IMG/VR virus record: IMGVR_UViG_3300025540_000004
DNA: 31,527 nt
Reading direction: 5' to 3' (one strand)
Origin: a virus
How positions within the stretch are numbered: position 1 is the first letter of the stretch; the number at the start of each line of letters is the position of its first letter. Below are positions 1 through 31,527 of the stretch, piece after piece. The notes beneath the pieces are model-generated. The model saw nothing but the letters and a program-made list of their open reading frames with translations. It did not search any database and was not told the origin of the DNA. A program made the translations under genes and the position numbers.

Positions 1-127
1 ACCTTGCATGACAGCGATCGTCCAGCCCAAGCCTATTTCCACTGCCTATACGCTGGCCTCATTAAGGGCGTGCTTTAGCGTTTACCTATTCCGCCACTAC
101 CTCGTTTGCAACGTCATGGCAATGACC
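1..127. repeat. Terminal direct repeat, copy A. It is identical to 31401-31527 and is read as a circularisation or assembly overlap.
   Basis: I compared bases 1-127 with 31401-31527 by eye and they match exactly. Both copies sit at the extreme ends of the window. Confidence 0.9.
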
Positions 128-296
128 TGAATGGTTTTCCACGCCATTCGCATGTATTTCGGTGCGGCTCCCCGTTATACTGGATCGTGGCACGCTCTCG
201 CTCCGTTGATAAAAGACAGCTAGAGATTGACTTTTAAGCCAATCAACATGGCCAAGAGGGGGAATGTTAGGAAGGTGTCTTTACCTCATGACCATG

Positions 297-326
297 TTGA
301 CGGGCTCAAACCCGCCATGGTACAAT
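297..326 (+). promoter_or_regulatory. Plus-strand sigma-A-like promoter.
   Basis: The -35 is TTGACG (297-302). An 18-nt spacer follows. The extended -10 is TGgTACAAT (318-326). Confidence 0.5.
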
Positions 327-351
327 TTATTTGTTCAGAATTTGTTTACCT

Positions 352-390
352 GCGATAGTTGTTTGCCGACGACTATCGCTTTTGCTTTTT
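352..390 (+). terminator. Plus-strand intrinsic terminator.
   Basis: An 8-bp stem pairs gcgatagt (352-359) with actatcgc (372-379) around a 12-nt loop. It is followed by ttttgcttttt. On the minus strand no U-tract follows the stem. Confidence 0.55.
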
Positions 391-480
391 CTCTGCTTTT
401 GCTTCATCTCTCATTATTCTGTAGGATATTACCATTCCCACGGATACGACAGTCAGTAAATAAATGTCAGCAAAGTCCAT
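373..480 (-). CDS. Small hydrophobic peptide of 35 aa, MDFADIYLLTVVSVGMVISYRIMRDEAKAEKKQKR. It has a type I toxin-like architecture.
   Basis: The ATG is at 480-478, with GGGGG 7 nt upstream, and the stop TAG is at 375-373. The peptide has one predicted TM segment and a Lys-rich tail. It falls below the 60-aa cut-off of the ORF track. Confidence 0.4.
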   Translation of the reverse strand: MDFADIYLLTVVSVGMVISYRIMRDEAKAEKKQKR

Positions 481-482
481 AT

Positions 483-767
483 TCATGCCCCCAGTTCTTT
501 CATGATTTTTAAAGCCTGTTCGCAATCTGTTTTACTAATACGAATGTTCGTATTGACTGCTTTTGAATTTTTATAGACTTTAAAAATGATAAAATCTACT
601 TGTGTTATCAACATAAAAGTTATCCAGATGTCATTCTCACTAGCGATTTCAAGTTGCCATTTCACGTTGAAGGCTTCTACACTATCAATCTCGTCAATCT
701 CGTTTTTCACAATGTCTGCTGCTTCCTGACCGTAATTTTCTTTAAACTCTTCATAGTTAAATTCCAT
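483..767 (-). CDS. Acidic early protein of 94 aa from the ATG at 767. Function unknown.
   Basis: The ORF-track entry is 483..818. The internal ATG at 767 has the SD AGGGTGG 8 nt upstream and sits 2 nt after the stop of the upstream gene. Confidence 0.6.
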   Translation of the reverse strand: MEFNYEEFKENYGQEAADIVKNEIDEIDSVEAFNVKWQLEIASENDIWITFMLITQVDFIIFKVYKNSKAVNTNIRISKTDCEQALKIMKELGA

Positions 768-769
768 CT

Positions 770-1294
770 CTATATCCACCCTTTCGATTTCCAGTATGGT
801 TTCCGGTCTTTGATACACTTTTTTAGGCTTATTCCGTATTCGCTTGCCAATATTGCTTTTAGGTTTGCAATCGCTGTTTCGGCATCTAATAGCTCGTAAA
901 TAATTTCTCGGATTCTTTTCTTTTCCTCTTCGGATGTTTCATTCGGAGGTTTCAATAGCGATACTTCCTCGAGTATCTGAATAACTTCTCTGGTTTGTTG
1001 AATCGCGAACTCTTCTAACGCCAATCTGTGATGTTCAATCGCTTTGCCTTTTAAAACCGGTGCAGTATATCCTTCCGAGAACTCATAGAGCAATTCCATT
1101 GCGTACATTGGACTGTCATATGTAGTCAATGAAGCTTTTGCAATGTCCTTTTGCAACTTCCTATGGCCATGTTTTATGTTACTTATCAACTGAGGTGATA
1201 CGTTCAGATCCATGGCCAACTGAACTCCCTCAAGTCCTTCCTCCTTTTGCAGCGTTTCAATTGCTGAAGCTGCGTAAACTGAATCTTTTAGCAC
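770..1294 (-). CDS. HTH (XRE-like) early regulatory protein, 174 aa.
   Basis: The start is GTG at 1294, with the SD GGGGGAG upstream. An N-terminal helix-turn-helix-like segment reads GVQLAMDLNVSPQLISNIKHG. Confidence 0.7.
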   Translation of the reverse strand: MLKDSVYAASAIETLQKEEGLEGVQLAMDLNVSPQLISNIKHGHRKLQKDIAKASLTTYDSPMYAMELLYEFSEGYTAPVLKGKAIEHHRLALEEFAIQQTREVIQILEEVSLLKPPNETSEEEKKRIREIIYELLDAETAIANLKAILASEYGISLKKCIKDRKPYWKSKGWI

Positions 1295-1353
1295 GAACTC
1301 TCCCCCTTTTGCATATAGTCAATGGTTTTTATATGCACCTTTCGGATATAAAA

Positions 1354-1500
1354 TTAAGATAGTTTAACTTTACTCGGTTGATAGCTGCCGTTTTCAATGT
1401 TGCGCTTTGCTATCTTTATTAAATGTATTTGGGCGTCACGTTTAACTTTTTCAATCAAAGGGCCTGGCACAAATATAATTTCGCGTTTTGTTTGTTTCAT
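1354..1500 (-). CDS. Small hypothetical protein of 48 aa, MKQTKREIIF...
   Basis: The ATG at 1500-1498 overlaps the TGA of the Cro-like gene by 1 nt (TGATG). GGAGGT lies 7 nt upstream. Confidence 0.5.
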   Translation of the reverse strand: MKQTKREIIFVPGPLIEKVKRDAQIHLIKIAKRNIENGSYQPSKVKLS

Positions 1501-1751
1501 CAGCCAACCTCCTTTTTCTCATTTGAACTTGCATTATTTGCAAGTTTATTAAAAAAAAAATACTCGATGTGTTTGTTAAACATTTTTGCAATTATGTGGA
1601 TTTCATCAGCAGTAAACGGTTGTTTACCTGATTCCTTTCGGTGATAAGGATAAACACTGTTAAATCCAAGTTTTTTTGCCATTTCATCCTGTGATAGTTT
1701 TGATTGTTTACGAAGCATTTTAATTTTTTCAAGATCTACTGTAGATGTCAT
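1500..1751 (-). CDS. Cro-like XRE-family HTH regulator of 83 aa from the ATG at 1751.
   Basis: An HTH motif reads LSQDEMAKKLGFNSVYPYHRKESG. The SD GGGGTGA lies before the ATG at 1751. It is the first gene downstream of the consensus promoter at 1795-1823. Confidence 0.8.
   Translation of the reverse strand: MTSTVDLEKIKMLRKQSKLSQDEMAKKLGFNSVYPYHRKESGKQPFTADEIHIIAKMFNKHIEYFFFNKLANNASSNEKKEVG
1529..1543. promoter_or_regulatory. Distal operator-like palindrome TTGCA-N5-TGCAA.
   Basis: The sequence ttgcattatttgcaa shares both half-sites with the four sites in the switch region. It lies inside the 3' end of the Cro-like gene. Confidence 0.45.
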
Positions 1752-1767
1752 TTTGTCACCCCATTCC

Positions 1768-1782
1768 TTGCATTTCTTGCAA
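1768..1782. promoter_or_regulatory. Operator O1, TTGCAtttctTGCAA.
   Basis: Perfect 5+5 inverted half-sites with a 5-nt spacer. It lies just downstream of the -10 of the leftward promoter. Confidence 0.65.
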
Positions 1783-1794
1783 CTTCTTATATAG

Positions 1795-1823
1795 ATTATA
1801 ACTTGCATTTTGTGCAATGTCAA
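1795..1823 (-). promoter_or_regulatory. Leftward early (lytic) promoter.
   Basis: On the minus strand the -35 is TTGACA (1823-1818), the spacer is 17 nt and the -10 is TATAAT (1800-1795). Both hexamers match the consensus perfectly. Confidence 0.8.
1803..1817. promoter_or_regulatory. Operator O2, TTGCAttttgTGCAA.
   Basis: Perfect half-sites. It lies within the 17-nt spacer of the leftward promoter. Confidence 0.65.
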
Positions 1824-1831
1824 CTAAAAAA

Positions 1832-1846
1832 TTGCATTTTTTTCAA
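1832..1846. promoter_or_regulatory. Operator O3, TTGCAtttttTTCAA.
   Basis: One mismatch to the half-site consensus. Confidence 0.5.
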
Positions 1847-1851
1847 ATGTA

Positions 1852-1880
1852 ATTTGCTAAATTTGCAATTCTGATATATT
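1852..1880 (+). promoter_or_regulatory. Candidate rightward promoter for the repressor gene.
   Basis: The extended -10 is TGaTATATT (1872-1880). A weak -35, TTGCTA (1854-1859), sits at a short spacing. Confidence 0.4.
1854..1868. promoter_or_regulatory. Operator O4, TTGCTaaattTGCAA.
   Basis: One mismatch to the consensus. It overlaps the -35 region of the candidate repressor promoter. Confidence 0.5.
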
Positions 1881-1919
1881 AAATAAGAAAATATAAATAG
1901 TGAAAGTAGGTGAACAAAT

Positions 1920-2300
1920 TTGGAAGAGAATATTATTGGTAATAGAATAAAAAAATTGAGAAATAAAAGGGATTTAAAACAAGAAAAAGTAGCGAAAGAT
2001 TTATCAATAACTGTTTATCAACTTTCAAGATATGAAAATGGTATATCAAAACTAACACCAGAACTAATTGCTCAATTTGCTAAGTATTATAATGTAACTG
2101 GGGATTACTTACTCGGATTAAGTGATGATCCGCGTTTAACCGCGGACCAACAAATAGAAGTGAATAAAGAATTTAAAAAGTTAAAAGAAATGATTTCGGA
2201 ATTGCCGGATGGTCCAGAAAAATCGAAAGTTATACAGCGGATTCTGGACTATACAGCCGGTCTTGTCGATGGTAGTAAAGATCATAAACTTCACGAATAA
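1920..2300 (+). CDS. CI-like XRE-family repressor of 126 aa, with no S24 peptidase domain.
   Basis: The start is TTG, with the SD AGGTGA 7 nt upstream. The N-terminal HTH reads IGNRIKKLRNKRDLKQEKVAKDLSITVYQLSRYENG. It is divergent from the Cro-like gene. Confidence 0.85.
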   Translation: MEENIIGNRIKKLRNKRDLKQEKVAKDLSITVYQLSRYENGISKLTPELIAQFAKYYNVTGDYLLGLSDDPRLTADQQIEVNKEFKKLKEMISELPDGPEKSKVIQRILDYTAGLVDGSKDHKLHE

Positions 2301-2376
2301 TTAGTTCTGCTGACTTGTCTTTTTTTGAACTTATGATAACGTTTAAAAGTGCTTGTTCAAATTCTTTTTCATCCAT
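2230..2376 (-). CDS. Possible small ORF of 48 aa, antisense to the 3' end of the repressor gene.
   Basis: The ATG is at 2376-2374, with GGAGTG 6 nt upstream, and the stop TAA is at 2232-2230. It overlaps the repressor coding sequence by about 70 nt, so it may be spurious. Confidence 0.25.
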   Translation of the reverse strand: MDEKEFEQALLNVIISSKKDKSAELIIREVYDLYYHRQDRLYSPESAV

Positions 2377-2565
2377 GACTATCACTCCGATCTATTGGCT
2401 ATAGGCAAACGCTTGTTCTTGTTTATTATATTTATATATTACCATATATTTTTCGGAAATAAAGCCTTGTTTATAAATTTGACAAAATTTTATTGCGCGT
2501 TTTGATACAATTGAATGCAATTCAGTATTTTCTCATTATGTATACATATATAAGGGGTGTTAAAA

Positions 2566-3117
2566 ATGAGTGTTATTCTAATCTTTTTAGGAATTATTTT
2601 CCTCTTTGTATCGCTATTCAGAGCATTGATTTCAATTAAAAAGAAAGAGAAAAAAACAAGAACAGGATTTACATTTTTAATTCTTGGCGTTGTTTGCTCG
2701 GTTATTGGATTCACAATGTTGCTAAGCGATGACAATAATACAGAAAAAACAACATCAAATAAATCTCAAGATACAGAAGTAGCGAAAACTGAATTAAATA
2801 TTCCTGAATATACATTAAATGAAAATTATATTAAAGATGATCCAAACACATATTCGGGACGAACAGTTGTAGAGATAGAAATTAAAGGAACATTCAATTT
2901 AGAAGATAAAAAAATTAAAGACATCGCAACATCTATTTCAAATGAAGAATCAACAAAAGCTCTCAATAAATACCCTGATAGCGAAATGGTTAGAGTTGTA
3001 ATTTATCAGGAAGGAGAAGATATGTTTCCTCTCCTTAATGATACATTCAATGTCGAGGGCGGAAAATTGGTATTAAGCAAAAATACAGTTTCTCGTTTCC
3101 CTTTATTAGATAATTAG
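2566..3117 (+). CDS. Membrane-anchored protein with two N-terminal TM helices and an external domain. It is a lysogeny-module moron and a candidate superinfection-exclusion factor.
   Basis: The ATG at 2566 has the SD AAGGGG 8 nt upstream. Hydrophobic segments are VILIFLGIIFLFVSLF and FTFLILGVVCSVIGFTMLL. The gene lies between int and the repressor and is followed by its own terminator. Confidence 0.75.
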   Translation: MSVILIFLGIIFLFVSLFRALISIKKKEKKTRTGFTFLILGVVCSVIGFTMLLSDDNNTEKTTSNKSQDTEVAKTELNIPEYTLNENYIKDDPNTYSGRTVVEIEIKGTFNLEDKKIKDIATSISNEESTKALNKYPDSEMVRVVIYQEGEDMFPLLNDTFNVEGGKLVLSKNTVSRFPLLDN

Positions 3118-3132
3118 ATAATTAATATGTTT

Positions 3133-3160
3133 CAAGCCCAATTTGTTGGGCTTGTTTTTT
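3133..3160 (+). terminator. Intrinsic terminator of the moron/repressor transcript.
   Basis: The stem pairs caagcccaa (3133-3141) with ttgggcttg (3146-3154). The loop is tttg and a T6 run follows. Confidence 0.85.
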
Positions 3161-3230
3161 ACTTTACTTAATCTCTAATAGTAATTAACTCACCTAATTC
3201 AGATAGAATAATTCGTTTCATCATAATATA

Positions 3231-3269
3231 CAGGAAAAATAAAAAAGAGCGGATCAATTCCACTCTTTT
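3231..3269 (-). terminator. Intrinsic terminator downstream of int.
   Basis: On the minus strand a 10-bp stem (AAAAGAGTGG with TCCGCTCTTTT, one G.U pair) is followed by TTATTTTT. Confidence 0.7.
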
Positions 3270-3322
3270 CAATGCATAGGTATAGACATTAGATTCTCGA
3301 TACTAATGTCAATACATATGCA

Positions 3323-4831
3323 TTAGAATGTCTTGATCTCCAAACTATCCTTGTAAACAATAATTTCACGTACAATCATTCGTATCAATTCTTGTTTTTC
3401 CTCAAATGTTAATTCTTCTTGCCCTTTACTTAGGTAATAGTTAACTGCTTGTTGGTAAACTTGATGACTTAACATTTCATTATTAGATTTCTCTTTTACT
3501 ATCTCCAATTCCTTCAATCTTTTTCGTAAATTTTCTTCTTTCTCTTTCAATTCTTTTAATTCTTCTCGAATTTCATTTTCCGATATGTCAAAATCACTTG
3601 AAATTAAACGTAATAGTTTTTTCCTACCTGCCTGTATTTTTCCTATTTCATTTTGTATTCTTTCCATTTCTTCATCTTCAAATGATGTAGACTTCATCAG
3701 TTCTGTTTCACTTGCCGCAGCAATTTCAGCAGGGCTATTTAGCCAATTTTTTATACTGTCCCAAACATTGTTTTCGATTTCTTCTGCTTTTATTCTCATA
3801 CCACAACCTTTATTTTTTGCGCCTGCCGTATTTTTCTTATCGGTGTACATTCTTTCATATTTCCCCCAGTTTTTTGCATACACTCCAGGCATGGTATTTC
3901 CACATTCGCCACATCTTAATAAACCGCTTAATAAATATTGTTTTTTACCTTTTTTTGCCCATCTTCTCCGCGACTCTTTTAAAAGTTTTTGGGCGTAATA
4001 AAATGTTGTTTCATCTATTATTTGTGGGCAAGAAATTTCAATCCATTCTTCCCTCGGTCTTTCCTTCATTGGGATTTTTTCACCGGTTGGGAGTTGTTTA
4101 TTTTTTGCTTTTAGGTTTCCTTCTGTATCCCATCTATTGTGGTAAAAACGACCAATATATGCTTCGTTCATTAATATTTGCCTAACCACTTGACGATGCC
4201 AAACACTAGCATTACGTTTTGTAGGTATTTTCCGGTCAGTCAAATAAAAGGCAATTCCATTTATCCCTTGTACTCTACCGTTCGGTCTAGTAAATAAGTC
4301 GAATATTAATCTAACAACTTGTGCCTCGTTTTCATTGATTTCAAGTTGAGAAGTTTCCTTATTATATACGTAACCATATATCCTTGGATCTCTAACAATT
4401 TTTCCCTCTTTCGCCTTCCGTTTACGGCCATTTGACATCCGTTCAGTAATTTTTGCCTTTTCAAATTCTGCAATGGCTCCCCTCATTTGATAAAAAAGCA
4501 TACCTTCAGCAGTTTTCATGTATTCGCCATTAACAAAAACTAATTCTGCGTTTTTTTCAATTTCTTCCGTAATGATTAATTGGTTCATGAGCTTTCTCGA
4601 AAGACGGTCAGGATCATAACAGATTACTTTATCAATGATTCCACTTTTCACATCTTCTCTTAGTCTGTTTAAAGCTGGCCGATCTAAAAATTCCCCTGAG
4701 ATTCCATCATCAATATACTCTATTATATCTTCAGTACCAGCCTTACTCCGACATTGGTCTATTTGGTCCCGAATGCTGTATCCGTGCTTGGCTTGCTCCT
4801 CTGTCGATACCCTTACATATATCCCTATCAT
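3323..4831 (-). CDS. int: Large serine recombinase (integrase).
   Basis: The N-terminal resolvase-type catalytic motif reads IGIYVRVSTEEQ...GYSIRDQ. Recombinase and zinc-ribbon regions (CGECG...C) and a C-terminal coiled coil follow. The start is probably the ATG at 4831, with GGAGGG upstream. The ORF track extends it to 4912. Confidence 0.95.
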   Translation of the reverse strand: MIGIYVRVSTEEQAKHGYSIRDQIDQCRSKAGTEDIIEYIDDGISGEFLDRPALNRLREDVKSGIIDKVICYDPDRLSRKLMNQLIITEEIEKNAELVFVNGEYMKTAEGMLFYQMRGAIAEFEKAKITERMSNGRKRKAKEGKIVRDPRIYGYVYNKETSQLEINENEAQVVRLIFDLFTRPNGRVQGINGIAFYLTDRKIPTKRNASVWHRQVVRQILMNEAYIGRFYHNRWDTEGNLKAKNKQLPTGEKIPMKERPREEWIEISCPQIIDETTFYYAQKLLKESRRRWAKKGKKQYLLSGLLRCGECGNTMPGVYAKNWGKYERMYTDKKNTAGAKNKGCGMRIKAEEIENNVWDSIKNWLNSPAEIAAASETELMKSTSFEDEEMERIQNEIGKIQAGRKKLLRLISSDFDISENEIREELKELKEKEENLRKRLKELEIVKEKSNNEMLSHQVYQQAVNYYLSKGQEELTFEEKQELIRMIVREIIVYKDSLEIKTF

Positions 4832-5040
4832 TGAGGTGTTCCCTCCTATACTTTTCATATAGGTAATCATAACAAGCTTTTCTAATTTTGTCAGTAGAAT
4901 CTCCCTCGACAATTTTTACATGCACCTATGCATCACCTCAACAGATATATATGAGGTAACCGATTGTCCATATTTATTAAATTTTTAAGGGAATTTAAGA
5001 AGCTGATTGGAGAACGTAAGGAAATTTTTAAATGGGGATT

Positions 5041-5067
5041 TTTAAAATAGAGGGGATTTTTCCCCTC
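5041..5067 (-). terminator. Intrinsic terminator after the endolysin gene.
   Basis: The stem pairs gagggga (5050-5056) with tcccctc (5061-5067). On the minus strand it is followed by TATTTTAAA. Confidence 0.7.
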
Positions 5068-5072
5068 CTTAT

Positions 5073-6323
5073 TTATTTCACACGTAATTTTTGCCCAACC
5101 CGTATTAAGTTCGGGTTTTTAATACCATTCAAGGACACTAACTGATTAATCGTAGTGCCATATTTTTTAGCAATCTTGGTTAGATTATCACCGCTGACAA
5201 CTGAGTAATATTGTGGTGTTGATACTGTTCCAGCTATTTTTAAAACTTGGCCAACATATATACGGTTAACATTTTTAATATTGTTTAAGCTTGCTAGTTT
5301 GCTAACCGTAGTGTTATATTTTGCGGCAATACCGCTAAGTGTATCACCACGTTTGACTGTGTATGTCATGGCGGGTGTAGGTGTACTTTGTGTCGGCTGT
5401 ACACCGTCTTTGAGTTTGCTCAACAATGCCAAGTTTTGGGCAGCGGATCCGGTGTAATTAGAGATACCATATTGACTTGCCAATTGAGCCCTGGCATTAA
5501 AGGAACCATCTTTGCCAATTGACTTCAAATAGTCAACTAGAGATAGGCTCCCGATATGTTTTACTTCACCGACTGGTGTAGCACTTTCCACCCCATTAGT
5601 GGATGTATACTTACCCGCGAAATCGTCATTGACATCAAAAAAGCCATAATGTTCAAAACCACTGAATTTATAGGTTGACGACCATTGCCATGCACCTTTG
5701 CCGTTGGACCATTGAGGCTCTTGATAAATGGATGAGTAACGAGCCAACCAAGGTTTATTGATAATTAAACCTGTTGGATTAAGACTGGAGTTATAAAAAT
5801 ATGAACCGGAATAAATATCTACCCTTGGATAACCTAACTCCTGCATTTGCTTGATAAAAGCATTTGCATATTCAGTTAACTTTGTTTTATTTGTAATTCC
5901 CGAAGTGACTTCTAGGTCCAAAACTACATAACCATCAGTATCCTTGTTAAAGCCAACTTTTTGCAATGTCTTGTCAAACCATTTTGCTTCAGATTGTGCA
6001 TCAGCAACGCTTGTTAATCGGCCGAAATGGTATGCAGATGTAACAAGACCGGCTTGTTTTGCGTTTGCGATATTTACGCTTGCGGCGGGATCTAAATAAC
6101 TAGTACCCTCGGAAACTTTTACGACTACACCTTGGACTCCGCTCGCTTTAATCGTTTGATAAAAAGACAATGGTAATCCTTGTTCAGCGTTCCAGTGCGA
6201 CACGTCGATAAAATCTATGTCTGGTTGAGTTGCAAACGATGGAGCGACAAAAGAAAACGCCAGTACTGTAGATAGTACTAGCGCTGAAACAGTTTTATTT
6301 ATTTTACTCATCAGTAGAATCAT
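5073..6323 (-). CDS. Endolysin with an N-terminal signal peptide, a GH25 muramidase domain, a linker module and two LysM repeats.
   Basis: - The signal-like N-terminus is [27 protein letters not shown].
- The GH25-like motif is DVSHWN...[11 protein letters not shown]...AYHF.
- Two C-terminal LysM repeats read [16 protein letters not shown] and [16 protein letters not shown]. Confidence 0.9.
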
Positions 6324-6540
6324 CTCCTTCTTTATTTTTGGCTGATGCTTTATCTACACTCGCTTCTGCAAAAATATAGACAGCGACACTCCCAAACGCA
6401 GTAACAATTGCTGTCACTTGAGCAATTTCATTTTCTCCTACATTAAAAACAACCAATAAAGAACCAATTAAGCCTGCGACCAATGCCCAAAATTTACGGC
6501 TTGACAATTTCGTTTTCCAGTCAATTTTCAACTTAAACAC
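6304..6540 (-). CDS. Holin, 78 aa, with two TM segments and a charged C-terminus.
   Basis: The N-terminus [21 protein letters not shown] is reminiscent of phiLC3 or LL-H type holins. The gene lies immediately upstream of the endolysin and overlaps it. Confidence 0.8.
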
Positions 6541-6787
6541 CTCCCTTCGAGTTAAAAAGCGTTTTTATTTGCTCATCATGTCTTGTTGTTTTTTCTTTTA
6601 ATAAATCAATTTCAGCCTCATGTAGCTCCAATTGCTTGTCAGTCGTAATTTTAAAATCTTTTAAAGTGTTGTTTAGATTGTCGATTGACAACTGTAATGG
6701 ACTGATGACAATTTTTTTAAATAAAAAAATAACAATACCGCCTAAAAATGACAGTATCGTTATAAAGCTAACTATTTGTTGTAACAT
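6533..6787 (-). CDS. Lysis-cassette membrane protein with an N-terminal TM segment and a coiled coil. It occupies the position of XhlA.
   Basis: The ATG at 6787 has the SD GGAGGTG upstream. The TM segment is IVSFITILSFLGGIVIFLF. The gene overlaps the holin start. Confidence 0.65.
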   Translation of the reverse strand: MLQQIVSFITILSFLGGIVIFLFKKIVISPLQLSIDNLNNTLKDFKITTDKQLELHEAEIDLLKEKTTRHDEQIKTLFNSKGGV

Positions 6788-6799
6788 ATGATCACCTCC

Positions 6800-6834
6800 T
6801 AAATAAAAAGTGTCCATACATTGTGGACACTTTT
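6800..6834 (-). terminator. Intrinsic terminator between the tail fibre gene and the lysis cassette.
   Basis: The stem pairs aaaagtgtcca (6806-6816) with tggacactttt (6824-6834). On the minus strand it is followed by TATTT. Confidence 0.7.
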
Positions 6835-6877
6835 GTTACCGCAGCTTATGTTTTTGTTACCGCGCAATTTCTTCCGT

Positions 6878-9331
6878 TTATGAAATAGGCAAAGTCAAGA
6901 TAGCAGGTTTTCCATTTTTAGAAATAAAGTATTGTTTGCCATTACTATCAATCGGTTGCGGTGATGGTGTTTGGATCATTGTGTCTTTCCAAGTAACCAC
7001 ATCAAGCACACCCTCGTCTACCTTTTGTCTAGCGTATGCTATTACCGCTTCAAAGTCCTCTACTGTGTTTGACCATTGATTTGGAGCAGGTGTTTCAATG
7101 ATATGCCATGCAAAAGAAAACTCTTCCTTTTTTGCAATTACATTGTCAATCCATCCTTGCATCGTTGCCACTGAATCGGTGCTATATGGACTTAAGTACT
7201 GTTGATATCTAGGGTGTGATTGTGGAAACTCCATAGAAGGTGTAACCCTATTATCGCCACCGTAATTATAATTTCGGCAACATACCAAGTATTCCCTCGC
7301 TATCCTATCTACTGTATCAGACCATGAGCCTTGCGGCGCTACGATGCATTTAGAACCAAAATGAAATCCTCTTTCAAACAAGATCCTTGATGATGTTTCA
7401 ATTTCTTCTCGTATTTCAACTTCGCTCAATGTGGCTAAGCTTCTTTGGGTATGACCGTGACTGACCACTAACCATCCCGCATTGTGCATTTCCCTTAACA
7501 TTCGCCACGTTACGTATCCTTCTTTGCCAATGTCATTTGTTGGACAAGCAATCGTACCAACGAAGCCGTACTTTTCCATAATTGGAAATGCGTTTTCGTA
7601 CTGCCCAATTGTCGCATCATCAAAATAAAAACTAATAGCACCTTTTTGTAATGAGCCTGTCTCCATTTTCGCAAGGTTAACTTTTATACTTGTACCATCT
7701 ACACTTCGAACAAACACTCTGAAATATCTAATCTTTGTCCAATCTGGTGTACCTTGTGCGGAAACGAATTTTCTCTTTGGAATACGCAAAAATCTCCAGC
7801 CGTTCTCCTTCACTAGCTTTAGATCATTAGCTGCATAGTAATATGAAAAACGATTTAACAAGTCACTTCCTGTCAATAAATCAATTTGTAAATTGTTTAA
7901 ATTGTTTATATCATCCACGTGTAGATGAATGTCAATAAAATCTTTGTTGGAAAAGTCTAATATACTCCCCATGTCGTAATACACGTAAGCATCTGTCGCA
8001 TTGATAGACGTCAATAAAACTGTTGGTTTTTGATTATATCGAACAATTACATCTGTTGATGCATTCACTTTAATATAAGCTTCTTGATGATTCTCGAACA
8101 CTTTCATTGTTTTTAGATTTGAATCGTATTTATTTCGATTAACAGGTAATCGATTAATTTCTTCGAATGTTTTCTCATGAAGAGTGTCTATTTTGGTTTT
8201 TACTTCTAAAATATCGCTTTTGTTTGCTTTGTAATTAAAAAAGCCTTTTTCTATTTTTGACGATTTTTCATCGTAATCTACCCATTTATCCGGTAAAGAT
8301 TCAATGAACTCATTTACGGCATCAAGTGCAGGCTCATTTCCTACGCCAAATATCTTGGTTAAATCCAACAGAACTAATCTATCTGCTTGTATTGTCCTTC
8401 CGTTTGATGATTCGCTGTCGCTATATATCGCTCTTATTTCAACTGATAAACTATCTGATTCACCATCAACAATAGGAAGTTCTACAATATCATTGAGTAG
8501 ATAATTTTTACCTACTACTGGAAAATAAATTCTTCGTTCTACTACTTCCGTACTCTCGTCAATACCTGTTTTATAGAGTGCAATACCCATGCTATTAAGA
8601 TTATGATTAGTTTGCATATTTAATCTTAAATATATCTTGTGTTTTGGAAGATAACCTCCACCAACATCTTGTTTAACTCTCGTAACGTTATAAGTTCCAT
8701 TTCCCATCATAATTAGTGTGCCATCAAATGTTAAATCAGAATTAAACGCTGTCCAGTTTGAATCGTTAATGAAATTGCCGTTTTTAACGAGATTATTAAA
8801 ACCACTTCCTCCTTGATGCTTTATTTTTCGTATATTATCTCCTAAGGAGTTTTCTCCATCTCTTGCATCAATAATCTCTTGAGCAGATACACTTTCTGCA
8901 GGAGTAGTTATAATTTTACTGATTCTTTCATTAACTGAAATAAGTTCAGATTGACTTGCTTTATCGTATTGTAAAGCATTCATTTTATCGCTTATTGTTG
9001 CAACTTCGGACGTGTTCTGTGCCAACTGCGCATCAACTGAATCAAATCTTTTACCTATTGTTGTATATGATTGTCCATCGTAGCCGGACACTCTGGCATC
9101 AACGACCTCGGCAACATTTGGATTTTCGAGTGACATGTTTGCAATCTGCTCATCATATTTTTTCTCTAGGCTTGTTTGTTTTGTTTCAGTCTCTTGACTT
9201 CTTACATCCGCATCATTCGCTATACTTCCTGCAGCTTCAATTCCACTTGCCAACGCTTCACGTACTTCTCTTCCATATACTTTAGTCCTTATATCATTTG
9301 CCAGTTTCTTTATTGATTCCGGTATTGTCAT
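6878..9331 (-). CDS. Tail fibre or receptor-binding protein of 817 aa with a C-terminal polysaccharide-deacetylase-like (NodB/CE4) domain.
   Basis: - The N-terminus DIRTKVYGREVREALASGIEAAG and the repeats VVDAR..G..Y.TIGKRFD and IIDARDGENSLGDNIR are typical of phage fibres.
- A CBM-like segment reads NLVKNGNF..W.
- The C-terminus carries FYFDDAT and VVSHGHTQ, which resemble NodB motifs. Confidence 0.85.
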   Translation of the reverse strand: MTIPESIKKLANDIRTKVYGREVREALASGIEAAGSIANDADVRSQETETKQTSLEKKYDEQIANMSLENPNVAEVVDARVSGYDGQSYTTIGKRFDSVDAQLAQNTSEVATISDKMNALQYDKASQSELISVNERISKIITTPAESVSAQEIIDARDGENSLGDNIRKIKHQGGSGFNNLVKNGNFINDSNWTAFNSDLTFDGTLIMMGNGTYNVTRVKQDVGGGYLPKHKIYLRLNMQTNHNLNSMGIALYKTGIDESTEVVERRIYFPVVGKNYLLNDIVELPIVDGESDSLSVEIRAIYSDSESSNGRTIQADRLVLLDLTKIFGVGNEPALDAVNEFIESLPDKWVDYDEKSSKIEKGFFNYKANKSDILEVKTKIDTLHEKTFEEINRLPVNRNKYDSNLKTMKVFENHQEAYIKVNASTDVIVRYNQKPTVLLTSINATDAYVYYDMGSILDFSNKDFIDIHLHVDDINNLNNLQIDLLTGSDLLNRFSYYYAANDLKLVKENGWRFLRIPKRKFVSAQGTPDWTKIRYFRVFVRSVDGTSIKVNLAKMETGSLQKGAISFYFDDATIGQYENAFPIMEKYGFVGTIACPTNDIGKEGYVTWRMLREMHNAGWLVVSHGHTQRSLATLSEVEIREEIETSSRILFERGFHFGSKCIVAPQGSWSDTVDRIAREYLVCCRNYNYGGDNRVTPSMEFPQSHPRYQQYLSPYSTDSVATMQGWIDNVIAKKEEFSFAWHIIETPAPNQWSNTVEDFEAVIAYARQKVDEGVLDVVTWKDTMIQTPSPQPIDSNGKQYFISKNGKPAILTLPIS

Positions 9332-9396
9332 CTTTTATGACCTCCTTCAAAAGCTGCTCGGTCAACTCTTTGATTTTCTGTACTAAATCGCTTATT

Positions 9397-10899
9397 TTAG
9401 CCATTATTTGCACCTTCCAACGCTTCAACTCTGCGTACTAAATCATCTAATTTCGTTTTTAATGTATCCAAATTAACGCTTTTTGTCACTGTGATCATAT
9501 TAAGCTTAGCTTTATCCGCTTTAGACATGAGCCCGTCTTTTGATGTTGTAGCTAATTCATAAGTAGGTAGATTATTAATTGCCGTCTGTAAGTTTGCTAT
9601 TGCAGTTTGCAAATCAGCTACCGCTTGTTCCAACGCTGGGATATCATTTTCAGTCAACGTTTGTTGGACTTCTTGGACTTCTTCATTAACGGCTGTTAAT
9701 TCAGTTTTTAAAGCAGCAATGGTTTGGGATTGACGGCTAACGGTATTTTGTAGGTCAACCACTTTTTGGGCTGATTTATTAGCTTCATTTTGATATTCAG
9801 ACAATGTTTTAAACTTGTCTCCAATTGTTAAATCACTGTTCTGTGGCTCGTTAATATTAATGGACTTACCAATAATCCGTAACCTTTCATCAATCCCCAT
9901 TATTGGGTTTTTGACTGGGTGAGAGTTACCGACGTCCAAATAGTCAATGTCTAAGCCAATTAAAAATAAGTCGAGTGCTGCTATTTTATATTGATTCAAA
10001 GATGTTTTTTGATTAGCAAGCCATTCTTGACCTTTTCTTAATAAGTTGTTTGAGTCAGTAACATCATCCCAAGTTACCGCCCCACCTTGTATACCAAACT
10101 CCTTTTTTAATGCTTCATTGTCGATATAAGGTACTCCATTATTTACTGATTCTATGGTAAGCCTCGCTTCGGACGCGTCTGTTGCTTGTTCGTCTTCACT
10201 TTCTATGCGTGTACCCAATGGTGTAAGCCTGGTAATAATATCGGTAGGATCTACATCAACGCTCATGCTTAGCAGGTTTTTGGCAAGTTTAATTTCAGTA
10301 CTTTTGTCTTCGCCAACTCTTTCCAAGTAATCTAAAAAGCGGACCCCGTTTTCCTTACGAATTTGGAGTTCGCCACCTAGTCTATCAAGCAACTTTTCTT
10401 TGATAGTTTCAAATGTACTTTTTTCTGCTGATGTATATAGATAAACATAATCATTCGGATCCACAACTGTTACGTTTCCGACTTGGAATTGTTTATATCC
10501 TTCCACTTGGCTATTATGATAGGTTAATAGTTCAGTAAGTAATTCCTTTGGACTTCCCCTAAATTCTCTGTGTTTTTGTACACTATCATGTAAATAGCCA
10601 AGTTCTCCCTCGCATTCGTATGATTCATCTAATAAACCGTTAGAGTCCATATTTTTTGATGGTCCCAAAACACGACCTTCAAACTCATATTTACCAGTTT
10701 TCAAATTAAGGATATTTATTAATGTCTTTAATGGCTTAATTTTCCCGTATGCTGGATTGTTTAAATAAAATCCAAAATTAAAAGTATCAATTTTATTAAT
10801 TTCTTTTTTGATGGTACCAACCGGCAACTTTAAATCATTAACGTAGGGACTATGAATAACCGTTGACACTCCGTCATTTATAATTGTTACTTTGTACAA
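9397..10899 (-). CDS. Tail tip protein (Tal, of the prophage-tail endopeptidase-family type) with a C-terminal coiled coil.
   Basis: It lies directly after Dit. The N-terminus YKVTIINDG...IHSPYVNDLKL resembles siphovirus Tal N-terminal domains. The C-terminus carries a KDGLMSKADKAKLN fibre motif. Confidence 0.8.
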   Translation of the reverse strand: MYKVTIINDGVSTVIHSPYVNDLKLPVGTIKKEINKIDTFNFGFYLNNPAYGKIKPLKTLINILNLKTGKYEFEGRVLGPSKNMDSNGLLDESYECEGELGYLHDSVQKHREFRGSPKELLTELLTYHNSQVEGYKQFQVGNVTVVDPNDYVYLYTSAEKSTFETIKEKLLDRLGGELQIRKENGVRFLDYLERVGEDKSTEIKLAKNLLSMSVDVDPTDIITRLTPLGTRIESEDEQATDASEARLTIESVNNGVPYIDNEALKKEFGIQGGAVTWDDVTDSNNLLRKGQEWLANQKTSLNQYKIAALDLFLIGLDIDYLDVGNSHPVKNPIMGIDERLRIIGKSININEPQNSDLTIGDKFKTLSEYQNEANKSAQKVVDLQNTVSRQSQTIAALKTELTAVNEEVQEVQQTLTENDIPALEQAVADLQTAIANLQTAINNLPTYELATTSKDGLMSKADKAKLNMITVTKSVNLDTLKTKLDDLVRRVEALEGANNG

Positions 10900-10900
10900 A

Positions 10901-11608
10901 CTAGATCAACTCCTTAAAAAATTTAAAGGAGATTGCACCATTGCCGATTATTTTTACTGTATTTTCCCCGTTTCTTAACATAAAATCTTGGTCTTTTGTT
11001 GTTCCTTGTGCAACTGTGTACGATATTCCATCTTTTATAATTGTCATTTGAGATGAGCAGGTTATTTCTGGAATCACATCGGGTGTACCGGCATTAATGA
11101 GTATAACTTCTAGCTCCCCATTTACAGTAAAGCTTGTTTTTTGCGCAACGTCTAACTCAAAATTAAAACTATCCCAGATATCGTTCCCTTCTGGTAATTC
11201 AGCAATCATAAATGGATAAGCCTTAAATGTACATGTTAAAACTCCATCTGCCCAGTTCTCTGAAAACGATGTACTTCCTTCAATTTCGGCTAAAAAATAA
11301 TAGCCCGGATAAGCGTCATCATATAATGGTTGCTTTCCATGACTATTCATGAGCCAATTGAGTATTTTTGTTTTCTTGGTAATCATTCGCTCTTTTGTCG
11401 CATCTTGAATATTAAAAGGATATTTTAATGTTCTTGGCTCATATGCTTGGGTTCCATACACCTCACTGAAGTCATATTCAATATTTGAAAAAGGAACAGT
11501 AACAAGAATTTTTTTCTTACTTGGTAAACCTATTTCTCGTCCAGGTGCCATTGTTATTCCTAAATCGGTGTAAGAGTGCTTGCCTAAGTATTTAATTCCA
11601 TACATCAC
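10901..11608 (-). CDS. Distal tail protein (Dit).
   Basis: It lies directly after the tape measure gene. The N-terminus reads YLGKHSYTDLGITM.... Confidence 0.8.
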   Translation of the reverse strand: MMYGIKYLGKHSYTDLGITMAPGREIGLPSKKKILVTVPFSNIEYDFSEVYGTQAYEPRTLKYPFNIQDATKERMITKKTKILNWLMNSHGKQPLYDDAYPGYYFLAEIEGSTSFSENWADGVLTCTFKAYPFMIAELPEGNDIWDSFNFELDVAQKTSFTVNGELEVILINAGTPDVIPEITCSSQMTIIKDGISYTVAQGTTKDQDFMLRNGENTVKIIGNGAISFKFFKELI

Positions 11609-13524
11609 GTAGCAAGCCCCCTGTCAATCTTTCTAATTTTCACTCCACCTTCTTGGTCAGAAACATCACCAATGACCTGTCCTAAAACTTTATCATTTAA
11701 CATCAGTACAATTGGTCTATTCGATTGGTTCGAATTCATTGTTGCAGCTATACCTCTACCAATAGCATTAAGGTTTTCTTCATTCAATGGCAATATAGCT
11801 TCTGGACCTGCTTCACCACCTGCCATAAGGTTTCTTCCATTCATCCCAAAAATGGTAGGAGTTGTCATAATACCGCCATCCGCATACCAGTCTACACTTA
11901 ATTTTGGTACAGACGGTGGCTTTAGGCTAAATTCACCTTTCAAACTAAAATGAGGTAGTTTTGGCATTTCTATTTTTGGTAACTTCAACTTCAATCCAGA
12001 AAAGAACCCTTTGATTTTATCAACAATCCCACTAATTTTATCTCTAGCTGCTTCTATAGGGGCTACTATTTTTTCCTTGGCTGTCTGCATAGCGTTAGCA
12101 GCTTTGTCGCGTAACTCGTTAAATTTATTTACTGCCCCGTCTTTGAGTTCGTTTACTTTATTTACAAATCCATTTTTCAATTCAGTTATTTTATTTACAA
12201 CATTATCTTTCAATTCTCCAGCTTTTGCCTTAATAGTGTCCCAGTTTTGCCATAACAAGACACCTATTGCAATCAGTGCACCAATAGCAACAACTACTAT
12301 TCCAATTGGACTAGTTAAAAAAGCCATTGTTGTTCCTAGTACTTTCCCTGCTGCATCCATTGCATACATACTTACAATTGCTATGGTTTCTGCTGCACTT
12401 TTAGCGTGTAAAGCTAAAGTATATATGCCAAATGCCGCGGCAGCACCAGATACACCTGCAATTAATGGCAAGATTGCATTTAAGAAGTTTGTTGTATCTG
12501 TAGCTAATTTATTAAAGTCAATCGCTAAGATATCATCTTTTAAATTCCCCATCTTTTCGACAAAAGTATCAATCACACCACTGTTACTAACCTTGTCAAA
12601 AAATCCTTGAACCTTATCAGCAATCTCCTGAAAAATATCCCTTAATGATGTAAAAGCTGTAGAACTTGTAATGTCATCTCTTAAATTTCCGAGCCATCCT
12701 TGAAAATCTTGAACTTTTTGCCCGGCATTTTGTAGCCAATTTGTTGTGTTTTTTAATCCACTTATTGCTTTATCTAGAATAGGAGCACCAACAATATTTT
12801 TAAAGTCTGTCCAAGCTTGTTTTAAGTTTCCTAATTGGTTCTCCCATGAATCAGATTCTCTAGCTGCTTGCCCTAATGCTCCAGCTGCTGCATTTCCTTC
12901 CTCAACCATCCGCAATAAAGTTAACTGTTTTTGAGCTTCGTTTAATTCGTTAAATGATTTTCCGTATAACTTGTTTGCCATTGCATTTCTGGTTGTTTCT
13001 GTTGCGGATATACCTAATGCAGCATCATTCTCATAATTACCTTTTAGAAAAGATTGTAAGCTCTCTGTTACTGATTCAATTGATTTGTCGTAAAAGGCTG
13101 CACTATCTGCCGCGGCCATTGTTGCACGTTCTGATAGAGATAATGCAGAAGCTGTATCCATACCCGTTGTTTTAGCAAATGCTGCCATTTGTGTGAATGT
13201 AGGCTTTAACCTATTAGGTAACATTCCGGTAGTCTTAGAAATAGAATCTAATGAATTTTGCGCTTGCCCCCTTAAATCATCAAACACTTGGTCAAATTGT
13301 GCTTGTATAGCCTTCGCGCTTGCTGCAGCTTCGATAGATGCTTTACCAAAATTAACTAATTTATCAACTGCAAAATAAGTCCCTATTGCAATAGCGGCTT
13401 TTTTGAAAAAACCTGTAATTTTGCTACCAGCGTCTTTAGCCTTACCAACAGTACCATCTATGCCTTTCTCGGCATCCGATGTATCGACACCAATAGTACC
13501 AAATAGCTTAAATATTTCATTCAT
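11605..13524 (-). CDS. Tape measure protein, 639 aa.
   Basis: The protein is long, Ala/Gly-rich and helical, with a central hydrophobic block. It follows the chaperone pair. Confidence 0.9.
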   Translation of the reverse strand: MNEIFKLFGTIGVDTSDAEKGIDGTVGKAKDAGSKITGFFKKAAIAIGTYFAVDKLVNFGKASIEAAASAKAIQAQFDQVFDDLRGQAQNSLDSISKTTGMLPNRLKPTFTQMAAFAKTTGMDTASALSLSERATMAAADSAAFYDKSIESVTESLQSFLKGNYENDAALGISATETTRNAMANKLYGKSFNELNEAQKQLTLLRMVEEGNAAAGALGQAARESDSWENQLGNLKQAWTDFKNIVGAPILDKAISGLKNTTNWLQNAGQKVQDFQGWLGNLRDDITSSTAFTSLRDIFQEIADKVQGFFDKVSNSGVIDTFVEKMGNLKDDILAIDFNKLATDTTNFLNAILPLIAGVSGAAAAFGIYTLALHAKSAAETIAIVSMYAMDAAGKVLGTTMAFLTSPIGIVVVAIGALIAIGVLLWQNWDTIKAKAGELKDNVVNKITELKNGFVNKVNELKDGAVNKFNELRDKAANAMQTAKEKIVAPIEAARDKISGIVDKIKGFFSGLKLKLPKIEMPKLPHFSLKGEFSLKPPSVPKLSVDWYADGGIMTTPTIFGMNGRNLMAGGEAGPEAILPLNEENLNAIGRGIAATMNSNQSNRPIVLMLNDKVLGQVIGDVSDQEGGVKIRKIDRGLAT

Positions 13525-14202
13525 TTACGTTCTCACCACCTTTGTTAACCGGCTTGATAAACTTCATGGCATTATTGATAGCTGCCTGCTCTTCCTCTTT
13601 ACTTAATAGCTTATTCTTTGGTCTGTACATATCTTTGTAATGCTCTTTCTTGAAGTCTGGGAAACTCTTTTTACTGTACTTGTGTAACCACGTTTCCCAA
13701 AGGCTGTCCTCTACATCCTTATCAAATAAATACAAAATATAATCCGCTAAACTTGCTAACGAATGAGTTCTTAGTAAGGATAACGGATCTCCATATCGTT
13801 TAAACAAAATGTCTTTTAATTTAAACTCCATATTCTCATTTTGGTTTACAGTAAGGAGGCGATAGATGTAAAAAAATCCTTTAATTCAGGTTTTTTAAAG
13901 AAATTAATTAATAATGCTGTATAATCTTTTAATCCTAGCTTTTTAATCTCATTAACGTTTACACCACATAAATCAGCAAGTAGAGCATTAATATCATTCT
14001 TTACAGAACCAATATTTTTGAGAACGGTCTGTAATAAATTAGCTGTGGCCTCCATGCCACGTTTTTCAGCATCAACTTCACTATCAGTAACTGCATTTCT
14101 CTCAAACATCTTCACAAAATCGTCTTTAATATCCAACTTTCCAACAATAGAAAGAAGGGTAAACAGATCGTCACCCCTCAACTCTCTCATTTCATAATTC
14201 AT
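13517..14202 (-). CDS. Tail assembly chaperone fusion (gpGT-like) made by a programmed -1 frameshift.
   Basis: The downstream ORF (13517..13831 in the ORF track) is in the -1 frame relative to 13846..14202. That frame stays open from 13884 through the slippery site. Confidence 0.7.
13846..14202 (-). CDS. Tail assembly chaperone (gpG-like).
   Basis: It lies between the major tail and tape measure genes. A T7 slippery run sits near its 3' end. Confidence 0.8.
   Translation of the reverse strand: MNYEMRELRGDDLFTLLSIVGKLDIKDDFVKMFERNAVTDSEVDAEKRGMEATANLLQTVLKNIGSVKNDINALLADLCGVNVNEIKKLGLKDYTALLINFFKKPELKDFFTSIASLL
13870..13876 (-). other. A -1 frameshift slippery heptamer, U UUU UUU.
   Basis: The zero frame reads GAT TTT TTT ACA. 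The heptamer T TTT TTT corresponds to the A7 run on the plus strand at 13870-13876. Confidence 0.7.
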
Positions 14203-14214
14203 CTATTATCCTCC

Positions 14215-14820
14215 TTATGCACCAGTTGTTTCACCAGGATACAATATTTTCCATGGGAATGTTTCTGCTTCTAATTGTTCAGGAGTTGCATGTGCTTCAT
14301 ATGTTTGTTCTACGACGGCCTCGTTATTGTCTTCCGTACCTAATTCAAGGCCTGAAGTGCATAACACGTTATCAAGAATGGCGATAATCGGCTTGTTTGT
14401 TCCACTTAATCGACCAACAACCGCCATATTAGAAATATAATCTGTATCATCAACATTTAATTTTGATTCAATTACTTTATATCCAGCAGGTGCTTCCTCT
14501 GCAGTAGCATCTCTGATTAATCCATTCAGTGATTTGCGAATATTTTCAGCCGTCAATTCTTTCATATTTGCGGTGATAGTCGCATTAGCTGATTCAAGGA
14601 CCTTATTTCCCTTCACTTTCATTTTTGTTGCCCCATCAACTTCAATATCCCTGTATGATTGTTCAATAGTTAATGTAACACCGCCAGATGTTGCCCCCTG
14701 TAATGTTCCTGTAAAATCCCCACTTTCGCTGTCAAAAGTGACATTTGTATAAACAACGCCCGCGTCAATAATGTAATTCTTTGCGGTAGTGCTTGAATAT
14801 CCCGATTTCTTTAATACCAT
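14215..14820 (-). CDS. Major tail protein.
   Basis: Assigned from position, size (201 aa) and a composition suggesting beta-rich structure. Confidence 0.8.
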   Translation of the reverse strand: MVLKKSGYSSTTAKNYIIDAGVVYTNVTFDSESGDFTGTLQGATSGGVTLTIEQSYRDIEVDGATKMKVKGNKVLESANATITANMKELTAENIRKSLNGLIRDATAEEAPAGYKVIESKLNVDDTDYISNMAVVGRLSGTNKPIIAILDNVLCTSGLELGTEDNNEAVVEQTYEAHATPEQLEAETFPWKILYPGETTGA

Positions 14821-15188
14821 TATTTATTCCTCCAATCTACCTTGCAGTAAATCTGTAAATTTCTCCGTTTAATCAAATCGTCACCGGTTGAAATCTTTGT
14901 AGACCTCAAAAAGTTAAAACGCATTAATACATCATCTGTTAAAATTATTAAATCCTTAAAATGTGCTTTTATATTACTTTCCAACTGAAATATATTTGTA
15001 TAGCTTGAATTATTGTCGAAAATATCAACATCAATATCAAAGCCTTCAACATTAGGCTCAATTGCTTCAGCGTCAAAATCAAATGTTAGGTATGGATAAG
15101 TAACGTTTGATTTTCGATTCTTCTCATGAAAACTTTCTGGTGTAACTGCTCTAAACTGTTTTGTTAACTCTTGTACAAATTCAATCAT
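14820..15188 (-). CDS. Tail completion or tail terminator-type protein.
   Basis: It lies between the gp10-like gene and the major tail gene. The ATG at 15188 overlaps the upstream stop (ATGATTGA). Confidence 0.5.
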   Translation of the reverse strand: MIEFVQELTKQFRAVTPESFHEKNRKSNVTYPYLTFDFDAEAIEPNVEGFDIDVDIFDNNSSYTNIFQLESNIKAHFKDLIILTDDVLMRFNFLRSTKISTGDDLIKRRNLQIYCKVDWRNK

Positions 15189-15612
15189 TACCTTTAACCC
15201 CCTTGAAAGAGGTTTTAAATTTATCGCCAATTATTTTTATCACTTGCTTTTTATTACTTCTAAATGCTGGCCTTAAAAATGGTTGTGGATCTTGCCCCCA
15301 AGTAAAGAACCATTCACCCGATGGATCCTGATAGACCCATCCACCTTTACGACCTGCCCCATTCTCCGCGAACTCACCAGTCCCATACTCTACATATATG
15401 GCATACATCAAAGGAGAACCGACTTGACCAACAATTTTTCCATTTTGTTCAAATACTTTATGATTGATTTTATCTCTTAATTCCGCGGTATTACCAACCG
15501 GCGCCAGTGCTTTGGCTTGTCCTTCAACTAAAAGGCAAGCACTTTCCATTGATTTTGTTGCTGCAAGTTTAAGTGCTTTTTTTACGACTCCGGAATTATC
15601 TTCAAATTTCAT
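15181..15612 (-). CDS. HK97 gp10-family head-tail joining protein.
   Basis: Motifs AKALAPVGNTAELRDKI and YAIYVEYGTG are typical of the gp10 family. Confidence 0.75.
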   Translation of the reverse strand: MKFEDNSGVVKKALKLAATKSMESACLLVEGQAKALAPVGNTAELRDKINHKVFEQNGKIVGQVGSPLMYAIYVEYGTGEFAENGAGRKGGWVYQDPSGEWFFTWGQDPQPFLRPAFRSNKKQVIKIIGDKFKTSFKGVKGND

Positions 15613-15925
15613 TCAAAACACCGCCAAACTTGCAGTAAATTTCATTATGATGTTGCATTCCCATTGGATCATCACTGTAGGTAATCGTGTAAAATCGCTT
15701 ATTTAAGTCAACTACGCGCATTTTATCTGTGATACCTTCTGTAAATACCGGAATAATCAAAAGATGTGTTGATTGCTCAATTACAGCGTTTTGAACAGTA
15801 TTTAGGTCAGTTCCGGTTACTAAGTCGAGATAACCTTGAACTTCTTTAAACAAGGTCCAGTCCTCAATATATCCGCCAATTCCATCATCAATTTGTGTCA
15901 ATTGTTGTATTTGAAAAGTGTTCAT
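15602..15925 (-). CDS. Head closure or head-tail adaptor protein.
   Basis: Assigned by position. The start at 15925 overlaps the upstream stop (TAATG). Confidence 0.65.
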   Translation of the reverse strand: MNTFQIQQLTQIDDGIGGYIEDWTLFKEVQGYLDLVTGTDLNTVQNAVIEQSTHLLIIPVFTEGITDKMRVVDLNKRFYTITYSDDPMGMQHHNEIYCKFGGVLNEI

Positions 15926-16461
15926 TATCCCCACCTCATTTTCTCATACTTCTTGAGGAAGGAAAGTAAAGCTGATGGATATCCGTCAGTGTTTTCGGTT
16001 GCCGTTACATCATAGTAAGTAGTACTCATACGACTGATGGTTTCTGACTTGATGCCAATCTTCCCAGACATCTTTTTGTCGTACTCAATTAGTTTCTTAA
16101 CACCGCGTTTTATATCTGGTGGGTACTTAACTAATGTGACCATTAAATTTTTATCGCCTAATTCTTCAATAAATGGCTCACCTTGAACTTTTATTGTGTT
16201 CTCGAGTATTTCATCCACAACAAATAAGCCATCGTTAAATGGCGAATAATTAACCTCTACGGTGTCGCCGATTCGAATTCCTTTAATAGGTTCTTTAGTA
16301 CGAATGGTGTTTGGCGCTTCGATAGAAACATGTTTAAACCGAACATATGTGTTTTGAAAATTATTGTTGGTTAACTCTCTTATACTAGATTCAAAGGCAT
16401 CTAGGTCATCTTGAGTGATATTTGGATTAATGGATTGTGCTTCTTCAAGAGTAATAATCAT
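15925..16461 (-). CDS. Head-tail connector-type protein.
   Basis: It is the first gene after the capsid terminator. The N-terminus LEEAQSINPNITQDDLDAFESSI resembles gp6-like connectors. Confidence 0.5.
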   Translation of the reverse strand: MIITLEEAQSINPNITQDDLDAFESSIRELTNNNFQNTYVRFKHVSIEAPNTIRTKEPIKGIRIGDTVEVNYSPFNDGLFVVDEILENTIKVQGEPFIEELGDKNLMVTLVKYPPDIKRGVKKLIEYDKKMSGKIGIKSETISRMSTTYYDVTATENTDGYPSALLSFLKKYEKMRWG

Positions 16462-16470
16462 TCCATCACC

Positions 16471-16509
16471 TCATTTCAAAAGAAAAAGAGGGATGTTGAT
16501 TATCCCTCT
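16471..16509 (-). terminator. Intrinsic terminator after the capsid module.
   Basis: The stem pairs agagggat (16487-16494) with atccctct (16502-16509). On the minus strand it is followed by TTTTTCTTTT. Confidence 0.75.
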
Positions 16510-16652
16510 TTCTTAGCTGGTTGTTTCTTAACCGTTGCTTTCTTATCTTCTTTTTCGACTTTTTTAAATCCCAACGCTTCTAATTGTCGCGCTTTCACCT
16601 CATTATCAGTATAACGAACAACATTTAAAAGCCTATACTCTGTCATTTCCAT
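16500..16652 (-). CDS. Small basic protein of 50 aa, MEMTEYRLLNVVRYTDNEVKARQLEALGFKKV...
   Basis: The ATG at 16652 has the SD AAGGAGG upstream. It lies directly after the capsid gene and falls below the ORF-track cut-off. Confidence 0.5.
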   Translation of the reverse strand: MEMTEYRLLNVVRYTDNEVKARQLEALGFKKVEKEDKKATVKKQPAKKEG

Positions 16653-16669
16653 GTAACACTTCCTCCTTC

Positions 16670-17590
16670 TTATGCCTCAGGAGCCGCAGGTTTTGTATTA
16701 ACAAAAATACTAGTTAATTTACTTGCCGGTACCCATAAATCATGATATTTGCGGTAGTCAATCTTCCAAGCATCTGCTTTTTGGTTAACATCTGGAGTAA
16801 ATGTACGAACCTTATCCGTTTTAGAAATAGCGATTGGCGCGTCCTCTGTGGAAATTAACCAGTTCACATCCAAAGCACCTGCAGCGTTTGTAAATCCACC
16901 TGCTTCTTGACCAGCTGTAGTCCCATCATTGAAGGTAAAAGCAGTTTTTAATAGTTTAGAAGGTGCCTTAACAATTGGATTGTCATTGAATGCATTTACC
17001 TGAGTAGACAGTTGTCCCTTTTGTAGCATAGCTTTTGAAATGTAATCTTTACCTGCTACACCTAAGAACCGGGCTAATAGAGGACTCATAGTAATAACGA
17101 CACGCTTAGCTCCAATTACATCCTCTAATGCCGCCAAGTCATTTAGCAATTCATCCACAATGTTGTTAACGGTAATGGCTACAGACCGTGTTTGTCCTGC
17201 ACCAATAGCTAAAGTAGCTAATTTGGAATAACGATAAGCATCGATTTCAGGCACCACTTGAACACGTTGGAATTCTCCCATTACAGTTCCAGCAGTTACA
17301 ACAAAGTTAGTCTCATCAACATCCATTGCATCGATAGAGAATGAACGACCACGGTCTTGAGTAAGCGTGTAGGTTTTCCATTCTAAAGTAACATCTCCAC
17401 CAACAAAACCATTAGTACGGTCATAGTCTGCTAGACCATCCATGACAATGTTTGGCAGTTTAACTTCATTACCACCGTTGTATTTTACTAGATTACTATT
17501 TAACTCCATCCATCCGGTAGTAGATTCTTGAACTACTTGTTTGTCCAATGATGGTTGGAAAATTTTACTATATTCTAATGTATTTGGCAT
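16670..17590 (-). CDS. Major capsid protein.
   Basis: The protein is 306 aa and follows the scaffold gene. It has a strong SD (GGGAGG) and a terminator downstream. Confidence 0.85.
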   Translation of the reverse strand: MPNTLEYSKIFQPSLDKQVVQESTTGWMELNSNLVKYNGGNEVKLPNIVMDGLADYDRTNGFVGGDVTLEWKTYTLTQDRGRSFSIDAMDVDETNFVVTAGTVMGEFQRVQVVPEIDAYRYSKLATLAIGAGQTRSVAITVNNIVDELLNDLAALEDVIGAKRVVITMSPLLARFLGVAGKDYISKAMLQKGQLSTQVNAFNDNPIVKAPSKLLKTAFTFNDGTTAGQEAGGFTNAAGALDVNWLISTEDAPIAISKTDKVRTFTPDVNQKADAWKIDYRKYHDLWVPASKLTSIFVNTKPAAPEA

Positions 17591-17609
17591 GTTGTATTTC
17601 CTCCCTTAA

Positions 17610-18191
17610 TTATTCATTCTTGATTCCTAGTGCAGCTTCAAATGCTGCTGTTGCCTCTGCAACTGGATCACTAGGTTTTCCATTATCCAGCTTGTTATCA
17701 ATTACTTGATATCCACCGGCAGGCTGTTGCTGTTGTTGTTGATTATCATCTGTTTTAGTCTCAAAGAATGTTGGATTGGCTTCTTTCAAAGCCTTAACCT
17801 TGTTTTCTAAGTCTTTGATGGTTCCGTCTTTGTCTATTTCGACATCGCCAAGTTTAAACAACATGTAATCAACATCTTTAGCCCCGGCTTTTGTCAAGGC
17901 TTCCTTCAATGCATAAGTTTTCTTCGTCTCAGCCGCTTCTTTTTCCAAATTCTGAATCTTAATTTCATAGTCTTTGATTTTTTGCTGTAAATCCTCATTG
18001 CTTTGGTTATTTTGCTTTAATTGATTAATCGTGTTGTTCGCTTCTTTAAGTTGATTGGCTTTGTCGTTATATTCACTTTTTGGCACCGCGTTTTTCGGAA
18101 ATTCAGTTTTAATTTCTGCCATGGCTTTCTCTATATCTACAGTTCCGTCTTCTTTGCGGTATTTGTCTAAAATTGATTTAATCCATTCCAT
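17610..18191 (-). CDS. Scaffolding protein (phage GP20-like).
   Basis: The protein is a helical coiled coil with a Gln run. The N-terminus MEWIKSILDKYRKEDGTVD resembles GP20-type scaffold proteins. The ATG at 18191 has the SD GGAGGA upstream. Confidence 0.8.
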   Translation of the reverse strand: MEWIKSILDKYRKEDGTVDIEKAMAEIKTEFPKNAVPKSEYNDKANQLKEANNTINQLKQNNQSNEDLQQKIKDYEIKIQNLEKEAAETKKTYALKEALTKAGAKDVDYMLFKLGDVEIDKDGTIKDLENKVKALKEANPTFFETKTDDNQQQQQQPAGGYQVIDNKLDNGKPSDPVAEATAAFEAALGIKNE

Positions 18192-18309
18192 TATGATTTC
18201 CTCCATATCCATAGCTTTTTATGCAGGTCGCTTCCTGCAGGGATTGATTGGTTATGCCTCCAATCTAGGCAAATTAAATAAGCCTTTTAATGTCATGCTT
18301 AGGACAAAT

Positions 18310-18498
18310 TTAAAAGCTTACTCTTTGTCCAGCAAATGATTGCCGGATTACTTGCTCTTCCTCTGTTTCTTCTTCTGGTTGTTGTTGTGCCTGTTGAAAC
18401 ACCAAAGGACCAACTACTTTCGGTTCATTTAGTTTCTGTAATTCCTGGCGAATCTTTTTCAGCTCATCAGCTATGGCTTTGGCATACTTATCATCCAT
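18310..18498 (-). CDS. Hypothetical protein, 62 aa.
   Basis: The SD GGAGGTG precedes the start. The gene lies between the MuF-like and scaffold genes. Confidence 0.6.
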   Translation of the reverse strand: MDDKYAKAIADELKKIRQELQKLNEPKVVGPLVFQQAQQQPEEETEEEQVIRQSFAGQRVSF

Positions 18499-18567
18499 GA
18501 GTTCACCTCCTTTTCCTAAAATAAAAGGATAATAGACATTTGTTTAAAAGAGATACAATTTTATGGT

Positions 18568-19482
18568 TCACACCTCAACCCCCTTGGATTTCGCCCAATC
18601 TTTATAATTCTTGTATTTATTAATTTCCTTTGTTTCATTGTCTTTTCTTAACTCTGGTGTAATTCCATTTACAATAGCAATGGTTGTACAACGGCAATTA
18701 ATATCTTCTTTCGCCACGCCAAACAAACGCGGTCCCTTTGCTTTATAACCATTAATTTTAAAATAACCGTTTATAGGTACTGTTTGTCCATCCAATTCCC
18801 TATGGTCATGTCTAGTTTTCTTATCAAACGTCGATAACCATTGTTTTTCTAACTTTACTCCGATTTTCTTTGCTTGCTCATATCCTCTTTGCTTGGCAGA
18901 TGATTGAGTGCGGCCACCTTCAGTTCTGGCAATTCTCAGGGCTTGTTTATATGTTGCCTCTGTATGTTCGTTCACACGCTTTGCGACCTTTTGGTAACCG
19001 TCACCTCGTAAATATGCCATCTGTAATTCATCAGTTACCTTCTTAGCAAGTTCATCACGTCGCTCATATAAACGTTCAGAGAACGTCATCCCATCAATTT
19101 TTTTAAATACCAATTCGTTAATATATTCATTGTCAAGTATTGGAAAATTTAACTGTAAACTTGCTGTTCCTTCCAATGCGTACCAAACACCATAATATCC
19201 GTTTTTGGCTTCTTTCTCGATAAATTCAAGGATAGCCTCCTGTACATCATTCGTTGTTTGAGACAAGATTTCGTCAATTGCTTCTGCAACAGCAAGAAGT
19301 CTTTCTGCTTCAAGTCGTCTAGAAAATGACAACATGTCATAATTATCGATATATGACTTTATCTGCTTTTTAATATCAATCAATGCACCCTTATAAAATT
19401 TAAACAGTTCACTATTCAATTCTTCATAGTTTTTTTCAGACAGTCGTTCCAGTTCCTGCTGCCACTTGTCCAATTGTGCCAT
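18568..19482 (-). CDS. Head morphogenesis or minor capsid protein (SPP1 gp7 / Mu F-like).
   Basis: The C-terminal motif reads ARTEGGRTQS...TFDKKTRHDHRELDGQ...CRC. The start is probably the ATG at 19482, with the SD AGGTGGTG upstream. Confidence 0.9.
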   Translation of the reverse strand: MAQLDKWQQELERLSEKNYEELNSELFKFYKGALIDIKKQIKSYIDNYDMLSFSRRLEAERLLAVAEAIDEILSQTTNDVQEAILEFIEKEAKNGYYGVWYALEGTASLQLNFPILDNEYINELVFKKIDGMTFSERLYERRDELAKKVTDELQMAYLRGDGYQKVAKRVNEHTEATYKQALRIARTEGGRTQSSAKQRGYEQAKKIGVKLEKQWLSTFDKKTRHDHRELDGQTVPINGYFKINGYKAKGPRLFGVAKEDINCRCTTIAIVNGITPELRKDNETKEINKYKNYKDWAKSKGVEV

Positions 19483-20941
19483 TCGGTTCACCACCTACTG
19501 GATCCGTGTTAGCTGCTAACCCCGGTGTATAATCCTGTTCATCGATAGCTTGCTGAACTTCTTCCCAATCCAATTCAAATTGCTCACAGATTAATTTAAG
19601 AACTGATTCGTCATCCAAACGAGCTGCAACACTTAAAATGGTTTCAATGATGACTTGTTTTGTTTCTGCTTCAATTTTGTCCTGTTCAACAAGGTCCTTT
19701 TCATTGACCATTGTTTCACGGACGATATTTACCGTAATGTCACTTGCTTTATATGCTGTTCCATAGCGGCGATTAATATCATCTACTATCATTTTATTGA
19801 TCCATTGGAGCATAGCCCGTAATCGAACCTCAGCTTTGTTACACTTCATGTCTAGCAAAGCGTAACGGCTCTTAATGACGACATTGGTAATATTGCCATC
19901 ACCAATTTGAGTGGAATCGAATCCCATGCCAAACTTATATATAGCGTTCTTGTCTATTTCTAATTTGGTTTTTCTCGCTTCGACCGGTATATCTACCGTC
20001 TGAATTTCAACACCGCCATCAGCTCCGGTACCAACAACTTTTTTTGCTTTGATGTTTTGTTTTAGCTTAGATAGATCATCACCCATAAAACCTTTAACCA
20101 CATATATGGCATCAGCAAAATCTTGTAGGTTATTAGATAAAAAGCACGCCATTAGATCATAGTCATCAATCAATGCCTTAATTGGCTCTAAATCTGTTTT
20201 CTCCTTACTGTTATTGGACAAACGATAAAAAGGGATCGTCCCATATGAACGCGATAAAAGTGTCCCATCACTCGCCTTTGCTATAACATGAGGGCGTGGG
20301 TTCATTTCCCTGCTTTCATCAAAAACGAATTGCTTTCCTTTTTCCATTTTGTAGAAGGTTACTTTTTCCTCATCCCAAACTTCTGCAATTGTGATGATTT
20401 CGTTTTTACCCTCTTTGTAAATATCTTTGTCATAGTAACGAACAATGGCTTTCAATTCGTTATTCTCATCATATATTGGAAAAGTACACAAGCTATCAGA
20501 TACCTGAAAACAAAGCCTGTCCTGTTCGTTTGTTCGAGCAAAGATATATTCATACCCTTTTTTGCTTGCTCCCTCGAGGGCTTCTTGTAAGAACACTTGA
20601 AAATCATCATCATAGTATTCTTCTAAATATGCTTTAAAGTTATCATCATCCACTTCTACCCCAACCGGATTCGATAGCAGATATTGGACTTTTTGGTCAA
20701 CTAACTCAGTAAAAAATGGATGTGGAATTTTAATGTTAGTAGCGTTTTTATCCTCTCGAACCACATCATTATCATCAATGTAAAAAATACGATTATTTAA
20801 GATATCATGCTTATATTCGTAGTAGCGTTCCCCTTCTCTTGCTTTTTCTTTAGCTGGAGATGTTTTATCTGCTTCAATTGCACTTTTTAATGCCTGTGCA
20901 ACGACTGCCGGACTGTCGCTTAATAAATTTTTGCTATCCAC
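19436..20941 (-). CDS. Portal protein (SPP1 gp6-like).
   Basis: The protein is 501 aa and follows TerL directly. Its features are typical of portal proteins. Confidence 0.9.
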   Translation of the reverse strand: MDSKNLLSDSPAVVAQALKSAIEADKTSPAKEKAREGERYYEYKHDILNNRIFYIDDNDVVREDKNATNIKIPHPFFTELVDQKVQYLLSNPVGVEVDDDNFKAYLEEYYDDDFQVFLQEALEGASKKGYEYIFARTNEQDRLCFQVSDSLCTFPIYDENNELKAIVRYYDKDIYKEGKNEIITIAEVWDEEKVTFYKMEKGKQFVFDESREMNPRPHVIAKASDGTLLSRSYGTIPFYRLSNNSKEKTDLEPIKALIDDYDLMACFLSNNLQDFADAIYVVKGFMGDDLSKLKQNIKAKKVVGTGADGGVEIQTVDIPVEARKTKLEIDKNAIYKFGMGFDSTQIGDGNITNVVIKSRYALLDMKCNKAEVRLRAMLQWINKMIVDDINRRYGTAYKASDITVNIVRETMVNEKDLVEQDKIEAETKQVIIETILSVAARLDDESVLKLICEQFELDWEEVQQAIDEQDYTPGLAANTDPVGGEPNGTIGQVAAGTGTTV

Positions 20942-20953
20942 ATTATCACCACC

Positions 20954-22198
20954 TTAATATAACCATTTACTTTGTTTCATCTCATCTTCTAAGCTATATC
21001 GTGTTGCGTCAATACTGTGATTATTTTTATCCGGGTAAGTTCCTTTCAAGTTTCCGTTACTGTCCTTTTCAATTTCGTAAGTACTAAATTCTCTCGCTGT
21101 ATTCGGGCAACGTTCAGGATCTATAATGATTTCGTTTAAGTCTTGTAAGAACTTTATACCATGTTCCACGCTTCCCGGCCCTTTCTTTGCTCCGGTTATT
21201 CTCAATCCTAAATCATTGAATTCGTTAATGGTTCTTGGCTCTGCGGAATCAGCCGTTATCCATCCATTTAACTTATTTATTTGCTTGATTTTTTCAACAG
21301 CTACACTATTTTTCAATCCAACTTGATGGATTTCCGCAAAAATAAAAAGCCGTTTCCGGGCTTTATCATAGTAATTCTCTGTATAATGTAACGGATCGGC
21401 AGCAAAACCAAAGTCAAGGCCTCTTCTGATTTTGTCAAACCTAGCAATCTCTTCATCTGTGATTCTTCTTTGTGTAACGTTAGTAAATACTTCGGCACCG
21501 GTACCCGTTATAATACCTAAATACTCATGCTCATATTTTTTCGGATTGGTTTTCTTTAAATGTTCAGCGTCGTTTATAAACTGTTCGCCTAGCCATTCTT
21601 TTGGCACTGTCCGATAGTCACTTGAATGTACTAACGTGTCTTTTCTTAATTTCTGCTGTTCAACTTCACTGTTAACCCAGTTATTTTGTGATTGTGGAGG
21701 GTTAAATGTGTAAAATACCTGAATATCAGGACCACCACGGACAAGTGTCTGGTTAATCGTTCGAATGTCCTGCATTCCTGTGAACTCATCAGCTTCTTCA
21801 TACCAAATAAACTTGGCATATCCTCGACGGAATTTACTGGACTTAACTTTTTTAGGCTTGTCTGCACCTTTGAATATTATTTTTTGACCTGTTGGCTTAT
21901 AAGTTATGCTTAAAGGATTGAGTGATTCATGCCATAGATGTGTAACTTGTAATTTATCAATGGCCCAAAGCATTTGCTCATAAACGGATTCACGAAGTGT
22001 TTCTTTGACTTTACGTAGTATAACCGCATTGGCATCCGGATCCGCCATCATTCCCATTATTATTTCAACAGAAACAAATGATGATTTAGTAGAGCCACGT
22101 CCACCTTTTAACCAGTAATGGCTGTATTCCTTATTACGTATTGAATGATGAACGTTATAAAATGATGGTGCTATTAATTTAGTTAATTTAACTGCCAT
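20954..22198 (-). CDS. terL: Terminase large subunit (PBSX-family type).
   Basis: A Walker A-like motif reads LKGGRGSTKS. The C-terminus is nuclease-like. The start is probably near 22198; the ORF track gives 22222. Confidence 0.95.
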   Translation of the reverse strand: MAVKLTKLIAPSFYNVHHSIRNKEYSHYWLKGGRGSTKSSFVSVEIIMGMMADPDANAVILRKVKETLRESVYEQMLWAIDKLQVTHLWHESLNPLSITYKPTGQKIIFKGADKPKKVKSSKFRRGYAKFIWYEEADEFTGMQDIRTINQTLVRGGPDIQVFYTFNPPQSQNNWVNSEVEQQKLRKDTLVHSSDYRTVPKEWLGEQFINDAEHLKKTNPKKYEHEYLGIITGTGAEVFTNVTQRRITDEEIARFDKIRRGLDFGFAADPLHYTENYYDKARKRLFIFAEIHQVGLKNSVAVEKIKQINKLNGWITADSAEPRTINEFNDLGLRITGAKKGPGSVEHGIKFLQDLNEIIIDPERCPNTAREFSTYEIEKDSNGNLKGTYPDKNNHSIDATRYSLEDEMKQSKWLY

Positions 22199-22700
22199 CA
22201 TCATCACTTCTAGGAATGTCATCTATAATCTGGACAACTCCAACATCACCAGATAACTCAATCTTATCCTTAAACATCCCTAAGTGTTTTCCAATCAACT
22301 CTAATGCTTTCATTTTATCGGTTAGTCTTATTTCTCTTTCTATACCATCACCGTTTTGCGTTGGAATGGTTTTTACTTTAACTGATTGAATAACCGCTAG
22401 GTCATCATCACTTGCATCTTCCCGTATAGTTGCATTGTCAGCGTCTATAACATCCGTCGCTTTCACAAATGCAATCCTTGCTAGTTCCTGTAAAACCCTA
22501 TCGGCATTTATTCCTGTGCGTTTAGAGCGTTCGGCCATTGCCTTACCAATGCGTGCACGAATTTCAGGTTTGTTCAGGTTTTCATTTCCAATCGAATATG
22601 CTGTATTTGGACTATAACCAGCTCTTATTGCTGCTTGTGTAGCGTTTAAATCGATTAAGTACTCTTCTACAAATCGTTTTTGTTTTGCTGTAAGTGCCAT
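22188..22700 (-). CDS. terS: Terminase small subunit.
   Basis: The motif LTAKQKRFVEEYLIDLNATQAAIRAGYS is typical of Terminase_2-type TerS. The ATG at 22700 has the SD GAGGTG upstream. Confidence 0.9.
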   Translation of the reverse strand: MALTAKQKRFVEEYLIDLNATQAAIRAGYSPNTAYSIGNENLNKPEIRARIGKAMAERSKRTGINADRVLQELARIAFVKATDVIDADNATIREDASDDDLAVIQSVKVKTIPTQNGDGIEREIRLTDKMKALELIGKHLGMFKDKIELSGDVGVVQIIDDIPRSDDDGS

Positions 22701-22716
22701 CTTTATCACCTCACTT

Positions 22717-22754
22717 TATTAAAAATAATAAAAACACCTAATAATTTTTAGGTG
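22717..22754 (-). terminator. Intrinsic terminator immediately upstream of the terS SD.
   Basis: On the minus strand the hairpin is CACCTAA-AAATTA-TTAGGTG (22754-22735). It is followed by TTTTTATTATTTTT. Confidence 0.7.
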
Positions 22755-22811
22755 CTTTAAAATAATCCGTTCATATATGGGGAAAACTTCCTCCCCGTCC
22801 TGCCTACCATT

Positions 22812-23264
22812 TTAACATGCCGATTTTCGATTTTGGAAATTCGTCCCATCTGTGCCATTTGTGCCATTTGTATCAGCTAATTGTTCAACAATAGAATCCC
22901 TGAGTCTTTTGATATGAGAAGAAGAAAAACCCATATGTTGACCAATCCAGCGATAACTTTTTCCCTCGAGTAACCAATATAGGACTTCACTTTCACGTTC
23001 ATCTTTTATACGTTCTATACGGTCTTGAATAATTTTAATTTCTCTTTCATAACGTTCAATCTTCTTCCAACGCTTACTACGTCGAACAACTTCTTGAAAT
23101 ACCGGGTCACCACTCTGCCCATGTGCTTTTGGCAAAGAGGCTTCAATTCCATATTTTGCCGATAAATTTCCGCCTATTTGTTTAAGTGCTTCCCGTTCTA
23201 ATTTGATACTATTCAACATCCAGTGGTAATTCTTTAGTATCTCCTCAATTTCTTTTTTATTCAT
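22812..23264 (-). CDS. ArpU/RinA-like late transcriptional regulator.
   Basis: A C-terminal sigma region-4-like HTH reads EVLYWLLEGKSYRWIGQHMGFSSSHIKRLRDSI. The gene lies just upstream of the terminase genes. Confidence 0.75.
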   Translation of the reverse strand: MNKKEIEEILKNYHWMLNSIKLEREALKQIGGNLSAKYGIEASLPKAHGQSGDPVFQEVVRRSKRWKKIERYEREIKIIQDRIERIKDERESEVLYWLLEGKSYRWIGQHMGFSSSHIKRLRDSIVEQLADTNGTNGTDGTNFQNRKSAC

Positions 23265-23404
23265 CAGCTCCGACCCTCCTCTGCCTTTTTATCCGCAACC
23301 CAACCAAAACCCTTCACACAACGTTTAAAAGGGCAAAACGAGCCGTTTTTGAGCCAAATACACCCCTTGCAGTAGCTTGTTTTATATAAAAGTTTCTTCC
23401 GCAT
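23264..23404 (-). CDS. Cys-rich small protein of 46 aa, MRKKLLYKTSYCKGCIWLKNGSFCPFKRCVKG...
   Basis: The ATG at 23404 has the SD AAAGGAG upstream. Its TGA overlaps the ATG of the ArpU-like gene (TGATG). It has four Cys residues, arranged CxxC...CxxxxC. Confidence 0.5.
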   Translation of the reverse strand: MRKKLLYKTSYCKGCIWLKNGSFCPFKRCVKGFGWVADKKAEEGRS

Positions 23405-23417
23405 ATTTTTACTCCTT

Positions 23418-23478
23418 TCGTACAAAATAAAAACGGACACAAACTCATCACGAATAATCGCAACAAGAATGTGTCCGT
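23418..23478 (-). terminator. Long intrinsic terminator ending the early region.
   Basis: The outer 9-bp stem pairs 23433-23441 with 23470-23478. An inner stem is rich in G.U pairs, which form only on the minus strand. TTTTTATTTT follows. Confidence 0.75.
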
Positions 23479-23501
23479 CCGTTCTTCGGTAGGGACAAAA
23501 T

Positions 23502-23669
23502 TTATTTATGGTATTTGCTAAGAATAGTTGCTTTATCAGTTTCTAAAGCATGTGGATGAATCAGTTTAGCAGGCACAGTACAAACGAAGTTCCAACCATC
23601 ATTTAACGCATTTTCTATCATTACTTCATCAACATATCCATTTGTAATAACATATTTTAATTCAATCAT
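23502..23669 (-). CDS. Small hypothetical protein of 55 aa, MIELKYVITNGYVDEV...
   Basis: The ATG overlaps the upstream stop (TAATG). The terminator lies directly downstream. Confidence 0.45.
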   Translation of the reverse strand: MIELKYVITNGYVDEVMIENALNDGWNFVCTVPAKLIHPHALETDKATILSKYHK

Positions 23670-23860
23670 TAAACCCTCACCCTCTCACTCCGAATAAAAT
23701 CTAACACTTGTCCATTTTTCCAGATGATTTTGTCTTCACCATATTCTATTGCTTCTACTTTCGTTATCTTTCCATCCTTCACGATATATAAAGAGTTTTC
23801 CGTGAGACTGATTTCTGCTATCATGTTTTCTGTATCTATTTTCAACCGAACCACTCCCAT
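23669..23860 (-). CDS. Hypothetical protein. The start may be the TTG at 23845.
   Basis: This is an ORF-track ORF. No SD precedes the ATG at 23860. GGAG lies 8 nt before the TTG at 23845. Confidence 0.5.
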   Translation of the reverse strand: MGVVRLKIDTENMIAEISLTENSLYIVKDGKITKVEAIEYGEDKIIWKNGQVLDFIRSERVRV

Positions 23861-23887
23861 GTTAAAATAAAACTATCGAGTACATTC

Positions 23888-23911
23888 GCCGGGAGTGGTC
23901 CTGGCTTTTTT
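23888..23911 (+). terminator. Plus-strand terminator-like hairpin.
   Basis: The stem pairs gccggg (23888-23893) with cctggc (23900-23905). It contains one G.U pair that becomes a C.A mismatch on the minus strand. A T6 run follows. Confidence 0.4.
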
Positions 23912-23982
23912 AAATCAATTCTTCTGCTTTTGCCAACCGCTCTTTCCACTCTTGTAAGTCTTGTTTATTTGTTTTCACGTTC

Positions 23983-24150
23983 TCACTCCTCACTTCTTAT
24001 TTTCGGTATTTCCGGTCCGCCTAGCCGTTTGCAATCGCGCCCAAACTTGCTACTACATTTTCTATACAGCGGGCAAAACCAAGCGCATGTCATTAGCTTA
24101 TCTTCCTCTTTCATCCACGGTTTCCGGTCATCTACAATAACAACATTCAT
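23983..24150 (-). CDS. Cys-rich small protein of 55 aa, MNVVIVDDRKPWMKEEDKLMTCAWFCPLYRKCSSKFGRDCKRLGG...
   Basis: The ATG is at 24150 and the stop TGA at 23985-23983. It has four Cys residues and falls below the ORF-track cut-off. Confidence 0.4.
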   Translation of the reverse strand: MNVVIVDDRKPWMKEEDKLMTCAWFCPLYRKCSSKFGRDCKRLGGPEIPKIRSEE

Positions 24151-24159
24151 CCCCTAGCC

Positions 24160-24414
24160 CTACTTTCGTGTAAGTTGATTGATTTCTTCATTCAACCTTT
24201 TGATTTCTTGCTCTGCCTTGTACAGCAGGTTCTCTAAAATTGCGTTATATGCTATTGCTTGGTCTTTTGTCTTAAGTGCGATTTCTAACTGCTCTTTCAA
24301 TGCCTCATATCGCTTTGTTATTGGCTCATTTTGCCCGATTAAGCTTGTCTGGGTATTATTTATCTCTGAAACTTTCAAAACGTCAAACGAGCCATTTTTA
24401 AGGACTGACGACAT
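24160..24414 (-). CDS. Coiled-coil hypothetical protein, 84 aa.
   Basis: This is an ORF-track ORF, tightly packed against its neighbours. Confidence 0.6.
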   Translation of the reverse strand: MSSVLKNGSFDVLKVSEINNTQTSLIGQNEPITKRYEALKEQLEIALKTKDQAIAYNAILENLLYKAEQEIKRLNEEINQLTRK

Positions 24415-24415
24415 A

Positions 24416-24826
24416 TTATTTCACCTTCTTCGCTTGTTTTCTCCTTTTCTTTAATTCTTCTAGTTCAATCCATCCCCCATATTTCTTGACGTATGTAATT
24501 AAGCTGAGTTTATGGGGGTATTTCTTTTCAAACAGTTTTTTCTTAATTTTGAAGGCCTCTGTCTCCATCCCTTTCACGTCCACAACCTCGATTGTTCCAT
24601 CTAAGTGATGTATTTCAAAGTCGGCAATGTACTCTATTTTTCTATAAGTTCTACCGTTTTTCTTGAACGCTTCTTGGAGTAAATACTTTGGCTGTAACCG
24701 GAAAAACAGTATTTCTTTATGCTCCTGCAGCCATTTCAACCGTTGGTAATACCTAGCTTCAATCTGTGAATCGAATGTATATCCGTCTAGCTCTACTTTC
24801 TTGGAGTTATATTTTGTTGCTGTCAC
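24416..24826 (-). CDS. DUF1064-type protein (putative PD-(D/E)XK nuclease or Holliday junction resolvase-like).
   Basis: Motifs KYNSKKVELDGYTFDSQIEARYYQRL and IADFEI...VVDVKG resemble the DUF1064 family. The start is probably the GTG at 24826, with the SD GGAAGGGG upstream. Confidence 0.75.
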   Translation of the reverse strand: MTATKYNSKKVELDGYTFDSQIEARYYQRLKWLQEHKEILFFRLQPKYLLQEAFKKNGRTYRKIEYIADFEIHHLDGTIEVVDVKGMETEAFKIKKKLFEKKYPHKLSLITYVKKYGGWIELEELKKRRKQAKKVK

Positions 24827-24998
24827 GTAACCCCTTCCTTTCACAAAACATCAAGCACGAAAAACCGTATTTATCTCGTTTGATGTCTCCCACAAGATTC
24901 CAGCCACGCTCTTTGTGGGAATTTATGTTATTTGTAAAATTTGTTTCTGACATAGCATTAACGATTTTGTAGATTTTTCCGTTTTTTATCCATGCCAT
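24807..24998 (-). CDS. Hypothetical protein, 63 aa.
   Basis: This is an ORF-track ORF. Its start overlaps the dUTPase stop (TAATG). Confidence 0.45.
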   Translation of the reverse strand: MAWIKNGKIYKIVNAMSETNFTNNINSHKERGWNLVGDIKRDKYGFSCLMFCERKGLRDSNKI

Positions 24999-25612
24999 TA
25001 GTAACCACTCTCTTGTCTTTGATGATTGATATTATTTTTATTGAGATAGGCTTGTTCGATTTGGTTCCAGTCAAAACCTAAATATTTTTCTCCTAAACCC
25101 ACAAAAAGATTGAACAGTTCCTCATAAACTTGATAAATATATGATTTATTTCCATCTCGAATAGAATGGGCCAACTCAATCACCGTTTCAAAGGCAAAAA
25201 TGAATGTTTCGGTTGTGTCTGCACCTGTATAATCACTATCTATGACTATATTTGTTGTTTCTAACTCCAACCCAATCGACAGAATGAAATGCAAGCAGTC
25301 CACGTATTCCTCGAGAAGTGGGTTGTATTCTTTGTACACATATCCTTCACATTTACAATCAGGACATACACCTGAACCATCATCGCCCGAACCATTGCAC
25401 CATTTACATTTTATTTCTTTATAACCTTTTAATCTCGGTTCCCTGTTGTTACTCCAAAACTTAAACCCTCGCCACTCATTAGCCAATTCTCCAAGTTCCA
25501 CTTGTAACGCTAATATCTTCTTTGGTAATAAGTCCTCGCCGTATAGACCCTTTTCTTTCACAATCCTGTCATCCAATTTTGCTTGTAATTCGAATAATTC
25601 ATTTAAATTCAA
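24998..25612 (-). CDS. dut: Dimeric all-alpha dUTPase / MazG-like NTP pyrophosphohydrolase with a zinc-ribbon insertion.
   Basis: The family-typical motif LALQVELGELANEWRGFKFW....LLEEYVDCLHF is present. It is interrupted by CKWCNGSG...CPDCKC. Confidence 0.75.
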   Translation of the reverse strand: MNLNELFELQAKLDDRIVKEKGLYGEDLLPKKILALQVELGELANEWRGFKFWSNNREPRLKGYKEIKCKWCNGSGDDGSGVCPDCKCEGYVYKEYNPLLEEYVDCLHFILSIGLELETTNIVIDSDYTGADTTETFIFAFETVIELAHSIRDGNKSYIYQVYEELFNLFVGLGEKYLGFDWNQIEQAYLNKNNINHQRQESGY

Positions 25613-25808
25613 TTTTCGTTCCCCCGTTTTCTTTTAACTGTTTACGTAACTTCTTAATCTCGCTTTTCAGATATTTAACTTCTACAGATTCGGATGGCTT
25701 AAAGCTAATATTCATGCTCTGTAGCAACGTGTTTAGCTTAGGGATAGATATGGTCTTTTGATGTTTTAGGGCGTGTTGTAGCTGCGCTTTTGCTTGTTCG
25801 TATTTCAA
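25599..25808 (-). CDS. Hypothetical protein, 69 aa.
   Basis: This is an ORF-track ORF in the packed gene array. Confidence 0.5.
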   Translation of the reverse strand: MKYEQAKAQLQHALKHQKTISIPKLNTLLQSMNISFKPSESVEVKYLKSEIKKLRKQLKENGGTKIEFK

Positions 25809-26155
25809 TCATCATCACACTCCAATGCTTTGAATGCTACATCAGTAACCTTGTCTAATTCCCTTTCCGCATCCAATCCTTCTGAGTTCCAATCAGCATT
25901 TGATATTTCTTCCAATGCCCGTTTGTAGCGTTTGTTTTGTTCTCTTAACTCTTGATTCGTCATGTAATAAGATTGAGCAGTATCTTTCCATTCGTCTCTT
26001 TCTTCTTCCAATTTCTCAACTCGTTCAGCTTGTTGGATAAGCCAAACTAAATCCTTCATATCCACTCCAACTATTTCTATGTCGTTTATATATTCCAAAA
26101 CTGTGACTTCTGAATATTTTTCTTTTATATCTTCCAAGCGTTCTTTATCGCTCAT
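25805..26155 (-). CDS. Hypothetical acidic coiled-coil protein, 116 aa.
   Basis: This is an ORF-track ORF with 4-nt overlaps on both sides. Confidence 0.6.
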   Translation of the reverse strand: MSDKERLEDIKEKYSEVTVLEYINDIEIVGVDMKDLVWLIQQAERVEKLEEERDEWKDTAQSYYMTNQELREQNKRYKRALEEISNADWNSEGLDAERELDKVTDVAFKALECDDD

Positions 26156-26574
26156 TTTGTTCCCTCCAATGCTTGACGTGCTTTTTCTCCGCTATCAAAA
26201 TAAATAATCGGAGGATCATATTCGTCATTTGAAATACAAATACCATCAGCATCATATTGGGCTTCACTGATTAGCTTTTCTTTATAATGTTCTTCATCCG
26301 CATAAAATTCTAATGCCTTCTCATACCGTTCCGCTTTGGCTTGCGCTTGATGTAGTTGATTTTCTATCAACTGAATCTTAAAGTACGCATCTTCAAGTTC
26401 GTTACATCTTTTTCTATGTTGCTTCCTCCAGTATTCCACTTTCTCCGCTTGTTCCAAGAGCCAATCAAATACTTTTGAACGTTTATGATATAATTCATCA
26501 TCAGTAGCAGTAATTAATTTCCGTATATGTTCTTGCCATTCAAGTGCTTCTTTCAGCATTTCTTGTTCGGTCAT
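26152..26574 (-). CDS. Hypothetical protein of about 140 aa.
   Basis: The ATG at 26574 has the SD GGAGGGTG upstream. Confidence 0.6.
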   Translation of the reverse strand: MTEQEMLKEALEWQEHIRKLITATDDELYHKRSKVFDWLLEQAEKVEYWRKQHRKRCNELEDAYFKIQLIENQLHQAQAKAERYEKALEFYADEEHYKEKLISEAQYDADGICISNDEYDPPIIYFDSGEKARQALEGTK

Positions 26575-26622
26575 GTTTTTCACCCTCCAACACTTCAATT
26601 AATTTTTCATACACTTTTCGTA

Positions 26623-26970
26623 TCAGTCATGTTGCACCTCCAAATCCTCTTCCTTTACTCGATAAAATCCTCTTAAATCACAAGCGACTAGATAAACGGT
26701 TTCTTCAACAGAATCTACTGAGACTAGTCCTTCTTCTGTTCGATATGGGTTGTCGTCATATTCTAAGGTGTTGCTGATTGTTATCCTTCTTTTCCCGCAC
26801 AAAATACCTTCCAATTCTTTTTGGTGGTCTTTCACTTGCCACCTAACCAGTTCAATATAACCTTTATCCTCTAGTTCTTTTTCTTGGTCCTCTGTCATAT
26901 AACCGAAAATGACACTATCACCAGTTTTAACAAGTGATTTTCTAAACTTCACTCTATCTCCAAGCTTCAT
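26623..26970 (-). CDS. Hypothetical protein, 115 aa.
   Basis: The ATG at 26970 has the SD GGAGGTG upstream. Confidence 0.6.
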   Translation of the reverse strand: MKLGDRVKFRKSLVKTGDSVIFGYMTEDQEKELEDKGYIELVRWQVKDHQKELEGILCGKRRITISNTLEYDDNPYRTEEGLVSVDSVEETVYLVACDLRGFYRVKEEDLEVQHD

Positions 26971-27166
26971 GTTGCACCTCCAAAACAAATTTATCTCTTT
27001 CCATATTTCCACCGTCCTCAATTAGCGGAAAGTACCAAATTCCCGGCTCATCTACATATTCAAATCGTTTTACCGCTGTAGTACCTTCAAGCAGTACGGC
27101 CCTAATCGGTTTTCCTTTGTATGTTCCTTTTACTGTCATTCTTTCCATCTCACGCATTAAAATCAC
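26954..27166 (-). CDS. Hypothetical protein of 60-70 aa. The start is uncertain.
   Basis: This is an ORF-track ORF. Confidence 0.5.
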   Translation of the reverse strand: MILMREMERMTVKGTYKGKPIRAVLLEGTTAVKRFEYVDEPGIWYFPLIEDGGNMERDKFVLEVQHEAWR

Positions 27167-27329
27167 GTCCCATTCTTTTTAATGTCGCTAACAAGCTTTT
27201 AAGTTCGTAATAATCAAGGTCATATAGATTAATAGCTCCATCACAATCAAAGCCCAGTGCTAGTAGCTCATTGATGATTGACTGTTTTTTCAAATCGTTA
27301 ACCATGTATAACGAGCGATACAAAATCAT
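27150..27329 (-). CDS. Small hypothetical protein of 59 aa, MILYRSLYMVNDLKKQSIINELLALGFDCDG...
   Basis: The ATG at 27329 has the SD GGAGG 7 nt upstream. It is one residue below the ORF-track cut-off. Confidence 0.5.
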   Translation of the reverse strand: MILYRSLYMVNDLKKQSIINELLALGFDCDGAINLYDLDYYELKSLLATLKRMGRDFNA

Positions 27330-27331
27330 AA

Positions 27332-28228
27332 TTACGCCTCCTTCCTGTACTTTTTCAAACGTTCCTCAAGCTCTCTTTTCTTTTTTTCGTCAATTTTTTG
27401 CTCTTGGCTTTGTTGCTCCCTGCTATTAAGCCAATTCGGAACTGGTTCAACACGTTTTTTATTGTTAGTTTGTTTTTTTAATCTTTCCTCCTGTTCCTTT
27501 TGAGCGTCAGTAATGGTTTTAATTCCTTTTTGTGCCCAACTGTTCAAAATAGCTCTTGCGTATGGATATTTAGCTCCAGCTTCAGCAGCTTTTTTAAATG
27601 CAAGACAAATTACTTCTTCGCTCAACCCGTCATTGTCTATAAAGCTGTTAATCTCTTCAATCTGGATTGGATTAGGTTGTCTATTAAAACAAAGCATGTA
27701 CTGATTAAAAAAATTTGTTTGCCTATTAGCAGCAGCTATATTAGTTTCGTTTTGTTTTGTTTCGTTTAGTTTATTTAATGCGGAAAGATTGTCGGAAACA
27801 CTGTCGGAAACATTGTAGGAAAGATTGTCGGAAACACTGTCGGCATTTATTGCCGACACACTATTTTTGCCGGAAGAATTGTCGGCATTTATTTCCTGCA
27901 AATTTTCTTTATCGGTTGATTTGTAGGAAAGATTGCGAGCAATAGTTTCTGACAAATCTTCTAATATATAAACTGCTGATTTATTCCCTTTGCGTGATTT
28001 AAAATCTATGAATTTCTTTTGTTTCAATTCATTTCTTGCATTAGATATTGTTCTTTCGGAAAGGCCGGTCTTAACGCATAACACCGATACAGCCACCGAG
28101 AATTCTCTCTGCCATCCAGCCTTATTGTTTATATGCATCAACGCGTGCCATAAAGCAATTGCTGATGTGCTAAGTGAATTCGTCTCGAGCCGATCATAGA
28201 ATGCGTTAATCTGTTTTATGTAGTTCAT
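27332..28228 (-). CDS. Replisome organiser or replication initiator with a DnaD-type C-terminal domain.
   Basis: - The N-terminal winged-helix-like segment is LSTSAIALWHALMHINNKAGW.
- The C-terminal segment, IQIEEINSFIDNDGLSEEVICLAFKKAAEAGAKYPYARAILNSW, is DnaD/DnaB_2-like.
- The central part is a repeat region. Confidence 0.85.
   Translation of the reverse strand: MNYIKQINAFYDRLETNSLSTSAIALWHALMHINNKAGWQREFSVAVSVLCVKTGLSERTISNARNELKQKKFIDFKSRKGNKSAVYILEDLSETIARNLSYKSTDKENLQEINADNSSGKNSVSAINADSVSDNLSYNVSDSVSDNLSALNKLNETKQNETNIAAANRQTNFFNQYMLCFNRQPNPIQIEEINSFIDNDGLSEEVICLAFKKAAEAGAKYPYARAILNSWAQKGIKTITDAQKEQEERLKKQTNNKKRVEPVPNWLNSREQQSQEQKIDEKKKRELEERLKKYRKEA
27779..27934. repeat. Iteron array, putative phage replication origin, embedded in the organiser gene.
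   Basis: - Tandem 12-mers of the form gtcggaaaca(c/t)t or gtaggaaagatt lie at 27791, 27803, 27815 and 27827, with a degenerate copy at 27779.
- The palindrome tgtcggca-tttat-tgccgaca lies at 27838-27858.
- Further copies are gtcggcatttat at 27881 and gtaggaaagatt at 27923.
- An AT-rich gttt(c/t) tract lies at 27741-27778. Confidence 0.7.
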
Positions 28229-28251
28229 GCTTGTTATGCCCTCCTTCCCTC

Positions 28252-28419
28252 TTATTTACGGGCACAAATTGCAAATTGCCCTTTTACACTTTTGATGGAA
28301 TACTCCGGATATCTTCGCATATAATCTAGTACAAGCTTTTTAAAGTGCACTTCATTTTGGGCCTCCTCCCAGATCCATGCCGGGAGGAGAACTTTTGTTG
28401 GTGTTTCACTGAACATCAT
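28252..28419 (-). CDS. Small hypothetical protein of 55 aa, MMFSETPTKVLLPAWIWEEAQNEV...
   Basis: The ATG at 28419 lies inside the 3' end of recT, with GAGGT upstream. The ORF fills the gap between recT and the organiser gene. Confidence 0.4.
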   Translation of the reverse strand: MMFSETPTKVLLPAWIWEEAQNEVHFKKLVLDYMRRYPEYSIKSVKGQFAICARK

Positions 28420-29269
28420 CGAATATTACCTCTGTCTGCTCTGATTCAGCATGTTGTTCAGATGGTTCATCATCTACAATTTCAAAATCACCATCGATAA
28501 CTGAGGAATCCTCCGTAATATCTTTAACTTCATGTTCAGCTTCGTCCTCAGTAAAAGCCTTTTGCATCTCAATAGACAAGATTCCCCATTTGCTCAACAT
28601 GTTTCTGAGAACTGTTTTCAAGGCCATAGCATCATAATCAGATTTCCAAACTCCATTTAGCGCCTTTTTATCTTTCAATTTGTTATGCTTGATACGATGG
28701 GATTCTATTTGTTCACGTGTCCAGTAGACTGTTTTTTCGAATCCATTCACTAACTTGAAGTAACCGCAATAACCAATAACTTTATCGCTTGTTGCTCCGT
28801 CTAAATTCAATTCAATTTCCTCTGTTAGTCGATTCCATTTCACTAATTCGCCCTCATGGACCTCAATTACATTAATTGACTTATATTGACCAGTCCTAAG
28901 TGCCAACTGAATATATCCTTTATAACCCAGTTGAAATTGTGCTACCTTGTATCCTTTTTTCGAATCATAGAAAGGGACAATCCATGCATAGCCTAGGTTT
29001 TTATCAACCGGCAAGTCCAAAGATGCTGCAACCATTGCACTTGAAACGATGCTCATAGGTTCGGATTCACGCAAGGAAGGATCACCATTGTATAGATTAA
29101 GCAAGGATGCCATAAATTGAGGTGCCTTCTTGTCTAAAACTTCCTCAAATTTTTTCTTCATGGTTGGTGTGCTAAGAAGTGCCTTTAACCCTAACGATTG
29201 AGCTGACACTGTTCTTGGCGCTTCGTTTTTATTGGCTAGTTGATTTTTAAGATCTTGGTTTGTAGCCAT
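28406..29269 (-). CDS. recT: RecT-family single-strand annealing protein.
   Basis: The motif reads GYAWIVPF...FQLGYKGYIQLALRTGQYKSI. The gene is paired with an upstream exonuclease. Confidence 0.95.
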   Translation of the reverse strand: MATNQDLKNQLANKNEAPRTVSAQSLGLKALLSTPTMKKKFEEVLDKKAPQFMASLLNLYNGDPSLRESEPMSIVSSAMVAASLDLPVDKNLGYAWIVPFYDSKKGYKVAQFQLGYKGYIQLALRTGQYKSINVIEVHEGELVKWNRLTEEIELNLDGATSDKVIGYCGYFKLVNGFEKTVYWTREQIESHRIKHNKLKDKKALNGVWKSDYDAMALKTVLRNMLSKWGILSIEMQKAFTEDEAEHEVKDITEDSSVIDGDFEIVDDEPSEQHAESEQTEVIFDDVQ

Positions 29270-30216
29270 TATTTGACCTCCTTAATTGCAAATTTGCGCA
29301 TAGAAATTTCTTTTAAAACTTGCTTGTAAATATCCGGGAACTTCTCTTTCAAAGCCTTGGAATCGACTCTCTGTTGCGTTTGATTTTTCCAAGTAACTAT
29401 GAAATTATCAACAATCCCTTTCTCAGCCTCTTTTAATTCAGCTTTGATTTTATTTTCAATTTCCGTTTTAGCTTTTTTGATTAAATCTGCGTCCTGTTTG
29501 ATTTGTTCATATTGGTAGATAAGGTCTTTATATTCACTTGGGAGCACAATTTCTTTATCTTTCTCAGCTACTGCATACTTTTCTTTTAAGTACTGTTCAG
29601 CTGCACTGGACCCATCTAAGTTAGGAGCAATCCCTTGTTCAACATTCACAGTCCAAAAATTCTTTTCGGCTTCAAAAATCATGTTGATCAGTTCTTCATC
29701 ACGTTCGATTTCTTTCCATATGAAGCGATTTCCACCGATTAATACAGCGATATAACCTTTCTCTTTACCAGTTACTCCTAGATAATGTTGAACTTGGACT
29801 AAATATGTTGCTGGGACTTCATCTGCTTCCCATTCTTTAGAAAGATATGCACTAGCTGTTTTACACTCGAGAACAGCAGATTCACCAACAACCATTCGGT
29901 CCACATTCGCGCGGATAAACGGATATTCTGGATGACTAAACATGAAATTTGCTCTTCTTACCTTTTTATCCGTTCTCTTTTCAAACTCTTTGGCCACAAC
30001 ATCTTCCATTTGATTACCCCAATAAATTGCTTCACTATCAATCTCTTGAGGTTCAACTTGTCCAGTTTTTTCGAGCCATAATTCAAATGCAGTTTTGTAT
30101 TTGTTTAACCCAAGGATGACACCAGCGTCACTTCCACCGATACCTTTGGTCCGTTCTTGAAGCCATTCAAAACGACTCATATTGATCGTATGGATAGCAT
30201 TTTGATTCATTGCCAT
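29269..30216 (-). CDS. YqaJ-type viral recombinase exonuclease.
   Basis: The motif EWLQERTKGIGGSDAGVILGLNKYKTAFELW is present, with PD-(D/E)XK-like motifs. The gene overlaps recT (TAATG). Confidence 0.95.
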   Translation of the reverse strand: MAMNQNAIHTINMSRFEWLQERTKGIGGSDAGVILGLNKYKTAFELWLEKTGQVEPQEIDSEAIYWGNQMEDVVAKEFEKRTDKKVRRANFMFSHPEYPFIRANVDRMVVGESAVLECKTASAYLSKEWEADEVPATYLVQVQHYLGVTGKEKGYIAVLIGGNRFIWKEIERDEELINMIFEAEKNFWTVNVEQGIAPNLDGSSAAEQYLKEKYAVAEKDKEIVLPSEYKDLIYQYEQIKQDADLIKKAKTEIENKIKAELKEAEKGIVDNFIVTWKNQTQQRVDSKALKEKFPDIYKQVLKEISMRKFAIKEVK

Positions 30217-30230
30217 GTATTTTATCCTCC

Positions 30231-30259
30231 TTTACCAAATTAAACTGACGTGTTATAAT
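30231..30259 (+). promoter_or_regulatory. Plus-strand promoter-like element.
   Basis: The -35 is TTTACC (30231-30236), the spacer is 17 nt and the extended -10 is TGtTATAAT (30251-30259). Confidence 0.4.
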
Positions 30260-30288
30260 TGAATCAAATTTAATATTCTTGAGACCGT

Positions 30289-30322
30289 AACTCCCGTTAT
30301 TGCCTGGCGGGAGTTTTATTTT
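30289..30322 (+). terminator. Hairpin with a plus-strand U-tract. It lies directly after the stop of the minus-strand ORF 30316..30540.
   Basis: An 8-bp stem pairs aactcccg (30289-30296) with cgggagtt (30308-30315). On the plus strand ttatttt follows. On the minus strand no U-tract follows. Confidence 0.45.
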
Positions 30323-30540
30323 GCAATTTTTTCTATAGCCCCAAGATGTAAAAGAAACTTCTTTAAATCATAGGAAATATCATCTAACCGAAAAACATCA
30401 TCTTCCCATTCCAAATACTCATCACCCGGCATAATTTCGTTCCCAAAGAAATCATCACAAAATGGTTCGTCGTTAACTGGCTCTGGATAGCCAGTCTGTA
30501 AAGTGCGTGTGATTCGTGGATCTTGAATGTCAATCGCCAT
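30316..30540 (-). CDS. Hypothetical acidic protein, 74 aa.
   Basis: This is an ORF-track ORF with the SD GGAGGTG upstream. Confidence 0.6.
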   Translation of the reverse strand: MAIDIQDPRITRTLQTGYPEPVNDEPFCDDFFGNEIMPGDEYLEWEDDVFRLDDISYDLKKFLLHLGAIEKIAK

Positions 30541-30687
30541 TTATCTTCTCACCTCCAAAAAAATAAGTTCGCGACTGAAATCAATTTCATCGCATTTACA
30601 CAACGGACAAATGCTAGGTTCCTCACCATCAGGAACAGCAAACTCGTGTGCAAAATCAGCGCATATATAAACATCTAGCTTCTTCAT
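30541..30687 (-). CDS. Small zinc-ribbon-like protein of 48 aa, MKKLDVYICADFAHEFAVPDGEEPSICPLCKCDEIDF...
   Basis: The ATG at 30687 has the SD AAGGTGG 8 nt upstream. The stop abuts the next start. Confidence 0.5.
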   Translation of the reverse strand: MKKLDVYICADFAHEFAVPDGEEPSICPLCKCDEIDFSRELIFLEVRR

Positions 30688-30690
30688 TTA

Positions 30691-30846
30691 TTACGCCACC
30701 TTTCCGTTAGACGTTAGCAATAGACCTTCTTTTACAAAACGGTCCACATCCCAAATAGTGCAACTATCAACTCTTGACATTGAATTATCTATAATGAATA
30801 CATCGCCGGTTGTTAAATAAACTTTCGTACCTTCTTTTAATTGCAT
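30691..30846 (-). CDS. Small hypothetical protein of 51 aa, MQLKEGTKVYLTTGDVFIIDN...
   Basis: The ATG at 30846 has AAGGATG upstream. The ORF fills the gap between its neighbours. Confidence 0.45.
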   Translation of the reverse strand: MQLKEGTKVYLTTGDVFIIDNSMSRVDSCTIWDVDRFVKEGLLLTSNGKVA

Positions 30847-30848
30847 GT

Positions 30849-31013
30849 TCACACATCCTTTTGAAAAATGACTAAAACGTATGGATAACTTTCATCCTCT
30901 GGACCAACAAACTGCATTTTAATGTCAATGATTTCAAAGTCTTTGCATTCCTCTAACCAATGGTTTACTTCCCTTTCAAAACTCCAACCTTCGAACAATC
31001 TGACTTGAACCAT
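30849..31013 (-). CDS. Hypothetical protein of 54 aa from the ATG at 31013.
   Basis: The SD GGGGAG lies 6 nt before the ATG at 31013. Confidence 0.55.
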   Translation of the reverse strand: MVQVRLFEGWSFEREVNHWLEECKDFEIIDIKMQFVGPEDESYPYVLVIFQKDV

Positions 31014-31027
31014 GTGTTTCTCCCCTT

Positions 31028-31354
31028 TCAATCTAAATAAGTTTTTAATAACTCAACTAAAAGTTTGTTTTGCTTTTCTAATTTTTTCATCCTTTTGTAG
31101 TTAAACCGATATCCATCAAAACGTTCTTCAATTTTTCTTAATTCGTTTTGGTAATATTCGGTTAATGCTCTAATTGACGATTTTTTAACAGTATCAACTT
31201 TCACTGGTCCAACAAAGCCTCTAGTACCGGTTAATAAGTCGATACCTATATATCCATCATCTTTTTTTAAATTCATGGCTTTGTTTTGATTCCAGTACAC
31301 AATCCCAATTTCTCCTTCATATTCAACTAATTCACCGACTTCATAAGTGTTCAC
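31028..31354 (-). CDS. Hypothetical protein of 108 aa. It is the first gene after the GC-rich island.
   Basis: The start is GTG at 31354, with the SD AAGGGGTG upstream. An in-frame TAG lies 18 nt upstream, so the ORF cannot extend further. Confidence 0.65.
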   Translation of the reverse strand: MNTYEVGELVEYEGEIGIVYWNQNKAMNLKKDDGYIGIDLLTGTRGFVGPVKVDTVKKSSIRALTEYYQNELRKIEERFDGYRFNYKRMKKLEKQNKLLVELLKTYLD

Positions 31355-31400
31355 ATTTTCACCCCTTTCCTAAGTGGTAATGAGGTAGGCAAGGATTTGC

Positions 31401-31527
31401 ACCTTGCATGACAGCGATCGTCCAGCCCAAGCCTATTTCCACTGCCTATACGCTGGCCTCATTAAGGGCGTGCTTTAGCGTTTACCTATTCCGCCACTAC
31501 CTCGTTTGCAACGTCATGGCAATGACC
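31401..31527. repeat. Terminal direct repeat, copy B.
   Basis: Exact 127-nt match to bases 1-127. Confidence 0.9.

Follow-up and report, generated by a model that had tools for sequence, protein, structure and literature searches.

A tRNA-like element of a large phage family and an adjoining conserved non-coding module in a GC-rich, gene-free island of a circular viral genome

In this work, we describe a GC-rich, gene-free stretch in the viral record IMGVR_UViG_3300025540_000004, analyzed over its whole length of 31,527 nucleotides (hereafter the window). The stretch precedes the yqaI/yqaJ/recT genes of the leftward array and lies in the middle of an operon, with the cI/cro region between it and a serine integrase gene located 3 kb away. 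The window is a circle with a 127-nt overlap, so that the stretch legitimately continues from position 1 into 31355-31400. Its features are collected in Table 1; relatives compared with it are denoted by locus number (L027, L254 and so on).

Table 1. Coordinates of the features identified in and around the island
Feature	Position	Strand	Description
GC-rich island	1-330		50% G+C
Terminal overlap	1-127 and 31401-31527		Identical
tRNA-like element, 5' and middle part	1..103	-	Read 103->1
Acceptor stem, 5' strand	103-97	-	GAGGUAG
U8 G9	96-95	-	UG
D-arm	94-78	-	GCGG AAUAGGUAAA CGC, 3-bp stem
Insert	77-8	-	70 nt, in place of the anticodon and variable arms
T-arm	7-1 plus 31400-31389	-	19 nt, GCAAGG UGCAAAU CCUUGC, preceded by CAU
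tRNA-like element, 3' part	31381..31400	-	Read 31400->31381; whole element 123 nt
Acceptor stem, 3' strand	31388-31382	-	CUACCUC
Discriminator	31381	-	A, followed by UUA, no encoded CCA
5' module	104..316	-	213 nt, 50% G+C, conserved, non-coding; long hairpin 299-284 with 259-244, hairpins 149-129 and 126-113
Promoter-like site	297..326	+	TTGACG, 18 nt, TACAAT with a TG extension; overlaps the start of the 5' module
Intrinsic-terminator-like hairpin	352..389	+	With T-run; ends a predicted ~58-nt antisense RNA overlapping the last codons of the small ORF
Small ORF	373..480	-	35 aa, hydrophobic with a basic tail (MDFADIYLLTVVSVGMVISYRIMRDEAKAEKKQKR); neighbour of the island, not part of the RNA
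Consensus promoter	1823-1795	-	12 of 12 matches

The island had first been noticed in a sequence-only reading, and the observation itself is confirmed. Bases 1-300 are 0.500 G+C, while the next-highest 300-nt bin is 0.433, and a 330-nt window slid along the circle peaks at 0.509 at position 31391, against a mean of 0.365 and a standard deviation of 0.035. Only short ORFs without conservation lie in 1-372, the gene caller of the source assembly (ENA ERZ764866 NODE_224) left the same 528 nt uncalled, and homologues differ by indels of 1, 2 and 28 nt. The folding energy is only modestly below that of shuffled sequences, with z = -2.1 for the whole island, -2.8 for the 5' part and -2.1 for the tRNA-like part.

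All the helices proposed in that reading exist, but they are not equally supported. What had been described as a 10-bp long-range helix contains the 7-bp acceptor stem, 31382-31388 with 97-103, the 3 additional pairs being local to this sequence, while the hairpin 31389-31394 with 2-7 is the T-stem; both show strong covariation. The hairpin 129-134 with 144-149 has two compensatory pairs in L027. In contrast, 113-117 with 122-126, 205-247 and 291-321 are present but invariant or not conserved, and the last coincides with the spacer of the plus-strand promoter-like site. The consensus promoter at 1823-1795 on the minus strand was likewise confirmed. Two claims were not: the island is not a single unit of about 380 nt, and the several intrinsic terminators said to punctuate the downstream array do not hold for its proximal part, since no minus-strand terminator-like site lies between 31400 and 24000, nor in 1-2000. 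No minus-strand promoter for the island was found, and no iterons or origin-like repeat structure were detected in 1-520.

Conventional searches did not identify the island. Rfam 15 gave no match at gathering score over the whole window, and only chance-level hits at E<=10 over 1-600 and 31250-31527; RF00005 was absent even at this threshold. ARAGORN found no gene in the window, and a BLAST search of bases 1-480 against 50,697 phage records returned no match, the whole phage having almost no relatives in that set. Searching genome contigs with the upstream 111-aa ORF retrieved no relatives, and the downstream 108-aa ORF retrieved one (L120), which lacks the island.

A 19-mer taken from the T-arm, however, hits at least 119 viral contigs, and variant T-stems hit at least 120 more. 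Among these, 181 unique elements parse as acceptor, UG, D-arm, insert, T-arm and acceptor, with 90 different acceptor 5' strands. The family, which has more than 230 distinct members in hundreds of phages of Bacillus, Listeria and Enterococcus, is characterized by a 7-bp acceptor helix of variable sequence, U8 G9 followed by a D-arm GYG-GAAUAGGUARA-CRC with a 3-bp stem, and a 6-bp T-stem with the loop UGCAAAU, preceded by (C)AU and followed directly by the 3' strand of the acceptor. The window element has each of these features. In an alignment of 56 members excluding this locus, 98.8% of cells pair, and 12 of 16 pairs, including all 7 of the acceptor, show changes on both sides; the covariation score is 0.639, against 0.17 in shuffles and at most 0.11 in slid controls. 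When only the D-arm motif and the T-loop were used as anchors, 141 of 158 elements (89%) had at least 6 of 7 acceptor pairs, against 11% in the permuted control.

A covariance model built from 56 other members (model R1) matches the window at 31503->31381, the same bases in the duplicated end, with 76.3 bits and an E-value of 2.5e-18, over its full length (model positions 1-114), while the next non-overlapping hit in the window scores 9.6 bits. In a set of 100 loci, R1 found 99 matches, and none in the 12 control loci within that set. The family is unannotated and absent from Rfam 15, and literature searches on tRNA-like RNAs of phages, ROOL/GOLLD, rliG, SPP1 and tRNA scaffolds, as well as on its sequence strings, found no prior description, although most subscription journals lay outside their reach and an earlier report cannot be excluded.

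Several properties relate the family to tRNA-Leu, or to tRNAs more generally. The same D-arm occurs in canonical phage tRNA-Leu genes, which have UUCxAxU loops and 31-34 nt between the arms; with the D-arm as the only anchor, 37 of 60 elements have the UGCAAAU loop, 9 have near variants and 13 are true tRNA-Leu genes. Of the 181 elements, 46 lie within 500 nt of true tRNAs on the same strand, often 2-9 nt away, arrays of 2-3 copies occur, and one element sits inside the annotated tRNA island of Enterococcus phage phiSHEF16. Only 3 of 227 elements encode CCA, N74 is U in 58% and N73 is A in 62%, which fits the CCA-less tRNA precursors that are the RNase Z substrates of B. subtilis (PMC1874595).

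The inserts range from 0 to 250 nt and are exchangeable. The acceptor GAGGUAG/CUACCUC carries three unrelated inserts in the window, L254 and L342, and the L342 insert recurs in L032 on another acceptor. The idea that the insert is closed by a helix resembling an anticodon stem was rejected, as no conserved closing helix next to the D- and T-arms was enriched over the control. A search for antisense targets of the island RNA within this genome gave only chance-level 10-12-mers, so that the notion of a payload rests only on the recurrence and exchange of insert types.

The position of the window element is atypical, most members lying between a RinA-like late activator and terminase. L344 carries a deleted copy and L120 has none, indicating that the element is dispensable in some relatives.

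The upstream 213 nt form a separate conserved module of narrow distribution. The whole stretch from the hairpin at 379 to 31381 is 95-100% identical in L027, while the flanking genes are about 76% identical. Five variants of the module are known, one of which lacks the tRNA-like element, with indels that are not multiples of three; a 16-mer from the module gave 12 hits in viral contigs, 11 of them by chance. A U.U mismatch in the long hairpin becomes G.U and then G-C among the variants. The predicted structure rests, however, on five close variants, too few and too similar for RNAalifold, whose consensus changed with the sequence set. L343, L347 and L348 have the module without the tRNA-like element, L254 has both without the small ORF and the antisense unit, and hundreds of phages have the tRNA-like element alone.

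Opposite the small ORF lies a predicted antisense unit. Its promoter-like site is kept, with a perfect TATAAT, in L027, L342 and L343, where the terminator-like sequence is identical, and is lost in L254 and L344, which also lack the small ORF. The ORF is conserved as a protein in L027, with conservative substitutions, but has no Pfam and no toxin-family match. A small hydrophobic peptide gene with a convergent, overlapping antisense RNA that has its own promoter and terminator is the arrangement of type I toxin-antitoxin systems; here, ORF, promoter and terminator, known from sequence alone, are gained and lost together across variants.

The interpretation we favor, with a probability of about 0.6, is that the island is a composite, whose downstream 123 nt are a tRNA-Leu-derived, tRNA-shaped non-coding RNA, keeping the parts of a tRNA that build the L-shape and the acceptor/T-arm minihelix, while an exchangeable structured insert replaces the anticodon and variable arms. 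In this view, the element would be transcribed inside the leftward early transcript from the promoter at 1823-1795, RNase P would cut between C104 and G103, RNase Z would cut after the discriminator, and CCA would then be added. This would release a stable RNA of about 126 nt, whose tRNA frame protects and presents the insert, and would also sever the regulator part of the early transcript, now ending in the structured 5' module, from the recombination and replication genes. Family membership, structure, covariation, distribution and modularity follow from the sequence comparisons, whereas transcription, processing by RNase P and RNase Z, CCA addition, stability and any function in trans are inferred. 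In particular, since the coaxial acceptor/T arm has 13 rather than 12 bp and position 55 is G, recognition by RNase P, RNase Z and the CCA enzyme is assumed; support is indirect and comes from the elbow nucleotides, the minihelix, the close spacing from true tRNAs and the lack of encoded CCA.

A further possibility, held only tentatively, is that phages of Bacilli carry a previously unrecognized, widespread class of tRNA-Leu-derived scaffold RNAs, in which a conserved tRNA top half recruits the tRNA maturation machinery of the host to excise, cap with CCA and stabilize an exchangeable structured cargo. Cargos would be shuffled between phages by recombination at the invariant D- and T-arms, and either the cargos or the uncommon G55/13-bp frame itself might act in host takeover or counter-defence. 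This would be a natural counterpart of the engineered tRNA scaffold used to express RNA aptamers, a laboratory design in which an RNA placed in the anticodon position of a tRNA frame gains correct processing and stability. The T4 tRNA cluster also encodes two stable RNAs of unknown function, C and D, which are processed with the tRNAs.

Compared with canonical class II tRNA-Leu genes of phages and Bacilli, the family shares the 7-bp acceptor, U8, the D-arm sequence (GCGG AAUAGGUAGA CGC) including A14, G18 and G19, the T-loop positions U54, C56 and A58, the G53-C61 pair, a location in tRNA islands, mostly A73, and the absence of encoded CCA, as in a third of B. subtilis tRNAs (PMC1874595). It differs in having no anticodon arm, which in a canonical tRNA is a 5-bp stem with a 7-nt loop containing U33 between the D- and T-arms, and no regular variable arm, in the insert, in G55 instead of U, in the 6-bp T-stem giving 13 stacked pairs, and in not being detected by ARAGORN or RF00005. 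Bacterial Y RNAs (YrlA, Yrn1) are also non-coding RNAs keeping the D- and T-arm tertiary contacts, are recognized by tRNA enzymes, RNase P and the CCA enzyme, and are found in phages (PMC4201824); in YrlA, however, the order is T-arm, closed acceptor hairpin and D-arm, with the RNA ends in a Ro60-binding stem, while here the order is that of a tRNA, with open acceptor ends, no conserved Ro-binding helix and no Rfam match. tmRNA similarly has a tRNA top half, acceptor plus T-arm, with a large functional insertion between the two halves, is processed like a tRNA and is also carried by phages, but lacks a true D-arm and has alanine identity, pseudoknots and a tag reading frame; neither ARAGORN nor RF00023 finds it here.

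An alternative, which we consider unlikely, is that the element acts only as RNA punctuation, a cis-acting processing signal cutting the polycistronic transcript and defining the 3' end of an upstream structured RNA, with no function for the released RNA and its insert. Plant mitochondrial t-elements and the MALAT1-mascRNA junction are precedents, being tRNA-shaped modules embedded in longer transcripts, where RNase P and RNase Z cuts define the ends of the neighbours, although they are eukaryotic or organellar and mascRNA is a small cloverleaf with an anticodon-like arm. Consistently, ROOL ends about 12 nt before the element in L023, rliG about 30 nt before it in L062, rli62 lies just upstream in L044, and in the window the 5' module ends at the predicted RNase P site. 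A 60-nt member with no insert exists (L011), and members sit at operon junctions, before terminase and between genes 9/10 and 11 of SPP1 (element at 6647-6756). On the other hand, upstream and downstream non-coding gaps are symmetric (medians 118 and 116 nt), which led us to reject the idea that every member follows a larger upstream non-coding RNA; insert types are conserved and move between acceptor backgrounds, suggesting selection on the insert, and arrays and tRNA islands are not what a single cut site needs.

More doubtful is a chargeable, non-ribosomal tRNA-Leu mimic, leucylated by host LeuRS or binding another factor that reads the acceptor/elbow of tRNA, and acting as a sponge or decoy, for example against a tRNA-directed host defence, while being kept off the ribosome. 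The D-arm is identical to that of class II tRNA-Leu, A73 is present in the window as in most members, and E. coli LeuRS is not known to read the anticodon or the variable arm. G55 and the 13-bp arm are family-wide departures from translating tRNAs, and staphylococcal cell-wall tRNA-Gly species also depart at positions 18/19 and 55/56 (PMC4574755). A Tad2-like anti-Thoeris gene lies about 500 nt downstream of 42 elements, but this link may only reflect the usual accessory-gene site before terminase. Moreover, the discriminator is U, G or C in 38% of members, and no conserved partner protein was found; charging and decoy activity are conjectures from sequence alone.

The interpretation offered by the sequence-only reading is partly supported. 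It was right that the stretch is non-coding and structured, is read on the strand of the leftward genes and matches no curated RNA family, but it did not see that its long-range helix and first hairpin are the acceptor stem and T-arm of a tRNA-shaped RNA. Its proposals of one large ornate RNA of the ROOL/GOLLD type, or of a leader, antiterminator or riboswitch covering the whole island, now appear improbable. The conservation of the whole stretch in L027 would suit them, and in L343 the 5' module directly precedes the ribosome-binding site of a yqaI-like gene, as a leader would. However, no Rfam family matches, including ROOL, GOLLD, EAR and riboswitches, the modules occur apart, antitermination has no terminators to act on in the next 7 kb, and no riboswitch signature, terminator/anti-terminator alternative or conserved sequestration of the ribosome-binding site was found, the downstream genes and their ribosome-binding sites differing among the variants. 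A leader role for the 5' module alone is not excluded. ROOL and GOLLD, unexplained structured RNAs of Firmicute phages and prophages that cluster with tRNA genes (PMC5737381, PMC12286853), are 580-800 nt ornate multimer-forming folds with no tRNA shape; the precedent is apt in that family members sit in the same phage tRNA islands, and twice, in L023 and L115, in the same cluster as a ROOL RNA.

That the element is no RNA gene at all, but a decayed protein gene, a fragment of a host tRNA-Leu gene, an attachment site or a DNA-level recombination hotspot, is very unlikely: although the conserved D- and T-arm sequences could serve as short homologies for swapping inserts and a serine integrase lies nearby, compensatory changes occur in all three helices, with G.U pairs on one strand only, the loop and T-stem differ from those of real tRNA-Leu genes, the element lies mid-operon in a circular genome, away from the integrase, and homologues carry frameshifting indels.

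For this window, the analysis replaces a single RNA of about 380 nt with three separable elements. If the family is what it appears to be, it adds a large class to the small list of tRNA mimics, present in model phages such as SPP1, in Listeria A118-like, P70-like and A511-like phages and in Enterococcus Schiekvirus, and a covariance model like R1 would label hundreds of currently blank regions. It would help to explain some GC-rich empty gaps in phage genomes and tRNA islands, would give a concrete neighbour to the still unexplained ROOL RNA, and may bear on the Listeria sRNA rliG, which is expressed in lysogeny and has no known function (PMC7397523). It would also suggest how phages express stable small RNAs from inside operons, without promoters or terminators of their own.

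The window proved to be a circular assembly whose first bases are repeated at its end, and corresponds to a 31.4-kb metagenomic contig (ENA ERZ764866 NODE_224). Its genes, which include a serine integrase, cI/cro-like HTH genes, YqaI, YqaJ and RecT, mark it as a temperate siphovirus of the Bacillaceae "skin/yqa" type. The observation made in the sequence-only reading, that a GC-rich, ORF-free and helix-dense island lies at the head of the leftward genes, holds: bases 1-300 are 50.0% G+C, while no other 300-nt bin exceeds 43.3%, and the maximum of a 330-nt window (0.509) lies exactly on the island, about 4 sd above the mean. No credible ORF was found between 372 and 31355 on the circle, and the gene caller of the source assembly left the same 528 nt empty. 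All the helices listed in that reading are present, and the consensus promoter it had placed upstream is confirmed. Folding energies, however, are only about 2-3 sd below those of shuffled sequences, so that thermodynamics alone would not have made the case. The coordinates of the features discussed here are collected in the following table.

Coordinates of the features identified in the window and in related loci
Feature	Sequence	Coordinates	Strand	Remarks
Terminal duplication	window	1-127, repeated at 31401-31527		circular assembly
tRNA-like element	window	103->1 plus 31400->31381	minus	covariance model match at 31503->31381
Predicted RNase P cut	window	C104/G103	minus	inferred
Predicted RNase Z cut	window	after A31381	minus	inferred
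5' module	window	316->104	minus	213 nt
Long hairpin of the 5' module	window	299-284 with 259-244	minus	
Hairpin of the 5' module	window	129-149		
Loop-side sequence of a 5' module hairpin	window	113-126		complementary to 30207-30217 (yqaJ start-codon region)
35-aa hydrophobic ORF with a basic tail	window	373-480	minus	
Promoter facing the ORF	window	297-326	plus	TTGACG, 18 nt, TACAAT
Terminator facing the ORF	window	352-389	plus	
Consensus promoter	window	1823-1795	minus	
Second promoter-terminator pair	window	30231-30325	plus	TTTACC, 17 nt, TATAAT with a TG extension; terminator at 30289-30315
Family member in SPP1	SPP1	6647-6756		82 bits
Family member and following hairpin	L349 (SPP1)	2495-2680 (SPP1 6647-6832)		
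ROOL RNA and family member	L023	6641-7219 and about 7231-7514		
ROOL RNA and family member	L115	1831-2432 and 1069-1217		
Deletion fusing 5' module and insert	L344	about 6650-6790		compared with L254
Type II hammerhead ribozyme (RF02276)	L047	1036-1099		51.7 bits

To establish the nature of the downstream third of the island, a 19-mer taken from the first hairpin of the sequence-only reading, GCAAGGTGCAAATCCTTGC on the minus strand, was searched in IMG/VR, and was found in at least 119 contigs, where about one match is expected by chance. The flanks of these matches share one architecture, consisting of 7 nt, UG, GCGG-AAUAGGUAGA-CGC, a variable stretch, CAU, the hairpin, and 7 nt complementary to the first 7. 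This is a tRNA with its anticodon and variable arms replaced: the acceptor stem, U8, the D-arm (A14, G18, G19) and the T-arm (G53-C61, U54, C56, A58) are all in place, and the D-arm sequence is that of class II tRNA-Leu. Freeing three T-stem positions in the search pattern gave at least 120 further contigs, whose stems are perfectly complementary and varied, as in GUAAGG/CCUUAC, GUGAGG/CCUCAC, GUAGGG/CCCUAC and GUGUGG/CCACAC.

Covariation was evaluated on an alignment of 56 diverse members, from which the window and its closest relative were excluded. In this alignment 98.8% of cells pair, and 12 of 16 pairs, including all seven of the acceptor, have changes on both sides; the covariation score is 0.639, against 0.17 for shuffles and at most 0.11 when partners are slid by 1-3 columns. 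Since the parser used to collect the elements had required pairing, the test was repeated with only the D-arm motif and the T-loop as anchors: 141 of 158 unique elements have at least 6 of 7 acceptor pairs, against 11% when 3' strands are permuted among elements. A covariance model built from the 56-member alignment, R1, scores the window element 76.3 bits (E 2.5e-18) over its full length; it found 99 matches in a set of 100 loci, and none in the 12 control loci within that set. Membership is therefore established independently of the sequence itself.

Members of the family range from 60 nt, in locus L011, which has no insert, to about 284 nt, with a median of 129. The T-stem has six pairs, so the acceptor/T stack is 13 bp, and position 55 is G. 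When the D-arm alone was used as an anchor, 37 of 60 new elements have the loop UGCAAAU and 9 have near variants, while a further 13 are ordinary tRNA-Leu genes, with a UUCxAxU loop and 31-34 nt between the arms: the family evidently derives from tRNA-Leu, but is distinct from it. CCA is encoded in only 3 of 227 elements; position 74 is U in 58% and position 73 is A in 62%. ARAGORN calls none of the elements correctly, and the Rfam tRNA model does not reach its threshold on any of 35 loci scanned. Of 181 elements, 46 lie within 500 nt of true tRNA genes on the same strand, often 2-9 nt away, and some loci hold two or three copies in a row. Several insert types, in loci L005, L017, L047, L087, L182 and L342, contain an internal canonical T-arm-like hairpin (GGUUCGAAUCC or similar), which gives a tRNA-like piece nested inside the tRNA-like frame.

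In GenBank phage records, a composite D-arm plus T-arm query hits 214 records, 54 of them with both arms. Hosts include Listeria (70), Bacillus (50), Enterococcus (40), Lactobacillus, Leuconostoc, Brochothrix, Paenibacillus and Geobacillus. In every record listed the feature is unannotated, or overlapped only by a hypothetical or doubtful CDS. The high-scoring SPP1 member lies between genes 9/10 and 11, is overlapped by an old "gene 10" CDS flagged as conflicting, and is not mentioned in the 2018 re-annotation (PMC6316719); GC-rich sequence lies upstream of it, and it is followed by a second hairpin, containing a T-arm-like GGGUUCAAUUCCC and closed by ACGGAC/GUCCGU plus a U-run. Enterococcus phage phiSHEF16 carries a member inside its annotated tRNA island, and Leuconostoc phage Ln-9 carries one next to the HNH gene at the genome end.

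Clustering of neighboring ORFs shows that the usual site of these elements is the early/late junction, where RinA-like activators (DUF1492, DUF722, sigma region 4) lie 100-400 nt upstream, and TerS and TerL lie downstream. A Tad2-like (PF11195, anti-Thoeris) gene lies about 500 nt downstream of 42 elements (representative E13), across 18 different acceptor types; this may be a functional link, or may only reflect the accessory-gene slot before terminase. Other structured RNAs are found in the vicinity. ROOL RNA lies directly upstream of a family member in the viral locus L023, with a gap of about 12 nt, and in L115 the two share one same-strand cluster with true tRNAs. In Listeria phages (loci L006, L009, L024, L040 and L044), rli62 or rliG lie just upstream of the element and the Rfam mcrA motif about 100 nt downstream, three or four structured RNAs being therefore packed before the HNH and terminase genes; the rliG RNA is expressed in lysogeny and is dispensable for virion production (PMC7397523). 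A type II hammerhead ribozyme lies about 4 kb from the element in the viral contig L047.

As for the rest of the island, the window and the homologous locus L027 are about 76% identical over the flanking genes, but 95-100% identical from the hairpin at 379 through 31381. A genome scan and a metagenome scan gave more variants. L254, in Caldifermentibacillus hisashii N-11, has the 5' module with a 28-nt deletion and the same acceptor stem, but a different insert, different flanking genes and no small ORF. L342 has the module, the same acceptor and a third insert, which recurs in L032 on another acceptor. L343, L347 and L348 have the small ORF, the hairpin and the 5' module but no tRNA-like element, and a yqaI-like gene follows directly. 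L344, whose prophage context is near-identical to that of L254, has a deletion that removes half of each part, fusing the first half of the module to the second half of the tRNA-like insert, which shows that the unit can decay.

The 5' module is therefore an independent unit. It is non-coding; indels of 1, 2 and 28 nt occur among the variants. Among the five close variants at hand, too few to fix its fold or role, its hairpin at 129-149 shows two compensatory pairs, while the long one turns a U.U mismatch into G.U and then G-C, with wobble pairs forming only on the minus strand. The loop-side sequence UCAUUGCCAUG of a module hairpin is complementary to the yqaJ start-codon region over 11 nt, but this is within chance expectation for a query of this size.

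The plus-strand promoter (with TATAAT in three relatives) and terminator facing the 35-aa ORF are kept exactly where the ORF is present, and lost where it is absent: the three features are found together in the window, L027, L342 and L343, and are absent together in L254 and L344. They predict an antisense RNA of ~58 nt and, by layout only, resemble a type I toxin-antitoxin. A second plus-strand promoter, in the gap between the yqaI-like and yqaJ genes, is followed at once by a strong plus-strand terminator, and is another candidate source of a short antisense RNA inside the leftward operon.

What the sequence data demonstrate is a tRNA-shaped fold under purifying selection, with tRNA-like genomic behavior, no encoded CCA and modular inserts; expression, processing and stability are instead inferred. 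In the view proposed here, the element would be transcribed within the leftward early transcript; no minus-strand promoter or terminator lies between 1823 and the island. RNase P would cut at its 5' end, and RNase Z after the discriminator, since this enzyme acts on CCA-less precursors 3' of the discriminator and follows RNase P when leaders are long (PMC1874595); CCA would then be added. The result would be a stable RNA of ~126 nt, and a cut early transcript whose upstream half ends in the structured 5' module.

As to the role of such an RNA, we favor a stable scaffold presenting an exchangeable insert, because insert types are conserved and move between acceptor backgrounds. Against a cargo model, the inserts have no common closing helix, and no antisense target above chance was found in this genome. 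A possible alternative is that the element is purely a processing signal. A further one is a chargeable tRNA-Leu mimic or decoy, kept off the ribosome by G55 and the 13-bp arm; the non-ribosomal staphylococcal tRNA-Gly species also depart at positions 18/19 and 55/56 (PMC4574755). The interpretation offered in the sequence-only reading, of a large phage ncRNA with ROOL and GOLLD as precedents, a cis-acting leader or antitermination element, or a riboswitch-like regulator, is supported only in part: the stretch is non-coding and structured, but the element does not satisfy the criteria for ROOL/GOLLD, a riboswitch or an antiterminator, nor those for a canonical tRNA, tmRNA or YrlA (PMC4201824).

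On present evidence, the element works most like a tRNA-derived mimic, in the manner of mascRNA, t-elements or a tRNA scaffold. No description of it was found in Rfam 15 or in full-text literature searches, although these were not exhaustive and prior work cannot be ruled out. The window holds one more member of this apparently undescribed family, in an unusual position and fused to a rare second module.

Follow-up and report, generated by a model that had tools for sequence, protein, structure and literature searches.

The first block of the early lytic operon in a phage genome held as IMG/VR virus record IMGVR_UViG_3300025540_000004 ends with a gene for a 35-residue membrane peptide, and converging on the 3' end of that gene is a predicted gene for a short antisense RNA with a promoter and terminator of its own. 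I consider this unit a variant of cis-antisense control with both type I toxin-antitoxin-like and OOP-like features, because its geometry is like that of type I pairs and its position like that of lambda oop, whereas a match to any toxin family and autonomy as a unit are both lacking. A first-pass annotation of the same 31,527 nucleotides (the window, by which I mean the whole stretch of DNA that was analyzed) had described a type I toxin-antitoxin-like layout; the convergent arrangement holds up and both of its halves are conserved, but the peptide has neither a promoter of its own nor a known toxin family, and it occupies a fixed slot in an operon. As to function, my tentative first choice, which I would place a little short of an even chance, is the silencing of a harmful membrane peptide in the style of a type I antitoxin, built into the lytic operon and not carried as a free-standing cassette.

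Bases 1-127 of the window are the same as bases 31401-31527, a 127-bp assembly overlap, and the window is therefore taken as a complete circular phage genome of 31.4 kb, with nearly all of its genes on the minus strand. Family scans identify an endolysin (5073-6323, minus), a large serine integrase (3323-4912, minus), a membrane protein with a possible role in superinfection exclusion (2557-3117, plus), a CI-like XRE repressor (1920-2300, plus) and a Cro-like XRE gene (within 1500-1823, minus), and upstream of the latter a promoter scan gives an early lytic promoter that scores 12/12 (TTGACA, 17-nt spacer, TATAAT; 1823-1795, minus). The first operon block runs in order from the Cro-like gene through a 48-aa gene (1354-1500, minus), a 174-aa regulator (phrog_1124 by family scan; 770-1294, minus) and a 94-aa gene of unknown function (483-767, minus) to the peptide gene (373-480, minus), past which there are about 430 nt of non-coding DNA wrapping the contig join, followed by a 108-aa gene and the YqaJ/RecT recombination genes. 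The sole strong minus-strand promoter upstream of the peptide is the one on the Cro side at 1795..1823, and the scan found no minus-strand promoter-like or terminator-like site between the two. Since the peptide ATG comes 2 nt past the TGA stop codon of the 94-aa gene, the peptide is part of the operon: the first block closes with it as the final cistron, and the Cro-side promoter drives it. The host is probably Caldifermentibacillus or Caldibacillus, and where the names of the relatives' samples are informative, these are bioreactor metagenomes. The GC-rich, ORF-less bases 1-260 were also considered as a piece of the host chromosome or as an att site bearing the displaced 3' end of a tRNA/tmRNA, a prophage-end reading that was dropped because the genome is circular, the serine integrase lies at 3323-4912 and the GC-rich stretch is a phage-borne structured RNA.

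The minus-strand ORF at 480..373 encodes MDFADIYLLTVVSVGMVISYRIMRDEAKAEKKQKR, with one transmembrane stretch and then a charged, Lys-rich tail, just as first annotated, and the GGGGG that had been noted 7 nt before its ATG is indeed present as a Shine-Dalgarno sequence at 492-488 (minus), within the last codons of the 94-aa gene; relatives have GGGGG, GAGGG or GGAGG there. With its ATG so close behind the preceding gene, the ORF is not free-standing. A further in-frame ATG two codons upstream overlaps the preceding stop codon (ATGA), and because it is missing in several relatives the 35-aa form is regarded as the common product. The exact peptide is called on at least 12 public contigs, and further loci were added by pattern searches, from which several viral-contig matches were discarded as unrelated high-GC phages. 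Together, the related phages yield 11 protein variants, all of 34-35 aa: nine in the window group, each of 35 aa, and two in the group of Caldibacillus phage CBP1, an isolated phage whose neighboring gene is only ~68% identical to that of the window. CBP1 has an unannotated 35-codon ORF at the same place, MLYAYIVLMFIFATVICIKDLIRTETEYQKAQKKR, found by its position, and the metagenomic relatives of CBP1 have a 34-codon version, MFFYIYTFLMVVLTSYVSIKDLLETEKRHKKSDS. A single hydrophobic stretch and a charged tail are common to every version (best 17-aa hydropathy window, 1.8-2.6), and the ORF is intact at 34-35 aa in 36/36 informative loci. Within the window group, dN/dS is 0.06-0.22, pN is 0.09-0.28 and pS is saturated at 0.5-0.8 for most pairs; 27 of the 53 variable columns are at third codon positions and the other frames are closed. 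Judged by these comparisons, the 35-aa ORF is a genuine gene under purifying selection for a predicted single-pass membrane peptide.

This peptide family is tiny, with three clusters among 5.8 billion proteins (the query being the 50-aa extended ORF) and two matches in a profile search of 1.84 billion representatives. A tblastn search of GenBank phages with the window peptide gave no match, and across GenBank phages the region as a whole is similar only to CBP1, for which a literature search gave nothing relevant. Pfam, NCBIfam, PADLOC and PHROGs returned no family for the peptide at E <= 10 except two unrelated weak matches, and there was no profile match to the known type I toxin families (Fst/Ldr, TxpA/BsrG, YonT, Hok, TisB, Ibs and others). 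In none of the versions is there a sense-strand promoter-like site within 400 nt upstream of the hairpin described below, and by the promoter scan the peptide is without a promoter of its own; it holds one operon slot at every locus and never moves as a cassette.

On the opposite strand, the sigma-A-type promoter of the first-pass annotation is found exactly where it was placed, with TTGACG at 297-302, an 18-nt spacer at 303-320 and an extended -10, TGgTACAAT, at 318-326. Scoring 10/12 with TG, it shares the top plus-strand rank in bases 1-3000 with a second site, at 2710-2739, which also reaches 10/12 but without TG. Downstream of the promoter, a scan and a fold agree on an intrinsic terminator (352..390, plus) composed of a hairpin at 352-379 and the T-run TTTTGCTTTTT at 380-390; the position and the T-run are as first described, but the stem has 12 pairs with G-U allowed and not the eight reported, there being eight Watson-Crick pairs plus G-U-containing inner pairs and a UGCC loop. 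With the start (G333) inferred from the position of the -10 and the end from the terminator, these signals predict an RNA of ~57 nt (333..390, plus), close to the ~55 nt estimated earlier, consisting of an 18-19-nt leader, the terminator hairpin and a U-tail. As had been proposed, it would be perfectly complementary to the last codons of the peptide (4-5 of them), the stop codon and the mRNA beyond (40 nt); the coding overlap is only ~15 nt and most of the predicted duplex is intercistronic mRNA. No upstream plus-strand gene that would need a terminator was found. A comparison of the antisense promoter with the CI/Cro intergenic region gave no common repressor-operator motifs or repeats beyond chance 9-11-mers, and a promoter that has no recognizable operator should therefore be active in lysogens.

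One could object that all of this is chance, with an AT-rich intergenic stretch that happens to resemble a promoter and a U-tract that merely complements Lys codons, and for a single sequence there is something to be said for it: promoters of at least 10/12 occur in 2-4% of shuffled 130-nt segments, and Lys codons do yield T-runs on the opposite strand. Against this stand the relatives, in which the segment from the hairpin to the next conserved element exists in five versions that are unrelated between the -10 and the hairpin; in four of the five the -35 box and the greater part of the spacer are shared, both being embedded in the conserved P1/P2 helices of the structured RNA discussed below. 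Every version nonetheless has exactly one promoter of at least 10/12, which in each case is an antisense-strand promoter pointing toward the hairpin: TTGACG, an 18-nt spacer and TACAAT with TG in the window (version V1), TTGACG, 18 nt and TATAAT at locus L007 (V2), TTGACG, 17 nt and TATAAT at L014 (V3), TTGACC, 17 nt and TAAAAT with TG at L022 (V4), and TTGACG, 17 nt and TAGAAT in CBP1 (V5). The -10 varies only at its third base (TAnAAT), which is the least important position in sigma-70 promoters, and it lies 14-47 nt from the hairpin, so that the predicted RNAs range from ~35 to 78 nt, with CBP1 at ~35 nt. Such a promoter appears in only 0.1-4% of shuffles per 89-130-nt segment, which for the five versions gives a joint chance of ~1e-9 if the versions are independent. 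Conservation in related phages had been suggested as a check on the original proposal, and the ORF, the promoter and the T-rich tail are all kept in 36/36 informative loci, representing 19 configurations. The nucleotides of the U-tract and hairpin are, moreover, conserved across a frameshift, and on these comparisons the chance explanation, which I regard as very improbable indeed, is effectively refuted.

The frameshift bears on a caveat raised at the outset, namely that the U-tract of the terminator is also the coding sequence of the Lys-rich tail, so that one of the two readings could be incidental. At L041, L046 and L048, the C-terminus is in another frame than in CBP1 (HKKSDS* versus AQKKR*), yet the nucleotides GCACAAAAAAAGCGATAGCTGAGCTACCGC are identical, which decides the matter for the terminator; the Lys-rich tail arises in either frame from A-rich DNA. 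As an RNA of the plus strand, the hairpin folds with -18.6 kcal/mol (z = -5.6), whereas its complement on the peptide strand has only 8+2 pairs and -12.2 kcal/mol. All 28 nt of the hairpin are 100% identical in all window-group loci, in contrast to the saturated synonymous sites of the ORF; the peptide stop codon TAG (375-373) sits within the hairpin, and the outer stem is formed by this codon and the Arg codon CGA, both of which are invariant in the window group while other codons are synonymously saturated. The CBP1 hairpin differs in sequence (GCGGTAGCTCAGCTATCGC followed by T7) and is fully paired on the antisense strand via G-U, where the sense strand has an A-C mismatch. An exact search for the hairpin in GTDB genomes gave no match. 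On the sense strand, a U-tract 3' of the hairpin is absent in every version, and sense transcription must consequently read through; a bidirectional terminator or an attenuator for the sense strand was rejected for the same lack of a sense-strand U-tract in all versions. The patterns of identity and pairing thus argue for a terminator whose nucleotides are themselves under selection and whose function is on the antisense strand.

It is conceivable, if improbable, that the hairpin acts mainly in the sense mRNA or as DNA, where it could be a 3' stabilizer, a processing site or a joint for module exchange, and that the plus-strand RNA is a trans-acting sRNA or a by-product. A hairpin that is 100% identical amid combinatorially shuffled flanks does suggest a recombination joint, the leader of the antisense RNA is wholly unconserved, and the leader has an 11-nt match elsewhere in the early operon (1620-1630) that is within chance expectation; however, both sequence versions of the hairpin pair better on the antisense strand, selection maintains the promoter in all five versions, its -10 varying only at the position that matters least, and the leader is the least conserved part of the RNA, whereas trans-acting sRNAs usually retain a conserved seed. 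Recombination freely reassorts the peptide types and leader types, with crossovers at the hairpin, and accordingly the leader need not co-evolve with the ORF, which is the behavior expected of a cis-antisense RNA. That all 28 nt of the hairpin are perfectly conserved could in part reflect its use as a recombination joint. A short cis-antisense RNA is very likely real, given that relatives keep the promoter and terminator and that the hairpin is constrained and has its stronger pairing on the antisense strand.

To which neighbor does this RNA belong? At L022, two ORFs part the peptide from the structured RNA, and the antisense unit, whose promoter sequence there is entirely different, remains beside the peptide; the 94-aa gene is mostly deleted at this locus and the peptide unit is still present. 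The reverse arrangement occurs at L033 (Caldifermentibacillus hisashii N-11), which has the structured RNA without the peptide and without the antisense promoter. These rearrangements tie the antisense unit to the peptide and not to the downstream elements, and the part of the duplex that is common to all five versions comprises only the stop codon and the last 3-5 codons.

The structured RNA itself, predicted by folding for the 430 nt past the peptide on the peptide strand, is modular and consists of P1 (299-316, minus), P2 (234-309, minus), a hairpin of ~27 bp that resembles an RNase III site, P3, a conserved domain (~109-208, minus) and a tRNA-like end (103 to 1, then 31400 to 31378, minus) with a 7-bp acceptor stem, a D arm and a T arm. 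RNAalifold with 13 distinct sequences gave -53.0 kcal/mol for the sense strand versus -34.7 for the antisense strand, 13/13 sequences fold better on the sense strand, 72 G-U cells compare with 2 A-C cells, and double changes are seen at seven pairs; compensatory changes occur in L018/L019 and CBP1. A structured RNA on the plus strand that ends at the terminator was rejected, as the G-U/A-C counts and the consensus energies favor the minus strand. The tRNA-like arms covary in L048 (GGGGTAG/CTACCCC and GCAGGG/CCCTGC), ACCA is encoded at the tRNA-like end in L011 and L033, and the segment at the anticodon position has at least five unrelated versions. Neither the window nor five related loci had an Rfam match at the gathering threshold or at E <= 10, with the exception of the L036 3' module, which scores as a tRNA (RF00005, 46.4 bits), and neither the window nor any of 15 loci yielded a tRNA or tmRNA with ARAGORN; a P1/P2 motif search gave one true match, in Caldifermentibacillus hisashii, plus one false. 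The -35 and spacer of the antisense promoter lie inside P1/P2, and the two features are thus interleaved in the window, while L022 and L033 indicate that they are separable. This structured RNA with its tRNA-like end may be more novel than the peptide/antisense unit. I also entertain, as an unlikely reading, that thermophilic Bacillaceae phages carry in their early operon an undescribed RNA cassette of which the peptide/antisense unit is only the first part. The antisense duplex would then set the 5' end of one large modular RNA made up of the RNase III-type hairpin, the conserved domain and the tRNA-like end; once released, the tRNA-like RNA could serve as an exchangeable decoy or guide, acting for example against host tRNA-targeting defenses or in priming/processing, and how much of it is made in lysogeny and in lytic growth would be gated by the antisense RNA and the peptide.

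The same junction invites comparison with lambda, where OOP overlaps 52 nt of the cII 3' end, has its own terminator and is RNase III-dependent, as related in a passage of PMC5869508 that cites Krinke & Wulff. The RNA predicted here is likewise short and terminated, with its own predicted promoter, converges on an early lytic operon, where it covers the 3' end of the gene that closes the regulatory block, just before the replication/recombination genes. The likeness ends with the target, since the overlapped gene encodes a membrane peptide and not a cII-type transcription factor or lysogeny regulator; there is also no sequence similarity and no Rfam match in the region, the host is Gram-positive and thermophilic, and the coding overlap is ~15 nt versus 52 nt. 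A serious rival, though a less probable one, is that the antisense RNA works chiefly as an OOP-like regulator that controls the polycistronic early transcript at the junction of regulatory and recombination-replication genes, where it would trigger cleavage or decay or tune a peptide with a regulatory or host-takeover role, the peptide being no toxin. The position is that of lambda oop (a repressor opposite, a Cro-like gene, regulators, a last small gene, the convergent RNA, then YqaJ/RecT and replication genes), the peptide is embedded in the operon and found nowhere else, the duplex is mostly intercistronic mRNA outside the ORF, and the long RNase III-like hairpin and other processing-type structures come directly after it. 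Yet when the context changes, as at L022, the antisense unit follows the peptide and not the downstream RNA or genes, the duplex shared by the five versions is confined to the end of the peptide gene, and the architecture of the peptide is that of a classic type I toxin.

I return to antitoxin-style silencing, for which I infer transcription, pairing, cleavage, harmfulness of the peptide and threshold behavior, as follows. The near-consensus sigma-A promoter would fire toward the peptide gene, and the RNA would stop at the hairpin that contains the peptide's stop codon. In a lysogen, with the early promoter repressed, the antisense RNA would be in excess and would pair with leaky early transcripts; the duplex would be cleaved, much as RNase III cleaves those of Bacillus type I systems and of lambda oop/cII, and the cut would strip the stop codon and the 3' end from the peptide mRNA so that no peptide is made. 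The 3'-overlapping type I pairs of B. subtilis depend on RNase III. After induction, the strong 12/12 early promoter would out-produce the antisense RNA, the peptide would be expressed, and the early promoter may additionally interfere with the antisense promoter.

Two features of a type I toxin-antitoxin system can be recognized here: the product is a hydrophobic membrane peptide of under ~60 aa (35 aa) from a real gene, and there is, at the sequence level, a predicted antisense RNA gene with its own promoter and terminator that is complementary to the peptide mRNA. What is lacking is the autonomous two-gene unit that has its own toxin promoter and occurs in varied contexts. The absence of a toxin-family match, the absence of an own promoter and a fixed operon slot unlike that of mobile toxin-antitoxin cassettes speak against the toxin-antitoxin reading. 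Phage early regions often encode small membrane peptides, the majority of which are not toxins, and the ~35-nt RNA of CBP1 is shorter than any characterized antitoxin RNA that I know of. The par locus of the Enterococcus plasmid pAD1 encodes the 33-aa peptide Fst, which is hydrophobic at its N-terminus and has a charged tail, and the convergent antitoxin RNA II of ~65 nt, and the two transcripts share one terminator hairpin. The unit described here is similar in pairing a small hydrophobic peptide that has a charged tail with a convergent short RNA and a hairpin; in contrast to Fst/RNA II, the hairpin terminates the antisense strand only and sense transcription continues downstream, there is no match to Pfam Fst_toxin, and there are no 5' direct repeats for the interaction.

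The precedent invoked in the first-pass annotation was that of the B. subtilis prophage elements, and it carries over in part: the geometry does match the 3'-overlap pairs, but there is no family match and the unit is not autonomous. Like txpA/RatA, bsrG/SR4 and yonT/SR6, it is a prophage- or phage-borne small membrane peptide with a charged tail, over the 3' end of whose mRNA a convergent antisense RNA extends from its own sigma-A promoter to its own terminator (both predicted here). The differences are that there is no sequence homology, that the peptide is without its own promoter inside an early lytic operon, that the antisense RNA is predicted at 35-78 nt versus 100-220 nt in the B. subtilis pairs, that the coding overlap is a mere ~15 nt, and that toxicity of the peptide here is putative. 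The yonT toxin is itself on a polycistronic mRNA, the 3' end of which is overlapped by the 100-nt SR6 (PMC5848175), and autonomy is thus not strictly defining for type I systems. In Clostridioides difficile, phage-borne toxins of 30-56 aa, some of them 34-35 aa, have a hydrophobic N-terminus and a Lys-rich tail (PMC6563280). CD0904.1 (35 aa) and CD0956.3 (34 aa) resemble the present peptide in size, N- and C-termini, phage carriage and the convergent antisense partner, and family scans showed no relationship with the C. difficile toxins. The C. difficile modules are separate units that are credited with prophage stabilization, whereas the peptide described here is part of an operon and comes from another bacterial order.

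Should the antisense RNA act in the proposed way, phages of Gram-positive thermophiles would have an equivalent of OOP and of type I antitoxins that is hard-wired into the lytic operon, and a temperate phage would use an RNA of ~35-78 nt, among the smallest antisense regulators proposed, to filter leaky early transcription of a membrane-active peptide. The five leader versions that follow one logic provide a natural experiment on which parts of a cis-antisense RNA matter, and CBP1 and Caldibacillus debilis GB1 form an isolated phage/host pair in which these ideas are testable. The region also offers a lead on a large structured RNA of tRNA-like character, shuffled from phage to phage and absent from Rfam.

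The complete circular phage genome represented by the window is 31.4 kb in length, with an assembler overlap at its termini in the form of an exact direct repeat of 127 bp (1-127 and 31401-31527), and the circular join is located within a roughly 430-nt structured RNA that lies downstream of the membrane-peptide gene on the same, minus strand (1-316, continuing 31400-31365). This RNA carries compensatory changes and is built from modules that run from P1 (299-316) through the long P2 hairpin (234-309), P3 and a conserved domain to a tRNA-like end; no family in Rfam corresponds to it, and its modules are absent or shuffled among related phages (L002, L014, L015, L036 and Caldibacillus phage CBP1).

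The tRNA-like module (minus strand, 1-103 and 31378-31400), of which versions also exist in the related loci L011, L033 (Caldifermentibacillus hisashii N-11), L048 and L036, combines the acceptor GAGGTAG/CTACCTC with a D arm and with a T arm whose loop reads UGCAAAU; the anticodon position is occupied instead by about 70 nt occurring in at least five unrelated versions. A 3' ACCA is found in L011 and L033, covarying stems in L048, and the L036 version matches tRNA (RF00005, 46.4 bits); ARAGORN rejected every version as a tRNA.

The peptide has a counterpart in CBP1 (MF595878), where a membrane-peptide ORF of 35 codons with a TTG start (~1827-1934, minus strand, locus coordinates), homologous in position and architecture and overlapping the end of an annotated 104-aa gene, is not annotated as a gene in the GenBank record. 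In the window, an alternative in-frame ATG two codons 5' of the peptide start (478-486, minus strand) overlaps the stop of the preceding gene as ATGA, and a 37-aa form might possibly be made by translational coupling at this overlap; since the upstream ATG is missing from L020, L022 and L035, the common product is the 35-aa peptide.

Elsewhere in the genome, a large serine integrase (3323-4912, minus strand) directly follows the endolysin and adjoins the immunity region (1920-3117, plus strand), where a membrane protein with a weak superinfection-exclusion match lies beside the repressor.

In L022 and L033, where P1 does not adjoin the peptide unit, a T-run on the antisense strand (GACGGGCTCAAACCCGTCTTTTTTT) follows the P1 hairpin, so that P1 there resembles a terminator acting on the antisense strand; no transcript that would end at it is apparent. 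The 19-mer GGTCATTGCCATGACGTTG, a marker for where the conserved RNA domain ends, is present twice in the related locus L018 (1943-1961 and 2331-2349), with a spacing of 388 nt and at the boundary of a module, which suggests that phage modules are joined by recombination at this sequence.

Follow-up and report, generated by a model that had tools for sequence, protein, structure and literature searches.

The minus strand of the window, the whole analysed stretch of 31,527 nucleotides of viral DNA (IMG/VR record IMGVR_UViG_3300025540_000004), carries a tRNA-Leu-shaped RNA without an anticodon arm, and the helix that closes this RNA domain is its acceptor stem. With high confidence the element can be assigned to a family of tRNA-like RNAs rather than to the gene-specific riboswitches. 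The preferred reading, which is given about two chances in three, is that 31503-31381 constitutes the gene for a non-decoding, tRNA-Leu-derived RNA that would be excised, provided with CCA and active in trans via the sequence it carries as an insert.

Architecture and gene setting of the element

The window represents a small temperate siphophage of a Bacillus-like host. Genes for a YqaJ exonuclease, RecT and a large serine recombinase were found, and nearly all genes of the window are located on the minus strand. The early leftward promoter is the likely source of the element-bearing transcript; no minus-strand terminator was found between this promoter and the element. For the product of the first gene downstream of the element, neither a Pfam nor a PHROG family could be identified, and its GTG start was aligned to the ATG of a homologue in the related locus L001. 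The coordinates of all features are collected in Table 1.

Positions 1-127 of the window are an exact repeat of 31401-31527, and the domain is therefore contiguous at the window's end, as the sequence-only reading had pointed out; the part of the element at 31401-31503 is found again as 1-103. The terminal repeat is presumably the overlap left by assemblers on circles, and the window would then be a circular contig. Within the GC-rich stretch that precedes the downstream gene, the element occupies the last 123-128 nt.

Table 1. Coordinates of the tRNA-like element, its parts and the neighbouring features of the window; genes are listed in minus-strand order.
Feature	Position	Strand	Remarks
Early leftward promoter	1795..1823	-	consensus TTGACA-17-TATAAT; CI-like and Cro-like regulator genes on either side
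Cro-like gene		-	follows the promoter
Regulator gene	1294-770	-
ORF	818-483	-
Gene of 35-aa membrane peptide	480-373	-
GC-rich ORF-free stretch, ~390 nt	372 to 1, then 31400 to 31381	-
GC-rich ORF-free island upstream of the element	107..372	-	continues into 31507-31527
Whole tRNA-Leu-like, anticodon-less RNA, 123 nt	31381..31503	-	G1 at 31503, discriminator A at 31381
Acceptor stem, 5' strand GAGGUAG	31497..31503	-	7/7 paired with 31382-31388
U8-G9 and D arm	31478..31496	-	D stem 31492-31494 with 31478-31480
70-nt insert ('cargo')	31408..31477	-	replaces anticodon and variable arms
T arm, 6-bp stem GCAAGG/CCUUGC, 7-nt loop UGCAAAU	31389..31407	-
Acceptor stem, 3' strand CUACCUC	31382..31388	-	followed by discriminator A 31381, then UU
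Linker UU-ACCACUU, SD AGGAAAGGGGUG and spacer	31355..31380	-	before the GTG
First downstream gene, 108 aa	31028..31354	-	GTG start at 31354

All bases quoted in the sequence-only reading were present at their positions, and the genes as well as the orientation of the family assign the RNA to the minus strand. The closing helix of 10 bp described there was retained in part. Its seven Watson-Crick pairs (31497-31503 with 31382-31388) stand, while the outer three do not: on the minus strand these are a C.A mismatch (31504/31381) and two A-U pairs formed by chance. The outer pairs are lacking in the close relative L012, and in 163 family copies the pairing outside the 7-bp stem is above the control level at one position alone, the first one outward (60% vs 41%). 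The hairpin noticed at 31389-31407 is real and represents the T arm, while the D arm had been overlooked. The latter consists of GCG, the loop GAAUAGGUAAA and CGC, and the loop holds A14, A15, G18 and G19. In the family, U8-G9 is followed by the motif GGCGGAAUAGGUA(G/A)ACGC, to which the window shows an exact 20-mer match. The formerly proposed pairing of 67-70 with 92-95 competes with this D stem (78-80/92-94 in the copy at the window start), which is backed by compensatory changes. Two further suggested pairings, 12-16/51-55 and 22-26/52-56, both fall inside the insert.

The insert ends at its 3' side with a CAU conserved in the family and the next G (31407) opens the T stem, so that CAUG and the T arm are found at 31389-31410. 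Position 55, in the T loop, is a G, and the acceptor and T stems stack to 13 bp, compared with 12 bp in tRNA. The 3' trailer is AUU, and CCA is not encoded in the element. Folding of the minus strand gave -43 kcal/mol (z = -2.1) and recovered the acceptor, D and T helices, with element positions 58-65 paired to 87-94 in the MFE fold in place of the suggested insert pairings; the plus strand gave -32 kcal/mol (z = -0.4). The modest z-score of -2.1 and the stack of 13 bp count against the preferred reading.

The family of tRNA-like RNAs

Copies of the element were pooled from IMG/VR, giving 165 distinct elements of 75-284 nt. The D-arm 20-mer matched at least 115 IMG/VR contigs exactly, and the D-arm-anchored set comprised 117 copies among the matches listed. 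For 97 of these 117, among the matches listed, a T arm was situated 34-219 nt downstream, which corresponds to the length of the family insert, and at a fixed offset past the T arm followed 7 nt of which at least six were complementary to the 7 nt before the D arm. By our own calculation, an acceptor match of at least 6/7 is expected by chance at about 1.3% of candidate sites, and the closing helix is therefore far beyond chance. Among the matches listed, the 97 copies carry 55 different acceptor sequences. The covariation check that the sequence-only reading had suggested thus found the closing helix conserved, with many compensatory changes.

For 73 distinct copies with a 6-bp T stem, each of the acceptor pairs 1-6 was seen as all four Watson-Crick types and pair 7 was always G-C; the six T-stem pairs of the same copies were 100% canonical, with pair 6 fixed as G-C and several types seen at each of the other five. 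An independent search anchored on the T arm recovered the same D arm in nearly every case. In this second set, D-stem pair 2 was C-G in 64 copies, U-A in 11 and mismatched in one, while at pair 1 the G-C was replaced by A-U in four copies and by C-G in two. The U8-G9 dinucleotide was present in 76/76 copies and a U two bases before the T stem in 74/76. The T loop TGCAAAT was found in 158/165 copies, a discriminator A in 104/165 and a U at position 74 in 89/165; CCA is encoded in 2/165 only. Clustering of the inserts of 166 distinct elements resulted in 140 clusters, 126 of them singletons. The acceptor, D and T stems all covary, and an almost invariant frame encloses a hypervariable insert. 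The element shows all features of the family, namely the acceptor stem, U8-G9 with the D arm, CAUG with the T arm, and a variable insert, without CCA.

Standard annotation tools do not recognize these RNAs. ARAGORN called nothing in the window, and for the 117 excerpts only one call overlapped the element, two others being neighbouring tRNA genes. A scan of the whole window with Rfam 15 at gathering score gave no match to the element, nor was there a match at E<=10 for both window ends and the contiguous L012 copy. When 16 related loci were scanned at gathering score, the only overlap was with a group I intron in L116 that encloses a copy. No description of the family was found in literature on sequence motifs, phage tRNA mimics and SPP1. 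Together the copies form a very large family that lacks annotation and is spread over phages of Bacillus, Enterococcus, Listeria and their relatives.

The tRNA most similar in sequence is the class II tRNA-Leu, and the D arm of the element shares 17/19 positions with the one in the tRNA-Leu(UAA) annotated for Enterococcus phage EFDG1. The 7-bp acceptor stem, U8-G9, A14, A15, G18G19, the CAUG before the T stem and the discriminator A are shared with tRNA-Leu, as is the absence of an encoded CCA, which many Firmicute tRNA genes show. Unlike tRNA-Leu, the element has neither an anticodon arm nor a recognizable variable arm and carries an unrelated 70-nt insert instead; its T loop is UGCAAAU (G55) in place of UUCxAxx, and there are 6 bp in its T stem. 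The element is unable to decode and is missed by tRNA finders. The UGC T loop occurred in 0/20 real tRNA-Leu genes with a readable T loop on the same contigs, which marks G55 and the sixth T-stem pair as derived features of the family.

The similarity to tRNA-Leu raises the question whether the element could be a true decoding tRNA whose anticodon arm is unusual or interrupted by an intron, or else a tRNA-Leu pseudogene in decay or what is left of an integration site. Besides the shared D arm and CAUG, the tRNA-Ile call on the family-like copy L041 speaks for such an origin. However, no anticodon stem-loop can be drawn, ARAGORN and the Rfam tRNA model (RF00005) fail, the latter even at E<=10, and the insert matches no Rfam family, introns included. 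Near-perfect conservation and covariation speak against decay, and this explanation is considered highly improbable. An attP or integration remnant was rejected as a candidate; the element retains the two halves of a tRNA, and the gene of the serine recombinase is situated about 3 kb away.

Several copies deviate from the common layout. In a subfamily made up of L030, L031, L050, L065, L077, L086, L092 and L116, an insertion of 60-110 nt is located in the T loop between UG and CAAAU; it begins with ACUAUAC(A/G)(A/G)GUAAC and ends with C(U/C)(U/C)GU, and the acceptor 3' strand that follows is normal. For L124, L125, L151, L159, L171, L174, L186, L193, L194, L224 and L233, the D arm stops after GGCGGAAUAGAC and the inserts are long, which may reflect a D-loop insertion or a different architecture. 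The group I intron of L116 (3621-4074, minus strand) matches the Rfam model with 79.5 bits, and in the alignment an intron hairpin, probably P5, accommodates the whole tRNA-Leu-like element in its terminal loop, inserted over about 200 nt at model position 80/81.

Relatives, genomic contexts and the downstream gene

The element of the close relative L012 is 122/123 identical to that of the window, while the aligned stretch of 898 bp is about 80% identical overall. The homology breaks off exactly at the discriminator (31381), beyond which L012 has a different gene. Metatranscriptome and metagenome contigs likewise change their context exactly at 31381/31382; in the metatranscriptome contigs, the element is present in assembled sequence from RNA libraries. 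The insert is 69-70/70 identical in L012, L234, L236 and L237, despite differences in acceptor stem, flanks and host. L234, from a prophage of Bacillus sp. IITD106 (contig JAIAZY010000029.1), combines the same insert with a compensated acceptor (ATGGTAG/CTGCCAT) and a different upstream sequence. This copy lacks the GC-rich island as well, so the tRNA-like part can be regarded as a module bounded by the acceptor stem. Taken together, the comparisons suggest strong purifying selection on the element and its modularity.

The island upstream of the element is a separate conserved structured segment outside the tRNA-like module. It is conserved in L012, L054, L236 and L237, with a few compensatory pairs, and gave no Rfam family match and no BLAST match in the phage collection. 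Two hairpins could be drawn in it: the long one (about 299 to 222) varies at its tip and contains compensatory pairs, and the other (150 to 128) has two such pairs. In the region 297-480, an RNA of about 55 nt could start from a plus-strand promoter at 297-326, which has an extended -10, and end at a terminator at 352-379. This putative RNA is antisense to the 3' end of the gene of the 35-aa membrane peptide (480-373, minus strand); the layout of promoter, terminator and peptide is reminiscent of type I toxin-antitoxin pairs, with a hairpin that does not vary among the relatives.

The sequence-only reading had proposed a riboswitch or leader, in which a P1 helix would control the ORF at 31354 in response to a ligand. 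What stands of this proposal is the helix-closed, multi-helix RNA domain; the control of the ORF is not supported. The helix 3' arm is indeed followed by ACCACTT, the SD AGGAAAGGGGTG and the GTG start as described, the helix-closed junction ends about 10 nt before the SD, and tRNA-like shapes are known for some riboswitches, such as yjdF (PMC9142559). Against it, the first downstream gene differs even among close relatives: the five relatives with this insert have five different ones, two of them homologues of the second and third genes of the window phage. The homology breaks between element and SD, and the linker sequence is not conserved among relatives with the same element. The alternative linker pairing (31373-31377 with 39-43) is not conserved either, the linker being different in L012, L234, L236 and L237. 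In L001, a 71%-identical homologue of the 108-aa gene is located directly behind a small peptide gene, and neither the island nor the element is present. No terminator or sequestering helix was found, the domain is a tRNA-Leu-like frame and not an aptamer with an expression platform, and family copies are situated in tRNA arrays and many other contexts. Because the downstream genes differ, the homology with L012 breaks, the IITD106 copy is modular, L001 lacks the element and the family contexts are diverse, the element does not serve the ORF at 31354 as its specific leader, and a riboswitch is very unlikely. In L001 (2395-2502), the ORF of the small hydrophobic peptide overlaps the start of the 108-aa homologue, with nothing non-coding between them.

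More weight, though still little, can be given to a role restricted to cis, in which the tRNA shape would serve only as a signal for cutting by RNase P and RNase Z or for protection of the 5' end of the downstream message, the excised RNA being functionless. In all five insert-sharing relatives the element stands in front of a series of small genes that leads to the YqaJ/RecT module. The distance from the element to the next start of an ORF of 45 aa or more is 18-28 nt in four of them and 143 nt in L236. An SD-led ORF start lies at most 40 nt downstream in about 15/76 family copies (~20%), and some copies are located between an ArpU/RinA-like activator and a terminase gene. These positions would suit mere punctuation of the message. 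On the other hand, pure punctuation needs no conservation of the kind seen for the 70-nt insert where flanks and acceptor stems differ, and the inserts of the family are long, structured and diverse. Many copies also belong to tRNA clusters or are not followed by a gene of the same direction: of 139 scorable cases, 60 have their nearest downstream ORF on the opposite strand, and for many copies there is no ORF within 200 nt or the neighbour is on the opposite strand. This explanation is considered unlikely. Conservation of the insert across otherwise different phages argues that the excised RNA itself matters, beyond the cut, as the preferred reading of a trans-acting RNA proposes.

Unannotated copies were identified in phages of Enterococcus (Schiekvirus), Brochothrix, Lactobacillus, Leuconostoc, Weissella and Bacillus, and 70/189 copies (37%) have a canonical tRNA or tmRNA gene at a distance of 500 nt or less, in the manner of an RNA gene. 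The copy of EFDG1 is located within a tRNA cluster and directly adjoins the phage tmRNA. This tmRNA (KP339049.1, L118:2145-2700), recognized by Rfam with 140 bits, is itself without annotation and abuts a family member of 205 nt. In SPP1, the copy lies unannotated between genes 9 and 11, with its first acceptor base at about 6646 of X97918.2, and the word tRNA is absent from the text of the 2018 re-annotation paper of this phage (PMC6316719). Just downstream of the SPP1 copy (X97918.2, about 6766-6812; L117:1614-1660), a second T-arm-like hairpin was observed with the loop UUCAAUU and the flanks ACGGAC and GUCCGU, which may be a tRNA minihelix. Clustering of the ORFs located up to 3 kb from 189 copies revealed no constant partner protein; even the most widespread cluster reached 20/179 loci (~11%), many of these 20 being near-duplicates.

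Kinship with known RNAs and proposed role

While class II tRNA-Leu is the closest relative in sequence, the closest one in architecture is the tRNA-like domain of tmRNA, and in biology the T4 RNAs RNAC and RNAD. The element fails the tests for a canonical tRNA, a tmRNA and a riboswitch. Like tmRNA (SsrA), it has a tRNA-like acceptor/T frame around a large non-tRNA insert, and it is in principle chargeable without an anticodon. Unlike tmRNA, it possesses a full Leu-type D stem, and its pair 3:70 is G-C, so that the alanine mark G3:U70 is absent. The Rfam tmRNA model (RF00023) gave no match to the element in the same scan that detected the EFDG1 tmRNA. In mitochondrial tRNA punctuation and t-elements, as in viral tRNA-like structures, the tRNA shape directs RNase P and RNase Z or works by mimicry, and decoding is not its purpose. 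Unlike the element, t-elements and viral tRNA-like structures have no conserved cargo domain, and those of plant viruses are situated at genome 3' ends and contain anticodon-like parts. RNAC and RNAD of T4 are encoded next to the tRNA genes of the phage and mature together with these tRNAs. These stable RNAs (species 1 and 2) are described in PMC9697503 as small, phage-encoded and of still unknown function. Unlike the phages that carry the element, T4 infects a Gram-negative host, and the likeness to RNAC and RNAD is one of description.

Most leucine identity features are present in the element, i.e. A73, A14, A15, an equivalent of U48, G18G19, C56 and U54/A58, while position 55 is G and not U. 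A minimal tRNA-Leu remains chargeable when both arms are missing. In E. coli, leucylation is sensitive to the G18:U55 contact (PMC9976931); the G55 of the element speaks against the preferred reading. As 37% of copies lack A73, charging is no universal requirement; for the element itself, charging by LeuRS is possible. With a structure predictor that has no validated verdict for protein-RNA pairs, the element scored 0.62 on B. subtilis LeuRS in three concordant runs, compared with 0.00 for controls with shuffled RNA or an unrelated protein and a weak and inconsistent 0.16 on SerRS. The predicted LeuRS contacts involve the acceptor, the D arm, the region of position 48 and the T loop. The docking score can be taken as a hint.

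According to the preferred reading, the element would be transcribed within the early leftward operon. RNase P is known to recognize the acceptor/T stack, and in Bacillus RNase Z typically acts on tRNA frames in which CCA is not encoded and the discriminator is followed by U. Host RNase P would thus recognize the tRNA-like frame and cut the 5' end, and RNase Z would cut the 3' end as on CCA-less precursors, helped by the U after the discriminator. After addition of CCA, a stable RNA of about 123-126 nt would accumulate. The same cuts would split the early mRNA, and the downstream message would start at about 31380, 8-9 nt before the SD. The tRNA frame would be the handle by which the RNA is processed, kept stable or docked, possibly also on LeuRS, and the conserved insert would carry the phage-specific activity. 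Excision by tRNA-processing enzymes, taken by itself, is an evenly balanced proposition; N-1 is able to pair with N73 in 60% of copies, and this pairing may interfere with RNase P. Confidence in any particular trans function is low. The possibility that the insert acts as an antisense RNA on its own phage genome was rejected: the longest complementarity found elsewhere in the genome is 10 nt, which equals the mode of shuffled controls and is no better than chance.

More speculatively, the family could represent an undescribed class of RNA in which a LeuRS-recognizable and possibly leucylated tRNA-Leu frame serves as a universal chassis for phage-specific, hypervariable cargo. The cargo might then be a decoy, sensor or regulator directed at the host machinery that binds or cleaves tRNA, and excision might punctuate the early operon before the recombination module. 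This extended view is only tentatively put forward.

Hundreds of Firmicutes phages carry an RNA of this family, including the model phage SPP1 and the therapeutic-type Enterococcus phage EFDG1, and the family is absent from Rfam 15 and from GenBank annotation. During annotation, such elements should not be read as riboswitches or ordinary intergenic leaders. The combination of a near-invariant tRNA-Leu frame with phage-specific cargo suggests a general strategy, in which the host tRNA machinery is used for a non-decoding purpose, and SPP1 together with B. subtilis makes this question directly testable.
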